Of a stretch of DNA of 64,000 nt, positions 1 to 64,000 are shown piece by piece. The notes beneath the pieces are model-generated. The model was given only the letters and a program-made list of their open reading frames with translations, was not told the DNA's origin and did no database searches. The first letter of the stretch is position 1; each line of letters starts with the position of its first letter. The position numbers and the translations under genes were made by a program. This DNA comes from a virus. The DNA is taken from the IMG/VR virus record IMGVR_UViG_3300036820_000013, positions 1 to 64,000 of that record, one strand, 5' to 3'.

Positions 1-8
1 AATCAGTA

Positions 9-127
9 GTACAGTAACAAGTAGAATTACTGTACGAAATTATACGGACACAGAAGTGGCAGTGAACCTTCAAGGTTGTACACCGAAAGGTGTACTTCCT
101 TGTGGAGTCAGTCCACAATCAGGTTCG
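9..127 (+). other. Structured AT-rich leader (hairpin plus 3-way junction)
   Basis: GTACAGTAA/TTACTGTAC; GAACCT/AGGTTC enclosing GTACACC-GAAA-GGTGTAC and TGTGGA/TCCACA. Confidence 0.55.
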
Positions 128-144
128 AAGAGAAGGATGACACC

Positions 145-402
145 ATGAAGTCACAGTACAGTGCCGCAGCGATCATCAAGACGTTCGCGGACATCGAAGA
201 GGATGACATGCACTTCCTGAACAATGACGGAACGGTAGACAGGAAGGCCATGGCAGATATGGGCGTCTACCTAGTACGCCTGTCGATGGTCACGGAAGAG
301 GCAGTGCAGCAGGTGCTCGACATGATCGACGCGCCGAGCCTCGAGAAGGCGAACGACCAGGCGTTCGGCCTGATGAACGCCCTGATCAACAGGCAGTACT
401 AG
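145..402 (+). CDS. Hypothetical early protein
   Basis: ORF with GAAGGA SD before ATG 145. Confidence 0.75.
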   Translation: MKSQYSAAAIIKTFADIEEDDMHFLNNDGTVDRKAMADMGVYLVRLSMVTEEAVQQVLDMIDAPSLEKANDQAFGLMNALINRQY

Positions 403-442
403 AAGGGAATGACAATGTTCGCAGTGTAGCCGCTGACGTTCA

Positions 443-479
443 CGATGGTTGATCGATCGCCCAGTTCGGTCAACTGTCG
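443..479 (+). repeat. YGYCCAG-loop hairpin 1
   Basis: 14-bp stem with G-U pairs, loop TCGCCCAGT. Confidence 0.8.
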
Positions 480-517
480 CGGATGCCAAGATGGCATGCG
501 GGAAAGGAAAGTCAGTG

Positions 518-805
518 ATGGAAGAGATTGTACGACATAGCCAGAAGGAATCGCCTGAGTGCAGTTGGTGCGGTGATTTCGAACCGCTCGTAGACAGTGA
601 CACGCAGAAGTTGTTCCCGGTGATTGTGCTTCCGGGGACGGACGGCAAGTTCGGGCAACTGGAGTACTTCCACGAGCCGTGTCATAACACGCTCATGAGG
701 TGTAAGAGAGTCACGGATGCTATCAAAGCTACAGGGTGGACACAGGCTGAGTTCCTAACTCATGTAGATGAGCTAGCCGATGAGATCGAGGAGAACAGCC
801 AATGA
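518..805 (+). CDS. Hypothetical protein (CxxC...HxxC)
   Basis: ORF with GGAAAGGA SD. Confidence 0.65.
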   Translation: MEEIVRHSQKESPECSWCGDFEPLVDSDTQKLFPVIVLPGTDGKFGQLEYFHEPCHNTLMRCKRVTDAIKATGWTQAEFLTHVDELADEIEENSQ

Positions 806-842
806 CCCTCATGGCGAACGCCGACAGGAGGTCTTAGCAGAG

Positions 843-1058
843 ATGGACTCAACGCGGACGATCCTCAACGACGGCAAGGCCGTAACGTTCGTGGACGTAG
901 ACGAGAGCATGATCACTGCGATCGTGTCGATCAACGACTCTGGCGTTCAGTCTCTAGAGTACCAACTCAAGTGCCGTCAGTGCGGTGCAGGCAATTGGGT
1001 AGCGGTCGGTACAGACTCTGGCGAGTACCGCTGCATGAAGTGCATGGAGTGGTTGTGA
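843..1058 (+). CDS. Small Zn-ribbon protein
   Basis: AGGAGG SD; CRQC and CMKC. Confidence 0.65.
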   Translation: MDSTRTILNDGKAVTFVDVDESMITAIVSINDSGVQSLEYQLKCRQCGAGNWVAVGTDSGEYRCMKCMEWL

Positions 1059-1243
1059 TGAACACGCAGTGGGCGGAATACGTCCTGAAGCTCGATCATC
1101 GCGTCACGCGCATAGCGCACTGTCATGCGTGCGGATGGATCGACGGAGACCCGTATGCATTCATCGATCCGAACGGTCATCCGATGCGGATCTGCAAGAT
1201 CACCGAGTACGGGTTGCGTCAGGCAGCCGCGGAGTTCAACTAG
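1058..1243 (+). CDS. Hypothetical protein
   Basis: TGATG coupling to the upstream gene. Confidence 0.6.
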   Translation: MNTQWAEYVLKLDHRVTRIAHCHACGWIDGDPYAFIDPNGHPMRICKITEYGLRQAAAEFN

Positions 1244-1255
1244 TCTGCAGGGCCA

Positions 1256-1292
1256 CGATGGCTGATCGCACGCCCAGTTCGATCAACCGTCG
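1256..1292 (+). repeat. YGYCCAG-loop hairpin 2
   Basis: Near-copy of hairpin 1, loop CACGCCCAGTT. Confidence 0.8.
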
Positions 1293-1309
1293 CGGTCGCA
1301 CAGGTGCCT

Positions 1310-1360
1310 AAAGATCTGAAGGGAGGGGCTGGATTTCACAAGCGGCCCTGTTATATAATA
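1310..1360 (+). promoter_or_regulatory. Promoter P1
   Basis: AGATCT 1312, CTGGA 1329, TATAAT 1354. Confidence 0.85.
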
Positions 1361-1403
1361 AAAATAAATGCGACAAAAAGATCCCAAAAGGAAGGAACCG
1401 GTC

Positions 1404-1778
1404 ATGACCATCAAGTTGCAGGTCGAAGTTCCGGATGCAGCATTCGACTGCATCGACGGAACCGACAACTACGAACTGGTAATCGGGCACGTTGGGTTCG
1501 AGCCGGTCGATGTTCAGCTCCTCGGCGAGCCGGTCAAGCGGGAGTTCACCTACGAGGACCGCAAGCGAGTCAAGGACGTGCTTGACTGCATCCTCGACGA
1601 GATGGGTGACAGTTACACCCTGCAGGCAATGTTCAAGCCATACGCCGAGATCGTCCAGCAGGCGTTGACGGACCAGCGGATCACCGAGTCGCTGGCCGAT
1701 AGCGGATACGTGGAAGTACGCGATGAGAGCGAAGACGCTCAAGCGAAGCTGAACGCGCTGCGGGACTACAACGCCTGA
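1404..1778 (+). CDS. Hypothetical protein
   Basis: GGAAGGA SD, downstream of P1. Confidence 0.75.
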   Translation: MTIKLQVEVPDAAFDCIDGTDNYELVIGHVGFEPVDVQLLGEPVKREFTYEDRKRVKDVLDCILDEMGDSYTLQAMFKPYAEIVQQALTDQRITESLADSGYVEVRDESEDAQAKLNALRDYNA

Positions 1779-1872
1779 CCGATCACGGTTGCAGTCAATC
1801 GGAGGTTGACTGCTTCCGCGGACGATCAGTCCGTACGCCAGTAAGGTCTGGCAAGAGCGCCTAGGAGGCACC

Positions 1873-2181
1873 ATGAAAGACACTGCAGCAGAACTCAAGC
1901 CGGGCAAAGGCGCTCGCGTGCCGTTGACCGAGGGCGTCCTTGAGATGCTCGATAGGGCGGTCAAGGACATCCGCGATGTATGGGAGGCCGCCAGCACGCC
2001 TGAAGAGTTCTTCGAGAACCTGGCGGACGAGTGGGGCACGGGCGCGTCGAACGAGAAGTTCGGCAAGCGCACCTGGGCCGCCTTCGATGTCCGCGGCGAG
2101 GAATTTCGCGTCGCGGTCATACTGACCACCAAGAACGGCCAGCCCGCGCTCGGGCTCGACATTCGGACTTGGTGGTCATAG
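1873..2181 (+). CDS. Hypothetical protein, possible PC4-like ssDNA-binding tail
   Basis: AGGAGG SD; C-terminal LDIRTWW resembles PC4-fold DIR-W. Confidence 0.6.
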   Translation: MKDTAAELKPGKGARVPLTEGVLEMLDRAVKDIRDVWEAASTPEEFFENLADEWGTGASNEKFGKRTWAAFDVRGEEFRVAVILTTKNGQPALGLDIRTWWS

Positions 2182-2242
2182 CACCTCCAGTGCGAATCGT
2201 ACAGGTGAGCGATCACCTGTGCGGTTCGGAAAGGAGCGTCCA

Positions 2243-2497
2243 ATGAACGACAGCGAACGCAAGCACATCATCAAGATGTGCTGGCTGACAATCGTTTCGA
2301 CCGAGCCACGTTGCACGATCGACGATGGTAAGCACAATCCGAGCTGGCTGCACGAAGGCGACCAGTACTGGTACTACGACTTCCAGGACAGTGCACTGAT
2401 CTTGGAGGGCCTGGTGGTTCCGCTCACGACGAGATGGATCCTCTGTCCCAAGCACACCTATCTGGCGCAGGAAACAGCGGCCACAGAAGACCGCTAA
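2243..2497 (+). CDS. Hypothetical protein
   Basis: AAGGAG SD. Confidence 0.7.
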   Translation: MNDSERKHIIKMCWLTIVSTEPRCTIDDGKHNPSWLHEGDQYWYYDFQDSALILEGLVVPLTTRWILCPKHTYLAQETAATEDR

Positions 2498-2550
2498 AAG
2501 ATCTTGGTTCGCGGGCTGGTTTTTCCCAGCGGACCTGGATTATAATTAAG
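2496..2550 (+). promoter_or_regulatory. Promoter P2, followed by an A13 tract
   Basis: AGATCT 2499, CTGGT 2516, TATAAT 2541. Confidence 0.85.
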
Positions 2551-2599
2551 TATAACAAAAAAAAAAAAACCACCAAGTCCACAAAGGAAAGGCAAGACA

Positions 2600-3130
2600 A
2601 TGACCGCACGTACCCGGACCAGAAGGTCGACCAATCAGAGTCAGGAGACCGAAATGAACGAGCAGCAGACCGAGCTCGAGACCGTCCTCACCGAGGCGAT
2701 TGAGCAGCAGACCGAGCCGACCGAGGCCGAGCCGGCCAAGGCCGAGCCCAACTTCGTCATGACGCCGTACCAGGCAACCAAGCGGGTCAACGAGGCCCTG
2801 CAGGAGGCCGGGATCGACAAGACCGTTAGGTCGCCGATGATCTACATCTACGCCGGCAAGGGGGCCTTCGAGACGCACGAGACCGTCAAGGTGACCAAGA
2901 AGGGCACCGAGCAGGTCGTCAAGGAGATCGATGAGGAGTCGTTCCTCGCGTGGATGGCGAATTACGTCAAGGGTGCGGCCGAGCGGGCAACCGCCAAGGT
3001 CGAGCAGGTCGATGTCGCCGAGGGCGAAGAGGCCAGCGGCGTTACGACCGACGAGACCGCCAGCGACGAGTTCGTCGGGGTCGACGTCGAGGCACGTCAG
3101 GCCGAGATCGAGGCCTCCGAGGCTGAGTAA
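2600..3130 (+). CDS. Acidic-tailed protein, paralog of 12670..13191
   Basis: TP..L..IY..W core, acidic ends, ends in EAE. Confidence 0.8.
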   Translation: MTARTRTRRSTNQSQETEMNEQQTELETVLTEAIEQQTEPTEAEPAKAEPNFVMTPYQATKRVNEALQEAGIDKTVRSPMIYIYAGKGAFETHETVKVTKKGTEQVVKEIDEESFLAWMANYVKGAAERATAKVEQVDVAEGEEASGVTTDETASDEFVGVDVEARQAEIEASEAE

Positions 3131-3141
3131 GTGACGACGGT

Positions 3142-3172
3142 CTGACAGCGAGCCGTCCAGCCTCGCTGTCAG
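3142..3172 (+). repeat. YGYCCAG-loop hairpin 3
   Basis: Perfect 11-bp stem, loop CCGTCCAGC. Confidence 0.8.
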
Positions 3173-3202
3173 GCCGCCGACACTTAGTCGGAAGGAGGGA
3201 AC

Positions 3203-4369
3203 ATGACAGCAGACAACCTAGACCTAGCCGAGCCGATGGCGCAGATCGAGACCGCTTTTGCAAGGAAGCCAGATAGGCGCAGCCAGCTAGACAGGGAGCT
3301 AACGAATGCGCGCAAGTACGTATTCGCGAGATACGCTCCAGCGCTAACGTTCAGCGAGCAAGTAACGCTGACGCTAGCAGCGGCAGGCACGCACGTGGTA
3401 GACACCGAAGACAAGAACTGCTTCGGTATCTATCCGCGCGTAGGCATCCTGAGCGACGAGCCGGGAAGCGGCAAGTCAACGATCCTGACACTGCTGTGCC
3501 ACTTGTCATACCGAGGCGAGAAGCTCTACACCAGGAGCACGACAGCCCCAGGCATGCTAAGGGCGCTGCAGGAGGATCGCAGGGTACTATGCCTGGACCA
3601 ACTCGAATACATCCTGAGCCATTCAGGACGCAGCTTCCTAGACCGGATCGACATCATCGAATCGGGCTACGAGCGGCAAGGCTGTTCGAGGAACGCTTCA
3701 GGCAGGCACGAGACATTCGCGCCTGTGTTCTTCGCTTGCCTCCAAGCAATGTTTAGGGGCAATCCGAACCTGGAAGCGATGCGCTCACGCACCATTCAGA
3801 TTCACACCGATCCCCTGCCAGATGGGATGCTTGCAGAAGAAGACCTGTACAGCGACCTGTCGGACGCACGAGCGATCAAGATGTTCGGAGAGCGATTGCA
3901 TATCGCGATCACGAACGCGCGAGAGGCGATCCTCACTAGCGAGCTCAGGCCGGTTGCAGGTCTGAAGCTGCGCATGAGCGAGAAGTGGGGACCACTGCGG
4001 CAAGTGGCGGCAGCGGCTGGAGGGCAATGGCCCGAATGGGTCGATGCCGCAGCCCGTGAGGTCTCGCTAGGGACGGAGACAGAGACGACCGCAGGAGGCC
4101 TCGGACTGTTCGAGGAGGACGCGATCGCATCCATCCGAGAGTTCCTAGAAGAGTCGGCCACCGACAACCTGGGGAGGCCGGAGCTCCTACGCCGCATAGG
4201 CGAGCGGACGCCCGCTTGGTATACGCCGAGGCAGGGAGCCGATTACCTAAACGGCATCATGGAGAACTACGGCATGCCGGAAGCGACTTCGGTGCATATC
4301 GCGAGCCTCGATCAAGCACGCCCAGGATGGAAGCACTCAGACCTCGAAGCAGTGTTCAGTGAGAACTAG
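3203..4369 (+). CDS. P-loop NTPase, DUF3631-type replication/helicase-like protein
   Basis: Walker A PGSGKS, Walker B LCLDQ, SGYER, RSRTI arginine finger. Confidence 0.7.
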   Translation: MTADNLDLAEPMAQIETAFARKPDRRSQLDRELTNARKYVFARYAPALTFSEQVTLTLAAAGTHVVDTEDKNCFGIYPRVGILSDEPGSGKSTILTLLCHLSYRGEKLYTRSTTAPGMLRALQEDRRVLCLDQLEYILSHSGRSFLDRIDIIESGYERQGCSRNASGRHETFAPVFFACLQAMFRGNPNLEAMRSRTIQIHTDPLPDGMLAEEDLYSDLSDARAIKMFGERLHIAITNAREAILTSELRPVAGLKLRMSEKWGPLRQVAAAAGGQWPEWVDAAAREVSLGTETETTAGGLGLFEEDAIASIREFLEESATDNLGRPELLRRIGERTPAWYTPRQGADYLNGIMENYGMPEATSVHIASLDQARPGWKHSDLEAVFSEN

Positions 4370-4492
4370 ATTCTCGCGGGACACTCTCGCTCTCGCCGGA
4401 TCGCTTTCCAAAACAAATCAAGCAGGGAGGCGCGAGGTGAGTACGTACCTATTCTACAGCCCCTTCTCTAGAGCGTACAAGATCGAAAGGAG

Positions 4493-4816
4493 GTGAGAAA
4501 AGTGGGACTGCTACGCATGATGATCTACAATAGCGCACGACAGCGCCGCGCTAACTGGTCAGGAAGGCCGATCGCAGCTCAGGAGCGTGATCGGAAGCGG
4601 AAAGCAGCTGAGCGGACGCTGTCAGCTGCAGACAGTCGTCGACTGCACAACGTCATGCGTGCAGAGGGACGGATCAGGAAGCCGGACTACTACTACGGCA
4701 TGAACGAGTACGACGGTTGGCGGTGCCCGCACCAGCATCGGCACAAGATGCGAGCGCGGGTCTGCATCAGTCGCGAACGGCGCCTACGCAGGCGCGAGGC
4801 CAGAGTGAGTGCATGA
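4493..4816 (+). CDS. Arg-rich hypothetical protein
   Basis: ORF with CPHQH motif; start uncertain. Confidence 0.6.
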   Translation: MRKVGLLRMMIYNSARQRRANWSGRPIAAQERDRKRKAAERTLSAADSRRLHNVMRAEGRIRKPDYYYGMNEYDGWRCPHQHRHKMRARVCISRERRLRRREARVSA

Positions 4817-4821
4817 CAGTC

Positions 4822-4848
4822 GGGTAGCGGACGCCCAGCCCGCTACCC
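4822..4848 (+). repeat. YGYCCAG-loop hairpin 4
   Basis: GGGTAGCGG/CCGCTACCC, loop ACGCCCAGC. Confidence 0.8.
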
Positions 4849-4880
4849 AGGCTGCCGACACTCAGTCGGAAGGAGGAGTA

Positions 4881-5204
4881 ATGAACGGCAAATACTACTC
4901 ACAGGTCCTACGAGGACAGTTGTCGGAAGACGACAACATGGCAGTTGTGCTGACAGTCAAGGACTGGCAGGCGATCGCCGAGAACCTGCACGAGGACGCC
5001 GATGCAGAGGGCTACGGCCCCGCGCAGAGCTACTTCATCGAGCGCGGGGAAGTCACCAGTATGGCCGACGTGCCCATTCTGGACTACCAGAACGCGTATG
5101 ACAAGGACGCTCAGGACTGCGCCGCGCATAGCTGTGCAGCCGCGACCGATCGCTGCGCCGACGTGATCGATGAGACCTTGAAGCAGAATGGCTGGTCAGG
5201 CTAG
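4881..5204 (+). CDS. Acidic hypothetical protein
   Basis: AGGAGG SD. Confidence 0.75.
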   Translation: MNGKYYSQVLRGQLSEDDNMAVVLTVKDWQAIAENLHEDADAEGYGPAQSYFIERGEVTSMADVPILDYQNAYDKDAQDCAAHSCAAATDRCADVIDETLKQNGWSG

Positions 5205-5205
5205 C

Positions 5206-5607
5206 ATGGCCCGCGTAATCGTGCTCTCGTTCGAAGATAACGAGTCCGCAGAGATGTTCGCGAAGGCGTTGCTTCGGGAAGGGCCTACGGCCGGTAGGCC
5301 GTTCGTGCCGCCTAGTGCGAAGATCGAAGCAATGATCGCGCGCCCAACGGCCGGATGCAGGGGACCGCACAGGATCCCAGGCAAGATCAAGTCCGAGCAT
5401 GGCTTCAGTCGAACCAAGCGGTTTGGTTGGTTCGTCTGCGGCCAGTGTAAAAAGCCAGCGCAAGCGGTCGTAGACCGTTTCATCGAGAACATGTTGGGCG
5501 GGTCGAACGACCTGCTGCCAGAAGTACTTGGCAGCGAGCCTAAGCAGCCTCGATGGCTAGCAGGCAAGGCACTCGTCGAAGTGCAGACACAACTAGGAAG
5601 AAGGTAG
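5206..5607 (+). CDS. Hypothetical protein (CGQC)
   Basis: ORF abutting the upstream gene. Confidence 0.7.
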   Translation: MARVIVLSFEDNESAEMFAKALLREGPTAGRPFVPPSAKIEAMIARPTAGCRGPHRIPGKIKSEHGFSRTKRFGWFVCGQCKKPAQAVVDRFIENMLGGSNDLLPEVLGSEPKQPRWLAGKALVEVQTQLGRR

Positions 5608-5612
5608 CCAAT

Positions 5613-6065
5613 ATGGATGCTGACGAGAAGCGTGAGCTCCTGAGCTTCGCGGAATATGAAGTTCACGACTTCATCGCGGAGCACAACGATCGCGTCGACA
5701 AGTGGGACTCCGACGCTGAGTATCGCGAGCAGGCGCGGGCCATAGGCCTCAAGCGCGGCGAGAAGTGGGATCCCAAGGCGGAGGTGTACCCCCAGAAGCC
5801 GAGCTACACGTTCCAAGAGTTCGCAGGGCCAGTCTTCGAGCTCGGCGGCTACGGTGACATGACGCTCATCGATCCATACTCGCAGCGACGTCTCTGGGTC
5901 AGCCAGTCAACCATCGGCGACCTCAGCGCGTACGACGCCATGATCCTAGTCCTGAAGATCGCGCAGGCGATCGACTTTCTAGACGACCGAGAGGAGGAAG
6001 ACCATGGCGCGGCAGACACAAGTTCAACGTCCGCAGCCGAAGCCCCAGCCGACAACTCCGACTGA
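5613..6065 (+). CDS. Hypothetical protein
   Basis: ORF with SD. Confidence 0.7.
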   Translation: MDADEKRELLSFAEYEVHDFIAEHNDRVDKWDSDAEYREQARAIGLKRGEKWDPKAEVYPQKPSYTFQEFAGPVFELGGYGDMTLIDPYSQRRLWVSQSTIGDLSAYDAMILVLKIAQAIDFLDDREEEDHGAADTSSTSAAEAPADNSD

Positions 6066-6124
6066 CGCCCCGACTACCAACAAGCGCATAGCAAGGCTCT
6101 GGTTCGGCCAGTAGCGCCGGCAGA

Positions 6125-6159
6125 CAATGCGTGATCGATGCCCAGTCGATCGCGCGTTG
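6125..6159 (+). repeat. YGYCCAG-loop hairpin 5
   Basis: 14-bp stem with G-U pairs, loop TGCCCAG. Confidence 0.8.
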
Positions 6160-6197
6160 CGTGCTTACGTTAGCACGGCCCAGAAAGGAATAAGGCA

Positions 6198-6716
6198 ATG
6201 ACACAGACGCCAATCCAGCAGTACCCAAGCGTCACGCCTCCGCCGGCCGGCAAGAAGCGCCGTTGGCCGAAGTTTGTCGCGATCGGTGCTACCGCTCTCG
6301 TCGCAGGCGCGATCGGAGCGTCGATCGGTACCGCAAGCAACAAAACGCCGACGGTCAGCCCAAAGGCGACAGTTAGTGCTCCGGCCAAGGTAGCGCCCGC
6401 CAAGCCTGCGGCGTTCAAGCCAGTTACCTTGCTGGAGGACACCGGCACCGGGACCGAAGTCACTCCATCATTCGTCAGCCAGAGCGGCGACTACAAGGTG
6501 GTCTGGATCTTCTCGGACAACAGCGACCAGTACGGCAACGCTTCCAACTTCATCATGACTGAGGACGGTGGCAGCGACCTCAACGCTATGACGCTGCCTA
6601 ACGACATCCAGTCCGCTGGAACCGGTAGCACCGAGATCACTGACGATCCCGGCACGCACACGTTCGACGTGCAGGCTCTGGGCACCTGGCAGGTAGTGGT
6701 AGTGTCAGCACCGTAG
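6198..6716 (+). CDS. Membrane-anchored exported protein
   Basis: KKRR, then TM helix, P/A linker and beta-rich domain. Confidence 0.75.
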   Translation: MTQTPIQQYPSVTPPPAGKKRRWPKFVAIGATALVAGAIGASIGTASNKTPTVSPKATVSAPAKVAPAKPAAFKPVTLLEDTGTGTEVTPSFVSQSGDYKVVWIFSDNSDQYGNASNFIMTEDGGSDLNAMTLPNDIQSAGTGSTEITDDPGTHTFDVQALGTWQVVVVSAP

Positions 6717-6780
6717 CGCCGGTAGGCCTTAGGCGATCAGCACTGATCGCCTTTGGCGTGCTTACGCACGAAGGAATCTA

Positions 6781-6835
6781 AAAGATCTGGGAGGTGACTC
6801 TTGGCTTTCCCACTCGCCCTGATATATAATTAATT
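6781..6835 (+). promoter_or_regulatory. Promoter P3
   Basis: AGATCT 6783, CTTGGC 6800, TATAAT 6825. Confidence 0.85.
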
Positions 6836-6944
6836 AATGGAGGAGAGCAGCTATGGACGTTGAAACCCAGGCCGGAGATTGGTCCCCCCACCGCTCCGGC
6901 CTGGTTTTGAGCGCCCAAGCTCAAGCAAAGAAACGGAGCACACA

Positions 6945-7214
6945 ATGACTGCAACAGACAGGCCCAGCACCCATCTCGGCAACGGAATGGGTAGGACCAT
7001 GCGAGCGGCGGCATGGTCGTTCGACTTCGCCTTGCCCCTGATGGCGATCAAGCTGTACCAGCTCATTCCGAGCAGCACCCGCGGGCGGCTGTTCGGCGGA
7101 CCGAGCGCGTCGGTCGACGCCGCGCGGCAGATCAAGCTGCAGGGCGGAGGGGCTTGGCAGCTCATCCGCAGCATCGCGATCAGCAACCACCCCGACCGGC
7201 CGAGCATGCCATGA
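6945..7214 (+). CDS. Hypothetical protein, distant paralog of 22329 and 23198
   Basis: LPLxxIxLY..IP...R...GG.W pattern. Confidence 0.6.
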   Translation: MTATDRPSTHLGNGMGRTMRAAAWSFDFALPLMAIKLYQLIPSSTRGRLFGGPSASVDAARQIKLQGGGAWQLIRSIAISNHPDRPSMP

Positions 7215-7609
7215 GCCACGACTATCATGAGGGGTTGCCGAACTTCAGCCCTCATCAGCTATTCCATGATGGCTGCGATGAATGTGAGCAGCGCGCTAGC
7301 CATCAGTACGCCTTCGCCAAGGTCGACTTGAAGGCTGCTTGGCTACGAGCGTACCGTTGGGAGAAGCGCCAGCTGAGCGAAGCTGAGCAGCCAATCAGTA
7401 TAGCGGAGGCTCCGCACCTGCGCATGATTTGGACCATTCAGGTCCTGCTCGAGCGCGACGGCGTGCCGCTCGGAGTGTATCCAGGCGACCTCGCGACGAT
7501 CATTCGGCGTGAGCTTTCGCCAGGTGCGCTGATGCAAGCCGCAGCTGCGCCTCTCGACGCACTACTAGCAGACGCCATCAAGCTCCTAGCAGACCCCACC
7601 GAGCCCTAA
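7211..7609 (+). CDS. Hypothetical protein
   Basis: ATGA overlap; HDGCDEC. Confidence 0.7.
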   Translation: MSHDYHEGLPNFSPHQLFHDGCDECEQRASHQYAFAKVDLKAAWLRAYRWEKRQLSEAEQPISIAEAPHLRMIWTIQVLLERDGVPLGVYPGDLATIIRRELSPGALMQAAAAPLDALLADAIKLLADPTEP

Positions 7610-7627
7610 CGAGAAAGGGACTAGTCA

Positions 7628-8020
7628 ATGGTTAGCGAGACCAGAGTAGCGAACAAGGCGTTCATCGGACACCGCAAGGCGTTCAACAACCTGCGGAGCG
7701 CGGACCAGCGCAGCATCGTCGCCGCCTATCGGTACGGGCAGATCGTCGATGCCCTTCACTCCAGTGGCTACTCGTACGAGGACTTGGGCGAGGACGTCGA
7801 TCGCTCGAAGTACACCGTCGCCCTGTACGCAGCACTGTACAACAAGTACCCAGACGAGCATGCTCTGCTCCACACCGCCGAGGCCATGCGGACCTACAAC
7901 GTAGCGACCCTGGCTGGCAGGAATCCAGCTCGTCCGATCGAGTACGTGTTCCACTGCTCGAGCTGCGGCAGCTTCGATATCGTGAAAGAGCGCAAGGAAG
8001 ACGAGCCCGTCTACTCTTAG
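7628..8020 (+). CDS. HTH plus Zn-ribbon protein
   Basis: GYSYEDLGEDVDRSKYTV HTH-like; CSSC. Confidence 0.6.
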   Translation: MVSETRVANKAFIGHRKAFNNLRSADQRSIVAAYRYGQIVDALHSSGYSYEDLGEDVDRSKYTVALYAALYNKYPDEHALLHTAEAMRTYNVATLAGRNPARPIEYVFHCSSCGSFDIVKERKEDEPVYS

Positions 8021-8095
8021 GGACGCAACCGCAACATCCCTGCGATGTCGATAATCAAAGCTTACCAAATAGCCAACTAGGAAGGAGCCACAGCT

Positions 8096-8320
8096 ATGGA
8101 TGCTATGAAAGCGGCCTTCGTTGGAGCCGTCAAGCGGCATGTACGCTGGATGGCAGATGACAGCCACACGCAGGACTGCATCATGAATGCATCGGGAGCC
8201 GATGAGGCGCTGGCCTTCGAGTATCAGGAGGGTGCTCCATTGACCTGCCGAATCCGCATCACCCAGGGCCCTCACAAAGGTCCGCGCTACTTCGAGGTGA
8301 TCGTGAAGGAGGTCTTCTGA
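8096..8320 (+). CDS. Hypothetical protein
   Basis: AAGGAG SD. Confidence 0.7.
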   Translation: MDAMKAAFVGAVKRHVRWMADDSHTQDCIMNASGADEALAFEYQEGAPLTCRIRITQGPHKGPRYFEVIVKEVF

Positions 8321-8799
8321 TGGACAACCGCCGGCGCGCGATCAACTACGTTCGACAGAATTATCCGATTGTGAAGCGGAAAGAGCCGGCAGCCACGATT
8401 GTTGATCGTGCGATGGACCCTGAACAGCCTGGCAGCCTCGCACAGCTACTGACCGGCCCTCAGCGCAAGCGCATCCAGAGGCATCGCGGCGGCGAGGGCG
8501 TTCACAGACAGCGGCAACGTGCCGCTAGCAAGTCCCGCGTCAGTCGGCGACTTGCTCACTACGCGGCCCTCTTTGGGCCGAAGGAGGTACAAGGTGTACA
8601 AGGGAGCGAGCAACTCACAGGGCCCGGCGCTGTCGAAGGTCGGCTGGGAGCAGCAGCTACTGAGGCAGTCTCAGACGGACACCTGGAAGCTGCAGGGTCT
8701 GACCTAGCTCGGCCATGTGAAAAGTGTGGCGCGCTCGCAGGCGAGCGGTGCAAGACCGCTTCAGGAAAGCCTGCAGCCAAGTCGCACAGCAATCGTTAG
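8320..8799 (+). CDS. Basic protein with C-terminal Zn finger
   Basis: CEKCGALAGERC...H. Confidence 0.7.
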   Translation: MDNRRRAINYVRQNYPIVKRKEPAATIVDRAMDPEQPGSLAQLLTGPQRKRIQRHRGGEGVHRQRQRAASKSRVSRRLAHYAALFGPKEVQGVQGSEQLTGPGAVEGRLGAAATEAVSDGHLEAAGSDLARPCEKCGALAGERCKTASGKPAAKSHSNR

Positions 8800-8890
8800 C
8801 AAAGCAGCCCAATTAACCTAGAGGGGACACCTACTTAGTGTGTCCCCTAAAAGGAGCGCTACGGCGCTCACTCACGATTGAAAGGGAACC

Positions 8891-10087
8891 ATGTCCAAGT
8901 TCAAGAAGAGGGCTTTCAGTCTAGCGGCCGGAGCCCTGCTCGCTGGAGGCCTAGGCCTCGGTGCAGCTGCGGGAACGGCCCATGCCGCGACCGTAACAGC
9001 GTCGGCCACGACAACGCTGCATGCTAGGCCTGATTCGGGCTACGCCGGCAATAACTGGGCGAACGATTCGATGACGCGAGTTTCAACGGTGACGCTCGTC
9101 GGCGCGGATGCTACGCTGGCTGACTGTGGCGCGGACGCTACGTCCTGCTACAGCTACACCGGCACGATCGCCGACACAGGAACGGCCTATGCGATCACTG
9201 GCGAGACGTCGCCTGGAGCTCAGGGAGTGCCGATTCAGGGCACCCCCACCGCGGCGATCACCGGCAACGCGACCGTGACGTTCGATGCCTCGTCTGACGC
9301 TCCCAACGGAGCCCTCGTAGTCACCTCCCTAACCGGGGCGGGCAGTACTGAGCAGTCGACCGGCAATTGGGTTGAGCAGTTCTTCCCAGTTGGCACAACA
9401 TTCGGCAGCGGCCCGCAGTTGCTGCCTACCTGGGCGTGGTCCTACGCAGACACCAAGGATTGCCAGAACTGGGTCGACGCTAAGAACGTCAGCCCGGCCG
9501 ATAGCGGCGACATCACCGGTGTGGACAGCTGTGTTACGACGGTAGCTCCGCTCGGCAACCAGACAGTGACCATCGGGACGCCTGCATCGGTTCAGGTGTT
9601 CGGTGCCACGACCAGCAGCGACACGGCGCTGACCTACACGGCCAGCGGGTTGCCGGCAGGTCTGAGTATCGATGCAACCACCGGCCTGATCAGCGGTACG
9701 CCTACGGCTAGCGCAGTCGGCGGCACTGTGAATGTTACGGTAGCTGACTTCGGCGGCCTCAAGGCAAGTACAGCCTTCGGTGTCACGGTTAACCAGCCGG
9801 CGCCTCCCCCGCCGCCGCCGCCCGCTAAGAACGTCCTGTCTGATGGACATGTCGTCTCTGGGACGCTCCTACCGACTAGGGCCACGGTCGCCTGGGACCA
9901 AAGCATTCCGACGGCTGACACTCTGACCATCAACGGTCCGGGTGCGATCAATGGGCACGTCGGGCACGTTCCGGCCGGTACTACTCAAGGTGCCTACTCC
10001 GGCCTAGAGAGCGGTCACACCTACACGGTCACGATCGTGACGTCGGATGGGACCACAGGCCGCGTCACCTTTGTGACTACCAAGTAA
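8891..10087 (+). CDS. Secreted protein with putative Ig (He_PIG) and FN3-like domains
   Basis: Signal peptide ending AHA; LTYTASGLPAGLSIDATTGLISGTPT; poly-Pro linker; GLESGHTYTVTI. Confidence 0.8.
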   Translation: MSKFKKRAFSLAAGALLAGGLGLGAAAGTAHAATVTASATTTLHARPDSGYAGNNWANDSMTRVSTVTLVGADATLADCGADATSCYSYTGTIADTGTAYAITGETSPGAQGVPIQGTPTAAITGNATVTFDASSDAPNGALVVTSLTGAGSTEQSTGNWVEQFFPVGTTFGSGPQLLPTWAWSYADTKDCQNWVDAKNVSPADSGDITGVDSCVTTVAPLGNQTVTIGTPASVQVFGATTSSDTALTYTASGLPAGLSIDATTGLISGTPTASAVGGTVNVTVADFGGLKASTAFGVTVNQPAPPPPPPPAKNVLSDGHVVSGTLLPTRATVAWDQSIPTADTLTINGPGAINGHVGHVPAGTTQGAYSGLESGHTYTVTIVTSDGTTGRVTFVTTK

Positions 10088-10097
10088 GGAGAACCTC

Positions 10098-10203
10098 CCC
10101 TGAACGTCCTATCCAGGACGGGCAGCCCTGGCCTCACCTCAACGTGAAAGCGGGTTGTGCCCCCGCTCGGGCAGGTAACGGACTGGATAGGGCCTTGAGG
10201 GCA
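10098..10203 (+). repeat. Covarying RNA stem motif, copy 1
   Basis: CCCTGAACGTCCT-ATC-CAG ... CTG-GAT-AGGGCCTTGAGGGCA. Confidence 0.75.
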
Positions 10204-10229
10204 CGGAACCCTCTAAGAAAGGAATGAAC

Positions 10230-10400
10230 ATGTTGGGTCCACTGATTACCGCGCTTGAGAACCGTGCGAAGGCTCTTGAGGCGGAGGCTGTGAAGCTCGC
10301 TCAGGAAGGTGAGGCCGAAGCGGCCGCGCTCAAGACCGCGCTGGCCAACGAACTCAGGAACATCGTCGCCGAGATCGAGAGCGTCCTCGCGGACCTCTAG
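10230..10400 (+). CDS. 56-aa coiled-coil protein (not in ORF track)
   Basis: AAAGGA SD; MLGPLITALENRAKALE... Confidence 0.75.
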   Translation: MLGPLITALENRAKALEAEAVKLAQEGEAEAAALKTALANELRNIVAEIESVLADL

Positions 10401-10417
10401 CTCTGGAAGGGAGGAAC

Positions 10418-10549
10418 ATGAACACCGGCATATATGTAGGCGTAATCTCTAACCCGGAAGACGCCCGTCGGCCGCTGGATGTATATCTTACGGCCGGCGG
10501 CCGCACGATCATCTGGGATTCGGGTATGCGCTTCGGTTGGACCCGCTAG
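10418..10549 (+). CDS. 43-aa protein (not in ORF track)
   Basis: GGGAGG SD; MNTGIYVGV... Confidence 0.6.
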   Translation: MNTGIYVGVISNPEDARRPLDVYLTAGGRTIIWDSGMRFGWTR

Positions 10550-10555
10550 CCCCTA

Positions 10556-10641
10556 CCCTGAACGTCCTGCTCAGGACCAGGACGCCCTACCTTGTTCCGT
10601 CTCTTCTCGGTAGGATCATCCTGAGCAGGGCCTTGATGGCA
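10556..10641 (+). repeat. Covarying RNA stem motif, copy 2
   Basis: CCCTGAACGTCCT-GCT-CAG ... CTG-AGC-AGGGCCTTGATGGCA. Confidence 0.75.
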
Positions 10642-10664
10642 GGGCAAAATGAAAGGAACGTAGC

Positions 10665-10898
10665 ATGAGTCTAGAACCAAGCCTACCAATGCGTCCGACA
10701 GTCATCTGTCTCTGCGCCTGTTCTCTAGATCATCCGAACCAGCCTAACATCTGCGAACCGAAGAGCCCAGCAGTCGTGGCGGAGATGCCCATCACGAACA
10801 AGTTCAGTCACCGCTATCCGGTATGTGAGCCTTGCGCTCACGCTCTCGGGCTTCCAATTCTAATAGTGAGCGAGGAGGAGCATGGCCTACTTCCCTAA
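10665..10898 (+). CDS. Cys-rich hypothetical protein
   Basis: AAAGGA SD. Confidence 0.6.
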   Translation: MSLEPSLPMRPTVICLCACSLDHPNQPNICEPKSPAVVAEMPITNKFSHRYPVCEPCAHALGLPILIVSEEEHGLLP

Positions 10899-11190
10899 CA
10901 GCCTGCGCAAGATTCGGCTTGGCCGGCCGGCTACCTATCCATGGGACGAGTGGACGGATGGTAGGGAGCGCCTCCTCAGGGAGGGGCAGGAGTTCACATG
11001 TATGGCTGAGAGCTTCGTCCTATTGGCTCGCCGTACCGCTCGCGTCCGAGGCCTACACGTTGTCGCGTCGACAACAACGGTCCCAGCCAATGCCGGTCCT
11101 CTCATGATTCGGGTTGACAGCATGCCAACCTGGCTCCAGCCTGGCGGGACTTACGTTCTGCTCAAGTTCACACCCCAGGAGGAGGAATGA
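10882..11190 (+). CDS. Hypothetical protein, probably DNA-binding
   Basis: GRPATYPWDEW motif. Confidence 0.65.
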   Translation: MAYFPNSLRKIRLGRPATYPWDEWTDGRERLLREGQEFTCMAESFVLLARRTARVRGLHVVASTTTVPANAGPLMIRVDSMPTWLQPGGTYVLLKFTPQEEE

Positions 11191-11606
11191 CCCTCTCAGG
11201 AATGGAATCGAATACGGAAGTCGTTTTCCATATAGAGTGGCGAGTACTAAGCCTGCCCAACCGGCCGATAGCAGATTCCTTCCTCTGCTGGGCCAAAAGA
11301 GCACCGGCTGAAATAACTGTAGCCTTCCATGCGGCGGGCACTATCAGGCCTTGGACGTTTGCACGCGGTCTGCTGCTAGAGGGGCTTTGCGAAGGCGTAG
11401 CAGGCCAGGGCGACGTCCGCATCACCTCTGGGCTAGGCAATTTGGTCCTGTCGCTCAGTAGCCCATACGGCACTGCTAGGCTCCAAACAGGTACAGCCTT
11501 GGTCAAGCACTTCCTGGACTGCACCTACTCGATCGTTTCTCGTGAAGAGGAAACAATCGACATCGATGCAGTGCTAGTGCAGATCTTCGAGAAGGAGGGC
11601 ATGTGA
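11187..11606 (+). CDS. ssgA: SsgA-family sporulation/cell-division protein (SALP)
   Basis: WTFARGLLLEGL...GQGDVRI...LSSPYG...FLDCTY...IDIDAVL matches the SALP signature. Confidence 0.85.
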   Translation: MTLSGMESNTEVVFHIEWRVLSLPNRPIADSFLCWAKRAPAEITVAFHAAGTIRPWTFARGLLLEGLCEGVAGQGDVRITSGLGNLVLSLSSPYGTARLQTGTALVKHFLDCTYSIVSREEETIDIDAVLVQIFEKEGM

Positions 11607-11668
11607 TCTGGTTCGTTCTAGGCGGGGCCTGGCTAGTGATCTTCCTAGTTGCTCTGGCAGTCGGATGA
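11603..11668 (+). CDS. 21-aa hydrophobic micropeptide
   Basis: GAAGGAGG SD; overlaps ssgA stop and next start; MIWFVLGGAWLVIFLVALAVG. Confidence 0.55.
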   Translation: MIWFVLGGAWLVIFLVALAVG

Positions 11669-12084
11669 GCAACCTATTCAAGCGCCAGGCTGTCTTCGGT
11701 GCTGCTGACGGAGTCACTTCCGTTCTCGGCCTGCTAGTAACGCTAACTGGTCATCCCTCTGTCCTGTTCAAGGCCGCTCTTGGTGTTGGGCTAGCTGAGC
11801 TCGTCGGTATGACCGCAGGAGCTTGGCTCAGCGATGAAGATGACGAAGGGTTCCTGCCTGCATTGACCAATGGCGCTGCCTCATGTGCTGCAATCCTATT
11901 GCCTGCAGCCCCTTACCTCTTCCTACGTGGGACGTCCGCGATTGTTGCTGCGATCTTGCTCATCGGGTTCATCGCGGGCGTGATCTCTTGGCTTCGGCCA
12001 GAGAAAGGGTTCCTCGCGCTGGCCGAGACCTATGGAGTCCTACTCATAGCCGCTGCGATCTGCACTGCAGCCACGTTTATCTAG
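11665..12084 (+). CDS. VIT1/CCC1-family Fe/Mn transporter-like protein
   Basis: VFGAADGVTS and GMTAGAWLS motifs, about 5 TM segments. Confidence 0.8.
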   Translation: MSNLFKRQAVFGAADGVTSVLGLLVTLTGHPSVLFKAALGVGLAELVGMTAGAWLSDEDDEGFLPALTNGAASCAAILLPAAPYLFLRGTSAIVAAILLIGFIAGVISWLRPEKGFLALAETYGVLLIAAAICTAATFI

Positions 12085-12093
12085 GAGGGATGG

Positions 12094-12525
12094 ATGTCCA
12101 TCGAAATCGATCCTCATCGCGGCCGAGGAACGTGCAGCTACTACGACCGTGCCCGAGGACTGTGTGCACAGTATCGAGCGATGCGTTATGATCCAATTAA
12201 GGCCTGCTTTAATTGTCCACAATGGACCGATATGGACGCGCTATATGAGGACCTCACGGGGCACATAATCGAGCCGACCTACGCATGGTGGCACGACGAG
12301 TACGTCCATTCCGATAATCGTTATGCAGCCTCATATGCGCTAGACCGTATGAAGGGCTACGCTACAGCCCACACGGGAGAGGAACTGGTGACGCCTACTC
12401 CAGTAGCAGCTCCGGAGAAGCCGCATCGGCTACCATACTGGTGGGTTGCAGTTGTCCTCATGCTCGGAGCGGCCGCTATTGTATACGCGGCAGCCATCCA
12501 CCTCCTAATTGTCACGTGGCCTTAG
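12094..12525 (+). CDS. Hypothetical protein with C-terminal TM
   Basis: GGAGG SD. Confidence 0.7.
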   Translation: MSIEIDPHRGRGTCSYYDRARGLCAQYRAMRYDPIKACFNCPQWTDMDALYEDLTGHIIEPTYAWWHDEYVHSDNRYAASYALDRMKGYATAHTGEELVTPTPVAAPEKPHRLPYWWVAVVLMLGAAAIVYAAAIHLLIVTWP

Positions 12526-12542
12526 TCCAAGGAAAATTCCTG

Positions 12543-12597
12543 AAAAGATCTTCCCAGGCACGCTGGACCCTCGCTTGCGTATCGGGATATAATTAAG
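12543..12597 (+). promoter_or_regulatory. Promoter P4
   Basis: AGATCT 12546, CTGGA 12563, TATAAT 12588. Confidence 0.85.
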
Positions 12598-12669
12598 ACA
12601 TACAGCAAAGAGGGTAGGGATTGAGCCCAGGACGCCCTTCGAATAGACCCCAGATGAAAGGTAAACGCG

Positions 12670-13191
12670 ATGACGCGCAAGAACCAGTCAGCAGAAGAGA
12701 ACACGGAGGCAGCGGTGGAAGAGAAGACCACAGAAGCGGCGACCGAAGAGGCTGCGACGGAGGAAGAGAAGAAGGCGCCGAAGAAGCGCAAGCACGCTCT
12801 GCCTGAGGGCTGGATCACCCCTGTCGCGTTCCGGCACGCCCTGGTCGAGCGCGAGCTCGCCGGCGACAACCTCAGCTCCGCCCAGATCTACATCCTGTCC
12901 CGCAAGGCCGCCTCGAACGGCATGCCAGTCAAGCACTTCAACGCGGCCGGTGAGCAGTTCGACGACCTCCAGGTTCACCCTATCACTGGCGAGACGCTCA
13001 CGCGGCCCGGCCTCAAGCTCGATGAGGGGCTCGACTGGTGGCAGAACCGGCCGAAGCGTCAGCCTGGCCAGAAGAAGGAGAAGGCCGAGAAGGCAGAAGG
13101 CACTGCAGAGGCCGAGGCCGAGAACCTCGAGGACGCCGCCGCAGGAGAGAGCCTCGAGGACGAACTCGAGCAGTTTGTAGAGGCCGAGTAG
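12670..13191 (+). CDS. Acidic-tailed protein, paralog of 2600..3130
   Basis: Shared core and termini. Confidence 0.8.
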   Translation: MTRKNQSAEENTEAAVEEKTTEAATEEAATEEEKKAPKKRKHALPEGWITPVAFRHALVERELAGDNLSSAQIYILSRKAASNGMPVKHFNAAGEQFDDLQVHPITGETLTRPGLKLDEGLDWWQNRPKRQPGQKKEKAEKAEGTAEAEAENLEDAAAGESLEDELEQFVEAE

Positions 13192-13194
13192 GTC

Positions 13195-13625
13195 CTCCGA
13201 TGGTACGTCCGGTGAGGCAAGCTCACCTCCGAGCGTCCTTGAGCAAGACGCGAAGCTGGTCGGCTCCGTTGGGTACGACGGAGCCGGCCGGGCCGGCATC
13301 AGTTTGTTCAGGGGCGGGTGAGGATCGGACTAGCTCCGGTCTGGCGCCGAATAGGCATATAGGGCGGGTTCGAGGCCCGCGCCGCCCACGAAGCTGTATG
13401 TGGGTGCAGCCACAGACAGCCTGCGCTAGCCCGGTAGCGTGTATCCGCCTAAGCGGACAAGGGGCTCAGCCTCCCGGGACCTCAAACTCGGGCGCCCAGC
13501 AGCGTAAGGCGGAGCAGCTGGGCGCTCGTTCAAACCTGGGGCACCCGTTGTGGGCGGTTGATCGCGCCGCTACTACGGTTGCAGGTCCTGTCCCACTGCT
13601 GGGCGCAGCGGGTGTCCCAGGCCGA
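13195..13625 (+). ncRNA. Highly structured non-coding region (candidate ncRNA or ncRNAs)
   Basis: About 10 consecutive stems, including a 17-bp stem 13535-13551/13605-13621 with G-U pairs; no convincing CDS. Confidence 0.6.
13312..13388 (+). ncRNA. tRNA-like element lacking a D-arm
   Basis: GGGCGG/CCGCCC acceptor; T-arm GCGGG-TTCGAGG-CCCGC; central stem with loop ACTAGCT; variable-arm hairpin. Confidence 0.5.
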
Positions 13626-13654
13626 ATTGGGCCATTACTAATGGAGGGTTGACC

Positions 13655-14029
13655 ATGGCTGACATTGTCGATGCGAGGCTTTACGAGCAGTGCACGAAAG
13701 TCTATGACGCGATGATGAAGAACAGTCAGCCAACCGGAGACCTCTCTAGCCGAGCCTACAGAGGGTACACGACATACCTTCTCGAGCAGGCCGGCTACAG
13801 CTTGTCAAACTACACGCCTATCATGCGCAGGTTGCGGGCGATGGGCTGCATTACACAGCGGGTGCGCGGGGGCCGCGGTACGCCAAGCGAATGGCTACTG
13901 CACAAGCCTCCGACCCGAGCTGCGTTCGCTCGGGGCGGACAGCGTTGGGTAGCCCAGAACGAGCGCATCAACGATCTAGAGGAGCGGGTCTCCGCTCTGG
14001 AAGCCCAGATGGAAGAGCAGGCGAGTTAA
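13655..14029 (+). CDS. Winged-helix-like DNA-binding protein
   Basis: IMRRLRAMGCI...RGGRGTPSEW wing; coiled-coil tail. Confidence 0.65.
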   Translation: MADIVDARLYEQCTKVYDAMMKNSQPTGDLSSRAYRGYTTYLLEQAGYSLSNYTPIMRRLRAMGCITQRVRGGRGTPSEWLLHKPPTRAAFARGGQRWVAQNERINDLEERVSALEAQMEEQAS

Positions 14030-14394
14030 TGGACCTATCACCCAAGCCGATCTATCGCGTGCGGTTCGAGACAGTCTCAATCAGCGAGCTCCACAAGTAC
14101 TGCAACGCAGACCCGCGGTTCTACAAGAACGTCACGCAGCTTGTGCCTAACTCGCAGATACCTGACGAGGACTGGCATGAGGTCCTAGGGCACGAGACAG
14201 ACAACCCTTGGGACCAGTTCAACAATCTCATGACGTGGGTACTAGCAGACCGCGAGTTCGTACGTAAGGTAACGGTCGAGCTCCAGCCTGATCCAACCTG
14301 GCGTCCTCTCAGCGCAGAAGAGCTGGAAGAAGCAGCTAAACTAGCTGGAAAACCCGCGCTAAATCCCCCTATCCTCCAAGATCCTCAACTCTAG
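14029..14394 (+). CDS. Hypothetical protein
   Basis: TAATG coupling. Confidence 0.7.
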   Translation: MDLSPKPIYRVRFETVSISELHKYCNADPRFYKNVTQLVPNSQIPDEDWHEVLGHETDNPWDQFNNLMTWVLADREFVRKVTVELQPDPTWRPLSAEELEEAAKLAGKPALNPPILQDPQL

Positions 14395-14474
14395 CTGGAT
14401 AACAGCGAGAAGCGTAAAGATCAGGATCACGCGGTGATCGAACCAATGATAACCAACTACAAAAGAGAGCTGCC

Positions 14475-15038
14475 ATGCACGACCCGGAAGTAGTCGCGTT
14501 CGAGATCCCATGGCTATGGCCGCAGCGCTCTTCGTTCCCGAAAGGTGATAACGTTCGGTGGCGCATCCGCCTCCATCATGACCACTTCGAGGACGAGACC
14601 CATTCCGGCATGTGCGACGGATGCGATCAGCCCATGACTAGTAAGCGCAACCCGTTCCCCTGGTGGAGGCCGAGGAGCTACAGCAAGTTCTGGTGCATAG
14701 CGGGCCATGACTTTTACTGGCGGTCATTCATTACGGTCTGGCATGTGGAGCCGGGAGGACATGATGCCCTCTCGATCTGCCGGAGCCGCTACCAGGACAA
14801 GACAGGTAAGTGGCACCTCACGACCTCCTGGAAGTGGCACTTCTGGCACTATCACGTCCAGATCCCGCCTCTGCAGCACCTGCGCCGCTACCTGTTCACG
14901 CGCTGCGAGGTCTGCGGAGGCAAGTCGCGCAAGGGGCATATGGTCAACCGTTCGCACTCTTGGTACAACAAGAAGTCGCCTTGGTGGAAGGGTGAGACTG
15001 GGCTGAGCCATATGGACTGCGATAGAGCAGGCCTCTGA
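14475..15038 (+). CDS. His/Trp/Cys-rich hypothetical protein
   Basis: ORF. Confidence 0.7.
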   Translation: MHDPEVVAFEIPWLWPQRSSFPKGDNVRWRIRLHHDHFEDETHSGMCDGCDQPMTSKRNPFPWWRPRSYSKFWCIAGHDFYWRSFITVWHVEPGGHDALSICRSRYQDKTGKWHLTTSWKWHFWHYHVQIPPLQHLRRYLFTRCEVCGGKSRKGHMVNRSHSWYNKKSPWWKGETGLSHMDCDRAGL

Positions 15039-15298
15039 TGGATAGGTTCGATCCGAATATCGACCTATCGGTAGTCTGCAGCATGCCAACCGAGCCGTTC
15101 AATCTATACTACGCCTTCAATGTCTGGCCTGCGGCCTGTGCGCACTGTGGGATGGCGCCGACGGTTATGCGCCATGTCTGTGAGATGGCTGTAGTCGACT
15201 GGGTATGGGCTATTGACTATAGCAGGCGCTATACCATCGGTACGCTAGCCGGTATAGAGGTGCTGGTAGACCAGCTACGTGCGATACAGAAGATGTGA
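15038..15298 (+). CDS. Hypothetical protein
   Basis: TGATG coupling. Confidence 0.6.
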   Translation: MDRFDPNIDLSVVCSMPTEPFNLYYAFNVWPAACAHCGMAPTVMRHVCEMAVVDWVWAIDYSRRYTIGTLAGIEVLVDQLRAIQKM

Positions 15299-15303
15299 TA
15301 CAG

Positions 15304-15533
15304 TGATTGTGCGTAAGCGTCGAAACATCGAAGAAGGTTGTCTAGAAGCGGTGGCTACCTACCAAGAGATCTACATAGACAACCCGCTACCAGACACTAT
15401 AGTCGGGTACACCCTAGTCTTGGTATACGTTCTGCTGCACGGGCATCGAGTAGCCTACCCCTACTCCGCAGAGCTCTGTGAGCGGGCCGAGATTACGTTT
15501 GCGCGGCACCTAACCCCTAAGGAGGCGGCCTAG
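15304..15533 (+). CDS. Hypothetical protein (start approximate)
   Basis: ORF filling the gap before the helicase. Confidence 0.5.
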
Positions 15534-17029
15534 TGCCTCTATATCAGTTCCAGCAAGAGCTGGTCGATAAGCTCGGTAATCCAAACCTCCCAGGTCGTCT
15601 TATTGCGGACGAAATGGGCTGCGGTAAAACGTATGAAGGCATTGCTATTGAGAAGCGGCTCCGGGACGCTCATACCGGAGCTAAGCTCCGTACACTGATC
15701 GTTGCTCCTTGGTCCGTGCACATAATGTGGCAGAGGAAGCTCATTGAGTTGCTCGGTGTAGCGCCTCGCGACATTGTCGTCATCGATCGTAAGCACCGAG
15801 CGGCATTTCTCCGCTCGGCGCGCATTGGTCAAGCTAAGTATTACATTATCCATTACGAGGCCTTGCGTATCAAGGATATGGAGCCATTGCAGCGCATTCA
15901 ATGGTTCCATATTATCGCGGACGAGATCCATCGCGTCAAGTCACCTCATGCTCTGCAGACTAAGGCGTTCAAGCGCCTTAGGACGCAGTTCAAGACAGGC
16001 ATGTCCGGCTCGATGGCTGATGACAAGCCGCAAGATTTCTGGAGCCCATTGCACTGGGTCCGACCTGATTTGTTCCCAAACGTGTCCACGAAGGACCCTA
16101 CCAAGAAGTTCGTCCAGACCTACTGCGTAACTGAAGAGATTCAAGGCCGCGTACTAAAGGATGCTGACGGCGAGCCTAGGATCGATCCCGAGACAGGCGA
16201 AGAGCTGCATCAGATCCACCACAAGGTCGTCGGCATGAAGCAGGAACGACTAGCAGAGTTCCATCAGCTGATCGCGCCGTTCTATATGCGTCGGTTGAAG
16301 GAAGATGTTCTGGACCTTCCTCCCAAGTACTTCACGCCCATCAACGTTAAATTGCACCCTAGTCAGAAGAAGGTCTATGGCCAGCTCAAACGAGAGTTCA
16401 TGGCTTGGATTGGTGAGCATGAGGATGAGCAACTCTCAGTACCGACAGTCCTAGGCCGACTAGTACGTCTGCAACAAGCCGCGTTGGCATCCTTGATGTT
16501 CTACGACACAGGCAAGGTCGACCCTCGCACTAAAGAGCCAATCCTGAAAGTGAAGCTCCGCGAGCCGTCAGCCAAACTGGACGCCTTTATGGATTGGGCA
16601 GCAGACATCAAAGGACCCGTGGTAGTGTTCAGCCAAAGCCGCGGCATGATCGATCTAGCTGCGGCGCGGCTCGATGCGGCTGGAGCGCGCATCGGTGTCT
16701 ACACAGGTTCGACGCCTGACAAGATGCGGCAGCCGATTATCGACAACTTTCAGGCAGGCAAACTTGACTTCTTCCTGGGGACTATCAAGGCTGGCGGAGA
16801 AGGCATCACGCTGACAACCTCTAGCACCATGGCCTTCTTCGATAGGGCATGGGGGCCATTCAGGAACAAGCAAGCTGAAGACCGCGAGCATCGTGAGGGT
16901 CAGAAGAACGCTGTCCAGATCGTGGACTTCTTCGCTCCGGGCACGGTTGATGCAAAGGTACGCAATACAAACATCGTCAAATGGTCGCACCTGAAGGCGA
17001 TCTTGGGTGACAACAGAGAGGAAGCGTAG
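15533..17029 (+). CDS. SNF2-family (SF2) helicase
   Basis: IADEMGCGKT, DEIH, GGEGITL, QAEDREHREGQ. Confidence 0.92.
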   Translation: MPLYQFQQELVDKLGNPNLPGRLIADEMGCGKTYEGIAIEKRLRDAHTGAKLRTLIVAPWSVHIMWQRKLIELLGVAPRDIVVIDRKHRAAFLRSARIGQAKYYIIHYEALRIKDMEPLQRIQWFHIIADEIHRVKSPHALQTKAFKRLRTQFKTGMSGSMADDKPQDFWSPLHWVRPDLFPNVSTKDPTKKFVQTYCVTEEIQGRVLKDADGEPRIDPETGEELHQIHHKVVGMKQERLAEFHQLIAPFYMRRLKEDVLDLPPKYFTPINVKLHPSQKKVYGQLKREFMAWIGEHEDEQLSVPTVLGRLVRLQQAALASLMFYDTGKVDPRTKEPILKVKLREPSAKLDAFMDWAADIKGPVVVFSQSRGMIDLAAARLDAAGARIGVYTGSTPDKMRQPIIDNFQAGKLDFFLGTIKAGGEGITLTTSSTMAFFDRAWGPFRNKQAEDREHREGQKNAVQIVDFFAPGTVDAKVRNTNIVKWSHLKAILGDNREEA

Positions 17030-17433
17030 TGGAGCATCTCAGGGACCGAATTCTAGCTATGGTCGACAAAGAGTTGCCGAAGTACTCGCTGGGCCTAGAA
17101 GTACTAGGTGCGGATGTCGTCTGGGGGAACTGGCAGGTCGCCACACCTCAAGGCCAGGCTAACATCGCGTCGTTCGCAATCGTCACGGCAGTGCGAGCGG
17201 CAGGCTCGGGAGGCGAGGTTCTGCTCGGGAACATACCTCCGATCACTAATTCGCACGTCCTAAGCGGTCCTTGGCCTAGCGAGGCTGAGGTCCGAGCAGG
17301 CCTCACAGCCACCTGCGATGCCCTCCGCGCATTCATAACGCAACAGCGTGCGCCGCAGAACGGTCAGGGTATCCCGCGTGGCCCGATTGCGGACATCATG
17401 CGGCGGGGCATCAGGGACAACCCGCAAGCATAA
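17029..17433 (+). CDS. Hypothetical protein
   Basis: Coupled ORF. Confidence 0.7.
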   Translation: MEHLRDRILAMVDKELPKYSLGLEVLGADVVWGNWQVATPQGQANIASFAIVTAVRAAGSGGEVLLGNIPPITNSHVLSGPWPSEAEVRAGLTATCDALRAFITQQRAPQNGQGIPRGPIADIMRRGIRDNPQA

Positions 17434-17488
17434 AAATCTCATCGCGAGGGCCTCTGGAGTTCCCTTAAGGCCTCGTGATATAATTAAA
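17432..17488 (+). promoter_or_regulatory. Promoter P5
   Basis: AAATCT 17434, CTGGA 17454, TATAAT 17479. Confidence 0.8.
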
Positions 17489-17721
17489 ATAACAACAAGC
17501 CTCAAGCGAAGGCCAGGTAATGGGGCGGCACTACACAACTAAGCATCCGGACAGGGCCATGTCGAAGTACCCGCTTCGGCTTCAGAAGCGCGGCCTAGCG
17601 AAAGCACCCACGATGTCGTCGCTTGAGAGCTTGCGAAAGCGTCAAGCAAGTCGCGCCGCGCCTCAAGACCTACCGTCAGCGCGATACGCCGGCTGGGACA
17701 TCGACGAGGAGGAAGCCCAGC

Positions 17722-17997
17722 ATGAAGCCCGTCGAGTGCAAAAAGTGTCAAGAGAAGATCACGCAACTACCAACCGGAACGTGGATCGACGGCCTCGGAG
17801 TCGTGTTCTGCCTAAGACAGCCTAACGGAACTCCATTGGAAGAGTTCGGGCTGCATGAACCGATCATCGACCCCGAATGGGCTGATCGCATCCGCTCCCT
17901 CGCCAAGTACAGCCCATCGCACTGGACCCCGGGCGAGATCGCCAAGCTAATGCAACTGGCCGAAACCCAGGTCAAGAATATCCTCGAGGACACATGA
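17722..17997 (+). CDS. Hypothetical protein (CxxC, C-terminal HTH-like)
   Basis: GAGGA SD; ATGA overlap with queE. Confidence 0.55.
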   Translation: MKPVECKKCQEKITQLPTGTWIDGLGVVFCLRQPNGTPLEEFGLHEPIIDPEWADRIRSLAKYSPSHWTPGEIAKLMQLAETQVKNILEDT

Positions 17998-18776
17998 CTG
18001 AGACGCTCCTGGTCAATGAAATCTTTGGGCCCACTATTCAGGGCGAAGGACCCGCAACCGGACGCAAGTGCGCCTTCGTTCGACTAGCGATCTGCCCGCT
18101 TCGTTGTCGCTGGTGCGATACCGCCTACACTTGGGCGTTCACGCCCTCGCTCGCGCTGAGGCACCAGAGTCATATCACGTATGACGGGGCAGAAGAAGTG
18201 CACAAGATGTCGATTGAGGACATCGTTAAGCACACGCTACACGCGCTAAAAGGCTCGCAGTTGGTCATCCTATCAGGTGGTGAGCCACTAGCTCAGGTCC
18301 CGCCAAGTATGCAGCGTCCTGATGCGGTCACCACCGATAATGCCGACCCTGTGGCGATGCTAATCAAGGAACTCTACATACATGGAGTCCTGACACATAT
18401 CGAGACCGCGGGAGTTCGGCTACCCAGTCCTTATCTACACCAATACGTTAACCGCTACGTCGTGTCCCCGAAGCTAGTCACTAGTGGCAATAGCCTAGAG
18501 GCGCGCCGAAAGCTTGACGTCCTGGAGTTCTTCGCTCAGACCGCCAAGGCTGACTTCAAGTTCGTTATTACCACGCCTGCAGACTTCAGTGAAGTCGCCC
18601 TGATCGAGAACCTATGTCGCATCCCTCAGGAACGCATCTGGGTGATGCCGGAAGGGACTACGGCAGAAGCGATTCAGCGCAAACTGCCGATGGTAGCTGA
18701 AGGCGCGCTCAAGCATGGCTATAACGTCTCGACCCGACTTCATGTTCACATCTGGGGCGACGAGAGGAAGCGCTAA
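17994..18776 (+). CDS. queE: 7-carboxy-7-deazaguanine synthase (radical SAM)
   Basis: EIFGPTIQGEG, FVRL, CPLRCRWCDT, SGGEP, IET, VSPK, RLHVHIWG. Confidence 0.93.
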   Translation: MTETLLVNEIFGPTIQGEGPATGRKCAFVRLAICPLRCRWCDTAYTWAFTPSLALRHQSHITYDGAEEVHKMSIEDIVKHTLHALKGSQLVILSGGEPLAQVPPSMQRPDAVTTDNADPVAMLIKELYIHGVLTHIETAGVRLPSPYLHQYVNRYVVSPKLVTSGNSLEARRKLDVLEFFAQTAKADFKFVITTPADFSEVALIENLCRIPQERIWVMPEGTTAEAIQRKLPMVAEGALKHGYNVSTRLHVHIWGDERKR

Positions 18777-18871
18777 TGGAAAAGCCTCTAGCGGTAGCGG
18801 TCCTGATCATTGTCGTTGCCATCATAGCGCTCGGCCTCGCGACCTGGCTTCTCACCGCATTCCAACCTTAG
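18776..18871 (+). CDS. 31-aa membrane peptide
   Basis: TAATG coupling; single TM. Confidence 0.55.
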   Translation: MEKPLAVAVLIIVVAIIALGLATWLLTAFQP

Positions 18872-18880
18872 GAGCGGCTC

Positions 18881-19123
18881 ATGATTATCAGCCTGCAGAT
18901 CCCAGATGAAGACTCAGACCTCATGATCGCGCTCAAGGATGTATTGCCTTTTGTGGCTCGATGTATTCGAGCAGAGGCGCTCCTAAGCCAAATGACGCGC
19001 AGTGAGATGCTCCGTCTAACTAGTAGTCAGGCAAGCCTACAAGGAGTCCAAGAGCTCCAACGTGCTGTCGGCGAGCTACTGAACCCGAAACGCGAGATCA
19101 GGATCGACCCAGATGTCCTATAG
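18881..19123 (+). CDS. Hypothetical protein
   Basis: AGGAG SD. Confidence 0.65.
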   Translation: MIISLQIPDEDSDLMIALKDVLPFVARCIRAEALLSQMTRSEMLRLTSSQASLQGVQELQRAVGELLNPKREIRIDPDVL

Positions 19124-19430
19124 TTCCAAAGAACTGCAAAATCAGGCAGGTATCACTGGCCGTCAGATGGATCATTGGTACCGGCATGGCTGGCTGGTCT
19201 CCTTCGAACGCCATTCAGATGACGGCTCTGGGACGCCGATTGAATGGCCCGAAAGGACCCTGCGCAAGGCTATCCTAATGGGCATCCTGATCGGCTCCGG
19301 CTTCACTCCGATACGCGCTCACGATCTGGCTGAGCGCTACCTGAATCGTCCGACGTTGACCGATCCATTTACAGCCCTCGCAGGTGTCGGAGTGCAAGTC
19401 ACGATATCGCTTCGGGAGAGCCTCATATGA
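19113..19430 (+). CDS. MerR-type HTH DNA-binding protein
   Basis: AGITGRQMDHWYRHGW...GSG resembles actinobacterial MerR-like regulators. Confidence 0.7.
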   Translation: MSYSSKELQNQAGITGRQMDHWYRHGWLVSFERHSDDGSGTPIEWPERTLRKAILMGILIGSGFTPIRAHDLAERYLNRPTLTDPFTALAGVGVQVTISLRESLI

Positions 19431-19612
19431 TCTGCGAGCCTTGCCGCCGCGCTGGCGACATTCTTTCCTCAGTAGAAGATCCCGACCCTTTCGATGAGAG
19501 CAACATGATCGCGCTACATCGGCGATGCAAGGGCGGAACCTTTTGCGACTGCCAACATAGCATTAACCCCAACATGCTCAACCAAGAACGGATCAAGAAA
19601 AATGACGGCTAA
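19427..19612 (+). CDS. Small Cys/His protein
   Basis: CEPC, HRRC, CDCQH. Confidence 0.6.
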   Translation: MICEPCRRAGDILSSVEDPDPFDESNMIALHRRCKGGTFCDCQHSINPNMLNQERIKKNDG

Positions 19613-20144
19613 AGCGCCCCCAGTCGGCATCAACCTCACTGACGTACCATTCCCAGCAGCCATAGGCGTCTGGGGCGTCTGTCCTGGCGACGGCATGATC
19701 GCAGCAGTCATCCGTCACGCCACCGAGAGCTGGGCAGGCCATGCCGTGATGTACGTAGGCGGCGGGCAGATCGTGGAGGCTACCTGGCCGAAGGTCGAGA
19801 TATCGATGGCCCCGACGCAGAACATCATCTGGGCTACCGGTCAGCCGCTCAATGCAGGCGAGCAGCTACTCGCCTCCAACAAGGCACGCTCGCTCGTAGG
19901 TACTCAGTACGACATCTGGGTCTATCCATTCCTCGCCGCTGCGGTCTTCGACGCTGCGCTCACCAAGGACGTCTCGCACTTGTTCAACAACGACCGCTGG
20001 TGGGACTGCTCCGGTCTTATCGAAGAGTGCGACGTGGTGGCCAACGCTCCGATGTTCCCAGGCAGCTCAGGAAGCGCGCACTTCGTTACGCCAGCCATGC
20101 TCATGACTCTTGGCGCTCAAGAGGGCTGGTTCACAGGACAGTAA
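19602..20144 (+). CDS. Permuted NlpC/P60 (YiiX-like) papain-fold enzyme
   Basis: GHAVMY..IVEA precedes YD and DCSGL. Confidence 0.75.
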   Translation: MTAKAPPVGINLTDVPFPAAIGVWGVCPGDGMIAAVIRHATESWAGHAVMYVGGGQIVEATWPKVEISMAPTQNIIWATGQPLNAGEQLLASNKARSLVGTQYDIWVYPFLAAAVFDAALTKDVSHLFNNDRWWDCSGLIEECDVVANAPMFPGSSGSAHFVTPAMLMTLGAQEGWFTGQ

Positions 20145-20170
20145 AGCGGCACTACTAGAAAGGCAAGCCC

Positions 20171-20959
20171 ATGGCAATGTATCGCAGGAAGGCCCCCACC
20201 GTACAAGCCCATCAGTCACTGCTGAGCAACTGGCTCGTCTGGGAGGGCGGTGTAGAGACCGTTTACGACGACCATACCTTCAAGGCGCTGTTCGAGCCAG
20301 TCGAGCTAGGAATGAACGTAGTCAAGAAGCCTGACTGCGACGTCTTCGGCTTCGACTACAGCTGGTGTCACGAAGAGGTAGACCGTGCTCTCATCAACGA
20401 GCTGCTCGGTCTCGAGGCGATCTCGATCGACAACGCTATCGATGGACAGTCCTGGATGTTCAAGCCGTACCCTCTGAGCATCTACGGCAAGCTCCTAGAC
20501 GCCGTCGTCAAGGACATGCGCTCCCGCGAGGAAGGGCTCGCGACCTTCACGGCAGACGCACCTACGCTCCTCGAGGTTGGCTGCGGCATCGGAACCAAGC
20601 TGGTAGCCGCGAACGAGATCTTCGGCTTCCGAACATGTGGCTTCGACTACAACGAGGAGTACGTAATAGCCGCCAACGAGCTGCTGCGTGCGCATCAGTG
20701 CGAGACGCGGGCGCTCGTCTACGACGCTAGAGATGCCGACTGTGTCGATCTCTACGAGACCAGCGATGTTATCTACATCAACCGGCCCTTCGTCCATCTC
20801 GATCTAGAGACCAAACTGGAGCATATAATTCTGCACTCCATGCACTCAGGTGCGTACATCGTTATCGCTAACGGCGCAACCGACGCTGCCCAGCTAGAAC
20901 TGGGCTCCTGGTGCAAGGTCGCAGAGGACCAGCAAGCTGTAGTCCTGCGGAAGCCCTAG
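20171..20959 (+). CDS. Class I SAM-dependent methyltransferase
   Basis: LLEVGCGIG, GFDYN, DA, IYINRPF. Confidence 0.85.
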   Translation: MAMYRRKAPTVQAHQSLLSNWLVWEGGVETVYDDHTFKALFEPVELGMNVVKKPDCDVFGFDYSWCHEEVDRALINELLGLEAISIDNAIDGQSWMFKPYPLSIYGKLLDAVVKDMRSREEGLATFTADAPTLLEVGCGIGTKLVAANEIFGFRTCGFDYNEEYVIAANELLRAHQCETRALVYDARDADCVDLYETSDVIYINRPFVHLDLETKLEHIILHSMHSGAYIVIANGATDAAQLELGSWCKVAEDQQAVVLRKP

Positions 20960-20981
20960 GAGGGGCTGTGGTGATGCGCTA

Positions 20982-21188
20982 ATGCCGTCCCGTGAGCCTC
21001 GACTGAGCGGCATGGAGAAGGCTTATCAGGTCTGGGCTCGGAAGAACAACATCATGGACCAGGACCAGCAGAAGGCGAGCCGCATGATCTTTGAGGCGGC
21101 CTGGAACGCTCGCGGGAATGTTTGGGCGCATACAGTCGCCGTGATATTCTTCCTCGCGTTCCTTGCATACTTCGCGACTATCCATTAG
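20982..21188 (+). CDS. Small membrane protein
   Basis: C-terminal TM. Confidence 0.6.
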   Translation: MPSREPRLSGMEKAYQVWARKNNIMDQDQQKASRMIFEAAWNARGNVWAHTVAVIFFLAFLAYFATIH

Positions 21189-21210
21189 GAGTTCATAGGA
21201 AAGGAATTAC

Positions 21211-22320
21211 ATGAACAAGCTACTCAGTATCGGAGCCGCACTGGCCCTACTCACTGGAGCTGGCCTAGGCGTGAATGCTGCCGCATCAGCAAGTCCGGCC
21301 TGGACTGCCAGCTGTGCAGCGGGTGCATCGACTAGCGCCTCAGGCTGCGGGTCGTGGGATGCGGCACCATCCTCAGGGCAGGCTCCAGGGTTCCTCGCCG
21401 GTCAGCAGTCTCAACCCAACCTGATCGACGTCAATCAGGACGGCTGGTCAGGTAGTCAGGGAGCGCAGTCCATCTCTGCGTCTACCTATCAGAACTGGAG
21501 CGTTACTGCAACAGACACGCCCCCACAGGCGAACTCAGCCCAGATCCTCACCTACCCAGACACGAGCTTCAACTACTACCAGCTCAACGCGGCTCCGAAC
21601 TATACGGACCCGCCTAGCGGATACGACCTGAACAATATCAGTTCTCTGACCAGCTCGTACAGCGAGACCATGCCGGCGACCTCAGACAAGTACACGGCCG
21701 AGGCCGCCTACGACATCTGGTTGAACAACTGGGACACCGAGGTCATGGTGTGGACCGACGTTCACTATCAAGGCGTCGACTGTGGCGGCCCAGGCTGGAC
21801 GCCGGAGTGCAGCGGTGACACCCTGCTCGGCAACTATACCTACGACGGCCAGCAGTGGTCTCTATACGACAACGGCGGCGGCATCAACGGTTACTACATG
21901 TGGATTCCGGACAACGGGACAGCCCTAGATGCGGTCAGCCAGCCGAGCGGAACCGTCGACCTGAAGGACATGCTAGCTCAGACCGCCACCTCCGGCAAGT
22001 TCACGGCCGACTCTCCACTGACCTCAATCGACTACGGTTGGGAAATCGCTGACACGGGAGGCAAGCCACTTACCTTCACAATGAACAGCCTCAGCGTGAG
22101 TATCAACGGCAGTACTACCCCACCGCCGGCACCCACGACCACGCCGACTACGCCTGCACCTACTACGCCGCCGCCAAGTACTCCTCCCCCCACGCCTAGT
22201 TCGGCAACGATCTACGCCTGTGCCGCCAAGAGCGGTGCGATCAGCAAGCTCAACGATACAACGGCGCCTACATGCGCTAGCGGCTCCACACCCATCTCAT
22301 GGTCCGCCCAGGAAGGCTAG
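21211..22320 (+). CDS. Secreted GH12 endo-beta-1,4-glucanase
   Basis: Signal peptide; YP, AAYDIW, EVMVW (nucleophile), YGWEI (acid/base); P/T linker; small Cys domain. Confidence 0.85.
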   Translation: MNKLLSIGAALALLTGAGLGVNAAASASPAWTASCAAGASTSASGCGSWDAAPSSGQAPGFLAGQQSQPNLIDVNQDGWSGSQGAQSISASTYQNWSVTATDTPPQANSAQILTYPDTSFNYYQLNAAPNYTDPPSGYDLNNISSLTSSYSETMPATSDKYTAEAAYDIWLNNWDTEVMVWTDVHYQGVDCGGPGWTPECSGDTLLGNYTYDGQQWSLYDNGGGINGYYMWIPDNGTALDAVSQPSGTVDLKDMLAQTATSGKFTADSPLTSIDYGWEIADTGGKPLTFTMNSLSVSINGSTTPPPAPTTTPTTPAPTTPPPSTPPPTPSSATIYACAAKSGAISKLNDTTAPTCASGSTPISWSAQEG

Positions 22321-22328
22321 ACTATCCA

Positions 22329-22544
22329 ATGAAGAGGCTCGCACTAGTAACCATCCAGTCCTACTGGCGCCTCGTACCAATGCCCGTGCGCGACGTCCTG
22401 AGCGCAGGACAGGGCACCTCCGTTCCCACCTACCTGGCCATCGAGTCCGGGGAGGGAGGCCTAGGGCTCTTCCTGAAGGCCTCACTCCCGCTCAGGAAGC
22501 TAGGCAAGGCCTTCGGCGTTTACGACGGCCCGCACAACTGGTAG
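22329..22544 (+). CDS. Hypothetical protein, paralog of 23198
   Basis: YWRLVPMPVRDVLSAG. Confidence 0.65.
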   Translation: MKRLALVTIQSYWRLVPMPVRDVLSAGQGTSVPTYLAIESGEGGLGLFLKASLPLRKLGKAFGVYDGPHNW

Positions 22545-22605
22545 CCCAAGTTCCTAGCCGGTTCTCTTTGGCGCCTCCGGCCGGCTAGGTGCGTGAGGAG
22601 GTGCT

Positions 22606-22639
22606 AGGGCCTCTCGGTGCAAGGTCGGCCGAGAGGCCC
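22606..22639 (+). terminator. GC-rich hairpin (terminator-like)
   Basis: GGGCCTCTCGG/CCGAGAGGCCC. Confidence 0.55.
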
Positions 22640-22662
22640 GTCTAATCCAAGTAAATTTCAAG

Positions 22663-22717
22663 AGAAATCCAAGGTCAAAACGCTTGCGTTCCTGAGCGCC
22701 TCCGCTATATAATTAAG
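22663..22717 (+). promoter_or_regulatory. Promoter P6
   Basis: AAATCC 22665, CTTGCG 22683, TATAAT 22708. Confidence 0.8.
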
Positions 22718-22751
22718 TATACAAAAGCAAGAACAAAGGCGACACAAAACG

Positions 22752-23201
22752 TTGAATGAAGAGCCAGAACCTGCGCCGTGCAGTTGCGCTATAGACTGCT
22801 TCCCAGCAACAACTTCCATAATTGGCTGCGCCGAGCATGGAATGCCGCAGAACCTTCAGGACACCGAGTTCCCAGGCTCGACACCTAAGGTAGCGGCTCT
22901 GTTCATAGATCGAGCCCTAGGGCATAACCTAGTAGCTGTCGCACCCTTGTACTCTCACGAGCAAGTCGCTCACGCAATACGACGAGGCGAGGAACTAGGC
23001 CTGCAATATCAGCAGACGACCACGATCTACTCACTGGCGGACTTGGAACGAGCGGAAGGCAGCCTCCCTCAGCAGCCTGACTTCAGCCACGAGCCCGGCT
23101 GTATTTATTCCCACACTCGCCATCCCGGCAAGTGCTACATTCCTAGCGAGACTTACCTGCCCAGCCCTGGCGACACCCATGACGGAGACCCTGCGTTATG
23201 A
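22752..23201 (+). CDS. Hypothetical protein
   Basis: ORF after P6; start uncertain. Confidence 0.6.
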   Translation: MNEEPEPAPCSCAIDCFPATTSIIGCAEHGMPQNLQDTEFPGSTPKVAALFIDRALGHNLVAVAPLYSHEQVAHAIRRGEELGLQYQQTTTIYSLADLERAEGSLPQQPDFSHEPGCIYSHTRHPGKCYIPSETYLPSPGDTHDGDPAL

Positions 23202-23518
23202 GAACAATCTGGACACGTACACTACCCCTAGCTGTCATTCGGCTCTACTGGCGGATCGTTCCGATCACGGTGCGCGACATCATGAGCGCAGGTCATGGCA
23301 ACTCACGCGAGGCATATCTGGTCATCGAGAATGATGGCGGCTGGAAGGCGTTCTGGTTCTACGCGATACCCCGCGTGCGTGAGTACAGGCGGATCAGCTG
23401 GGATGGCACTACGGCATGGATTGTCGGATACGACGGCGTGGCTGACCACCTCACTTGGCTGGGGGACCTGAACTCAGACACGCATGGCGGCCCATTCGAT
23501 TGGGAGCATTACAAGTAA
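23198..23518 (+). CDS. Hypothetical protein, paralog of 22329
   Basis: YWRIVPITVRDIMSAG. Confidence 0.7.
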   Translation: MRTIWTRTLPLAVIRLYWRIVPITVRDIMSAGHGNSREAYLVIENDGGWKAFWFYAIPRVREYRRISWDGTTAWIVGYDGVADHLTWLGDLNSDTHGGPFDWEHYK

Positions 23519-24684
23519 TGAGCCTCGTCCACGAGATCCATTCATCCCAGCTACGCGGTTACCGGCGCTGCCGACAGCTCTACCAATGGCGTTACGTTGA
23601 AAACTGGGAACCGATTAAGAAGCCAGCCCCTCTCGAGGATGGGACGGTCTGGCATAAGGCTTGCGAGGCTGTATACGACCCCGTCGGTTGGGAGCAGCCG
23701 CTAGCAGAGCTACATGGTCGAGCTAACAATGCCCTAATCTTTGAGGCGGCTAAGCAGAAGAACGAGTACCTCGAGCGCGCAGGTAAGTACCAGCTCGATG
23801 AGCAAGAAGCCCTAGAGTATGCCGAGCGTGTTAACCTACTACGCAGCATGCTCGCAAAGCTCTGCCGCTCGCTAGACCGAGAGAAGTACCGACCTGTATT
23901 CGTTGAGCGTGAATTCTCCTGCCCCATCCTAGGCGAGCTAGGGAGTCAGCTGTACTGCCGCTGCTTGCGATGCCAAGAGCAAATGCTCCAGTCAGGCCGC
24001 GAAGCTCCGAGGTCTACAGTGCAATGTGCTTCAGGGCTGCCGGTAACGTTCAACTGCCGTATCGACGCCGTCTTCGAGGACAAAGAAGGTTTTGTCTACG
24101 CCGTCGACCATAAGTCAACAGCGGTTCTGCTTAAAGCGGATTCAGTCATTCCGGAGCTAGAGGACCAGCTACCGTCCTACCTATGGTGCCTGCAACAGAA
24201 TGACTATCCGGTAACCGGCCTGATCCTCAACCAATTTCGCAAGGCGTACCCAAAGCCTCCTAGACGCTTGGAGCGCCTGACGCAGGGTCGGCTTTACAGT
24301 ACAAACCGAATGCAGCTAACCGATCATGATACCGCCCGTCAGGTCTTCCGGCACTACGACCCCCGAGCCTTCCAACATGGCCTGTACAACGACTATCTAC
24401 GCTGGCTACAAGAGTTCGGGCCACAGTTCTCGCGGCAGTTTGTACATTTCAAGACAGCAGCACAGCTAGACATCGTTGCTAAGAACGTCCGGCTTCAGAC
24501 CTTGGAGCTGATCGACGAAGGTCCAATGATCTACCCGAATCCGAGCCAGATGAACTGTAGCGGCTGTTCGTTCCAGTTGCCTTGCTTTGCAGAGCAATCC
24601 GGTCTGGATTACCAATCGGAGCTTGAAGCGAGCTTCGTTAAGTCTAAGCCCTACTATATCCAGAGGCGTGCGCATGAAGTGTAA
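23518..24684 (+). CDS. PD-(D/E)XK exonuclease, Cas4/AddB-like
   Basis: S.L..Y..C, RID..DHKS, QL..Y, C-terminal CSGC...C. Confidence 0.85.
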   Translation: MSLVHEIHSSQLRGYRRCRQLYQWRYVENWEPIKKPAPLEDGTVWHKACEAVYDPVGWEQPLAELHGRANNALIFEAAKQKNEYLERAGKYQLDEQEALEYAERVNLLRSMLAKLCRSLDREKYRPVFVEREFSCPILGELGSQLYCRCLRCQEQMLQSGREAPRSTVQCASGLPVTFNCRIDAVFEDKEGFVYAVDHKSTAVLLKADSVIPELEDQLPSYLWCLQQNDYPVTGLILNQFRKAYPKPPRRLERLTQGRLYSTNRMQLTDHDTARQVFRHYDPRAFQHGLYNDYLRWLQEFGPQFSRQFVHFKTAAQLDIVAKNVRLQTLELIDEGPMIYPNPSQMNCSGCSFQLPCFAEQSGLDYQSELEASFVKSKPYYIQRRAHEV

Positions 24685-24862
24685 CGGAGCGGTTACGGAC
24701 AATGATGCTCGCGATTGCAGCTCTCCAGAACCGAAGTACGTTTGGACAGGGTCTCATGGAGGCGAGTACTACCTGTGCGACTATCATGTCGCTAAGTGGT
24801 GCAGCGAAGTCCAGGGCATTTCAGTGCTAGAACCGATACGGATTAGGACGCTGCAGCCATGA
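24674..24862 (+). CDS. Small Cys-rich protein
   Basis: Overlaps both neighbours. Confidence 0.5.
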   Translation: MKCNGAVTDNDARDCSSPEPKYVWTGSHGGEYYLCDYHVAKWCSEVQGISVLEPIRIRTLQP

Positions 24863-26025
24863 TCATCGATTGGATTTCCGTTGCGCCTTGGGTACCTTCT
24901 GGCTACGGAAGTCAAACAGCTTTGCAAGTGCCGCTCCTTGCCCAAGACCATCAAGTTTTCATCGCCGCTAGCTACGGCTTGAGGGGTTCGCCTCAAACAT
25001 GGCAGGCGCCTGATGGAACTGACATTCGTGTTTGGCCTGCAGTTAGCGATGAAGACCTAATTTCTCAATACCGCTTCAATGAAGCAGACTTGGCTATAGC
25101 GCTCTTCGATGCTTGGGCCGGCCCACTTGACTTCCTAGCGGCTTCTGGCGCGAGCGTCGCGATTTGGCTTCCAGTTGATTGCACCCCAATGAGCGTTCCA
25201 GATATGCATCGTATTCGAAAAAGCACGGGGATTACCCCGATCGCGATGTCACGCCATGGGCGCAGAATGCTCAAGGATGCTGGATTCGACCCGCTCTATG
25301 TACCTCATAGTATCGATACGCAGCTATTCAGGCCTGAGAAGGACAGGCAAGAACTTAAAAAAGCGCTCGGTCTAGATCCAGACGCCTTCGTGATTGGCAT
25401 TAATGCTGCCAATGCGGATTCCCTGCGAAAAGGGTTCGCCGAGCAGCTCATGGCCTTCAAGACCTTCCATCAAAACCATCCGAATTCGATATTGTTGCTA
25501 CATACCGGCGAGATACCTAGTGAGGGCCAACGAGGCGTCCATCTAGGCCACCTACTACGAAACCTGAAACTAGAAGGCGCGGCGCACTTTACCGATCAGT
25601 TCCGCTACGAGTCAGGCCTAATAAGCCCAACATTCTTGCAGAAGTGGTATAACACCCTGAACCTGCTGTCCGCCTGTAGCTATGGTGAAGGATTTGGAAT
25701 CCCGATTATCGAGGCTCAAGCCTGCGGTACTCCTGTGGTTGTGACGGATGTTTCTGCGATGCCGGAACTACTTTTTAATGGCTGGAAAGTAGACGGACAG
25801 CCCCAATGGAACGCCTTTCATAACGCCTGGTGGAAGGTCCCGAACGTTCTGCGAATCTTGAACGCTTATGAGAGCGCTTATGAGAATCGCGGCGAGCCTA
25901 ACGAGGCCGAACTATCACGAGCTGGTCGCGACAACATCGTCAAGAAGTACGACATGCACTTCGTGTATGAAAAGTTCTGGCGCCCGACACTGCATGCCTT
26001 GGAGAGCCGATATGGCAAACACTGA
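24859..26025 (+). CDS. GT4 (GT-B) glycosyltransferase
   Basis: SGYG, RKG, EGFGIPIIEAQACGTPVVVTD..AMPE. Confidence 0.92.
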   Translation: MIIDWISVAPWVPSGYGSQTALQVPLLAQDHQVFIAASYGLRGSPQTWQAPDGTDIRVWPAVSDEDLISQYRFNEADLAIALFDAWAGPLDFLAASGASVAIWLPVDCTPMSVPDMHRIRKSTGITPIAMSRHGRRMLKDAGFDPLYVPHSIDTQLFRPEKDRQELKKALGLDPDAFVIGINAANADSLRKGFAEQLMAFKTFHQNHPNSILLLHTGEIPSEGQRGVHLGHLLRNLKLEGAAHFTDQFRYESGLISPTFLQKWYNTLNLLSACSYGEGFGIPIIEAQACGTPVVVTDVSAMPELLFNGWKVDGQPQWNAFHNAWWKVPNVLRILNAYESAYENRGEPNEAELSRAGRDNIVKKYDMHFVYEKFWRPTLHALESRYGKH

Positions 26026-26638
26026 TCCCGTAGAAGTGGAAGGCCTGCTCTGGAACGGCTGGCCTGGACGCATAGCCCTCGATGTCGGAGCTCGCATGGG
26101 CGAATCGATCGAGGACATAGTGCGCTGCGGCTTCACTAACATTACCTGCTTCGAACCTTCGCCTCAGGCCTTCCCTATCTTGGAACCATTTGCAGAGCGG
26201 CTGGGTGTGAAGCCTCGGCAGCTAGCTATCTCGGACCATGACGGCCAGGTCCTCCTTGCATCTGTCCCAGGCGCCATGTCTAAGGGCGAGCTCGTCAGCC
26301 CAATCGATGGCATGGAATGGTCTGTCGATGATTGGAGCAAAGCCGACTACGTTGTAGTTCCTTGCCTGACCTTGAATACCTGGTGCGGAGTTGAGGGCTT
26401 TCCGGACTTCGTCAAGGTCGACACCGAAGGTCATGAACTCAAGGTCCTGCAAGGGGCACAAGAACTGATCTGGCACGGCTGCGGCTGGCTCATCGAATTC
26501 CATACGCCGTTGAATCGTGAGCGCTGCTCAGGCCTCTTGCAAACAGCAGGCTACGAAGTCGAGACGATACGCCACCCTCACTATGCTCCCGAATCGCCGA
26601 TGTGGCACCAGCACGGCTGGATCCGGGCGGAAAAATAG
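26012..26638 (+). CDS. FkbM-family O-methyltransferase
   Basis: LDVGA..G, FEP, FVKVDTEGHELKVLQGA, IEFH. Confidence 0.9.
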   Translation: MANTDPVEVEGLLWNGWPGRIALDVGARMGESIEDIVRCGFTNITCFEPSPQAFPILEPFAERLGVKPRQLAISDHDGQVLLASVPGAMSKGELVSPIDGMEWSVDDWSKADYVVVPCLTLNTWCGVEGFPDFVKVDTEGHELKVLQGAQELIWHGCGWLIEFHTPLNRERCSGLLQTAGYEVETIRHPHYAPESPMWHQHGWIRAEK

Positions 26639-26645
26639 GAGAACA

Positions 26646-27494
26646 ATGACAGACACAGATCAAGTCCTAACCGGAGAACTAGTCCCAGCGATCACTTCAT
26701 TTGGCGGCGTCCCAGTATCGCCAATCCGCGACAAGCCTCAGTACATGAAGTCCTTGGTCTACGGCAAGCCCGGCGTTGGCAAGACAACGCTCGTCGCGCA
26801 AGCCGCCCGTATCCCAGGCATGGCGCCGGTACTGTTCATGACGCCAGACGCAGCTGAAGCTGACACACTACGGAAGGCAGCGCCCGAGGCCATCGTAGCA
26901 TTCATCGATCGGTTTAGCGAGTTCGACAAGATCTACAAAGCCGCAGCCAAGCTCGCAGCCTCCGGCCAGGCTATCCCGTTCAAGACCTTCGTGATCGACA
27001 CTGGCACTGAAGCACAGAAGCTCTCCATGAACGACATCATGACGCAGCTACTCATCACAGGCCGCCCTGGCGGTGGAGACGTCAACTTCGACGTCCCGAG
27101 TGTGCGCGAATGGGGCGAGTCGATCAGCCAGATGCGCACGCTGGTCCGACACTTCCGCGACCTGCCGGCTAACTTCCTCATGACCTGTCACGAGGCAGAG
27201 GCCAAGGATCCTCGAGGCGGTAACTGGGTCGTCCCTGACCTGCCGGGCAAGCTCAAGAACCAGTTGTGCGGCATGTTCAGTAACGTGTTCTACATGGCGG
27301 TCGAGAGGAAGACCCAAGCTGAGGGTCGCACAAAGATCGTCACCGACGAGCGTCGGCTCCTCCTGACCGGCCTCACTGAAGGCTTCCAGGCTAAGAGTCG
27401 CACAGGCCTCTTCGAGCGGGTCGTTAACGATCCCGACCTCGGAGAGCTGTACCAGTCGATCACAGCTATCGGCGACGGTACATCGGCCCAATAG
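26646..27494 (+). CDS. AAA_24/Sak4-like ATPase (ssDNA annealing)
   Basis: YGKPGVGKTT, VIDT, TCHE, AKSR; lies between nuclease and SSB. Confidence 0.85.
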   Translation: MTDTDQVLTGELVPAITSFGGVPVSPIRDKPQYMKSLVYGKPGVGKTTLVAQAARIPGMAPVLFMTPDAAEADTLRKAAPEAIVAFIDRFSEFDKIYKAAAKLAASGQAIPFKTFVIDTGTEAQKLSMNDIMTQLLITGRPGGGDVNFDVPSVREWGESISQMRTLVRHFRDLPANFLMTCHEAEAKDPRGGNWVVPDLPGKLKNQLCGMFSNVFYMAVERKTQAEGRTKIVTDERRLLLTGLTEGFQAKSRTGLFERVVNDPDLGELYQSITAIGDGTSAQ

Positions 27495-27524
27495 GGCAAG
27501 GCAAACACAGAAAGAGAAACGAAC

Positions 27525-28061
27525 ATGGGCATCAAAGTCAACGTCAGCGAACAAGAAGACACATCCGGCGATCGGGGCTTCGACCCGATGCCGATCGGGA
27601 AGTATCACGTATCGGTCATCGCCGTGACCCTCGATGAGTCGCAGTCTGAAGCTCATCCCGGCGAGCCGATGCTCGGCTTCGAGTTCGTTGTACAGGACTC
27701 TCCCGGGTCGTGGCAGAAGTTCGCCAATCGGCATGACTGGGTCAACGCCTGCCTCTGGGACGGCGCGCTCTACACGATCATCGGCATCCTGAAGGCGCTG
27801 CCCTCCGACAGCGGCAATAAGAACGCCTACGAGGACCATGTCACCCGGAACCAGAAGGGAGAGGTCATCGACCTCGACATCCCGACGGAGCCGGAGTTCT
27901 ACGAGGGCCGGGAGATGATCATCCGGCGCGGACTGAACAAGAAGCAGAAGGACAAGTTCCCGGACATGCCGGAGCGGTGGATCGAGGTCCGCGGCTTCGG
28001 AGCATACGACCCCGAGACCGCGCACAAGGGTGCTCCGCAGGCTGAAGAAGCACCGTTCTAG
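27525..28061 (+). CDS. ssDNA-binding protein (DUF669-like)
   Basis: FDPMPIGKY; acidic C-terminus ending PF. Confidence 0.75.
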   Translation: MGIKVNVSEQEDTSGDRGFDPMPIGKYHVSVIAVTLDESQSEAHPGEPMLGFEFVVQDSPGSWQKFANRHDWVNACLWDGALYTIIGILKALPSDSGNKNAYEDHVTRNQKGEVIDLDIPTEPEFYEGREMIIRRGLNKKQKDKFPDMPERWIEVRGFGAYDPETAHKGAPQAEEAPF

Positions 28062-28069
28062 ACCGGCTA

Positions 28070-28194
28070 TGAAGATTGCGGGTCGAGTCGCTGGGAAATG
28101 CAGGTATACTCGGTTTAGCGGACAGGAAGCAATGCGACCCGAAAGGGTGTCCGTGAGAGAAGTCGACTGGACCGGCCTGCCACCCGCATCTTCA
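28070..28194 (+). ncRNA. Structured intergenic RNA candidate
   Basis: Closing stem TGAAGA-TGCGGGT/ACCCGCA-TCTTCA; internal stems; GAAA tetraloop. Confidence 0.5.
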
Positions 28195-28208
28195 GAAAGG
28201 ACCTAAGG

Positions 28209-28574
28209 GTGAAAAATCAGCAGCATAGTCAATCGGCGTTCTCTGACGACAGCCTAGGACTCAATCCTGACTTCGTGGTCTGTGGTGGACCGACAGCTAA
28301 CGGTTGGGTTCGTCTCTTCGCTAGCAAAGACCTAACGCGAGCTGAGCTCGACGTCGTCGAAGACTACGAAGACATCGACATCAGCTGGTATAGGGTTGAG
28401 ATGCTTCCTCGAAGGACTCACCGAACCATCACGCTATCGACAGTCCTGAAGCACCTCATTATCATCGAGGCGCCTGACTACAAAACTGCCTGGGAATCTC
28501 TATTCAAGGATTGGTCGCCCGAGCGTGCCGCCAAACCTGCGATCACCAAAGGGCAGCCCCAGCTGGAGGCATGA
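28209..28574 (+). CDS. Hypothetical protein
   Basis: AAAGGA SD. Confidence 0.7.
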   Translation: MKNQQHSQSAFSDDSLGLNPDFVVCGGPTANGWVRLFASKDLTRAELDVVEDYEDIDISWYRVEMLPRRTHRTITLSTVLKHLIIIEAPDYKTAWESLFKDWSPERAAKPAITKGQPQLEA

Positions 28575-29059
28575 TGTTTCGCATTTCCAAGACCTTCGAG
28601 TTCTCAGCGGCTCATCGCCTGAACGGTCTCGATCAAGGCCATCCCTGCGGTCGAATGCACGGTCACAACTACGTCATCGAGCTGTTCCTAGAAGCCCCTA
28701 GCCTAGACCCAGTAGGCTTCGTGCGCGACTACCGCGAGCTAGATCACTTCAAGGAGTGGCTAGACGCGACGTTCGACCATCACCTCGTCAACGAGACTGT
28801 TACGCAGCCAACTGCTGAACTGATGGCGATGGCGATCTACCACCGCGCCGTAGCAATGTATCATGAGGTCGTTGCAGTGTCGGTCAAAGAGACCGGCAAG
28901 ACGACCGCAGTGTATGCGCCGCATTCACTCCCGCCGCTCGATACGGTGCTCAACGTGCTCGAAACCCTAGCTGAGGAGCCGCCTGGTAGCGCCGATCGCG
29001 TGCGCCTCCAAACGGCGCTGCATCTCTTGGGCTTCCAACCCGAAGGGCTAGGTGCTTGA
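28571..29059 (+). CDS. queD: 6-carboxytetrahydropterin synthase
   Basis: FSAAHRL, CGRMHGHNY, DH, PTAE, VKET. Confidence 0.93.
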   Translation: MMFRISKTFEFSAAHRLNGLDQGHPCGRMHGHNYVIELFLEAPSLDPVGFVRDYRELDHFKEWLDATFDHHLVNETVTQPTAELMAMAIYHRAVAMYHEVVAVSVKETGKTTAVYAPHSLPPLDTVLNVLETLAEEPPGSADRVRLQTALHLLGFQPEGLGA

Positions 29060-29646
29060 TGATCGAGCGTAACGACGAAGGCCGCCTCGAAATGGATGAC
29101 GCGACCCCCGAAGAGCTCATGGCCGTGATTCTTAATCAAGTGATGCCAGACTTCGACTGGGAGAACGACGACGTCAGGGAAACGCCTCGGCGGTTCATTA
29201 AGATGCTCCGTGAGCTGACCGATGCGAGCGAGAACTGGAAGTTCACGACCTTCAAGTCCGACTCGAAGGAAATGGTCATCGTGAAGAACATCCGCTTCGT
29301 GAGCCTCTGCTCACACCACCTAGCGCCTTATACAGGCGTCTGCCACGTCGGCTACATTCCTGACGGCGAAATCGCAGGCTTGTCCAAGCTGGCTCGCCAG
29401 GTGCAAACAGCTGCGAAGATGCCGTCCGTACAGGAAGAGATGACGACCGCGATCGCGGACGCCCTCAACGACATTCTCGATCCGTCCGGCGTGATTGTCG
29501 TCATGCGGGCGCATCACTCATGCATGAGCCTCCGCGGAGCGCTCGCTCACGAAGCCGAAACGATCACGTCGGCTGTCCGCGGAGTGTTCTACAGCAACGA
29601 ACGAGGAATCAAAGAAGAATTCCTGCGCTTGATCGGACTGCCATGA
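29056..29646 (+). CDS. folE: GTP cyclohydrolase I
   Basis: ETPRR, SLCSHH, GLSKLAR, QEE, HSCMSLRG. Confidence 0.95.
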   Translation: MMIERNDEGRLEMDDATPEELMAVILNQVMPDFDWENDDVRETPRRFIKMLRELTDASENWKFTTFKSDSKEMVIVKNIRFVSLCSHHLAPYTGVCHVGYIPDGEIAGLSKLARQVQTAAKMPSVQEEMTTAIADALNDILDPSGVIVVMRAHHSCMSLRGALAHEAETITSAVRGVFYSNERGIKEEFLRLIGLP

Positions 29647-29804
29647 CTTGGAGAGACATTGCGCAGCGCTACCCTGAATTCGCGCAATGGATAGTAGCCA
29701 AATATGGACCGCTACCTGACGGAGAAGTAACTCAAACAGACTACGAGCGCTTCGCGGACGCTGATCGAGAGAGGCTCTTGACGATCGAGAGGCTAAATAA
29801 ATGA
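29643..29804 (+). CDS. 53-aa hypothetical protein between folE and the dpdA-like gene
   Basis: ATGA overlap with folE; overlaps next start. Confidence 0.6.
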   Translation: MTWRDIAQRYPEFAQWIVAKYGPLPDGEVTQTDYERFADADRERLLTIERLNK

Positions 29805-30607
29805 GCAGCATCGATATCGCGCTCATCGCTCCTGGAGCACTAACTGAGCGGTACGGCGAAGGCCGCCGATTCCAAATGGCGCTAGCCGGAAACCTGGCCG
29901 ACGTCAGTCAAGTCGCCTACCACGAGTTCTACAACCAAGCATGGAAGCCATGGGGCGCTGAATGGCTACTCGACAACGGCGCCTGGGAAGGCAAGCTTCT
30001 AGGCGACGATGAGCTCATCCAGATTGCTAGGCGTTACCGCGCAACAGAAGTCATGGCTCCAGATGTCATCAACGATGCTGCGGCGACCCTCGGCAAGACC
30101 TTGGAGTTCCTAGACCAATGGCGAGAGCAGCGAGACCGTCACGTAGTTATGCCGCGTGTCGCAGCTGTCGCGCATGGCAGCACTACACGCGAGGCCATGG
30201 CCTTTGTTTACGAGATTGAGAAGGCTCCCGAGGTCAAGACCATCGCAATCGGGCGCGCCTACTCCCGCAAGGTCGGCAACCCAACCGCGCGGTACGAACT
30301 AGCCATGGAGATCAAGAAGCGATTCGGACAACGGTTCCAGATCCACTTGCTCGGGTTTAGCGATGAGTGGCCCACTGAGCTTCAGCACTGTAATGGGGTC
30401 CCAGGGCTGATTCGCAGCTGCGACACAGTCGCTCCCTTCACGTATGCCTATTACGGCTACCCGCTCGAGGCTGCTGGAGTTGCCAAGGCTCCTAGGCCGG
30501 ATAACTACTTCGACCTGACCCTGAACGACATCAACCGGTCGCTGCTTGAACGGAACATAGCAGAAATCGACAAGATGGCCCAATCCGAGAATTGGAGGCG
30601 TTCCTAG
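29801..30607 (+). CDS. DpdA/TGT-like TIM-barrel 7-deazaguanine insertion enzyme (divergent)
   Basis: LLDNGAWE, APDV, VAHG, IAIG, IHLLG, IRSCDT in TGT motif order; operonic with folE and queD. Confidence 0.7.
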   Translation: MSSIDIALIAPGALTERYGEGRRFQMALAGNLADVSQVAYHEFYNQAWKPWGAEWLLDNGAWEGKLLGDDELIQIARRYRATEVMAPDVINDAAATLGKTLEFLDQWREQRDRHVVMPRVAAVAHGSTTREAMAFVYEIEKAPEVKTIAIGRAYSRKVGNPTARYELAMEIKKRFGQRFQIHLLGFSDEWPTELQHCNGVPGLIRSCDTVAPFTYAYYGYPLEAAGVAKAPRPDNYFDLTLNDINRSLLERNIAEIDKMAQSENWRRS

Positions 30608-31185
30608 TGTCAGAGAAGATCATAAACGCGACCGTCGATCAGAACATAGACATTCCTGATGGCTGGCATGTAAAGCGAATCCTCAGTACTTCAATCTGGG
30701 GCAAGCCTACCTCGGTCCTCATCACGGATGACCAGCCGCTCATCCCTGACCCTGCTCAGGCCGAGGGCGATTGCTACATCGAGGGGCCCAAGGGTAGCCT
30801 CCACATCATCTGCGGCGAGCCTAATGGCAATATGCTCTGCAGCTTTGGGCCAGAGCATGAAGGGCGTCATTCCTGGGAACCAGACCTCGACGGTTTCCCT
30901 GCCGCTCCCGCTGAGTACCATCCGGAATACTATCAGACCGAGAACGGCTTGGATCCTTGGTCAGTAATCAAGGCGTTCCAGCTTGACTACTGGCGCGGGT
31001 CAATGGTAGCGTACCTACTACGTATGGGCGATAAGCCCGGCGACTCTGAGCTTGAGGACATGCGTAAGGTCTACACGTTCGCAGCCGAGCGCCTCCGGCA
31101 GCTAGAAAACGAGGCGTATCCGGTTCGGCACATCGTAGGGAGCGAGGATGAGCAGATCCATCGAGGACCTACTGATCTGGGGTGA
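30607..31185 (+). CDS. DUF3310/T7 gp1.7-like nucleotide kinase domain protein
   Basis: HPEYY...DYWRGSMVAYLLRMGDK...EDMRK. Confidence 0.7.
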   Translation: MSEKIINATVDQNIDIPDGWHVKRILSTSIWGKPTSVLITDDQPLIPDPAQAEGDCYIEGPKGSLHIICGEPNGNMLCSFGPEHEGRHSWEPDLDGFPAAPAEYHPEYYQTENGLDPWSVIKAFQLDYWRGSMVAYLLRMGDKPGDSELEDMRKVYTFAAERLRQLENEAYPVRHIVGSEDEQIHRGPTDLG

Positions 31186-31274
31186 GCTATGCAACGTTCG
31201 CTACAAGAGCACCGACATGACTTGCGTACGCAACGAGCATCAGGAAGACACTTCACACAGAGCGGAGAACGGAT

Positions 31275-31487
31275 TTGAGTGGCCTAGACTGCAAGGGTCT
31301 ACCGACGAATGCAGACAAGTATGACAGTCGCAGGTATGCGACCGAAGCGCTAGCCTTCCAGCGTGTCGAGACGCTCAGGAGTTTCGGGATCTGGCCTGGT
31401 GTCGTCCGTTACCGCGATGGCAAGTTCGGCCTGACCTACGACCCAATCCGTGCTAGCGTCACACTCTACCGTATGGGTAACGAATGA
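31275..31487 (+). CDS. Hypothetical protein
   Basis: GGAG SD. Confidence 0.55.
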   Translation: MSGLDCKGLPTNADKYDSRRYATEALAFQRVETLRSFGIWPGVVRYRDGKFGLTYDPIRASVTLYRMGNE

Positions 31488-31629
31488 CTAAAGCACTCTG
31501 GTGCGTGGGCTGCGCCCTGCTGCTAGACCCTGGAGGGCTGACAGTTCATATTCAGGATCATGTCGCCGACGGCCTTAGTCCGTATCCGCCTCTATACGTA
31601 GTAACGATCGATGGAGATGGCCTCCCCAA

Positions 31630-34206
31630 ATGACTGCTGAACTAGTTCAGCCGAGCAGCCAGCGTCGTCACCCCTTGGCACAATGCGAGAACTGCCCCCT
31701 CAATACCGACGATTATGGCTACGTCCCTAGCTATGGTCCGGACCGAGCGCTCATAGGACTAGTTGGGCAGAACCCTGGCAGGGCCGAGATCAGGTCCGGC
31801 CGGCCATTCATTGGTCCATCAGGGAGGCTCCTAGACAAAACGCTACAAGCGTTTCACTTGGACCGTAGCAAAATGTTCATCACGAATGCTTGTCTCTGCA
31901 CAGATAAGCGCAACCCCAGTTTCACTCCACCGCCTGGAGCGATCCAAGCCTGCAGGCCTAGATTGCTAACCGAGCTGAAGCAACGAGGCGTCGAGCAGAT
32001 CGTTGCGATGGGGAACTCGGCCGCACAGTCCTTGCTCAGGACTAAGACAGGCATTACCACGCTGCGCGTCGGGCCATATCGCGAAACGCCTGAGCTACCC
32101 GGTGTCAAGATCATCCCGACCTTCCACCCTGCTGCGTGCCTTCGCTCATCCTCGTCATTTCCTTCCATGGCTAATGACTTTCAGAAGCTAGTTAGTCATG
32201 CCCCACCTTGGCAGGAGCCGACGGTTCGTGTCCTCGACTCCGAACGTGGAGCACTGCTAGCAATCAAGGTACTGCGCCGTAGGTTCCATAAGACCGTAGT
32301 CGACATCGAAGTAGCCATTGATAAAGAGAAGTCCTTTGACCACCCAAATAGGTTCGGCATCCTTTGTATCGGCGTCTGCGTCCAAAAGGGCATAGGCATC
32401 GTCTTTGGCGAGAAAGCTTGCCAATCTAAAGCGGTCCTAGCCGACCTGGCAGCTTGGTTTAAAGAGTCGGAGCTGATCCTCCAGAATGGTAAGTTCGACC
32501 TCGGAGGCCTGCACCCGATTGGGTTCCTGGACCTAAGGATCGGCCAGGACACGATGTTCAAGAGCTACGTGCTCGACGAGCGCTCTGGAGTTCATGGACT
32601 GAAGTACAACGCCGTCGAGAAACTAGGAGCGCCCCGTTATGACGAGGAGCTAAGTCACTACATTCCTAAGGGCGGCAACTATGGACATATACCGCGACGC
32701 ATACTCTATATCTATAATGGCTACGATGTCGTCTGCACATGGGACCTCAATGAGTTCTTTGACTCCGAAATCGATCGTGAGGACGCTCTTCATCTTGAAC
32801 CTATCCGCCCTCGTGCCGATGGAGAGTGGTGGGGACTGGGTCGTCTACATGACTTCCTCTGCGATGCCGCGACCAACTTTATCTACACCGAGCTAAACGG
32901 CTTCGCCGTCGACCTGCCCTACAACAAGGTGCTGCAGAAAGAGTATAAGGCCGAACTCGCCAGCTACGAAAAGACCATGACGAGCATCGTCGGACCGTTC
33001 AACCCTCGGTCTCCGATGCAAGTCAAGGACGTACTAAGGGACCTCCAAGTTCCAATCCCGAAGAAGAAAAACGCCAAGGGCCTCATGGCGGAGACAACTG
33101 ACGCTGAAGCCCTAACCTTGATGTTCGAAGCCTCCAAAGAACGTCGAGCGCGCCGCAAGGACCCTTGGTCCGAAGACGACGATGCCGTAATATTTCTTGG
33201 CACGATGCTCAAGCATCGCAAGGCCAGCAAAATGGACGGGACCTATGTATCAGGGCTACGCAAGTACGTCTGGCGCGGTCGTGTTTATCCAACCATCATG
33301 CTCCACAGTACAAATACCGGTCGGCTATCACAAAAGAAGCCCAGCCTACAGGTCATTCCTCGTGGCGACAAGCTGCGTCGTCAATATAAAGTGTCCAAGC
33401 CTGACCATGTGCTGATTGAGGCTGACTACGGACAGCTAGAGCTCCGCGTTCTGACCTGGTTGGCTCAGGATGAGTACTTCGCCGAGATCTTCAGGGACCC
33501 GACGCGCGACCTGTTCGACGAGCTCATTCCAGTCATCAGGCCAGAGAGGTCCTACAGACAACAGTTGTCCAAGAAGGATCGCCGCAACGTCATCAAGTGC
33601 TTCGTTTACGGATTGGCTTACGGCCGCGAGGCTAAGTCCATCGCTGAGGAGCTGGACATCCCGTTGCGGGAAGCTCAAGCGATGCTGCGGGACTTCTTTA
33701 GCGTCATTCCAGACATCGTCTCGTTCCGCGAAAAAGCAAAAATGATGGCCCTGCATGGCAACGACCTCATTACGCCGTTTGGGCGTCGTCGCAGGTTCAA
33801 CCTAATCACGGATGAGAACACCAAGGAGATCCAGAACGAGGCCTGCGCATTCTTCCCGCAGTCGATCGGATCGGATATCTGTGTCAGTGCCTTCACTGTG
33901 CTCCGGCCAGAGCTCAAGGGCGTAGCGTGGTGTCGTAATACGATTCACGACGCGCTATACTTCGAGACCCACCAGGACAATGTCGCATACGTAGGCAACC
34001 TCATGAGACAGCGTATGATCGAATCAGCCGTCAGGATCGTCGGTGACTACGTTCCGTTCAAGATCGACGTCGAAGTTGGTCGAGATTGGGGCACTATGAT
34101 TAAATTGGAAGAGTGGCTCGACGGTAAGCGTCCTTATTCATGTGCTGTAGAGCTCTGGAAGCCTCCGATGTTTCAGGACGTAGCGAATGTCTCAGCCAGC
34201 GCTTGA
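31630..34206 (+). CDS. polA: Family A DNA polymerase with N-terminal family-4 UDG-like domain and 3'-5' exonuclease
   Basis: UDG: CENC, GQNPG, PFIGPSG, TN, HPA; Exo: DIE, NGKFD, YNGYD; Pol: DYGQLELR, KCFVYGLAYG, HDA. Confidence 0.95.
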   Translation: MTAELVQPSSQRRHPLAQCENCPLNTDDYGYVPSYGPDRALIGLVGQNPGRAEIRSGRPFIGPSGRLLDKTLQAFHLDRSKMFITNACLCTDKRNPSFTPPPGAIQACRPRLLTELKQRGVEQIVAMGNSAAQSLLRTKTGITTLRVGPYRETPELPGVKIIPTFHPAACLRSSSSFPSMANDFQKLVSHAPPWQEPTVRVLDSERGALLAIKVLRRRFHKTVVDIEVAIDKEKSFDHPNRFGILCIGVCVQKGIGIVFGEKACQSKAVLADLAAWFKESELILQNGKFDLGGLHPIGFLDLRIGQDTMFKSYVLDERSGVHGLKYNAVEKLGAPRYDEELSHYIPKGGNYGHIPRRILYIYNGYDVVCTWDLNEFFDSEIDREDALHLEPIRPRADGEWWGLGRLHDFLCDAATNFIYTELNGFAVDLPYNKVLQKEYKAELASYEKTMTSIVGPFNPRSPMQVKDVLRDLQVPIPKKKNAKGLMAETTDAEALTLMFEASKERRARRKDPWSEDDDAVIFLGTMLKHRKASKMDGTYVSGLRKYVWRGRVYPTIMLHSTNTGRLSQKKPSLQVIPRGDKLRRQYKVSKPDHVLIEADYGQLELRVLTWLAQDEYFAEIFRDPTRDLFDELIPVIRPERSYRQQLSKKDRRNVIKCFVYGLAYGREAKSIAEELDIPLREAQAMLRDFFSVIPDIVSFREKAKMMALHGNDLITPFGRRRRFNLITDENTKEIQNEACAFFPQSIGSDICVSAFTVLRPELKGVAWCRNTIHDALYFETHQDNVAYVGNLMRQRMIESAVRIVGDYVPFKIDVEVGRDWGTMIKLEEWLDGKRPYSCAVELWKPPMFQDVANVSASA

Positions 34207-34348
34207 ACAGTGCATCGATATTGCTTGGCACAATATTGAAAACGTCCTAATGGAGGACTCTCCCGACCCATGGAAATGGAATTGGCGCTGGGGGCTAGCC
34301 GAAGCTTGGCTCCGGCAGGCCGAGAACCTTATGCGCAAAGGCGCTTAA
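34187..34348 (+). CDS. 53-aa Trp-rich protein
   Basis: Overlaps the pol end; AGGA SD. Confidence 0.5.
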   Translation: MSQPALEQCIDIAWHNIENVLMEDSPDPWKWNWRWGLAEAWLRQAENLMRKGA

Positions 34349-34480
34349 AGATCTTGAAATTCTCAACTCTTATCAATCAGCTAGAGGGGTGGAAAACCCA
34401 CGCTAAAATCCTCTATACCCGATGGAACTTTAGATCTAGCTATCTAGTGTTGAGAAAAATTATCCCCCTTTAAAAGGGGG
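34347..34480. promoter_or_regulatory. AT-rich nested inverted-repeat region
   Basis: TTCTCAAC/GTTGAGAA, TAGAGG/CCTCTA, CCCCCTTT-A-AAAGGGGG, two AGATCT. Confidence 0.5.
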
Positions 34481-34509
34481 TGTACGAAGCACATGAAAGG
34501 AATAGACCA

Positions 34510-34749
34510 ATGCCAGAAGACAAGATCCGCTACGCCAAGAACCAGGGTCCGGATTCGGTCAAGTTTGAAAGTACACTGATCAATACATACGAATTCGCGC
34601 TAGCAGACGTCGTGAAGGCGCTAGGCCTCCCGACCGGCCCTGAATGGACTATCGTTGTTCAGGCTGGAGCTAGCTGGGACATCGTACGCGTTACCGCACG
34701 TCGTGATTACGATAGAGCAGCGCCACCCAAGCCGGTGACCGAGGATTAG
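34510..34749 (+). CDS. Hypothetical protein
   Basis: AAAGGA SD. Confidence 0.7.
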   Translation: MPEDKIRYAKNQGPDSVKFESTLINTYEFALADVVKALGLPTGPEWTIVVQAGASWDIVRVTARRDYDRAAPPKPVTED

Positions 34750-34776
34750 CTGCTGCTACATCCCCAAGGTTACTGG

Positions 34777-34818
34777 GCCCGACCCTCCTCTCGGCGGACA
34801 GTAAGAGGAGGGCCGGGC
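34777..34818. terminator. Hairpin terminator at the convergence of both arms
   Basis: GCCCGACCCTCCTCT/AGAGGAGGGCCGGGC. Confidence 0.75.
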
Positions 34819-34829
34819 GTCTGCTTGGG

Positions 34830-35810
34830 TTAAGGACAAGTGAATGTCAACTTAACCCACGGCGAGGAGTGACTGCCGTCCGCTAGCGAGGCCCGGAGGC
34901 CTAGCGTGTAGGTCTTGCCAGAAGTCAGAGAGCCGACCTGCCAGCTCTCCGGATTGGTTCCCTTTGAGCGGAATCGCGGATACTTCGAGACCTGTGCCCC
35001 GAGACTGCCACCTTCCGACATAGCTAGTTCATACTGACCGATACCCGGCGCCGGCGAGGGGGAGTCGCCTATGAACCCCGCTGAGGCATCAAACTGCACC
35101 TTAACAGAGGTCGGACCGATGTTCTCGATTACAGCATTCTGCACTGGACTGAACGTCCAGTTGCTTGAAGGAGCCGGCGCGTTCCCATAGGCCATCGCGG
35201 CCAGCTGAGTAACGGTCCCATGGTAGACTGAACAGTCTGCAGAACCGACGCCTGGGACGTTGTAATCGTCCGTGAACTGCCAGAGCGTGTGCGGCGAGCT
35301 TGGTTCGGTGTTCTGGTACGCCGCGAGCCATTGGACTGGAAGCGCCCCTTGCGCCTCCCCGAAGTCGAGACCGCTGTAGGTCCAGAGGTACGACGCGATG
35401 CCAGTCCCATACAGGGACAGCATCTCGTTGTACCAATCAGTGAGCATCGAGTGCTCACCTTCCTCGAAGTCAGCGACGAACACCTCTCCAGGCTCGATCG
35501 CGCCGACTAGATTGTGGAAGGCCTGAGCCTGCGCTGCACCTGACTGTCCGGAGACCAGATACTGATAGATCATCAGGAACTTGACACCGCCGGCGTGAAG
35601 GTCAGCTCGGCGCTGTCCGCCATACCAAGCTCCATCATCATGCGCGTCCCCATAGAGAGCCCGAACGGCGATTGCATGGCTCCAGGCCAGGTAGGTCGCG
35701 TCGGCGACATTCGGATCGAACTCTGAGACGTCCGACATCAGCGTATAGGTTCCGGAGAAGGTTGCGACCCTCCAGGAGATGCCGCCCGCGCGTAGTGTCT
35801 TGCGTATCAT
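34830..35810 (-). CDS. Endolysin, GH25 muramidase with C-terminal FN3-like domain
   Basis: DVSE, DFE, WLAAY, LWQFT, D.S. Confidence 0.85.
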   Translation of the reverse strand: MIRKTLRAGGISWRVATFSGTYTLMSDVSEFDPNVADATYLAWSHAIAVRALYGDAHDDGAWYGGQRRADLHAGGVKFLMIYQYLVSGQSGAAQAQAFHNLVGAIEPGEVFVADFEEGEHSMLTDWYNEMLSLYGTGIASYLWTYSGLDFGEAQGALPVQWLAAYQNTEPSSPHTLWQFTDDYNVPGVGSADCSVYHGTVTQLAAMAYGNAPAPSSNWTFSPVQNAVIENIGPTSVKVQFDASAGFIGDSPSPAPGIGQYELAMSEGGSLGAQVSKYPRFRSKGTNPESWQVGSLTSGKTYTLGLRASLADGSHSSPWVKLTFTCP

Positions 35811-35828
35811 GGCTGTCCGCCTTTCATA

Positions 35829-36050
35829 CTAGTTAGATACTGGCGGCGACATAGTCCCGTCAGCAGGATGGACGACTACCGCTGGCGCCGGCTTGTTCGG
35901 CACCAGGTAGACACTGATGGCCGAGATCGCGCTGAGGAGCGTAGCGATCCACGGCTGGCCATGGCCGAAGGTCGAGAGCCCAACGGCAACTGCGCCGAGG
36001 ATCGCGACCGTGAACTTGTTGTATTGTGCGAGTCTCGTAAGTAGACTCAT
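35829..36050 (-). CDS. Holin
   Basis: 2 TM, VYLVPN, adjacent to endolysin. Confidence 0.75.
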   Translation of the reverse strand: MSLLTRLAQYNKFTVAILGAVAVGLSTFGHGQPWIATLLSAISAISVYLVPNKPAPAVVVHPADGTMSPPVSN

Positions 36051-36060
36051 TTCCTGCCTC

Positions 36061-36396
36061 CTAGTGTTCCGAGCCTGTTTGGCTCGTCACGTGTTCCTTC
36101 ATCTCGTCGTGCTTCTTATCGATATGGTCCGCAGTCAGTCCGGCTGTGATGAAGGAGAACACAGCACCCCAAAGCGGAATCATTGTAACCATCGATAGCT
36201 CACCGAGCGTATACGATTGCCAGCCTTGAAAGACTAGCGGGCAACCGTCCGTAGTAGCTAGGCCGGTCGCGCAGTACATGCCAAGCGCCGGCCCCGCATG
36301 CGTAGTCACGCCTAGCAGCAATCCCAGAACGACTATCAGGAGCGCCGTCAGCCCAAGCAGGCCTGCTGCACGCCGATGATGCTTATTGAGGCTCAC
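36061..36396 (-). CDS. KcsA-like 2TM/pore-loop mini channel
   Basis: TM1, pore helix, ATTDGC filter, TM2. Confidence 0.6.
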   Translation of the reverse strand: MSLNKHHRRAAGLLGLTALLIVVLGLLLGVTTHAGPALGMYCATGLATTDGCPLVFQGWQSYTLGELSMVTMIPLWGAVFSFITAGLTADHIDKKHDEMKEHVTSQTGSEH

Positions 36397-36754
36397 TGAG
36401 CTGTCCTTCTAGCAGCGTAACGATCCGCTCCAGCAGCTCGATCTCGGTCTTTGCTGGCCTGGCTTCCTCATGATGAAGATTGCACCACGGCGTACCTGCG
36501 ATCGTGTGCCGCCCGATACGCAAGCAACCCGTATGGTGACAATTGTACTTATGCCATGCACCCGATACGACACTGACTAGCGTCAGCGCAGTCAGGGCCG
36601 GCAAGAAGCCTGACAGGAGCTGATACGTCCATGGTGTGCCGTTCGGCGCTGGGTAGACTCCGATTCCGAAGGAGTCCGCCAACGGATGCAGCGCCATTTC
36701 GATGCCGAGCCAGATGACCAGCCCGGCTAGGATAGTCAGAATTGCTCGCTTCAC
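36383..36754 (-). CDS. Membrane protein with Cys/His motif
   Basis: 2 TM; NCHHTGC..IGRH..WC..HH. Confidence 0.7.
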   Translation of the reverse strand: MKRAILTILAGLVIWLGIEMALHPLADSFGIGVYPAPNGTPWTYQLLSGFLPALTALTLVSVVSGAWHKYNCHHTGCLRIGRHTIAGTPWCNLHHEEARPAKTEIELLERIVTLLEGQLSEPQ

Positions 36755-37353
36755 TTGTCCGCCTTCTTTGCATACTCATGAACGAATCGCCCGTCGGGCC
36801 CCAGCCTCGTAGTGAGTCGTCCTCTAGCCTCTTGTGGCCTCCAGTCCTCCCCTGGCGGAACCTTGCGATGTCCCACTGTCGGCGAATGGATATGCGGATG
36901 GAACCCTAGCCGCTCAGCTGCCTCACGAATTCGCGTATCCAAATGCCGCCAGCAAGGACGCTTCTTGCAGCATGGTTGTCCGTAAAGCGCACTCCAGTAT
37001 GGCAGGTACATGATGTCTGGAGGCGTAACAGCGTCTTGGAAGTCCGCACTGAACCGAGTACAGCCTAGAGCGCTCTCCAGCCACCCATCCAGCCTCAATG
37101 GATGCCTGTATGGGAACACGCACCAAGAGTCGACACAGCCTGCTAGTTGTGGTAGAACCTTGGCATGGATAGTAATATCGTGCTCGACAATCAAAAGATC
37201 GTCCGTTGCATCCCAACGCGTCGCTACAGCCTGCCAGTAAGCGTATGAGTCGCCAGCAGCTACGCTCACGATCTCAGCTTGCGGAGCGTACCGCTCGAGC
37301 GCTGCCTTCGCTGCAGGCCATGGCTCGCCAGTGGCGACGCATAGGATGCGCAT
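36751..37353 (-). CDS. GT-A fold glycosyltransferase-like protein
   Basis: LLIVEHD (DxD-like), LGCTRFS, W..LD, terminal H. Confidence 0.65.
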   Translation of the reverse strand: MRILCVATGEPWPAAKAALERYAPQAEIVSVAAGDSYAYWQAVATRWDATDDLLIVEHDITIHAKVLPQLAGCVDSWCVFPYRHPLRLDGWLESALGCTRFSADFQDAVTPPDIMYLPYWSALYGQPCCKKRPCWRHLDTRIREAAERLGFHPHIHSPTVGHRKVPPGEDWRPQEARGRLTTRLGPDGRFVHEYAKKADK

Positions 37354-37355
37354 TA

Positions 37356-37580
37356 CTAAGCCGCTACCTCCTTCTTACCGTTCGCGGAAGCCTTGGGCTG
37401 GTCTGCAGCAGCTGCCATCTTCGCGACCTGACTGAGCAGCGCCCGCTCACGCTCCTGCGACTCTTGCAGCGCAGCTTCCATGATTGCAGACTTGGTCTGC
37501 TCCTCGGCTAGCCGAGCCTTAAGAATATTGATCACGCGCTCGGGTTGGACACGTAGTTCGGATACTGCCTGGTCCGCCAT
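37356..37580 (-). CDS. Coiled-coil protein
   Basis: ORF. Confidence 0.65.
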   Translation of the reverse strand: MADQAVSELRVQPERVINILKARLAEEQTKSAIMEAALQESQERERALLSQVAKMAAAADQPKASANGKKEVAA

Positions 37581-37602
37581 GATGCCTGCCTTCCTGCTTA
37601 TG

Positions 37603-37953
37603 CTACTGGCCATTCCATAGACTAGCTAGAGCACTATCGAAGTCGAATGTAGCAGCGCCTGTCCCGCCGCTCCCTCCCTGCTGCACCGTACCGTAGTAGC
37701 ATCCGGCGACCGTGTTGAAGTATGCGATGACCTCCAGCGCCCAGGCAGCATCAGACTGGTCGCCTGGATTAGAGTCGTTAGCAGCCGACGCGTACCCCAT
37801 CTCTTCTAGATACGCCAGCCCCTGTCCGGTACCGTTGACTTGTGTAGATAGGTTAGCAGCCTGCTGCATGAGGTTGCGCATCTGCACGGCGATGCTGGTC
37901 AGTTGGTTGTTGATGGTTGCGTTAGTAGGTTGAGTGCCTACGCCTGATGTCAT
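37603..37953 (-). CDS. Hypothetical tail-associated protein
   Basis: AAAGGA SD; follows the fibre gene. Confidence 0.65.
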   Translation of the reverse strand: MTSGVGTQPTNATINNQLTSIAVQMRNLMQQAANLSTQVNGTGQGLAYLEEMGYASAANDSNPGDQSDAAWALEVIAYFNTVAGCYYGTVQQGGSGGTGAATFDFDSALASLWNGQ

Positions 37954-40517
37954 GGCCCGATCCTTTCGAAGATTGCCGCCTGCCCGACTATCGTACAAGT
38001 GCCTGCGACAGCGGCAGTGATGGACATAGTGGTTGACGCGGTCGTGTTAACGCTGATCGCTGTGCTACTCACGCCCATTACAGTAGAAGGTGTGGCTCCC
38101 GACGTACCGGAAGCCTCACCGATATGGACGACCGTTGTGTACCACGCCGTACCGCTGCTACCAATCGTCTCGACGGTAATCAGCGCCACCGCATACCAGG
38201 TGAACACGCTAGGGAGCGAAGCGGCTGCCGCCTCAGCCTCCGTGTTCCCGTACGCCAAAGTGTTCCAGTTCAGGTTGCTTGAGCTGTACGAGCCGGTACC
38301 GAACGCCGTAATGCGGTATGTGGTACCTGGCGCAGCGTCGTTCGCCGGAATGGAGAACGACGGAGTAACCGCGGTCTGAGAGCCGGTACTGGCCGAGTGC
38401 GAAGCCGGGACCGCGCCTATCGTGTTCGTGAGTTGCCCATTGAATCCATTAGCACTCTTGAAAGCGGCATTTCCGTCCGCGTCTGCATAAAAAAGCGCAT
38501 ACTGATTAGCAGGCGTACCAGACTGCGTAACCATTTCCAGGCCGCCGCCGCCAGCTGAGCCTGTTCCCAGTACTAGGTTCCCAGCCGTACTAGCCGCTAG
38601 CGTTGTATACTTCGTATTGCTATTATACAGCCCAAGGCCAGCTGGATAGGTGTTGCTATACCCATCCGTTCCTGAGACCGGCGAAACGCTGACTACTAGA
38701 TTAGACGTAGCCGGAGTTCCGCTGTAGGCTAGGAACTCACCCGACGAGCCGTCGACAACAATACTCGTACCGGTAATCGTGCCAGCCTGGATCACGGCGC
38801 TCACTAGCGTCGCTGTCTCAATTGTCGTGCTATTGACAATTCCAGCAACGACTATGTCCGCGACCAGATTGCTAGCTGCGATTGTGCCAGCCGCGATCAA
38901 CGAACCCGTAATCGTGCTAGCAGCAATCAGATCTGCAGTAATAGTAGCGGCTGCGATTTCCGTAGCGGTAATCGTGCCCGCCGCGATCAACGAGCCTGTA
39001 ATGGTACTCGCAGCGATCTGCGAGGCAGTGATCGTATTGGCTGCGATGTTACTAGCTACGATCGTACCAGCAGCGATCTGCACAGCAGTAATAGCACCGG
39101 CTGCGATCTGCGTAGCCGTGATCGTATTAGCTACGATGTTAGCGGCAGTAATCGTCCCCGCCGCAATCAAGCTGCCAGTGATTGTAGCAGCCTCAATTAG
39201 GCTGCCAGTAATCGTGCCTGCAGCGATCTGCGCGGCAGTAATTGTGTTGGCCGCAATTTGACTAGCAGTGACCGCTCCTGCTGCAATCAGCGATGTCGTG
39301 ATCGCTTGCGCCTCGATCAAGCCGCTCGTGATAGTCCCGGCGGTGATCACATCGCTGGCTGTAAAGCTAACAGCCGTCCAAGCTGAGCCGCTGTACTGCT
39401 GCAGCTGGTAGCCGTTAGCCGAGTCGATCCAGATATCGCCTGCGATCGGGCTGCCTGGAGCCGAGCCTGCGATCGTTGTTGTTATCCCGCCGAGGGTCCG
39501 AGCAGTCACCGAACCTGACAGAAGCGATGCAGTAACTGATCCTGCCGTTAGAACGTCAGAGGCCGTAAACGAAACCGCTACCCAAGCAGATCCGGAATAT
39601 TGATTGATCTGATAGCCGCTAGCTGAGTTGATCCAGATATCTCCAGCAACAGGTGAACCTGGAGCAGAGCCTGCAATCGTAGTAGTAATGCCGCCTAGAC
39701 TACGAGCTGTAATGCTGCCGCTCAGCAACGTAGCGCCCACGGAACCTGCCGCGAGGACATCAGCTGCGTTCCAGCTAATAGCCGTCCAGGCAGATCCGGA
39801 ATACTGTTCTAGCTGGAAGCCTGACGAGCTGTTAACCCATAGGTCGCCTGCCGCCGGCGAGCCTGGCGCAGACGATGCAATCGTCGTCGTAATACCGCCA
39901 AGCGCCCTAGCCGTAACCGCGCTGTTCAATGCTGCCAGACCAACAGCAGCACTAGCTATAGCTGCTGACCCAACAGCGTCATCCGCTATCTGAGCCGCTC
40001 CGACAGCTCCATCAATCAGCTGCGGCTGGCCGACAGCATCATCAGCCAGCTGGGACTGCCCTACGGAAGCATCAATTAGTTGTGCAGTCCCAACAGCATT
40101 ATCAGACAGCAAGGCTTGAATGATCGAGTTGTCCGCAATTGCGCTCGTGCCGTACTGATAGACAACCCATTCGGAAGTACCTTCATCGTACACTTCCATA
40201 ACGGCTGTGCCGCTGCTCGTATTGAACCAGAACTCTCCGCCGGTCGGATCAGACGGCTCAGTCGGCCCAAGGACTACAGTTGTACCGTTAGCACCTACGA
40301 TGGTAATGTCAGAAGTTAGCTCACCCGTGCCGTCAGCGTTTAGGACAAACCCTGACGTCCCCGGTACATAGTTAGACGAGCCTAGCGCGGTCCGGTTCAG
40401 TGTAGTGCCTAGTGCCACTGGGTCAGTAGCCAATACCTCAAGATTAGTAATGCGTCGACTGAGACTAGCAATCGTGCTAACAAGCCGTTGCTCGATAGTT
40501 ATCGGACGCCCAGTCAA
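37950..40517 (-). CDS. Tail fibre/minor tail protein with repeats
   Basis: 10-aa ITAxxIAAGT repeats and three APGSP..GDIW repeats; TTG start overlaps the upstream stop. Confidence 0.8.
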   Translation of the reverse strand: MTGRPITIEQRLVSTIASLSRRITNLEVLATDPVALGTTLNRTALGSSNYVPGTSGFVLNADGTGELTSDITIVGANGTTVVLGPTEPSDPTGGEFWFNTSSGTAVMEVYDEGTSEWVVYQYGTSAIADNSIIQALLSDNAVGTAQLIDASVGQSQLADDAVGQPQLIDGAVGAAQIADDAVGSAAIASAAVGLAALNSAVTARALGGITTTIASSAPGSPAAGDLWVNSSSGFQLEQYSGSAWTAISWNAADVLAAGSVGATLLSGSITARSLGGITTTIAGSAPGSPVAGDIWINSASGYQINQYSGSAWVAVSFTASDVLTAGSVTASLLSGSVTARTLGGITTTIAGSAPGSPIAGDIWIDSANGYQLQQYSGSAWTAVSFTASDVITAGTITSGLIEAQAITTSLIAAGAVTASQIAANTITAAQIAAGTITGSLIEAATITGSLIAAGTITAANIVANTITATQIAAGAITAVQIAAGTIVASNIAANTITASQIAASTITGSLIAAGTITATEIAAATITADLIAASTITGSLIAAGTIAASNLVADIVVAGIVNSTTIETATLVSAVIQAGTITGTSIVVDGSSGEFLAYSGTPATSNLVVSVSPVSGTDGYSNTYPAGLGLYNSNTKYTTLAASTAGNLVLGTGSAGGGGLEMVTQSGTPANQYALFYADADGNAAFKSANGFNGQLTNTIGAVPASHSASTGSQTAVTPSFSIPANDAAPGTTYRITAFGTGSYSSSNLNWNTLAYGNTEAEAAAASLPSVFTWYAVALITVETIGSSGTAWYTTVVHIGEASGTSGATPSTVMGVSSTAISVNTTASTTMSITAAVAGTCTIVGQAAIFERIGP

Positions 40518-41761
40518 TCTGATGTCTCCGGTCCTGCGATCGCGGTAATGCTGCCTAGCTGCGTTGGTCCTAGCCCGAGCTGCCAAGCGATCTGTTCCGC
40601 TTGCTGTCCTGTTGGGAAGGTTAGTGTCCAGCCTGTGATCTGGAACAGTTGCGTGATGCCCGGTGCTCCATAAGGGCCTGCTGGATGCAAATCAGAAGTG
40701 CCGGCGAACATCGCCTCGTCGCCCAGAATAACTTGGTTCACGAATGGCAACGACCCATCGCCGCCATAGACAACTGGAGTCAAGCCGGCCGTGATCATCA
40801 ATGGATACAACGAGCCGATCGCAAACTGGTTCAGCTGGTCTTGACCAGTCACTGTCCCGAAGTAGGAGGTGTTACCTTCCAGGAGGGGGTAACCGTTAGC
40901 CAGCTCAGTGTTTGCGGTCGCTATCGAGATGTAGTTCTCCGACGCTCCATAGCCTGATACAACCAAACGGTTCGCAGGATTCTGCGGTACCCACTGCCAA
41001 CCATAGTCCTGCATATGATAGGCCGGAATGACTAGCTGGAACCCTGTCTCAGCGTAAGTCCGCCCCATCTGGGGGATGCCCATCTGAGTAATGGTGTACA
41101 GAGATCCATCGCTCGTCATCGCAGGCGTTAGTGCAAACTCGAGCAGGTACATATCGACCAGGTCGCCCCAGGCGCTGTAGATCGACTTGTACGAGGCCTG
41201 CTCCGTGATCGATCCAGTGATACCTGAGTACTGCAACGTATCAACGACGCCTGCTTGGTTCTGGAACGTCCCCGAACCGGAGATCATACCATTAGGCGTC
41301 TTGCTAAGTGCATACTGCAGTTCCTGCCTAAAGATCTCAAAGACATCCGTGTTCGTATAGGTCAGGTCATCCGTGATCTGCCGATAGTTGAAGAACTGCT
41401 CCATTGTCGCTGCCTGAACGGGCAAGTTTCCACCAGACAAGCTATCGTGCGGTAGGCCTGTTACAGGGCCATTCCAAATAGGCACACCATTTTGCAAGAT
41501 CCACAGAATAGACTTGTATGGGAGCATCGAGTTGATCCAGTACGAACGCTGCGCTGGCGTAACATTCTGAGCCAGCGTAAGCGAGCCGCTGAACTGCCCA
41601 ATGTTGTTGATCTGCCGCGAGGCTGACTGGCCTACCAACGGCAAATCGTCACACAGTACTTGCCCAGTTAGCGTGTCGGTCGAGACAAAGCGGTACCCGG
41701 ACAGTCGCTGCGCCAGCTGCCGATCGGCGAGGCTGGCTGCTGCGCTAACTGTGCTGGCCAC
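40514..41761 (-). CDS. Minor tail protein
   Basis: Position; PIWNGP motif typical of actinophage minor tails. Confidence 0.75.
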   Translation of the reverse strand: MASTVSAAASLADRQLAQRLSGYRFVSTDTLTGQVLCDDLPLVGQSASRQINNIGQFSGSLTLAQNVTPAQRSYWINSMLPYKSILWILQNGVPIWNGPVTGLPHDSLSGGNLPVQAATMEQFFNYRQITDDLTYTNTDVFEIFRQELQYALSKTPNGMISGSGTFQNQAGVVDTLQYSGITGSITEQASYKSIYSAWGDLVDMYLLEFALTPAMTSDGSLYTITQMGIPQMGRTYAETGFQLVIPAYHMQDYGWQWVPQNPANRLVVSGYGASENYISIATANTELANGYPLLEGNTSYFGTVTGQDQLNQFAIGSLYPLMITAGLTPVVYGGDGSLPFVNQVILGDEAMFAGTSDLHPAGPYGAPGITQLFQITGWTLTFPTGQQAEQIAWQLGLGPTQLGSITAIAGPETSD

Positions 41762-42855
41762 TATAGCGTCACCGGCTGTACGCGTAGGTAGGCTAGGTGG
41801 CCGGAGTTAGCCACTACGCTGACATTCTCAGACGTAGGCGTCTGCTGAAATGCTAGCGCCTTCCAAGTAATCGTGTGGTTGCCTGCTGATGGAGTATCGC
41901 CGGCAGCTGCCGAAGTCGTGTAAATGCTCGTTCCGCCGTTGTAAGCCCAAGTGATACCACTGACCATACCGGCAGAGGTCTCGATCATGTCAAGCTGAGT
42001 ACTATCAATGTAGATCGCGAACTGCACTTCAGTTGGTGTAGGCGTCACCATCGACAAGCCCAACCAGTGGATCGTGATCTCAATATCGGTAGTGCCATCA
42101 GTTGTGATCGACGCCGACATCGAAGTCGCTCCGAACGTGACCGTCACTAGTGAGCCGCTGCTACCGACAACGCCTGTTAGTGTAGCCGCTGAGCTACCAA
42201 CAACCTGCGTCGGAGTCCACCCCATAACCTTGAATGGCTTCGCACCAGCTGCCGTCAGCATAAAGTAGCGGTTGTTAACAACGTCGTACCCAACAGTCCC
42301 AGCATCGCCAGTCGGCAGGCTACTCATGTTTGGGCAAACGATAACTCCGCCAGCCAGAGCGGTCCAGACGCGCTCGTCTGTAATGTTACTCTGCAGAATA
42401 GTCGTCACGCCAGAACCGACGGCGACTTGCGCTAGCGCGACTGAGTCAGATGGGGTCGCAGGAGCCGCCGGACTGCTGCTAGCAGTGCCCTCAACGAGTT
42501 GCACCTCACAATATGACGTGCTGTTGCCGTTGTCAACTACCGTTGCACAGATTAGGTCAATGCGGGAGTTTGGGCTTGACGGAGCTGTCGGAACGACGAG
42601 TGTAGCAGTCGTCGGGTTGAAGACGCGGTACTGACCGCTGCCTGCAGCGTTCGGGACTACAGCAGTCCCAACTAGCACCTGAATACTCATGCCGCTATAT
42701 GAGACAACCTCGAGGTCGCCAGTGCCAGTAGCCAGCACCCCACCCATAGTCTGAGTGCCGTAGGTTGTTGCATCGATATCTGCGCGTCCGATAGCATCCG
42801 TAAACGTCGAACCGGCCAACCAGGGGCAGTACCCGAGGTTTACGCTAGTCGCCAT
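41761..42855 (-). CDS. Minor tail protein
   Basis: RIDLI, LAQV.V, ITDER. Confidence 0.8.
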   Translation of the reverse strand: MATSVNLGYCPWLAGSTFTDAIGRADIDATTYGTQTMGGVLATGTGDLEVVSYSGMSIQVLVGTAVVPNAAGSGQYRVFNPTTATLVVPTAPSSPNSRIDLICATVVDNGNSTSYCEVQLVEGTASSSPAAPATPSDSVALAQVAVGSGVTTILQSNITDERVWTALAGGVIVCPNMSSLPTGDAGTVGYDVVNNRYFMLTAAGAKPFKVMGWTPTQVVGSSAATLTGVVGSSGSLVTVTFGATSMSASITTDGTTDIEITIHWLGLSMVTPTPTEVQFAIYIDSTQLDMIETSAGMVSGITWAYNGGTSIYTTSAAAGDTPSAGNHTITWKALAFQQTPTSENVSVVANSGHLAYLRVQPVTL

Positions 42856-42864
42856 CCCAACCTC

Positions 42865-43761
42865 CTATATCCATGCCGCCTGATAGGCTACTAGTAGTTG
42901 ACCGCCGCTATTACCTGCAGCGGAAATAAGCGATATCGGATTTTGTCCAGGCCATAGCGTGAACCAGCCCGACGTGATATCAGCCGGTACATAGACGCCA
43001 TTCAGGAAGGCCTGCCGCGCATCAAAGTCGATCAGCATCTGATCGCCAGTCCGAAGCGTTACTAGCGGATTCCACCACGAAACAGTCTGACCAGTAGTGA
43101 TTAGCGTAATTGCCGGTCCTGCAATCGGACCGTACAGGACCATATCGGGCCTGGTCTCATAAGTCCCAGGATTGTAACACTGCACGATGCCTGGAGCGAC
43201 ACCCGTAGACAGCGTGATCGGGATGGTGGCCGGGATCGTGATCTCTGTTGGAGCCGTAGCAGTGGCCGACGCTGAGGCATACACAGTCTGCGAATACTTA
43301 CGAGGATCGGGAGCCACCATGACGACCGAGAACACAGCCTCGAGAAGATTATCATACTGCTCTGTAATCTGGCCAGAGCGGCGAATATACGCTACCTTAG
43401 GAATCGGCTCGTTGTAAGTGAATGCGCAAAGGTCATTGACCGGAACGACCTGCTGCAGCAGCGCCCTAGCTAGATCACGGAGCGCTTGCGTAGGAGCCGA
43501 AGCCCTCAATGTAAGCGTCATTGTCCGCGCACCGTAATACTGCGCCGCCGGATAGGTACCTTGATCAGCCGCTCGCTGGATGACCTGGCCCGATACCTGT
43601 GGACTATCCCAACCCTCGAGCTTCTGAATGATCCAGGCGATTCCGTTTGAGTCCGGACCGGTTCCCATACTGATCACCAACGGCGACGTCATATACGGAG
43701 CCTGGTAGGAGAACGATCCAGTCCAGTATCCTGTATCAACGGACAGCGTTGGCGTAGTCAT
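42865..43761 (-). CDS. Distal tail (Dit-like) protein
   Basis: Follows TMP; APDPRKY, WFTLWPG.N, AAWI. Confidence 0.8.
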   Translation of the reverse strand: MTTPTLSVDTGYWTGSFSYQAPYMTSPLVISMGTGPDSNGIAWIIQKLEGWDSPQVSGQVIQRAADQGTYPAAQYYGARTMTLTLRASAPTQALRDLARALLQQVVPVNDLCAFTYNEPIPKVAYIRRSGQITEQYDNLLEAVFSVVMVAPDPRKYSQTVYASASATATAPTEITIPATIPITLSTGVAPGIVQCYNPGTYETRPDMVLYGPIAGPAITLITTGQTVSWWNPLVTLRTGDQMLIDFDARQAFLNGVYVPADITSGWFTLWPGQNPISLISAAGNSGGQLLVAYQAAWI

Positions 43762-46700
43762 TAGGGAGCCACTCCTAGAGCAAGGGCCAAGTTAACCTTT
43801 TGCTGTGCCATCATCTCTGGCGTCGGGTACTGCGTGCCATAGTACTGCTGGTACACTGTAACGCTCTTTCCACCGCCAGGTCCAACTGGCGTGATGTCGA
43901 CACCGCCCCCTGGACGCGCGTAAGCAGCCTCCATGCCTTGCTCTCCGACCCACGCATTCTGCCCTGGAGGAAGGAACCCGCCCGCGGCCAAAGATCCATA
44001 CACCTGGTTCGCAATCCCAGGACGTGTGTCCGAGAATAGCACTGCAGGCCGCTCAAAGTATTCCGAGTAAATCTGGCCAGCGGCTGTTGCCGTAGCTGCC
44101 GAGTTCAGCAATGGAATAAACTCAGACCAGGTCTTGTTATACTCCAACAAGTCCGCCATCTGAATTGCTAGGTCGTGACTAGCATTGCCTGTGACAATTG
44201 GTTGATATGGCCTAGCAGAACTAGGCGGAGTCCAACCAATCAGGCCCGCGCCTCCGGACCCGACAGACTCAGGGTTGCCGCCCGACTCACCATAGATGTC
44301 ACCCGCGATGCCAGCCGCTGCGGTCCGCGTATAGCCGTTCGCCATCAAGTACCTTGCTACAGTGACTAGGTTCGTTAGCGAATCGCCAGCTGAAATGCCG
44401 CCTGGGACGCCTGCACCTGCAGTTACAGCACCCTTAAATGTCGTAGTCAAAGCGCGTATCAGGTCTGTCACGATAGTCTTTGGGATCTGAACGATCATGC
44501 CGGCTAGGTCTCCCGTAGCCCCACCCGATCCGCCCGTGAACTTCATCATGTCGTTCAATAGCGCGGTTGTGTTACCTGTAGCCAATGCGGCGACCAGAGA
44601 ACCGATATCCTTGATTCCACTGAACACATCAGAAGCCGCACCACTAACAGCTCCTGTAATGTCACTAATCACTCCACCGCCCGGAATACCTCCGGAAGCA
44701 TACCCAGGAACGCCGAGCGCCTTAAACACGCTCGCCAGCTTAGAGCTGTGCTCCTTGCTCACGACCGTCTCGCCTGGCTCGATCATGGCCGGAACGATGT
44801 CGCCGCCGCCCCAACCTGGCACTCGCATGCTCCGATCAGCCTTGCCTCCAGCTGCGAAGTTGAACGTCGGCAGGGAAGGCACGCCTGGAATCTTTGCAGC
44901 CACATCATTCCACAGACGAGCAATGCCGCCGTCATAAACTGTGTTGACTAGGAACTTGACTGGTGACTCGAAAATGCCTTCTAGTGAGCTCCACGTACTC
45001 TTAATCCCGCTCACAGCTCCAGAGAAGCCGCTCTTCATATCGCTCCAGACATTCTGGAGCATGCTCATGATCGAGTTCCAGACGCTCTTTGTTGTGCTCT
45101 CGATGTCATCCCACGTGCTAGTTAGGAACGACCTGAAGGCATTGAAGATGCTCTCGCCAAAGCTCTTGAAGTTGTTCCACTCACTATCGAAGAACGAGCT
45201 AATCGCGTTCCAGGTCGACTTCATGAACGACGAAATATTGTTCCAGGTCTGCTCTAGGAAGTCCTTGAAGTCATTGAAGATGTTCTCGCCATACTCTTCC
45301 CAGGCCTTCCATGCATCCTGGAAAAACTCATCTATAGCGTTCCAGATCTGTTCACCATAAGTCTTGATGTCGTCCCAGGCCTGACTCCAGTGCCCCGAGA
45401 GCAAGTCGATCATAACGCTAAACAGGGCGACCAGGGTGTCCCAACCGACCTTCTCGATGAGCTGAATCGCCGCCCAAGCGGTCTCAGCAACCGCCTGAAC
45501 AGTATCCCAAAGTATCTTCCAGGCCAGCTCAATAACCGAGACGCCTTCGTTCCAGACCAGCTGAATAGCAGCCCAAACTACCTTAAAGAGCGTCTCGAGT
45601 ACAGCGCCCGCAGTCTCTCCGACCAGCTCCAACGTGTCCCAGAGCATCCTCCAGGTCAGCTCAACAAAGTTGGCGCCTTCGCTCCAAGCACCCTCAACAA
45701 TGTCCCAGAGGACCTTGACGATACCCTCAAGCTGGTCCGCACCGATATCAAAGGTGCTCTCGAGCACGCTCCAAAGAGTCTTGACGAGCGGCATCAGGAT
45801 GTCGTAGAACTCCTCAAAGGTCCCGCTAATCGTCCCCCAGACCTGCTGCCAAATCGCCTCTAGCGCCGACCCGTGAGTCTTCCACCAGGTATCGAAACTG
45901 GTCTCGAAGAACGTGATCAGGCGAGCTGCTCCATGGACTACCGGGTCATAAATGTCGTTGCCAATATCGTTCCAGATACCAGCAGCGTCATCCACCGTAT
46001 CCTTCCAGACCTGCTCTAGCGCGGCAGTACTATCCCGCCAGCTATTGACCAGGTTCTGACCGGTCTGCTTCGCAGCATTCTCAAAGTCGCCCCAGAGCTG
46101 CTCAACAATCAGGATGCCGTTATCCCAACCCTTGATCATCAACTGCAGAGGCGCATCGAAGTAGTCTGACTCAATATAATGACCGATTGCGGTAAAGAAG
46201 TTCTTGATGTCTTCCAGGACGCTATTGTTCGCGATCTTGCTCGGGTCGACAGCCGTATCCATTTTCTGGCCAGCCTTCGTAGCAGAATCGCCTGCAGCGG
46301 TGAAGCTCTGGACCAGTTCAGCATTGTACGTATTGATCTGCTGCGTACTCCAGCCGAGCTTAGTGCGCAAGAAGTCATCTAGCTGTGCTAGGTCATTCTT
46401 GTAGGCCGAGCTGCCCTCGCCACTATTCTTCAGAGCCTGTGTCGTAGCGTCAAGCAACCCATTGAAGCCGCCCTGCGCTATCACAGCCTTGTCCGTTGCC
46501 TGAATAACATCTGTCTGCAGCGTACCGGTGAAGTCCGTTGCAATGCTATTCAGGTTGCCCAACTTCTGCGTAGCCTGATCAACAGCGGTATTCAGATCAT
46601 CCTGAGCACTCTTAGTATTACCAACCCATTGAGTCAGCTGCTTGTAACTGCTGATGTTCGGGTCGATCTGCTGAGCAACGCCTATCAGCTCCGCTTGTGC

Positions 46701-49109
46701 AGTCTGGCTAGAAGCTGCAAACGGTAGCATCTGCGCGACTAGTCCCTTGACCGCATCCTGATACTGCCCCGCCGACAATGCTCCAGACGCCAAGGCGTCG
46801 CGCAACCAGTCTGACGTCTGACCCGCCTGTACCACAGCACTATTAAAACTCGTCCAAGCAGACGCCGACCCCTCGATGTTATCCGTAACCTTAGATAGTC
46901 CGGCTACATCAGTCCCGAAGGATGCTAGAGCACTAGTACCGCCCGTGAGTGTTTGGAAGTACGAGTCCCAAGCCTCGTCCAACTTGTTAACCTGCGTGTC
47001 CTGGAATGATGCCTGGTAGCTCACAGCGTTCATCGAAGCGCCCAGTGCGCCCCCAACCTGACCGATCGCTTCGTAGCCAGTTACGAGGCCTTCGATTTCT
47101 TGCCGCGCTACCTGAGCCGCATGACTGTTCCCGATCAAGGTCTGCGAAAGGTTAACGCCGGCAGCCTGCGCAACACCTAGCGACTCCGCGAACGTGAATC
47201 CGTAGGTCGACGAAATGAGACCGACGTTCTTAGTCTCAGTGACCAGTTGCTGATTCAGCACATCATGCTCTTGCGTCAGCGCACTGACGGCTCCTTGAGC
47301 ACCGGAAGCGATAGCCTGGAACGCACTCGTCTTAGTGTTCAGGTTAGCTTGAGCCGCTGCCAAGTCCTGATTCGTAGCAACTAGCGTGCTGACCGTATCG
47401 TTGATGACCTTATAATCAGTCGCGGTTGAGATCAACTTGTTCTGAGTGTCGATCCAGTTCGTCGTGCCGCTATCAGCTCGTGCGATCACGATTGTGAGCG
47501 CAGTGATAGCCGCTGCTGCGTCGATCGCCCAACCGACAGGGTTCGTAGCAAGGAAGGTCAGCAAGGTTTGCGCGTAGGCTATCATACCTAGCCTAGCGCC
47601 TTCCTCATCGCGCGTCAGGGCCAACATGCCTTCGCCGAGGTCACCAATCATCGGCGTAATGCCCTCAACGATGTCTAGGCTACCTAGAGCAAGCACTAGT
47701 CGACCAACAGTATCGAGGAGCAGCCCACCCCATCGCAGGAACTCTTCAAAGCCCATCGCAACCGTGATGATCCACCCAGGGATCTCGGTCAGCTTAAGGA
47801 TTAGTTGCGTGAATGCATCTAGGACCTTCAGTAGGACCTCAGCCAGACCGGGCATATCACCGGCAAGGTTCAAGATCGCGTGCCCCAGGTTGCCAAGGAC
47901 CTGCCCAAACTCGACTAGGTCTTCAACGCCCTTTGAGACCATTTGAGTCAGTTCAGTACCAAAGGCCCCATTCAAGTCGACTGCAATCTCAGCCGAAAAC
48001 TTCTGAATGACCTGAGCGACCGCTCCACCCATGGTAACAAAGTCGCCTAGGTGCTGACGCGCTATATCGATCGCGTCACCAAGCATGCTCCAAGCCACAG
48101 GATTCATCTTGTCCTGCATCGCTTGCAACGCATCGCCAGTACCGAGGATATCGCCTGACGTCGTATTAAACGCGGGACCTAGGGCCTCAGTCGTTGTATA
48201 GAGCGACTCCATTCGATAAGCGACGCGCTCCATTACGCCCTGGTACAGAACCGCGGCTCCAGCAGCCGCCGCAATAATGGCAGGAATGCCTACGGCAGCC
48301 AATTCGGAGCCACCAGCTACCACCCAGTGGATAACGGTGCCCCAGTTTTGGAAGAACGTCATGATCAGACCGGACTGCACTATCATGCGGTCTTCATCAT
48401 CACTAACCGCGCGCAACGCTCCTGCGAACGCAGTCAACTCCGCTAGAGCTGTTGGAAGACCTGTAATCTCGAGGTTGACACCTGCCAGATGTGCAAATGC
48501 ACGCAACTTAGCCTGCAGGACTGCCAACTGAGCATCGATAGTGGCCTGATCGATCGTCGGATCGATAGCCATCATGCGCAGCGTGTCAAACTTTAGCTGA
48601 ATCTCCGCAATAGCCGCGTCTAGCCGAGCCTCGTCAACACTAGGTTCAATGTTCAGCGTAAATTCGCGGATCGCATCAAGACGAGCCGCAATATTCGCGA
48701 TCTGCACGTCAAGCGAAGCCTCATCAACGTCCGGCTCGAGAGCAAAGTCTCGAATCGCGGCCAGCCGAGCCTGTATCAGCGCAATCGCCGCATTCAGGTC
48801 AGCCTCATCGACACCGGCCTGCAGCGCAATACCGCGGACCGCATCGATCTTAGCTTCAACCTCAGCCAATTGAGCATCTAGCGCGGCCTGATCGACATTA
48901 GGCTGCATCGCAAAGGTCTTGATCGCAGCTAGCTTCGCCTCGATGTCCGTGATCGCTGCATCCAGCGCAGCCTCATCGACATCGACTGAAACAACGGCGT
49001 TCTTAATTGCCTGGAGGCGTGATTCAACTCCGGCAATACCCTTATCCAAGGTAGCGTAGTCTACATCAACTTCGAGGTAGCCTTCCGCAACCTTGAATCC
49101 GTCAGCCAT
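43761..49109 (-). CDS. Tape measure protein with C-terminal tail-lysozyme domain
   Basis: 1782 aa; Trp-periodic repeats; GIAGDIYGESGGNP..GLIGWT..FERP. Confidence 0.92.
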   Translation of the reverse strand: MADGFKVAEGYLEVDVDYATLDKGIAGVESRLQAIKNAVVSVDVDEAALDAAITDIEAKLAAIKTFAMQPNVDQAALDAQLAEVEAKIDAVRGIALQAGVDEADLNAAIALIQARLAAIRDFALEPDVDEASLDVQIANIAARLDAIREFTLNIEPSVDEARLDAAIAEIQLKFDTLRMMAIDPTIDQATIDAQLAVLQAKLRAFAHLAGVNLEITGLPTALAELTAFAGALRAVSDDEDRMIVQSGLIMTFFQNWGTVIHWVVAGGSELAAVGIPAIIAAAAGAAVLYQGVMERVAYRMESLYTTTEALGPAFNTTSGDILGTGDALQAMQDKMNPVAWSMLGDAIDIARQHLGDFVTMGGAVAQVIQKFSAEIAVDLNGAFGTELTQMVSKGVEDLVEFGQVLGNLGHAILNLAGDMPGLAEVLLKVLDAFTQLILKLTEIPGWIITVAMGFEEFLRWGGLLLDTVGRLVLALGSLDIVEGITPMIGDLGEGMLALTRDEEGARLGMIAYAQTLLTFLATNPVGWAIDAAAAITALTIVIARADSGTTNWIDTQNKLISTATDYKVINDTVSTLVATNQDLAAAQANLNTKTSAFQAIASGAQGAVSALTQEHDVLNQQLVTETKNVGLISSTYGFTFAESLGVAQAAGVNLSQTLIGNSHAAQVARQEIEGLVTGYEAIGQVGGALGASMNAVSYQASFQDTQVNKLDEAWDSYFQTLTGGTSALASFGTDVAGLSKVTDNIEGSASAWTSFNSAVVQAGQTSDWLRDALASGALSAGQYQDAVKGLVAQMLPFAASSQTAQAELIGVAQQIDPNISSYKQLTQWVGNTKSAQDDLNTAVDQATQKLGNLNSIATDFTGTLQTDVIQATDKAVIAQGGFNGLLDATTQALKNSGEGSSAYKNDLAQLDDFLRTKLGWSTQQINTYNAELVQSFTAAGDSATKAGQKMDTAVDPSKIANNSVLEDIKNFFTAIGHYIESDYFDAPLQLMIKGWDNGILIVEQLWGDFENAAKQTGQNLVNSWRDSTAALEQVWKDTVDDAAGIWNDIGNDIYDPVVHGAARLITFFETSFDTWWKTHGSALEAIWQQVWGTISGTFEEFYDILMPLVKTLWSVLESTFDIGADQLEGIVKVLWDIVEGAWSEGANFVELTWRMLWDTLELVGETAGAVLETLFKVVWAAIQLVWNEGVSVIELAWKILWDTVQAVAETAWAAIQLIEKVGWDTLVALFSVMIDLLSGHWSQAWDDIKTYGEQIWNAIDEFFQDAWKAWEEYGENIFNDFKDFLEQTWNNISSFMKSTWNAISSFFDSEWNNFKSFGESIFNAFRSFLTSTWDDIESTTKSVWNSIMSMLQNVWSDMKSGFSGAVSGIKSTWSSLEGIFESPVKFLVNTVYDGGIARLWNDVAAKIPGVPSLPTFNFAAGGKADRSMRVPGWGGGDIVPAMIEPGETVVSKEHSSKLASVFKALGVPGYASGGIPGGGVISDITGAVSGAASDVFSGIKDIGSLVAALATGNTTALLNDMMKFTGGSGGATGDLAGMIVQIPKTIVTDLIRALTTTFKGAVTAGAGVPGGISAGDSLTNLVTVARYLMANGYTRTAAAGIAGDIYGESGGNPESVGSGGAGLIGWTPPSSARPYQPIVTGNASHDLAIQMADLLEYNKTWSEFIPLLNSAATATAAGQIYSEYFERPAVLFSDTRPGIANQVYGSLAAGGFLPPGQNAWVGEQGMEAAYARPGGGVDITPVGPGGGKSVTVYQQYYGTQYPTPEMMAQQKVNLALALGVAP

Positions 49110-49110
49110 G

Positions 49111-49539
49111 CTAATCCTCTAGTTTCGTGACTTGGAACATCGGCACAAGCTCTCCGAGCTGAGGTGCTGCAGGCCCTGCGGCCATTAGCTCCTCGGCCGT
49201 CAGCGTACGTTCTGCTTGAGGCTCTCGCACCCGACCCTCCTTATCACGCATATCTGCCACGTGACCTGCTTCATACAGTGGCGGCATAGCGTTAATCCGC
49301 TCTTGCTGCTCCGCCTCACTAACGTCCTCCAGCCACCCCTCTAGATCATGACGCGCCGCTCCCTCATAGGCCGGCAGTCGATACGCAATCTTGAAGAACG
49401 CCGGTCCTTCTAGCTTCCGGACGTCCTTGATGTGGTGCAACGCGCTCATGTCGCTGCATACGCTGTCGAGACAATCGACGATCCATATCAGTTGCGCCGC
49501 CCTGACGAGCCAGCCCGGCGGTTCCTGGTCCCTTTTGGG
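49111..49539 (-). CDS. Tail assembly chaperone, -1 frameshift extension
   Basis: -1 frame is open from the slip site into MSALHH... Confidence 0.8.
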   Translation of the reverse strand, partial: PKRDQEPPGWLVRAAQLIWIVDCLDSVCSDMSALHHIKDVRKLEGPAFFKIAYRLPAYEGAARHDLEGWLEDVSEAEQQERINAMPPLYEAGHVADMRDKEGRVREPQAERTLTAEELMAAGPAAPQLGELVPMFQVTKLED

Positions 49540-49886
49540 CGCTCGGTCTTGCCTGTCGCAATACGCAGCGCCGCCGACAGAACAAAGTTGTACTGGTCGT
49601 CCGTCAACTTGTCGTAGTTCATGAGCGCGTCGTAACCAGCTTCGCCGAGCATGCTCGTGAGCATGAAGTACGCTGCGTTCTGAGGACCTTCCGTCTTCAT
49701 GATCTTCAGGTACTTCAGCCCAACCGTCGGCGATGGGTTCTTCGGGACCTGAAACTCTGCTTCATCGATCGTGAAGAGGGTCAGGAACTCAACCTTCTCA
49801 CCCTCATCCTTGGTCGAGAGATGAAGGATTTCCAGCTCGTCGGAGGCCGGAGCCTCCGACTTCGCAGGCTGCGAGGTGTCCGCCAT
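49488..49886 (-). CDS. Tail assembly chaperone
   Basis: Between MTP and TMP; slippery C-CCA-AAA at 49539-49533. Confidence 0.85.
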   Translation of the reverse strand: MADTSQPAKSEAPASDELEILHLSTKDEGEKVEFLTLFTIDEAEFQVPKNPSPTVGLKYLKIMKTEGPQNAAYFMLTSMLGEAGYDALMNYDKLTDDQYNFVLSAALRIATGKTERPKGTRNRRAGSSGRRN

Positions 49887-49898
49887 AGCAGTCCCTTT

Positions 49899-50543
49899 CT
49901 AGGAGGTCTGGTCGTAGATGTAGAACGGGGGGACCGTCGCGCTCACGTAGTAGCACGTGAACGTGCAGGCCCAGACCGACTGGTTGGTCAGGTCGTACTT
50001 CGCCGTCGCCTTAACCGAGTTCAGAACCTTGTTCAGGACGAAGCGACGCCTCATGACCGCGCCCGTGGTGAGCGCCGGCGCCCAACCATCGATGATCAAG
50101 ACGCTGTACGTCGGCTGCGTGATCGTCGGCGTGCTCGTTCCGGGAGCCGCCGTAGATGACAGCGGCGTGAAGGTGTTGATGCCCGACCCGACCCCGATCT
50201 GCGACTGCGCAGGGTCGTTCATCGCCTCGGCCAGGTTCTGCATCGTCGCCTCAAGCAACGACGTAGTCACCGTGATCATGCGACCGGTCAGGCGCGCGCC
50301 GATCGGGTCGACGACCTGGTCTGCCTTGATCTGCCCGTACGTGTAGTCCACGTCCCAGTTGACTCCGCCGGTTGTCGCGCCGAAGTCGGTGAACCCTGTA
50401 GACCCGCCGCTACCTGGGTCGGTCTTGACCGTGGTGTTCGTCTGAGACGCGACCGAGACAACGCCGAACTGGCCCCAGTAAACCTCGGCGGGGCCCTGAA
50501 CGACGTTAGTCGGAGTAGCGCCGACGTAAGATGCTGACGTCAT
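49899..50543 (-). CDS. Major tail protein
   Basis: GPA.VY, DFGATTGGV, LLEAT..NL. Confidence 0.85.
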   Translation of the reverse strand: MTSASYVGATPTNVVQGPAEVYWGQFGVVSVASQTNTTVKTDPGSGGSTGFTDFGATTGGVNWDVDYTYGQIKADQVVDPIGARLTGRMITVTTSLLEATMQNLAEAMNDPAQSQIGVGSGINTFTPLSSTAAPGTSTPTITQPTYSVLIIDGWAPALTTGAVMRRRFVLNKVLNSVKATAKYDLTNQSVWACTFTCYYVSATVPPFYIYDQTS

Positions 50544-50559
50544 ATCCTATACCTTCCTG

Positions 50560-50937
50560 TTAGACTCCGCCGGATTGAATAATGCAGATCCCAGACACGT
50601 CTGCTCCGGTTGTGAAATCGATCTCGACCAGGCCGGCAGCATTCACATCGAGCGCATAGAACGGCCCGAGCAAGTACAGGTCGCCAGCGGTGGCCGCGGC
50701 AAACGTAATCGGGCTAATCTGCTGCCCAAGGATCGTGGCCCCCGGCGTGATCTTGGCTCCAGGATCGGCAGTGACCGTCTTCAGGAGGATCAGGGTCAGC
50801 CCTGGGACGTTCGGGAAGGTAACACCAGTTGCGCCCCCGAGCGTTGCGAGCGTCTGTGTCGTCAGATTGATAACGCCGTTCCCGACGAGTTGCTGATACC
50901 CAGGCGAGACACCCGGGCCCAGCGCGAGGATCGTCAC
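50560..50937 (-). CDS. Hypothetical virion protein
   Basis: LLGPF motif; position. Confidence 0.65.
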   Translation of the reverse strand: MTILALGPGVSPGYQQLVGNGVINLTTQTLATLGGATGVTFPNVPGLTLILLKTVTADPGAKITPGATILGQQISPITFAAATAGDLYLLGPFYALDVNAAGLVEIDFTTGADVSGICIIQSGGV

Positions 50938-51161
50938 TTCCGCCTCCTACGCGTTGTCCTAGCCTTAGACGCGCCCTTGTGGTTCCAGGTCGCGGCAACC
51001 TTCGCGAAGTTCGCCTGCCTACGCGTCTGGGCTGTATAGCGACCCTTCGGAGCCGCCATAACCTTGTTAGCGAACGCTCGAGGAGACATCCCGGAGGCCT
51101 TCGCCTTACGTGTTAGCGCTCCTGGATGCTTGATCGTGATCTTCAGCTTCTTGCGTGCCAT
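50934..51161 (-). CDS. Small highly basic protein
   Basis: KHPGAL...RQANFA; K/R-rich. Confidence 0.7.
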   Translation of the reverse strand: MARKKLKITIKHPGALTRKAKASGMSPRAFANKVMAAPKGRYTAQTRRQANFAKVAATWNHKGASKARTTRRRRK

Positions 51162-51207
51162 TGTTAACCTCCTCCTGCTCCTTCTGCGTCCGCCGCACTA
51201 GGATTTA

Positions 51208-51705
51208 CTACTGAACCACTAGCCCCGCCTCCCGCCAAGCTAGCGTCATGTCCATTTGGTAGGCTGCCCAGTTCCGCTGATCACTATAGATTCGTCTCGG
51301 CTCTGTGTGTACGATTGCTTCGGTGCAACTAGCGGAGTTGTACTCAACGCCGTTCGAAACGATCGTCAGCACCCGACCGAACACTCCAGGCAGCTTACTA
51401 TAGGTAGCAGTCCAGATTCCCTGCAGCAAATCGTTGGCCTTAAACCAAGGTGGCTTATTAGATCCAGGCTTAGTCGCATAGGCCTTAACCTCGATCACTG
51501 GTTGCGAGATCGGCATATACTGCATAGGCGTGCCACCTACGACCAGCACCGTAATGAAACGGCCAATACCATCAGAATCCTGCGGCCAGTTTTGCTCAGC
51601 GGGCGGCTGCGTCGCTACCATATCGGTCGTGTATGTACCGAATGTGTCCGGGATGCTCGCAATCCAGGCCATAGCCACTAGCTCTGAGTTCGGATGGTTA
51701 GGCAT
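51208..51705 (-). CDS. Tail terminator-like protein
   Basis: Position and size. Confidence 0.65.
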   Translation of the reverse strand: MPNHPNSELVAMAWIASIPDTFGTYTTDMVATQPPAEQNWPQDSDGIGRFITVLVVGGTPMQYMPISQPVIEVKAYATKPGSNKPPWFKANDLLQGIWTATYSKLPGVFGRVLTIVSNGVEYNSASCTEAIVHTEPRRIYSDQRNWAAYQMDMTLAWREAGLVVQ

Positions 51706-52175
51706 CAGTACATGCCCTTAAGCTTAGGGTGCTTCCGCTCCCAGGCAAGCAACCGACCAGGCGCTCCAGCAGCCCGACGAGCTATCCAGGCGTCAAGCGT
51801 TCGTGGCTGGCCAAGCCGCTGAATCCCAGGCGCGACTAGCGGCGGAGTGCCTTCAGGATCAGTTGGTGAACGATACTTATACAGCGCAGGTCGCAGGAAC
51901 GGCTGTTCAATAACCATCTCCGGACCGACTTGGCCGGTGAAACGATGGTAGACACGGTGACCGAACTCGACATCGAGGGAATACGGTGCGGTCGAGTAAA
52001 CGATGAGCTTTTCCGTATCCGCGTAGTACTCAATGCCAGCCGCTAGGCGGCCAGAGCGCTTCGGAGCATAACGAATGGCATCCGCGGTGATCAAGGGCCC
52101 GAGGCGCGTATCGAGAAGTTCCGCTACGCCAGCCTCTATGTGCCCGATCGCGTCGGGGTCCATATAGACCTTCAC
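51705..52175 (-). CDS. HK97 gp10-like neck protein
   Basis: AP.RSG.L, Y...VEFG, QPFLRPAL. Confidence 0.75.
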   Translation of the reverse strand: MKVYMDPDAIGHIEAGVAELLDTRLGPLITADAIRYAPKRSGRLAAGIEYYADTEKLIVYSTAPYSLDVEFGHRVYHRFTGQVGPEMVIEQPFLRPALYKYRSPTDPEGTPPLVAPGIQRLGQPRTLDAWIARRAAGAPGRLLAWERKHPKLKGMY

Positions 52176-52250
52176 TCGCCACGTTCCTCTACAGTCAGTG
52201 GCACAATCCGGCTCCTGGTGTCTACCACCGTCAAACCTTCTTGCTCTTAT

Positions 52251-52290
52251 CTTAAGTGTATAACAGACCACCTAGTAAAAGCTAGGCTCT
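52251..52290 (-). promoter_or_regulatory. Promoter P7 (minus strand, same family)
   Basis: CTAGC starts 25 nt before TACACT-TAAG. Confidence 0.6.
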
Positions 52291-52315
52291 CGCACTAAAT
52301 ACTGAACGATACTAA

Positions 52316-53392
52316 TCATTCTCCCTTCGGCGGTAGTCCTGCGATTAGTGCCCAAGCTACGAGGGCGCTATTGATCGTGGTGTAGTAACCGTACCGCTGA
52401 TAGATCTTGTCTGCCTGAGCCGCGCTAGCCTTCGATGCGTCAGGCATCACAGGGTCAGATGCATTCCGAGCAGATATCACCGGAACCTTGATAGCGGCTG
52501 CAGCTACCGCGACCGCGGCGTCGTCCATTTCGACAGCACGAATCAGCGGATCGTAGGCGCGGAGGCCGTAATGGTCGTCAGTAGTATCGAACGCGAAGAA
52601 GTCCGTAGACACTACATCGCCATACCAGAGCTGCGGCTTCGCAGCGCCTTCTAGCGCACCGCTACCGATCGGGTAGCCGGGGGTCGGAGCCAGGTTAGGC
52701 ACCATATCGATAAACTGTCGCTGCTGCCCCGCAAGCGCCGCTGACGGCCACTCTTGTTGGCTGAACGGCTGCCCCTTCAGCTCACGCGTGAAGTCAGCAT
52801 GGATCCAGAGTGACACATTGACGTCACCGAGTCGAGTCCCATTTCCAGCTCCGCCAGCGGTACCAGTCGTGATAATGTAGCGCACGCCGGCCTCTCGAGC
52901 TATCTGCTCGATCAGCTGCGCCGTGGGCAATGACGGTCCGTCAGTCGCAGGATGCAGCTCAGACTTGAGCACCACTACCTTGACCGGGCCGATCTTGACC
53001 GTTGCCCAAGAGCCTAGGCGGCCGGAAGCCTTCGCAGGAGACCGACCAGTCAGCTGCGGCACGTATGCAGCGTAGTTGGTCTTGTAGTACACCCACTCCG
53101 TCGACTGGATACCTGGAGTCAGAACATCAGCAAGAGCACGAGCCTCAGCTTCTGTCCAAGTGATAACGAGGACGTCAGACTCCGGAATGGCGCTCGCGTT
53201 CTCCGGAGCCGCCGGACCCGAAGGTGCAAGACCTTCGGGCCAGGCGATCTGGGGAGCCGCTTGCCTACCAGGATCGTACATGATGCGCGAGAGCGACGCA
53301 TCTTGAGGCGGGAAGATGGCTTCCCAGATCGGATAGATGAACTGGTCGAATACCCAGTCAACTATCTCGCTTACCAGATTCATGTCAGACAA
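52316..53392 (-). CDS. Nucleoside phosphorylase/nucleosidase (PNP_UDP_1-like)
   Basis: IT...E, TTGTAGG, LGDV, AVEMD, RNASD. Confidence 0.75.
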   Translation of the reverse strand: MSDMNLVSEIVDWVFDQFIYPIWEAIFPPQDASLSRIMYDPGRQAAPQIAWPEGLAPSGPAAPENASAIPESDVLVITWTEAEARALADVLTPGIQSTEWVYYKTNYAAYVPQLTGRSPAKASGRLGSWATVKIGPVKVVVLKSELHPATDGPSLPTAQLIEQIAREAGVRYIITTGTAGGAGNGTRLGDVNVSLWIHADFTRELKGQPFSQQEWPSAALAGQQRQFIDMVPNLAPTPGYPIGSGALEGAAKPQLWYGDVVSTDFFAFDTTDDHYGLRAYDPLIRAVEMDDAAVAVAAAAIKVPVISARNASDPVMPDASKASAAQADKIYQRYGYYTTINSALVAWALIAGLPPKGE

Positions 53393-54254
53393 CCATCTGC
53401 TTGTAGTCCACGTAGTGGCCCAGAAGGTCGAGGGTCGAGGCGTGCATCAGGTAGTCGCCGTCGAGGCCTGAAGCAGCGTTGAACTGCGCGCTCCACGAGT
53501 TGCGAATCTTGACGTAGGTGTTCGCGAGATCGATGGCGCCGAGCTTGGTCTGCGCCAGTTGGGCGATTGCACGCTGGCACGTCTCATGCCCACCCGCGAC
53601 GCCTGACTTGACTGCCGCCTCGAGAGCCTCCACTGACCCATCGCCATCGACGAAGCCTAGAGAGTCCGGCGTCATCCACGCGTTGAACCAGGGCGCGCCC
53701 TGAATCACTGTTCCCGACTGCAGAGCCAGAAGCGCACCCTGGATGTTCTGCGGAGCGATGTAGTCCTTGGCCAGACCGGACTTAACCGCCTGCTCGCAGC
53801 ACGCCTGGCCGGTCGAGCCACAGTCCGTAGGAGGCCACTCCTCTGACGGAACGCCAGTCTGGGCGGTATCGACATGGTAGAAGACGATCGCCCACTCCTC
53901 ATTGGTCGCCGCCGAGTTCAGCGCTGAAGCTGGAGCCATGCGCCAGACCTTGCCACCGAAGCCGATCTCCAGCGTCTCGAGCGCCTTGCCTGCAGCCGCC
54001 GAGAGCTGCGCGATGTGCTCCGTCGACGCATTCGCCGTGCAGGAGCCCAGAGCGTCTACTGCAACGGCCCCTGGAATCATCGCTCCGGTATTGATGTCCT
54101 GCTCGAGGAGGTCCTCCTGGTCTAGCACTGGGATCGGAATGTCCCAGCTGACCTCCTTCAGAACTTCGCTCGCATGGTACAGAGCCCGATCCGGGTCCAG
54201 CTTCGCCGGAACGTGGATTCGGCCGAACTTGGTGGGAGTTGCGCCTTCGTACAT
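53385..54254 (-). CDS. Papain-like (C1) cysteine protease
   Basis: LDQ, GSCTA, GGH, IRNSW. Confidence 0.8.
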   Translation of the reverse strand: MYEGATPTKFGRIHVPAKLDPDRALYHASEVLKEVSWDIPIPVLDQEDLLEQDINTGAMIPGAVAVDALGSCTANASTEHIAQLSAAAGKALETLEIGFGGKVWRMAPASALNSAATNEEWAIVFYHVDTAQTGVPSEEWPPTDCGSTGQACCEQAVKSGLAKDYIAPQNIQGALLALQSGTVIQGAPWFNAWMTPDSLGFVDGDGSVEALEAAVKSGVAGGHETCQRAIAQLAQTKLGAIDLANTYVKIRNSWSAQFNAASGLDGDYLMHASTLDLLGHYVDYKQMVV

Positions 54255-54277
54255 GATTTGTCCGCTTTCTCTAGTGC

Positions 54278-54391
54278 TTACAGGAGGACGCCGTATGCCT
54301 GCTGGATCAGCCAGGCACCGAACAGGAGACCGAGACCGACGCCGAGAGCGACGCCTACCACGGTAACGAGAATGGCCTTGAGATCAACCAC
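54278..54391 (-). CDS. 37-aa membrane peptide
   Basis: MVDLKAILVTVVGVALGV...; overlaps the upstream stop. Confidence 0.55.
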   Translation of the reverse strand: MVDLKAILVTVVGVALGVGLGLLFGAWLIQQAYGVLL

Positions 54392-54761
54392 AGCTAAACT
54401 CCTTCTTGAGAGACACGAAGTCCATGTATAGCTTGTAACTAGCTACACGTGACGGATTGGCCGCCGGATCTGCTGGATAGGCCACTGGAGTCAGTGTAAA
54501 CAAGTCTACAGTCGCGCACCACCTCTTATCATCTTTCTGGACCGCCTGCGCCACGATACTGTCTGTGTTTTGCGTTGCATGCGCTTGCGCTACTAGTAGG
54601 TACACGACTGCACCAAGCAGCGCTATCACGACTAGAGTCTCGATCCCGATCAAGATCCAGAATGTTTGCATGCCGCGGCGCGCACTATGAGCTAGCATGG
54701 CCTTGATCTTCTGATCCTCTAGCGGATCAGGCCGCGCAGGAGGCGGCAGGTTATCAGACAT
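54384..54761 (-). CDS. Membrane protein
   Basis: 1 TM and a Cys pair. Confidence 0.7.
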   Translation of the reverse strand: MSDNLPPPARPDPLEDQKIKAMLAHSARRGMQTFWILIGIETLVVIALLGAVVYLLVAQAHATQNTDSIVAQAVQKDDKRWCATVDLFTLTPVAYPADPAANPSRVASYKLYMDFVSLKKEFSCG

Positions 54762-55089
54762 GAGGCCTTCCTTCCAGGAGGGTCTGAATTCGATCGACCT
54801 TCTCGAGCAATTGCCCGATTGTCTGCCGGCCAGTAGCCATGTCCTTCAGCATACTGACCTGGCCCTGCAGGTCCGCGATCTTAGTAGCTTGCTCCTGGTT
54901 CTGGGACTGCAGTTCCTTAATTTGGTCCGCGTAAGCCGCTGCCCGCTCCTGCCAAGCATTAGCCGTACCCTGGTAGACCTGAATCAGCTGTGTATTCTTG
55001 GAGGTCTTGAACGCAAAGTATGCTCCCGCAGCGGTCGCTACCGCCAAAGCAATGCCTAGGACCGCTGTTAGAACATAGACTGTATTCAC
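54754..55089 (-). CDS. Membrane/coiled-coil protein
   Basis: N-terminal TM plus coiled coil. Confidence 0.7.
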   Translation of the reverse strand: MNTVYVLTAVLGIALAVATAAGAYFAFKTSKNTQLIQVYQGTANAWQERAAAYADQIKELQSQNQEQATKIADLQGQVSMLKDMATGRQTIGQLLEKVDRIQTLLEGRPHV

Positions 55090-55100
55090 AGCTGCACTCC

Positions 55101-55475
55101 CTAGGCTTGCTCGGTAGTCGTTACTCGCTTCAAGGTCAAGACCAGATCCGGTGTAGCTCCCGCCACCCCCAGCTCCGTTACCTGATAAATCTGCCAAGTC
55201 AAGTTCGTCTTCTCGTCAAGGATCTGATCCGAGTTGGTCACGTCAGTCCCTGACGGCAAGGTGCACGCGGCCATTCGAGTAGTAGCTGGCTCGGGCGTAG
55301 CAGGCTCGTAAACAGTAGACCCGAGGACGATCGGGCGAAGTGGGCTCATTGTGGGATAGCTGATGAACGCGATGATGCCGGTATAGACCGCTACCGGATC
55401 ATCAATAATATCACCGAGACTGTCTGTCGTCGTCCCGCGAAGAATACTGACCGTCGTATTCGCGATCGCGTACAT
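55101..55475 (-). CDS. Head-to-tail stopper-like protein
   Basis: T.SILRG...D..GD; position. Confidence 0.7.
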   Translation of the reverse strand: MYAIANTTVSILRGTTTDSLGDIIDDPVAVYTGIIAFISYPTMSPLRPIVLGSTVYEPATPEPATTRMAACTLPSGTDVTNSDQILDEKTNLTWQIYQVTELGVAGATPDLVLTLKRVTTTEQA

Positions 55476-55493
55476 GTGCAGCCTCCTCTCGGC

Positions 55494-56012
55494 CTAGTAG
55501 TCCGGGCCACCCGGCGCACCTCCATATCCAGAGATGGGACTCCATGGGAAGATCCACTCGCCGAAGTTGACACTGTTCGCTGCATACAGGTCCTCGAACG
55601 GCGACCTGACGTGCAGCGCACGGCTACGCAGCCACGAGACACGCGCTAGCGACTTGCGAGCTAGTGGCCCGATCATCAGAGCATTGCCGCTGTTCAGCTT
55701 GATCGGAGCACGCATAGTCTGGATCGAGTCTAGGTCAAGCCTCGTATACAGGTCAGGCTGTTGCGTCATCCAGACCGTCTGAAACACGACCGCGAGGTTC
55801 AGGTAGTACGAGTCCGTCGCGCCAACGTTCTCATACCAGTCATATGTAATCGTATTACCCGTACTAGGTTCCACCCAGCTGAACGAATACGGTCGACCGG
55901 TGAAAATGTCGATGATCGAGCCCGCTATCGTCACCTGAGCATCAGTCACAGTCTGACCGGTGATGTTCAAGACGTCTGCGGCGACCGCCCAGGTATTCGT
56001 GTCGTTGCCCAT
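55494..56012 (-). CDS. Head-to-tail adaptor-like protein
   Basis: Position; PLARKSL. Confidence 0.65.
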   Translation of the reverse strand: MGNDTNTWAVAADVLNITGQTVTDAQVTIAGSIIDIFTGRPYSFSWVEPSTGNTITYDWYENVGATDSYYLNLAVVFQTVWMTQQPDLYTRLDLDSIQTMRAPIKLNSGNALMIGPLARKSLARVSWLRSRALHVRSPFEDLYAANSVNFGEWIFPWSPISGYGGAPGGPDY

Positions 56013-59000
56013 TACTCTTCTTCTCCCTGCCTAGGCGGCTTACTCTGCTGAGCTTGCCGACGGGCAGCTCGCAGCTGATGATGACGATCCGATCGCGTCC
56101 GCTTAGCTCGTAGCCAAGCCGAGAGGTGCTGTCCAGAAGGCTTATGCACGACCCTACCAGTCAGCTCAACACGAGGAACCGGTAGCACTCCGGTTAGCTC
56201 ACCAATAGATTCGCAACCGAACATTTCATAGCGCGTCAGCATCATGTCCTGAACACCCAAGTAGATGCTCAGCACACCAACGTGCGTGATAAGACCGTTC
56301 AACGAAACGTCAGCAACCGGCAGCGCAAGGACTAGCGGGCCGCTAATGATCGCCGGAACGTGCGCGACTAGCTCAGTGCTCGGCCCAGGCAAGACGATTG
56401 CAAAGGAACCCGTAATCGTCTGCTGAGCTGTCCCTGTCAAGCTCACCGACAAGGTCGGCAAGCTCACTTCGAACGATCCGCTCTCGCCTACACGAGCCTG
56501 CAACGAGGTCGTTAGCGACGGCAGCACAATCGCAAGCTCGCCCGCTTCAATCTGGTTCCGCTGCCCTGGAGGCAAGACAATAACGAACGCCGCGGTAATA
56601 GTCTGAGGTAGGGTCCCAGCCAGCGAGGTCTGCGGAACCGGCAAGGTAATCGCAAAGGAGCCGAATACTGTGGTAATGCCAGTTAGGCTCGTCGTCGGAA
56701 CCGGCAAAGCAATATTGAATGGTCCGCTCTCAGTATGTTGAGCAGCTCCTGCCAAGCTCGTCTTCAGCACCGGCAGCGTAATCGCAAAGCTACCAAAGAC
56801 CGTTGTCGATCCAGTAAGACTTGTTGACGGAACCGGCAAAGCAATATTGAACGGGCCGCTTTCAGTATGCTGCGCAGTCCCACTCAGACTCGTCGTCGGG
56901 ACTGGCAAGGTAATCGCAAACGGCCCCGACTCGCCGCTACCGACACTTCCGGTTAGCTCCGTCGTCGGGACGGGCAGTACAATATTGAAGCCGCCAAAGA
57001 CTGTCGTCGACCCTATTAGGCTCGTCGTTGGAACCGGCAGTACAATATTGAAGCCGCCGAAAACGGTCGTTGCCCCCTGGAGCGCTGTCGTCAGGGTTGG
57101 CAAGGTAATCGCGAAGGACCCGAAGACCGTCGTCGCGCCTGCTAGGCTCGTAGACAGCGTTGGCAGCGTAATATTAAAGCCACCAAAAACTGTCGTTACG
57201 CCTGTCAGGCTCGTAGACAGTGTCGGCAGCGCAATCACAAAGGGGCCAAATACGGTCGTCGATCCCGCGAGGCTCGTCGTAAGCGTCGGCAAGGTAATAT
57301 TGAAGCTGCCGAACACTGTCGTCGACCCAGCCAGCGTCGTGCGCAGTGTCGGCAAGGTAATGTTGAACGCGCCCGACTCGGTATGCTGCGCAGTACCTGC
57401 TAGGCTCGTCGTCAGGGTGGGCAGAACAATATTGAAGCTGCCAAAGACCGTTGTAGAACCCGTTAGGCTCGTCGTTAGAGTCGGCAATGTGATATTGAAG
57501 CTGCCAGACTCCGTATTAGTAGTCGAGGGTATCAAGCCAGGAGTAACTAGTCCAGGAATAGCTAGCCCAGGCCGCGCAGGCGAGTAGGCCAAAGCTGGGA
57601 CCGCTGCTAGCGTTAGTGACTGCGTATCTGTATTACCGTGAGCGTCAGTGACCTCAACAGTAAACGTGCTAGCAGCGACACTTGAAGGCGTCCCGGAGAT
57701 GATGCCGGTCGAACTAGCCAAGCTCGCCCAACTCGGAAGCGAGCCACTAGAGACGCTCCAAGTATACGGCGACGTGCCACTAGTCGCGCCTAGAGCTACA
57801 GCGTACGCTTCTCCTACACTAGCATTAGACAGGCTCGTTGTCTCAATAACCGGGGGCGTGCCACCGCTCGGCGCCAAGATTTCGACAGCGACGGCCCCGT
57901 AGTCATCAACACTCTGCGTCCAGGTCAAGGTAACCGTGCCGCCGGTAGCCGCGGAGTCAGCTGCCGCAGCGTTGCCCGAAGCGGTCGAGGTGTCGCCAGT
58001 ATAGGTCATACGCGAGGTTCCAGCGGTCCACGTAGTGCCGCCCGAGCCGTTACACAGTCCGGCCGCTACCAGGCCCGCAACGTCTACTGTAGATACCGCA
58101 ATACTACCGGAGGTCTCACTCTCTGCTTGAGCTGTAGCAGGCGTGCCAAACGCACTACCGCCAACGTACGACTCCGACCATCCAATCAGCTTGTCGCTCG
58201 GCGTAACAGAGCACGTAGCGCTAACCGTGTTCGCTCCGCTAGCCGCGCCGGTGATACCATAACAGAAGATGCCGCCTGCATCCACGCCGGAGGCACCCGA
58301 TGCCTCCGACCCTAGTAGGGTCATAGGCGCGCCGCCGTAGGTTACCGTAGTAAAGTCGAAGGTGAACGCTGCATTAGTAGACACGACCAGCCAAACAAGT
58401 ACCGTCCCACCGCCAGTTCCAGCTGTATGCGTCCAGGTAATCGTAGCGGTAGTGCTAGTCTCCGGCGTGGAAGACGGACCTAGGGCATCGAACGTGACAG
58501 CATCAACAGGCATAAACGTCGCTACGACACCCGCATTGATCTCCGACGCGCTAATAGTGGCCGCTAGCGTCGGAGTACCTACAGACGTCGCGATCTGATA
58601 AAAGCCAGTATTAGTATTGTTGCTTGTAAATACCGCGCTGTCGCCCGTAGTCCAACCAGATGTAATACTGGATAGTGTCTGCCCACTATTCGTCCAAGAC
58701 AAGACTCCGTACCATAGCTCGGACGCTTGAGTCGTAGTATCCGGTGAGCCGCAATTCACTGCCGCTGACCCGGCCGAACTGTTTGCGCCTGCGGAACTAT
58801 CTATTGGGCCGCTCTGCCAACCGGTAGAACTGTGCCACTCGTCAATCGTCCAGCCAAAGGAGTGCGAGCCAGTCCAACTCCACGTCCAGCTCGTCTCCCC
58901 TGCCATGCCTGACGTAACGATCAAGTAGTAGATCTGCGACTGCAAGTCCCCAGTGACGGTCTCGGCAGGCCCTGCCTGTATCCATCCGCTAGGAACGGTC

Positions 59001-59143
59001 AAAGTTATATTAGTGCCTATCGTGACAGTGACTACCAACAGGTTACCTGTAGTAACACCACTGCCCAACGTCGCAGCGAAGCTGGCTGCTGTAGTACTCG
59101 TGGTAGTCATACTATCGTGCTGAACGCGCGTTAGCGTAGCCAT
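56012..59143 (-). CDS. Large Ser/Thr-rich virion protein with Ig domain and tandem repeats
   Basis: He_PIG motif; repeats FGSFNITLPTLTTSLAGSTTV. Confidence 0.8.
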   Translation of the reverse strand: MATLTRVQHDSMTTTSTTAASFAATLGSGVTTGNLLVVTVTIGTNITLTVPSGWIQAGPAETVTGDLQSQIYYLIVTSGMAGETSWTWSWTGSHSFGWTIDEWHSSTGWQSGPIDSSAGANSSAGSAAVNCGSPDTTTQASELWYGVLSWTNSGQTLSSITSGWTTGDSAVFTSNNTNTGFYQIATSVGTPTLAATISASEINAGVVATFMPVDAVTFDALGPSSTPETSTTATITWTHTAGTGGGTVLVWLVVSTNAAFTFDFTTVTYGGAPMTLLGSEASGASGVDAGGIFCYGITGAASGANTVSATCSVTPSDKLIGWSESYVGGSAFGTPATAQAESETSGSIAVSTVDVAGLVAAGLCNGSGGTTWTAGTSRMTYTGDTSTASGNAAAADSAATGGTVTLTWTQSVDDYGAVAVEILAPSGGTPPVIETTSLSNASVGEAYAVALGATSGTSPYTWSVSSGSLPSWASLASSTGIISGTPSSVAASTFTVEVTDAHGNTDTQSLTLAAVPALAYSPARPGLAIPGLVTPGLIPSTTNTESGSFNITLPTLTTSLTGSTTVFGSFNIVLPTLTTSLAGTAQHTESGAFNITLPTLRTTLAGSTTVFGSFNITLPTLTTSLAGSTTVFGPFVIALPTLSTSLTGVTTVFGGFNITLPTLSTSLAGATTVFGSFAITLPTLTTALQGATTVFGGFNIVLPVPTTSLIGSTTVFGGFNIVLPVPTTELTGSVGSGESGPFAITLPVPTTSLSGTAQHTESGPFNIALPVPSTSLTGSTTVFGSFAITLPVLKTSLAGAAQHTESGPFNIALPVPTTSLTGITTVFGSFAITLPVPQTSLAGTLPQTITAAFVIVLPPGQRNQIEAGELAIVLPSLTTSLQARVGESGSFEVSLPTLSVSLTGTAQQTITGSFAIVLPGPSTELVAHVPAIISGPLVLALPVADVSLNGLITHVGVLSIYLGVQDMMLTRYEMFGCESIGELTGVLPVPRVELTGRVVHKPSGQHLSAWLRAKRTRSDRHHQLRAARRQAQQSKPPRQGEEE
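56330..57510 (-). repeat. Intragenic 63-72 nt tandem repeats
   Basis: More than 15 copies of a 21-24 aa unit. Confidence 0.85.
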
Positions 59144-59149
59144 AGTACG

Positions 59150-59740
59150 TCAGCCTGACAATCGATAACTGCCGGGCAGCAGTCCAGGGTCTGAGACAGC
59201 AGGAGCCTGAGCGGGGCCTATGACGCCTTGCGCGCGCAGTATCGCTATGTAACGGTGCAGAACCGCAGGACGAGGCTCATAGACGTGGTGATGCGTTACC
59301 TGTCCATGTAGATGACAGACAGTTCCAAGGTGCTGCAACAGGTAGTCGTAAAACCGACGGTCAATACCATGCCAGTCAGGGCCAGCAAATTTGCTGACCG
59401 GCACCAATTGCTGCACTTCAGCGGAGAACTTAGTAACCCCAAATCCTCCAAGAGCCAATGCCGTATGCGGGGCCGGACCGACCCAGTAGGCGTAACCACA
59501 CCATAGCCAGCCGCAGCTCATAAGAGACGGCAGAGTATCGGAGTAGATCTCCTTGTCATGCTCAACAACAATCAGGTCCTCCCCGCCGCCCCAGCGCTTC
59601 TCCAGCTCAGCACCGTACGCCTGCGGCGATCCTGATGTAGTTACCCACTCAACCTCCAGTCCAGAGGCAGGAGCGAACCTCTTCAGGGATGTCTCAGTGC
59701 GAGGGTCCAGCTCATTGTATACGCACATGAGCCGCGTCAT
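59150..59740 (-). CDS. GT-A fold glycosyltransferase-like protein, paralog of 36751
   Basis: LIVVEHD, FGVTKFS, W..ID, HHH. Confidence 0.65.
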   Translation of the reverse strand: MTRLMCVYNELDPRTETSLKRFAPASGLEVEWVTTSGSPQAYGAELEKRWGGGEDLIVVEHDKEIYSDTLPSLMSCGWLWCGYAYWVGPAPHTALALGGFGVTKFSAEVQQLVPVSKFAGPDWHGIDRRFYDYLLQHLGTVCHLHGQVTHHHVYEPRPAVLHRYIAILRAQGVIGPAQAPAVSDPGLLPGSYRLSG

Positions 59741-59741
59741 C

Positions 59742-60683
59742 TCAGGCCGCCCTGTAGATAACCGGAGCCGTAGCAACAATAGTACTACTGGCCGACCCAA
59801 GTTTGCAAGTCAGAACAAGAGGGCCGCTGCCAGACACGGATACGGCGGTGTTGCTTGCCTGCCCATTAGTACCGGTATTGACAGTAGATGCGTTGTTGGC
59901 AGTAGTTGTCAGGCTAGCACCCGTATACCACATGTTCAGGTTAGCCGTAATACTGGTAACGGCTCCGCCAGAGACAACCAAGAACGTCAGCGTGCCGTTC
60001 ACGTCAAAGCTCGATCCGGCAGCCACTGTGGTAATCGTCGCTGCAGCATTAGCAGTCAAGGTAGGAGCTGACGCTATAGTTCCCGTAGCCAAATAGGCCA
60101 ACAACGTACCAGGGCTGCTCGATGACACCCATCCCCACCGCAGCGCCCAGCTCATCCCACGAACAGCACTCGTCCCAGTCGGAGTAGTGAACGTGCCAAA
60201 CGCGATGGCCTCGAAGGTAGCACCCGCTTCGATCTCTACCGCAGCCGGCGTATAGGTAGCAACGACAGTTTCAGTAGTCGTATTCACAGTCACTGGGCTA
60301 GTTACCGCATTAGACGCCTGCTTAAAGTTCCCAAGCGTAAACGGCCCAATCACTTGCTCCCAAGTCGCTCCGGCCGCATGCGTCGCCGTCGACCCATTCA
60401 TTCCACGCTGCACCGACCAGCTAGTGCTACCTCCGCCGCCGACATAGACCAGCACTATCTCGTTGCTAGTATCAGCCGGATCGCGTATGTAAAAATAGTT
60501 GTTCGGCGTAACCGAAGTGCTAGCTGTCTGAAACGATGTGTAGCCTGTGCTCATCGTCCAGGACTCAGTAGTACCTGCAGCTGGAGCGTCCGCAGTAGCA
60601 CTACCTGCATAGCCATTCGTCCCGATAACGCAAGACGAGCAGTTACCGAAGACCTCTACACCGCTTGGGAACACAACGGCCAT
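59742..60683 (-). CDS. Thr/Ser-rich virion protein
   Basis: EIVLV, VQRG..G....H. Confidence 0.7.
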   Translation of the reverse strand: MAVVFPSGVEVFGNCSSCVIGTNGYAGSATADAPAAGTTESWTMSTGYTSFQTASTSVTPNNYFYIRDPADTSNEIVLVYVGGGGSTSWSVQRGMNGSTATHAAGATWEQVIGPFTLGNFKQASNAVTSPVTVNTTTETVVATYTPAAVEIEAGATFEAIAFGTFTTPTGTSAVRGMSWALRWGWVSSSSPGTLLAYLATGTIASAPTLTANAAATITTVAAGSSFDVNGTLTFLVVSGGAVTSITANLNMWYTGASLTTTANNASTVNTGTNGQASNTAVSVSGSGPLVLTCKLGSASSTIVATAPVIYRAA

Positions 60684-60703
60684 GTCACCATGCTCCTAAC
60701 GAG

Positions 60704-61132
60704 TCAGGCAACCGGCCAGGCGATCGAAGGCGTACCGGTGATCGAGACGTTGTCGCCAGACGTAACCGTAGTACTCGACAAGTTCCAGTCCGAAGACAAA
60801 GTCCCGACCAAGCCTTGGATGAGCGCTGCTGCCCCCGAGTTCAAGACACGGAAGTAGTCCGCCGTTCCAGTCGCTACAGCCGTGACACTTACAGTACCGC
60901 CGAAGTCCAACAACAGGATGCCGCCTGTCGGTGCTGTAAATGCGGAAGCGGCCGCGAACGTCCAAGTGGCCAAAAGCGTCCCGATGATCGACTCGTTCGC
61001 ACCTACTGGAGGAGCAGAGCCACTAGCATAGAGCTTAAGGGTGCCTGCCCCGATTGCATCTGCCAGCGAGACGCCGCTATGCTCCAGCAGATCATCGACA
61101 AAGGTCGTACTGAGAGTGATGCCCATAGGCAT
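60704..61132 (-). CDS. Virion structural protein
   Basis: LKLY.G..P, ATGTADYFR. Confidence 0.7.
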   Translation of the reverse strand: MPMGITLSTTFVDDLLEHSGVSLADAIGAGTLKLYASGSAPPVGANESIIGTLLATWTFAAASAFTAPTGGILLLDFGGTVSVTAVATGTADYFRVLNSGAAALIQGLVGTLSSDWNLSSTTVTSGDNVSITGTPSIAWPVA

Positions 61133-61133
61133 G

Positions 61134-61433
61134 TTAGGACTCCTTAGCTGAAGCCTTCTTGACACGGCCCGTAACGGTGACGTAGGTGATGCCGCCCTCA
61201 CCCTTGACCTTGGTGTACGCTGTCTTACTCGGCACGAGACCTGCGGTGCGAGCGTCTTCCTGCCAGTTCTCAACAGCCTTCACCAGCTGCTCATCACTCG
61301 GTGTCGGCGGCCAACAGACGAGCCGATACGTCTGAGAGAACTCCGCCGTGGCAGCAGGCTTAGCTGCTGTCTTCGGATACTGCGTACCCTTACCGACGAG
61401 GCCCGCCTTTGCCTCTTCTTCTTCAGCCATCAT
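61134..61433 (-). CDS. Hypothetical protein
   Basis: GAGGAGG SD. Confidence 0.7.
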   Translation of the reverse strand: MMAEEEEAKAGLVGKGTQYPKTAAKPAATAEFSQTYRLVCWPPTPSDEQLVKAVENWQEDARTAGLVPSKTAYTKVKGEGGITYVTVTGRVKKASAKES

Positions 61434-61453
61434 TCGCCTCCTCAGGCGGTAAG

Positions 61454-61486
61454 GCGGAGCGGCCTGCCGAAATCAGGCCGCTCCGC
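61454..61486 (-). terminator. Hairpin after the capsid gene
   Basis: GCGGAGCGGCCTG/CAGGCCGCTCCGC. Confidence 0.7.
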
Positions 61487-61492
61487 ACCGCT

Positions 61493-62596
61493 CTAGTTGG
61501 TCGTCTCGACCATCGAGAAGGCGAACTCCGTGCCCATCGAGAACGCGCGCCTCATGCGCCCGCGGAGGATGGTCGTGTCGGTGCCGCTGTACATTGGCGG
61601 CACGATCTGGAACTCGGGAGTCCCGGCAGGGTTGTTCGGGTTCGTGGTCCTCTTGCCGGCCAGGAGGTACAGCCGGTTGCAGAACGTGAGAAGCCTGTTG
61701 CCCACCGTTCCCGCAGGCACCGCAGCCGTACCACTGGCTCCTGTGAATGCCGCCGGCGAGCTAGTCGGAGCGGTCGTCACGACCGAACCGAGGCTCCAGA
61801 ACACTGGAACCCGGAAGATCAGGTCCGGGGTTGCGCCCTGGCCGCCACCTGGGAACCCGTTCGAGGACTCCTGGAAGATCGGCCGGTTGTTACCATCCAC
61901 GATCCCGCGCAGCGCCTGCCTGAAGAACGGATGAGCGATGCAGATGATGTCCTCTTCGTTGAAGTAGTCGCCCTGCTCGACCGCTCCCAAAGCCTGCGAC
62001 AGGACAGCATACGTCGGCTGCCCGTTCGTGGATAGCGTTCCAGCCCCACCGGTACCGGCTGAGGTAGCGAACAGGTTTGCGCCTGCCACGTAGCCAGTCC
62101 CGGAAGTCGCCGCTGTGGTCGCAGGCTCGTACGGGTCGCCGTTCTTCAGCCCGTAGTATACCGACGTGGTCTGCGCGTTCGAAGCCCCAGGGCCCGTCTT
62201 GATCCCGATCGACGCGTTGTCGTAGACCTTCGCGAGGGCGGTGCCGATCGCGTTGGACTTCGAGTTGATGATGTCGGCCAGAGAGTCCATGATGTCCTCT
62301 TCGGCGATGTCGATCTCAGTGCCCCACTTGCCGGCGGTCAGCAGCACGGCGTCTTCAACGTTGTCGTTGGAGGTAACATCGTTCTGGCCCGCACCGAAGG
62401 GACCGTAGGTGCCGCCCTTGGCCACTAGTCCGGCCACGACGCCCTGGTCTCGCGACACGTACCGCGAGTTCGAGGTCATCATGATCTCCTGGCCAAAGGT
62501 CTCCACCGCGCTGTGCTGGGTGACCTTCTGGATAACCTGAGCCCCATACTCAACTGGGATCCAGTTACTGAAAGTTGACTGCGGCGCAACTGCCAC
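61493..62596 (-). CDS. Major capsid protein (HK97 fold)
   Basis: IP.E, LTAGK, D.NNRPIF, AF; follows scaffold. Confidence 0.9.
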   Translation of the reverse strand: MAVAPQSTFSNWIPVEYGAQVIQKVTQHSAVETFGQEIMMTSNSRYVSRDQGVVAGLVAKGGTYGPFGAGQNDVTSNDNVEDAVLLTAGKWGTEIDIAEEDIMDSLADIINSKSNAIGTALAKVYDNASIGIKTGPGASNAQTTSVYYGLKNGDPYEPATTAATSGTGYVAGANLFATSAGTGGAGTLSTNGQPTYAVLSQALGAVEQGDYFNEEDIICIAHPFFRQALRGIVDGNNRPIFQESSNGFPGGGQGATPDLIFRVPVFWSLGSVVTTAPTSSPAAFTGASGTAAVPAGTVGNRLLTFCNRLYLLAGKRTTNPNNPAGTPEFQIVPPMYSGTDTTILRGRMRRAFSMGTEFAFSMVETTN

Positions 62597-62641
62597 TGTG
62601 CCACCTTCTCTCTCATGGTCGTCACCCTAACGGTAGCCGAC

Positions 62642-63382
62642 CTATCTTAGTACCATACCCTGGCCTGGAGGCGCAGCCCCCATGACCTGATCGGCCAGCT
62701 GCTGTGCAAAGCCCTTCGGCTTCTGATCGCCGCCGTCCTTGTCCTTCCTACGGCCGTTACCCGACCCGCCATTCACGTTGGGCACGCGAGTACCAGTCGC
62801 AGCAGCGAAGAGATTCGGGAACTCCTCCTTCATCTCTTCAATCTGCTCATCCAGACCGACGAGCTCACCTTCATCGTCCAACTCAACCTTGGCCAGATCG
62901 AGCAGACCAACCAGCTTAGCAGTGCCTTGCTGGACACCTGCGGCTCGTAGCTCGGAAGCCGCCAGAGCCTTAATCAGAGGCGCCTTCACACGCGCCTCCG
63001 CTTCGGCTGCTGCCGTCTCCTTAGCCTCGATGAGCTGCCGCTCCTCAGCTGAAGCGTGCTTCAACCGAAGTTCCTTCAGCTCCTTGTCAGCTGCCCTTCG
63101 CGCCACCCGCTCCGACGCGAGCGCCTTCTTCAGGCCTGCGTTCGGATCGTCGTCGTCGGTCTTCGACTGCTGACTCTTCGCGGCTGACTTCCTAGGCTTC
63201 CCGCCCTGGCCGCTATCCTTCTTGTCGTCAGTAGCGTCGTCCGCGGCGTCGCCCGTTGCGTCGTCTTCGGTCGCATCGCTCGTGTCGTCCTCGGTCGCGT
63301 CGTCAGTGACGTCATCCTGCACGTCATCGGTCGCGTCGTCAGTGACATCGTCGGTAACAGTGTCCCTAGCAGTGCCAGCCAT
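62642..63382 (-). CDS. Capsid scaffolding protein
   Basis: Acidic N-terminus, KAL.SER coiled coil, P.LF. Confidence 0.85.
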   Translation of the reverse strand: MAGTARDTVTDDVTDDATDDVQDDVTDDATEDDTSDATEDDATGDAADDATDDKKDSGQGGKPRKSAAKSQQSKTDDDDPNAGLKKALASERVARRAADKELKELRLKHASAEERQLIEAKETAAAEAEARVKAPLIKALAASELRAAGVQQGTAKLVGLLDLAKVELDDEGELVGLDEQIEEMKEEFPNLFAAATGTRVPNVNGGSGNGRRKDKDGGDQKPKGFAQQLADQVMGAAPPGQGMVLR

Positions 63383-63415
63383 CTCGGCCTCCTTCTGAGA
63401 GCCTAGTCATCTCGT

Positions 63416-64000
63416 CTAGACCTCCTCACTAGTCCCCGGCTCACCGGAACCGTCTCCTGTATCGAAGCCCTGTCCGGATTTCGAGGTTCTGAACTGGATC
63501 GTGACTCCCCACGTATCCAGCTGCTCTGGCGTGTAACCCTGCTCCTCTAGGAGCTGCCGCGGCGGCACGCCGAGCTGATCCTTAATTGCCTGCCCTTGCA
63601 GAGTAGCCAGGTCGTTGACAGTCGCTGCCGGAACCCAATGCACCTGCACCTTGGCAGGCTTCGCTTGGCCCTTTAGCTTCAGAACAAACCTGAATATGTC
63701 CCGCCAGGTCGCACCAAACGACATTTGGCGGTTGCGCACCTTCTTCGCAAAGGGCGCTTCGATTACTCGCAAGGACTCACCCGACACATTTGACACGATT
63801 GGATCGAGGAAATGCATCGGAGTCTGTGTGATCACTGCCATCGAGTGTACGTACTGCGTGAATGGCGTCAGGAACGCGGTCGGGTCGCCGACTGGGAACT
63901 GCCCATAGGACGTAATGCCCTTCATGAACCAGACCGAAGCAGGGTCGGCTGTCAGCTGCGACTTGGGGTCCATGCCCTGGTCGAGCGTAGCTCCAGTATC
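63416..64000 (-). CDS. Portal protein, C-terminal part (runs off the window)
   Basis: TQTP.H, SGESLR, FG..W; SPP1-like actinophage portal. Confidence 0.8.
   Translation of the reverse strand, partial: DTGATLDQGMDPKSQLTADPASVWFMKGITSYGQFPVGDPTAFLTPFTQYVHSMAVITQTPMHFLDPIVSNVSGESLRVIEAPFAKKVRNRQMSFGATWRDIFRFVLKLKGQAKPAKVQVHWVPAATVNDLATLQGQAIKDQLGVPPRQLLEEQGYTPEQLDTWGVTIQFRTSKSGQGFDTGDGSGEPGTSEEV

Follow-up and report, generated by a model that had tools for sequence, protein, structure and literature searches.

Which feature unites the five hairpins that stand between genes at the start of this phage genome, and what could such hairpins do for the mRNAs that carry them? Within the window, the whole 64,000-nucleotide stretch of viral DNA analysed here, an earlier note had singled out five + strand hairpins that display the loop motif YGYCCAG on unrelated stems. 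All five hairpins, with the loops quoted for them, are found in the sequence. The stems, however, turned out to be related: a conserved base and a conserved top recur in all five, TGATCGA forms the stem top in H5, H1 and H2, and H1 and H2 are paralogues with 81% identity over 53 nt. Since a single element has given rise to all of them by divergence, no case can be made for independent convergence on the loop. Judged from their sequences, H1 to H5 are copies of one putatively cis-acting RNA element of about 41 nt from an uncultured soil actinophage. We consider this a real and new candidate element whose job is most likely the formation or processing of mRNA ends.

All copies lie on the + strand. 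H1 (441..481) has a perfect 14-bp stem (443-479) above an A/C mismatch and the loop U-CGCCCAG-U (-22.2 kcal/mol; 51.8 bits, or 57.9 bits in a second model scoring). H2 (1254..1294), upstream of the promoter-like site P1, has 6+6 bp around one C/A mismatch and the loop CA-CGCCCAG-UU (-21.7 kcal/mol; 51.8 bits). H3 (3136..3178) begins 5 nt past the stop codon of gene 2600-3130 and has a perfect 15-bp stem (3138-3176) with the loop C-CGUCCAG-C (-30.3 kcal/mol; 38.4 bits). H4 (4815..4856) overlaps, with its first two bases, the end of the TGA stop codon that closes gene 4502-4816; its perfect 9 bp (4822-4848) can be extended to 14 with one bulged A, and its loop reads A-CGCCCAG-C (-24.3 kcal/mol; 51.2 bits). 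H5 (6123..6161) combines a perfect 14-bp stem (6125-6159) with a 7-nt loop, UGCCCAG, or alternatively a pentaloop GCCCA closed by U.G (-27.3 kcal/mol; 34.9 bits). The register of H3 and H5 was set by aligning them to the covariance model.

Aligned in this way, the five copies form a sense-strand helix of 14 +/- 1 bp with three distinct zones. The stem base follows the consensus 5'-ACRRU...GYYGC-3', in which a U.G wobble is invariant and an A/C mismatch is usual; the stem top A-N-C-G is invariant as well, and the apical pentaloop RYCCA is conserved together with its Y-G closing pair. Between base and top lie about five pairs that co-vary. The 14 bp, the A/C mismatch and a further 1-4 bp add up to 16-19 stacked positions. 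Such a conserved tip and base, connected by a co-varying helix, is the signature of an RNA with a specific reading partner.

The alignment supports selection for the folded RNA. Paired cells make up 96-97% of it, both sides of a pair have changed in 10 of 15 pairs among the five copies and in 12 of 15 among all 12 copies known to us (see below), and none of 500 shuffles reached the observed covariation score. The U.G wobble is unchanged in 12/12 elements. The sense strand scores 57.6 bits against 16.9 for the antisense, and the summed folding energy of the 12 elements is -280.6 kcal/mol for the sense and -233.3 kcal/mol for the antisense strand. The earlier statement that G-T pairs work on the + strand only needs correction: such pairing favours this strand overall and not in every copy, and eight of the 12 elements fold better in the sense orientation. 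The proposal that selection acts on the structure and the loop of the sense strand is supported by the covariation, the invariant U.G and the retention of the loop in two related phages.

A chance origin can be rejected. With the motif kept unpaired, the five hairpins fold at -21.7 to -30.3 kcal/mol, whereas the next-best of the 43 + strand YGYCCAG sites reaches only -12.1 kcal/mol and the single lowest energy across 60 dinucleotide shuffles of the genome is -21.8. The + strand contains 67 hairpin sites at or below -20, with 199 loop positions; at the genome frequency of the motif about 0.11 loop matches are expected in these strong hairpins and 5 are observed. The loop is thus enriched over chance. 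A covariance-model scan of the 79-kb genome recovered exactly these five hairpins.

Seven further copies lie on two independent soil-metagenome fragments of related phages (L099 and L093), which brings the family to 12 in three soil phages. The loop sequence CRCCCAG is kept in 5/7 of these copies, at 44% identity of the neighbouring proteins, and loop variants are C/U in the phage studied and G/A in L099. One relative copy occupies the spot equivalent to H3, behind a homologue of gene 2600-3130, and around the shared elements L099 and the window arrange their genes differently. In L099, one element follows a promoter-like site, within a 5' leader; this placement would suit action on the downstream gene better than a part in 3'-end formation, with the reservation that this copy has a deviant loop. 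Conservation of the loop hence extends to two of three relatives. In the third, G001, whose PolA is 50% identical, the H3-equivalent slot holds an unrelated 14-bp UUCG-capped hairpin with no U-tract. G001 has homologues for only 3 of about 17 early genes and is the sole relative in IMG/VR with an early region. A search for an alternative shared loop in G001, by loop 5-mer enrichment over all weak hairpins, found none, in a test too diluted to detect the motif itself.

Three motif patterns gave no match in IMG/VR, and a metagenome scan with a DUF3631 protein profile returned no matches; the closest DUF3631 homologues have 57% and 54% identity and lie on 33.9-kb and 24.4-kb contigs. In the collection of cultured phages, neither 1-7000 as DNA nor the protein of gene 3203-4369 has a match, and the PolA matches all stay below 30% identity. 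Among 307 actinomycete genomes (5 + 151 + 151) the element was not found; there were only single matches of 21-34 bits in GC-rich DNA, which we read as noise, as the 14 inspected alignments, a set that leaves out two class-level matches, mostly contain mismatched pairs. Rfam 15 gave no match at gathering score in the window, and relaxing E up to 10 brought only chance microRNA-type matches in 1-7000. Among sequencing runs, none of RNA is listed as containing this DNA; the only one listed is a soil DNA run, possibly its source.

The placement of the elements is equally regular. All five are intergenic, co-oriented with the genes and confined to the first 6.2 kb, which upholds the earlier note as to position; that the region is early we infer from gene content and promoter-like sites. 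Upstream, the gap between stop codon and element is 0-10 nt in 4/5 and 38 nt for H1, and many copies carry their own TGAC, which provides the stop codon of the upstream gene. Downstream comes a second, smaller hairpin and then the ribosome-binding site of the next gene, whose start codon is 24-36 nt away for 4/5 elements and 24-41 nt away in 11/12 of the family. Three elements lie inside the single P2 unit, and since there is no promoter-sized room between H3, H4 or H5 and the following gene, transcription must read through them. H2 shares its position, at an operon end and before a promoter, with unrelated hairpins at 6731 and 22607. No tRNA or tmRNA genes were found.

The small second hairpin comes in different versions. 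After H1 it is AUGCCA / UGGCAU (483..497, +), followed by the ribosome-binding site and the start codon at 518, and hairpins of the same type, AUGCC-AGARA-GGCAU, stand downstream of several L099 and L093 elements. The modules after H3 (3170..3198, +) and H4 (4848..4876, +) are 27/29 identical and consist of a small hairpin CCGAC-ACUYA-GUCGG adjoining the ribosome-binding site AAGGAGG, with start codons at 3203 and 4881. After H5, the hairpin CGUGCU / AGCACG (6160..6177, +) precedes an unpaired GCCCAG, a ribosome-binding site and the start codon at 6198.

Our preferred explanation, which we hold tentatively and at a little under an even chance, is that H1 to H5 are intercistronic elements for 3'-end formation, processing or stability of early mRNAs, read by a loop-specific factor. 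The elements would punctuate polycistronic early transcripts, with the helix body marking or protecting the 3' end of the upstream mRNA segment and the small hairpin protecting the 5' end of the downstream one. One route would be a processing or stability site, comparable to the early RNase III sites of T7, at which a ribonuclease specific for double strands or for the loop cuts; the other would be a terminator that lacks a U-tract and is leaky. Loop and base, both conserved, may serve as the docking surface for a trans-acting factor of host or phage, and the docked factor would set how much transcript or translation passes each junction. No candidate binding protein emerged. The phage record yielded no RNase III, dsRBD or ANTAR domain, and no T7-type RNA polymerase domain in a weak search whose control was silent, which leaves host RNA polymerase and nucleases as the default actors. 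The unrelated UUCG-capped hairpin in the G001 slot suggests that the function of the hairpin is generic and that the recognition tip is lineage-specific.

The closest parallels are the RNase III sites of the T7 early region, R0.3 to R1.3, reportedly described by Dunn and Studier in 1983, and the Bs-RNase III sites of SP82 early mRNA. There, too, host RNA polymerase makes an early transcript whose cistrons are separated by about five related sense-strand hairpins; these have no U-tract, are interrupted by a mismatch in the lower helix and probably leave the upstream message with a 3' hairpin that protects it. The elements described here share the intercistronic, sense-strand location in a polycistronic early transcript. 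The T7 sites differ in that they are longer, with two stems around an asymmetric internal loop, in that their cleavage has been demonstrated, the present elements being known from sequence, and in that their apical loop is not conserved, while the tip of the present element is. To our knowledge, bacterial RNase III does not need any particular apical loop sequence. Classical RNase III substrates have about two turns of coaxial dsRNA, often with an internal loop at the cut; with its 16-19 stacked positions the present helix is shorter, which speaks to some degree against the RNase III route.

For the terminator route, the nearest precedent is phage phiC31, whose early region is said to contain the U-less rho-independent terminators of Ingham et al. 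1995. These reported terminators, from a phage that infects a filamentous actinomycete, are likewise intergenic hairpins and have no poly-U tail; we know of no loop or base motif shared among them. The present elements have the G+C-rich hairpin of an intrinsic terminator and lack the U-tract right after the stem: the 10 nt behind each helix contain only 1-3 T, and a terminator scan reports 0/5 elements. As terminators they are putative, and this branch is weakened by the finding that the mycobacterial, and thus an actinobacterial, RNA polymerase requires a U-tract for termination (PMC3993855).

Repeated intercistronic hairpins are already known from the T7 RNase III sites, the ESAS of Cluster K mycobacteriophages and the PeSL cassettes of T4-type phages. 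The present family differs from these in its conserved tip and base around a co-varying helix. It offers a compact, well-defined motif of 41 nt, known from 12 copies in three soil phages and missing from Rfam, which is portable to a Streptomyces reporter and could thereby help to address how actinophages punctuate early operons without U-tract terminators, a question which dates from the phiC31 work and is sharpened by the U-tract need of the actinobacterial polymerase. If the partner were a phage protein or RNA, it would represent a new class of actinophage regulator and a potentially useful insulator or processing part.

An unlikely alternative is a boxB-like logic, in which a phage early protein binds the nascent pentaloop and either lets polymerase pass stops further downstream or itself turns the hairpin into a stop, so that early gene expression would come in temporal tiers. 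In the lambda nut site, made up of boxA and boxB and bound by the arginine-rich protein N, boxB has a 5-bp stem and a GNRA-like purine pentaloop, boxA lies a few nt upstream of it, and each operon has one site near its promoter. The present elements resemble it as early-transcript hairpins with a pentaloop whose sequence matters, here with a conserved closing pair, and they lie inside operons that require read-through. In addition, gene 4502-4816, just upstream of H4, encodes a very basic orphan protein of 104 aa with 29 Arg+Lys, and G001, without elements, is also without most of the small early genes. However, no homologue, family or confident fold was detected for the basic protein, the stem has 14 bp rather than 5, the loop is not GNRA-like, and the sites number five to six in every few kb instead of one per operon. 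The adjacent boxA is missing as well (none of the boxA-like sequences CGCTCTT, GCTCTTTA and TGCTCTT occurs in 1-7000), and H2 stands upstream of a promoter. Membership in the boxB class, to which the earlier note likened the hairpins, thus fails on stem, loop, boxA and number of sites per operon.

The tight spacing to the start codon in 11/12 elements, the conserved small hairpin adjoining the ribosome-binding site and the L099 element in a 5' leader after a promoter-like site would suit a start-associated module. Element and small hairpin together would then control or insulate translation through ribosome loading or repressor binding, by analogy with the ESAS/SAS of Cluster K mycobacteriophages; we think this improbable. 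In ESAS, the arms of an imperfect inverted repeat enclose a spacer of 4-13 nt and stand immediately before the ribosome-binding site and start; the 13-mer SAS comes next, 3-8 bp ahead of the start codon (PMC3203893). Like the present elements, they are actinophage repeats in one orientation, restricted to non-structural genes, and their presence is gene-linked and lineage-variable (PMC3203893). In ESAS, however, the 17-bp arms are conserved and the spacer varies (PMC3203893), whereas the present element keeps its loop, base and top and varies, in a compensated way, in its middle pairs. No copy of the 13-mer GGGATAGGAGCCC occurs in the intervals between element and start codon, and H3 and H4 alone share a ribosome-binding-site module, which is different from SAS. 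Further points against translational control are that the element ends at least 24 nt before the start codon, largely beyond the ribosome footprint, that a promoter-like site separates H2 from the next gene, and that G001 manages the same junction with an unrelated hairpin. The function of ESAS is itself unproven (PMC12699233).

Much less probable is that the loops kiss CUGGGCG in a phage RNA from the structured non-coding stretch at 13192-13648, timing the decay or silencing of early mRNA. Two of the six + strand CTGGGCG sites of the 79-kb genome fall within this 457-nt gap, which folds much more stably than shuffled sequence (z = -5.8) and matches nothing in Rfam. Duplexes of 7-8 bp can form with every loop (-11.8 to -17.0 kcal/mol), and each of the loop variants, C/U here and G/A in L099, could be accommodated by a G or U in the partner. 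The first anti-loop copy, however, is entirely tied up in pairing with an internal CGCCCAG (P unpaired 0.00), and the second is 40% unpaired and lies outside hairpin loops in the local minimum-energy fold. Motif and complement may exist in the gap simply to pair with each other, and the corresponding gap of G001 is only 150 nt long with nothing similar. It would be a long shot that this RNA, with its two exact complements (GCUGGGCGC) and internal loop decoy, switches conformation and kisses all early hairpins for coordinated shut-off or decay. If it did, the conformational kissing of early-junction loops would amount to an RNA-only timing switch in a phage.

We give similarly little credence to the view that the elements are selfish or linker repeats, which would either move between genes as cassettes or reshuffle small early genes by recombination, and would have little regulatory role of their own. 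PeSL cassettes of T4-type phages have been proposed as such gene-shuffling linkers. The elements do flank small, fast-turnover orphan genes (those with so few G001 homologues), the differing gene order in L099 would fit shuffling, and the TGAC that many copies bring along as an upstream stop would fit a cassette. Compensatory stems and an invariant wobble and loop at 44% protein identity nevertheless point to purifying selection on a folded RNA, and recombination would favour identical stems, not diversified ones.

Other candidates were dismissed: an N4-style single-stranded DNA hairpin promoter, since no phage RNA polymerase domain was found in the weak search with the silent control, it is the non-template strand that the wobble pairs suit, and N4 has much shorter stems; a TGT/DpdA target at Y-G-Y in the loop, since L099 copies have A at that position; and bacterial SECIS, a hairpin close behind an in-frame UGA in a frame that continues, or read-through, since only H4 of the five follows UGA and the read-through frames are inconsistent (4-113 codons) and never join the next gene.

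The loop may also be complementary to a conserved stretch of 16S rRNA. Finally, the intergenic module of H5 has a paralogue at 6714..6770 (+), whose hairpin (6731-6752, loop GCAC) is without the loop motif and the ACRRU base and stands upstream of the promoter-like site P3; it is a natural loop-less comparison that lies outside the family.

The five hairpins H1-H5, with the loops quoted in an earlier note, are all present in the sequence as + strand copies of a ~41-nt element (441-481, 1254-1294, 3136-3178, 4815-4856 and 6123-6161), which is a real and new repeat RNA of one lineage of soil actinophages and is absent from Rfam. With the 7-mer YGYCCAG held unpaired, these copies fold at -21.7 to -30.3 kcal/mol, compared with -12.1 kcal/mol for the best other YGYCCAG site on the + strand and a single value down to -21.8 in dinucleotide shuffles (n=60). 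The motif occurs at a frequency of 43 per 79 kb, and the real + strand holds 67 sites with hairpins of -20 kcal/mol or lower, giving 199 loop positions. The loop is enriched over chance, with five matches in strong + strand hairpins against ~0.11 expected, an excess that is still significant after allowing for post-hoc choice of the motif and with H1 and H2 counted once. When the 79-kb genome was scanned with filters off, our covariance model R1 scored H1-H5 at 35-52 bits and the next best site at 15 bits.

The same note regarded the stems as unrelated; aligned on the motif, however, the copies prove to be one single element. Its base, 5'-S-A-C-R-R-U opposite G-Y-Y-G-C-S-3', comprises an A/C mismatch (A-U in two of 12 copies), a C-G pair, two co-varying R-Y pairs and an invariant U.G wobble, and is followed by about five variable pairs, a stem top (A-N-C-G / C-G-N-U) that is invariant in H1-H5, and the loop N(0-2)-YGYCCAG-N(0-2), in which RNAfold closes a Y-G pair around the pentaloop RYCCA, mostly over a 1x1 mismatch. 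The distance from basal mismatch to loop is 14 +/- 1 bp in every copy. In a model-guided alignment of the five copies, 96% of cells are paired and 10 of 15 pairs carry both-sided changes, figures that are somewhat inflated because the alignment was fitted to the structure; none of 500 shuffles reached the covariation score, and in slid controls the paired fraction fell to 20-49%. The corresponding values for all 12 copies, with those of the related contigs L099 and L093 included, are 97% of cells, double changes in 12 of 15 pairs and the U.G wobble in 12 of 12. A 29-nt module following H3 recurs after H4 with 93% identity, although the stem middles of the two copies differ by compensated changes. 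Searching both strands of the phage genome and of its relative G001 with the base module alone returned no matches besides the element hairpins. Sense copies score 28-58 bits with the later model R2 and their reverse complements 16-17 bits, and our analysis shows the element to be a sense-strand RNA under purifying selection with conserved ends of the recognition type.

Covariance-model searches did not detect the element in G001, which is syntenic (79.6 kb; PolA 50% identical), or in the fragments G002 and G003. A strict IUPAC pattern gave no matches in IMG/VR and ten places in JGI metagenome contigs, of which the two that fold (49-51 bits) lie on L099 (3.4 kb) and L093 (1.3 kb). Since L099 encodes homologues of genes 145-402 and 2600-3130 at 44% identity, it represents, judged by these proteins, a third lineage within this group of phages. 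It carries six elements, all on one strand, with the loops CGCCCAG (two), CACCCAG (two), CGCACGG and AUCACGC; L093 carries one, with CGCCCAG. Among 307 actinomycete genomes we found isolated weak matches only. A single 24-28-bit match with loop CGCCCAG and five mismatched pairs, at 2875-2915 of a 304-kb metagenome contig, is probably a chance match in bacterial DNA of high GC content.

The virus record is linear (79,080 nt, an estimated ~85% complete; the window covers its first 64 kb), with genes on the + strand up to ~34 kb and on the - strand beyond. Its gene content points to a filamentous actinomycete as host: it includes a PolA with a fused UDG domain, an SNF2 helicase and an SsgA-like protein (61.6 bits). 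No close cultured phage was found, PolA identity to cultured phages being <30%, and the sole sequencing run containing this DNA is a soil metagenome.

In the window the elements begin 38, 10, 5, -2 and 8 nt past the upstream stop codon and end 36, 109, 24, 24 and 36 nt ahead of the next start codon (H1-H5); those of L099 and L093 start no more than ~10 nt from a stop codon, which in many copies is the element's own TGAC, and end 29-41 nt ahead of a start codon. Next to every element come a small hairpin, in most cases AUGCC-AGARA-GGCAU, and then a strong ribosome-binding site. No U-tract and no boxA was found with the window elements, and the gaps upstream of genes 3203, 4881 and 6198 are too small for a promoter. 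H2 instead lies ahead of a promoter-like site, and one L099 element sits 3' of such a site, within a leader. Because the elements sit directly past stop codons, because H2 occupies the same operon-end position as unrelated hairpins, and because G001 has an unrelated 14-bp hairpin with a UUCG cap and no U-tract at the junction past its homologue of gene 2600-3130, we believe that the hairpin body may have a generic role at junctions, be it in the formation of 3' ends, in processing or in stability; the conserved tip and base would be read by a putative factor. RNase III, dsRBD, ANTAR and T7-type RNA polymerase domains were not found in the phage record, which makes host enzymes the default actors. 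The element is familiar in kind from known intercistronic early-region hairpins, but its combination of conserved tip, conserved base and co-varying middle is new.

Of the branches of the proposed junction role, termination is weakened by the missing U-tract after H1-H5 and by published work (PMC3993855), and RNase III processing by the short helix. Antitermination, an ESAS-like translational role (PMC3203893, PMC12699233) and a linker function are possible alternatives. It is very unlikely that the loops kiss a CUGGGCG RNA from the 457-nt intergenic gap at 13192-13648, which is strongly structured (-251 kcal/mol, z = -5.8 vs shuffles) and offers two such copies, one of them, however, fully paired internally (with CGCCCAG) and the other, GCUGGGCGC, poorly exposed. 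This gap has no Rfam match, and the syntenic gap of G001 is only ~150 nt and unrelated. Within it, a 16-bp hairpin at 13256-13291, with a T-rich run behind it, possibly closes the upstream gene; what remains of the gap may then be a long leader to gene 13656.

Unpaired extra copies of GCCCAG/CCCAGG lie near ribosome-binding sites at 6178-6183, just 3' of the second hairpin of H5, and at 4845-4850, at the foot of H4. An orphan protein of 104 aa is encoded at 4502-4816; it contains 29 Arg+Lys along with a C-x2-H...C cluster, and no relative of it was found in Pfam, PHROG, PDB and Atlas, nor a homologue in G001. At 518-1243, three small early proteins in succession have Cys/His zinc-ribbon-like motifs, one with a weak Zn_ribbon match.

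The promoter-like family, AAAGATCT ... TG-n-TATATAAT with TG ~35 nt after AAAGATCT, is common to all four related phages, including G001, L099 and L093. Its members in the window lie at ~1335, 2522, 6806 and 22689 (~1308-1365, 2497-2552, 6778-6836 and 22689-22719), and those in relatives include L006 4755-4815 and sites on L099 and L093. In G001, AAAGATCT sits within a 21-nt palindrome, which suggests a putative operator. Directly past the promoter-like site P3, a 27-codon ORF (6853-6936) overlaps a strong hairpin (~6866-6903) followed by GGTTTTGAG, a canonical U-tract in an attenuator-like layout; this predicted arrangement shows the phage using U-tract hairpins elsewhere. The hairpin GTACAGTAA...TTACTGTAC (9-35), with which the contig all but begins, is kept in L099 at ~3197-3160 (minus strand), ahead of a different gene, and the left end of the window is thus probably not a random break.

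Follow-up and report, generated by a model that had tools for sequence, protein, structure and literature searches.

The gap between two genes at positions 13192-13654 (+ strand) of a siphovirus-type genome holds a real, non-coding and strongly folded RNA, which is built of conserved hairpins and a tRNA-shaped element. The genome is a 79,080-bp IMG/VR virus record, and the window, that is, the whole stretch of DNA analyzed here, comprises its first 64 kb (64,000 nucleotides). Comparison of related sequences indicates that the tRNA-shaped element and a long hairpin, hairpin H, are under clear selection for shape. Our main reading, to which we assign a probability of about 50%, is that the 463-nt gap (hereafter the spacer) is an intercistronic, cis-acting processing/stability spacer transcribed from the promoter-like site P4, combining a tRNA mimic of RNase P/Z type with a hairpin of RNase III type. 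As far as the sequences tell, its most likely function would be ordinary in kind, namely mRNA processing and stability. The finding itself is a previously undescribed set of phage RNA modules: an anticodon-less tRNA mimic, a long irregular hairpin and an invariant-loop hairpin are each supported by covariation, match no described family and recur across a clade of uncultured soil phages. To our knowledge, the RNA biology of early genes in actinophages has hardly been studied.

Setting, folding and conservation of the spacer

Genes of this genome include those for a family-A DNA polymerase, a helicase and a tape measure protein of 1782 aa. The spacer is preceded by a gene for a 173-aa protein (12670-13191, + strand) with an acidic/KAEK tail and without family match, homologues of which are also found upstream of the spacer in the related loci L012, L013 and L014. 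The gene that follows it (13655-14029, + strand) encodes a 124-aa protein of winged-helix type, and its ATG at 13655 is preceded by the Shine-Dalgarno sequence GGAGGG (13644-13649, + strand). In the MFE structure this Shine-Dalgarno sequence pairs with CCUCC at 13194-13198, a pairing seen only in this phage. The winged helix and the long C-terminal helix are predicted by AlphaFold2 (pLDDT 87); the 124-aa protein belongs to no Pfam or PHROG family and gave weak fold matches to PadR/MarR regulators and RepA_N-type plasmid initiators (E 2e-3 to 3e-2).

P4 (12553-12597, + strand) lies about 600 nt upstream of the spacer and is a clear member of an early family of promoter-like sites sharing TTCCCAG...(C)TGG...TATAATTAA, other copies of which were observed at 1335-1365, 2522-2552, 6806-6836 and possibly 22702-22716. 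A consensus scan of the + strand revealed nothing resembling a promoter or a terminator inside 13192-13654, and hence no discrete sRNA gene is evident. According to the main reading, P4 would transcribe the 173-aa gene, the spacer and the winged-helix gene together.

On the + strand the spacer folds with an MFE of -251.4 kcal/mol (z -5.74), which none of 100 shuffles equalled, while the fold of the - strand is weaker (-215.8 kcal/mol, z -3.96); such an advantage of the + strand is as expected from G-U pairs in an RNA of that strand. Eleven of 12 control windows of equal length fell between z +0.9 and -2.2. The GC content of the spacer is 66%, and it has no AT-rich unwinding stretch. Another stretch, 2000-2462 in the early region, was found to be as structured as the spacer (z = -6.8, 30 shuffles) and includes a 14-15-bp hairpin at 2193-2228.

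A frame free of stop codons runs from 13038 to 13652, but a coding reading of this frame, and of its equivalents in the relatives, was rejected on the basis of the substitution pattern. Compared with three relatives of approximately 80% identity, substitutions in the spacer are spread evenly over the codon positions (35/37/40), and synonymous and nonsynonymous codon differences occur at 15:55, versus 28:9 in the neighbouring gene with its third-position excess. Moreover, the translations are rich in Arg, Pro and Gly and not conserved as protein. A long stop-free + frame crosses the spacer in every relative and ends at the start of the next gene (L006:1549-2208, L009:2321-3001, L011:2282-3001, L012:2276-2983 and L007:395-1168).

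Searches with Rfam 15 (4227 models, including tmRNA, RNase P, Y RNA, GOLLD, ROOL and riboswitches) gave no match at the gathering cut-offs in the window and 10 related loci, and, with the threshold relaxed to E up to 10, added only matches at chance level and, in L012, one tRNA below threshold. Neither a tRNA nor a tmRNA was called by ARAGORN in the window, and blastn with distant settings against GenBank phages gave no match. A search of genome contigs with the 124-aa protein found no relative, and so offered no clue to a prophage or a host.

The downstream protein has 26 relatives, and eleven related loci came from scans of viral and metagenome collections. In all eleven, the same two genes flank an ORF-poor spacer of 192 to 1026 nt. 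The primary sequence of the spacer is barely alignable, even at 70% identity of the flanking protein, and the alignable parts are discrete blocks, the order of which varies among phages: with TLS denoting the tRNA-shaped element, the order is A-B-TLS-D-H in this phage and TLS-B-A-D-H in L009. Because the block order differs between phages, the spacer is best described as a mosaic of independent modules rather than one integrated fold. The more distant L013 and L014 manage with a 192-nt spacer containing neither the tRNA mimic nor hairpin H, which counts against the processing reading.

The tRNA-shaped element

The tRNA-shaped element (13312-13389, + strand) consists of an acceptor stem of 6 bp plus one mismatch and a T-arm, GCGGG-UUCGAGG-CCCGC, and ends in A73 followed by C. 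In a strict scan for an acceptor stem combined with a T-arm it was the only match in the 64 kb, and the matches in the relatives all lie within the same spacer. Of the features that define tRNAs, the acceptor stem and the T-arm with its UUCRA loop are thus present, while a D-arm, a 7-nt anticodon loop and CCA are lacking; nor was there a match to RF00005 at E up to 10, either in the whole record or in 12900-13900.

Besides this phage, L005, L006, L007, L009, L011 and L012 carry tRNA-shaped elements in the same spacer, and both the acceptor and the T-stems of these elements show compensatory changes. The element at L012:2478-2558 is homologous to 13312-13389, with 90% identity over the T-arm and acceptor stem and a compensatory change in the acceptor stem. 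In the six mimic copies compared, G1-C72, G2-C71, the UUCGA loop and a 3' CCAC are invariant and A73 is kept, and the anticodon loop is unusable in every copy. Four of the six have G-U at position 3:70; this phage has G3-C70. A G3-U70 pair is the identity pair for alanine, and the acceptor/T-arm half is the part of a tRNA recognized by RNase P, RNase Z and the CCA-adding enzyme.

L012, a relative at greater distance, has two tRNA-shaped elements, one at each end of its 498-nt spacer. The first, L012:2478-2558, is called by ARAGORN as 'tRNA-Stop, anticodon UUA'; the second, L012:2898-2966, has G3-U70 and a 3-nt 'anticodon' loop and reaches 24.7 bits with RF00005, below the cut-off of 29 bits. 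We also observed one and the same T-arm, GGGCGGGTTCGAnnCCCGCGCC, in five otherwise unrelated IMG/VR contigs (L021:4896-4917, L022:4026-4047, L023:2735-2756, L025:1031-1052 and L026:459-480). There, it belongs to minimal acceptor-plus-T-arm elements of 55-70 nt, which ARAGORN does not call as tRNAs and which may represent a wider class of phage tRNA mimics.

A precedent from actinobacteria is YrlA of Mycobacterium smegmatis, in which a 7-bp acceptor-like stem and a T-arm mimic are cut by RNase P and receive CCA (PMC4201824). Both RNAs combine an acceptor-type stem with a T-arm carrying a UUCGA loop, have no decoding capacity and occur in an actinobacterial setting; in contrast to the element described here, the tRNA-like domain of the Y RNA is permuted and accompanied by a Ro60-binding stem and an adjacent rsr gene (PMC4201824). 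This phage has no TROVE gene (PF05731 is absent from the 79-kb record) and no match to a Y-RNA family at E up to 10, and a YrlA-type Y RNA was rejected for want of a Ro60/TROVE gene in the record. An attP core copying the 3' end of a tRNA was likewise rejected as unlikely: no integrase match (PF00589 or PF00239) was found in the record, which is 85% complete, and a matching 5' acceptor strand, for which an attP site has no need, is present.

The tRNA-shaped pieces could alternatively be pseudogenes in a decaying tRNA island, with the hairpins as terminators or neutral GC-rich spacer. The absence of working anticodon loops, the wide range of spacer lengths, the two odd 'tRNAs' called by ARAGORN in the spacers of relatives and the presence of a true tRNA-Met near the similar element in L023 would all suit such decay. 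Set against this are the compensatory changes by which acceptor stems, T-stems and hairpin H are preserved across lineages whose spacers can barely be aligned, as well as the conservation of loops, and we regard decay as quite unlikely.

A stand-alone non-coding RNA, or a set of processed RNAs, in which the tRNA mimic acts in trans, is a possibility that we consider unlikely. The mimic could then be a decoy or sponge that engages tRNA-directed host enzymes or defence nucleases, be aminoacylatable or CCA-tagged, or form part of a Y-RNA- or GOLLD/ROOL-like particle. The retained G1-C72, G2-C71 and A73, the frequent G3-U70 and the unusable anticodon arm are consistent with such a role, as are the similar minimal elements in the five unrelated contigs and the conserved loop and bulge motifs of the hairpins described below, which point to a partner; the G3-C70 pair in this phage's own mimic argues against it. 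A trans-acting mimic would represent a type of phage tRNA decoy not seen before. That the modules constitute a new class of modular phage ncRNA, an anticodon-less mimic of alanine type plus fixed-motif hairpins, released by RNase P/Z and directed in trans at the host tRNA machinery or tRNA-targeting defences, appears unlikely.

For a large RNA particle, the obvious comparison is with GOLLD and ROOL, large ornate phage RNAs encoded close to phage tRNA islands, in which the 3' part is conserved and the 5' part varies (10.1101/2024.12.08.627333). The spacer resembles them in being phage-borne, hundreds of nucleotides long, associated with a tRNA-like element and composed of a conserved 3' and a variable 5' part. 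It differs in that no Rfam match was found at any threshold, the relatives included, in that its modules are shuffled, which makes a single ornate fold unlikely, and in that no long-range or pseudoknot architecture is conserved; the missing Ro60/TROVE gene weighs against a Y-RNA-like particle. In the distant L003, the downstream protein of which is 40% identical, an unrelated stretch with just as much structure (L003:3431-3961, z -5.8) occupies the same place; terminator-like hairpins flank it, and after it comes a sigma-70 promoter close to consensus (TTGATA-17-TATAGAAT). No primary-sequence homology was detected between the spacer and this structured gap, and L003 thus serves as an analogy only; by that analogy, its layout looks more like a free-standing RNA or 3' UTR, which would favour a stand-alone RNA over a processing spacer.

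Hairpins of the spacer and the processing reading

Hairpin H (13535-13621, + strand) is supported by a covariance model and by covariation. Its outer helix P1 pairs 13535-13547 with 13609-13621 and P2 pairs 13550-13554 with 13592-13596, the two being separated by a G-rich 3' bulge (13597-13608); the inner part includes GGUUGAUCGCG...GGUCCUG and a conserved GGUCGAUCGCG/CUGAUCCUG core. Across seven phages P1 measures 13-17 bp, P2 5-8 bp and the 3' bulge 9-16 nt, so that H is a stacked helix of approximately 20-25 bp interrupted by an asymmetric G-rich 3' bulge. The covariance model (R1) found one H per phage, on the + strand only (62-105 bits versus at most 20 on the - strand), and in all seven phages it lies directly upstream of the same downstream gene. 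Paired states account for 91.6% of the cells, and double changes occur in 16 of 32 pairs, values reached by none of 500 shuffles; slid controls gave 40-50% pairing. The relatives showed no conserved pseudoknot partner for the bulge. H could in addition be an RNA or DNA operator of the winged-helix protein.

With about two helix turns and an asymmetric internal loop, both kept by covariation, H has a geometry of RNase III type. In the early region of T7, the RNase III processing hairpins R0.3-R1.3 lie between cistrons of the early polycistronic transcript. H resembles these in its intercistronic position in a putative early polycistronic transcript, in its two stacked helices split by an asymmetric internal loop, in the placement of one element directly before a cistron and in stems that covary around conserved loop residues. 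Unlike them, H is longer and has an extra inner domain with the GGUCGAUCGCG/CUGAUCCUG core.

Smaller hairpins accompany H. Hairpin D (13489-13528, + strand) has a 14-bp stem and is homologous to the hairpin preceding H in L006, L009 and L011. Hairpin B (13256-13291, + strand) has a perfect 14-bp stem and an 8-nt loop, and its counterparts in relatives are GGCUCCG...CGGAGCC hairpins with differing apical pairs; B might also act as a factor-independent terminator, and co-transcription would then be interrupted. Hairpin A (13233-13251, + strand) carries a conserved 9-nt loop, CUUGAGCAA, on a covarying 5-bp stem. This loop (CUUGAGYAA) is kept in six phages (this one, L005, L006, L008, L009 and L011) on stems as different as GCGUC/GACGC, GCGCC/GGCGC, GGACC/GGUCC and GGACU/GGUCC. 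Near the 5' end of the spacer, an ACGUCC motif with a 6-bp hairpin (GGUGAG/CUCACC; 13205-13227, + strand) is 84% identical to L008:299-348 and is of the same kind as the AACGUCC-hairpins at 10100 and 10558 and in the spacers of relatives; four AACGUCC-hairpins follow one another in tandem in the spacer of L009.

Two copies of a CCUNCCCUGAACGUCCU... element were observed upstream, at 10094-10119 and 10552-10577 (extending to ~10210 and ~10650). They have covarying long-range stems, UAUCCAG/CUGGAUA versus UGCUCAGGA/UCCUGAGCA, each followed by GGGCCUUGA, and bracket two small unlisted ORFs, 10230-10400 (56 aa) and 10419-10549. The region 13205-13251 (ACGUCC, hairpin and CCUUGAG) resembles a third copy.

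In the processing reading, host RNases would cut the polycistronic early transcript at the tRNA mimic and at hairpin H. The cuts would separate the two cistrons and leave hairpin-protected ends, which in turn would set their stability and translation. The structure of the + strand, the non-coding substitution pattern and the position of P4 upstream of a spacer with neither internal promoter nor terminator all favour this reading, as do the single-copy H with the same gene downstream in seven phages and its heavy covariation, the mimics with compensatory stems and unusable anticodon arms, and the conserved loop of hairpin A on its covarying stem; the M. smegmatis YrlA mimic, cut by RNase P and provided with CCA, is an actinobacterial precedent (PMC4201824). 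Against it, the single-stranded motifs, i.e., the CUUGAGYAA loop and the G-rich bulge, suggest a specific partner, for which simple processing has no need. If the modules are processing signals, tRNA-style punctuation and cuts of RNase III type would organize operons of actinobacterial phages.

Complementarity to early loops and the repeated 9-mer

A first-pass annotation of this DNA had proposed that the spacer is an sRNA or switch, expressed from P4, whose CUGGGCG anti-loops kiss the YGYCCAG loops of five early hairpins and thereby coordinate early mRNA leaders. All sequence facts behind this proposal are present. The 9-mer GCTGGGCGC occurs at 13517-13525 and 13598-13606 (+ strand) and, inverted, at 13492-13500; all 11 nt of 13492-13502 are complementary to 13596-13606. 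Five real hairpins, at ~458, 1271, 3154, 4832 and 6139, carry apical loops complementary to CUGGGCG (13518-13524 as copy 1 and 13599-13605 as copy 2). A structured + strand RNA about 600 nt downstream of P4 was also borne out; the trans-acting kissing sRNA and the switch were not.

The complementarity amounts to anti-loop/loop duplexes of 8 bp with -14 to -18 kcal/mol. Its accessibility differs between the two copies. In hairpin D, copy 1 pairs in cis with CGCCCAG (13493-13499), its unpaired probability is 0 and opening it would cost 15 kcal/mol. Copy 2 lies in the conserved, partly open 3' bulge of H, with unpaired probabilities of 0.06-0.75 and an opening cost of 3.3 kcal/mol. A duplex at -17 kcal/mol or better is found in just 3% of random 463-nt stretches of this genome, which speaks for kissing. 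Statistically the short motif is weaker than the fold, and the margin over chance is less clear: 3% to 11% of such stretches can form an equally good duplex with a loop. Window-wide, YGYCCAG is not enriched (47 found versus 46.8 expected), and GCTGGGCGC was found four times versus 1.57 expected, a count reached by nine of 100 shuffles.

The early regions of five related records were available for comparison of the loops. Among these, G001 and G002 have four to five hairpins with CGCCCAG/CCCAG loops (UCGCCCAGC, ACGCCCAG or similar), but their homologous spacers contain no [CU]UGGG[CU]G, and the H bulge there reads GUGGCGG. Loops without an anti-loop in relatives had been named beforehand as the result that would refute the proposal, which G001 and G002 thus partly refute. 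The best duplexes between loops and spacer in these two genomes, -7 to -12 kcal/mol, are no better than the genomic background (mean -12.1). L005 and L008 keep CUGGGCG/CUGGGUG at the copy 2 position in the 3' bulge of H, which counts in favour of kissing.

Mutually exclusive folds, the basis of the switch, fared no better: the alternative fold has -238.2 kcal/mol versus -251.4 kcal/mol for the MFE, that is, 13.2 kcal/mol worse, and the 11-nt pairing has no counterpart in any of six relatives. An RNA switch was thus rejected, the alternative pairing being neither conserved nor close in energy, and so was a trans-acting kissing sRNA, its anti-loop not being conserved together with the target loops and the consensus scan having given no promoter or terminator of its own. 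The comparative evidence, then, does not support a kissing mechanism, which we consider highly improbable, while the structured-RNA part of the proposal stands; an attractive regulatory model has been removed by a comparative test. Phage RNAs of kissing or antisense type exist, the C4 RNA of P1/P7 being an example. Here as in C4, short complementarity links a structured RNA to leader elements of other phage transcripts; in contrast to C4, relatives do not retain the complementarity along with the targets, a stem sequesters one copy and there is no evidence of a discrete RNA.

The repeats might instead act at the DNA level, as operators or iterons for the winged-helix protein or as part of an RNA-primed origin heading the replication module. 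Three copies of the 9-mer within 115 bp, upstream of a winged-helix gene with weak RepA_N-like fold matches and with a helicase gene 1.9 kb downstream, are in keeping with such a role, and cluster A mycobacteriophages have origins based on a non-coding RNA of 400-500 nt (PMC7157519). However, the repeated 9-mer is confined to this phage, and no H-bearing relative has direct repeats of at least 8 nt in its homologous stretch, on which ground the iteron/operator reading of the repeats was rejected. The G-U pairs and the strand asymmetry indicate RNA rather than duplex DNA, and 66% GC without an AT-rich unwinding stretch is at odds with an origin; a DNA-level or replication element is thus very unlikely. 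No complementary partner was found for the G-rich motif shared by the 3' strand of D and the 3' bulge of H. The two copies of this motif are alike within a phage and unlike between phages, with GCUGGGCGC occurring twice here (13517-13525 and 13598-13606) and UGGCGG twice in L006 and L009.
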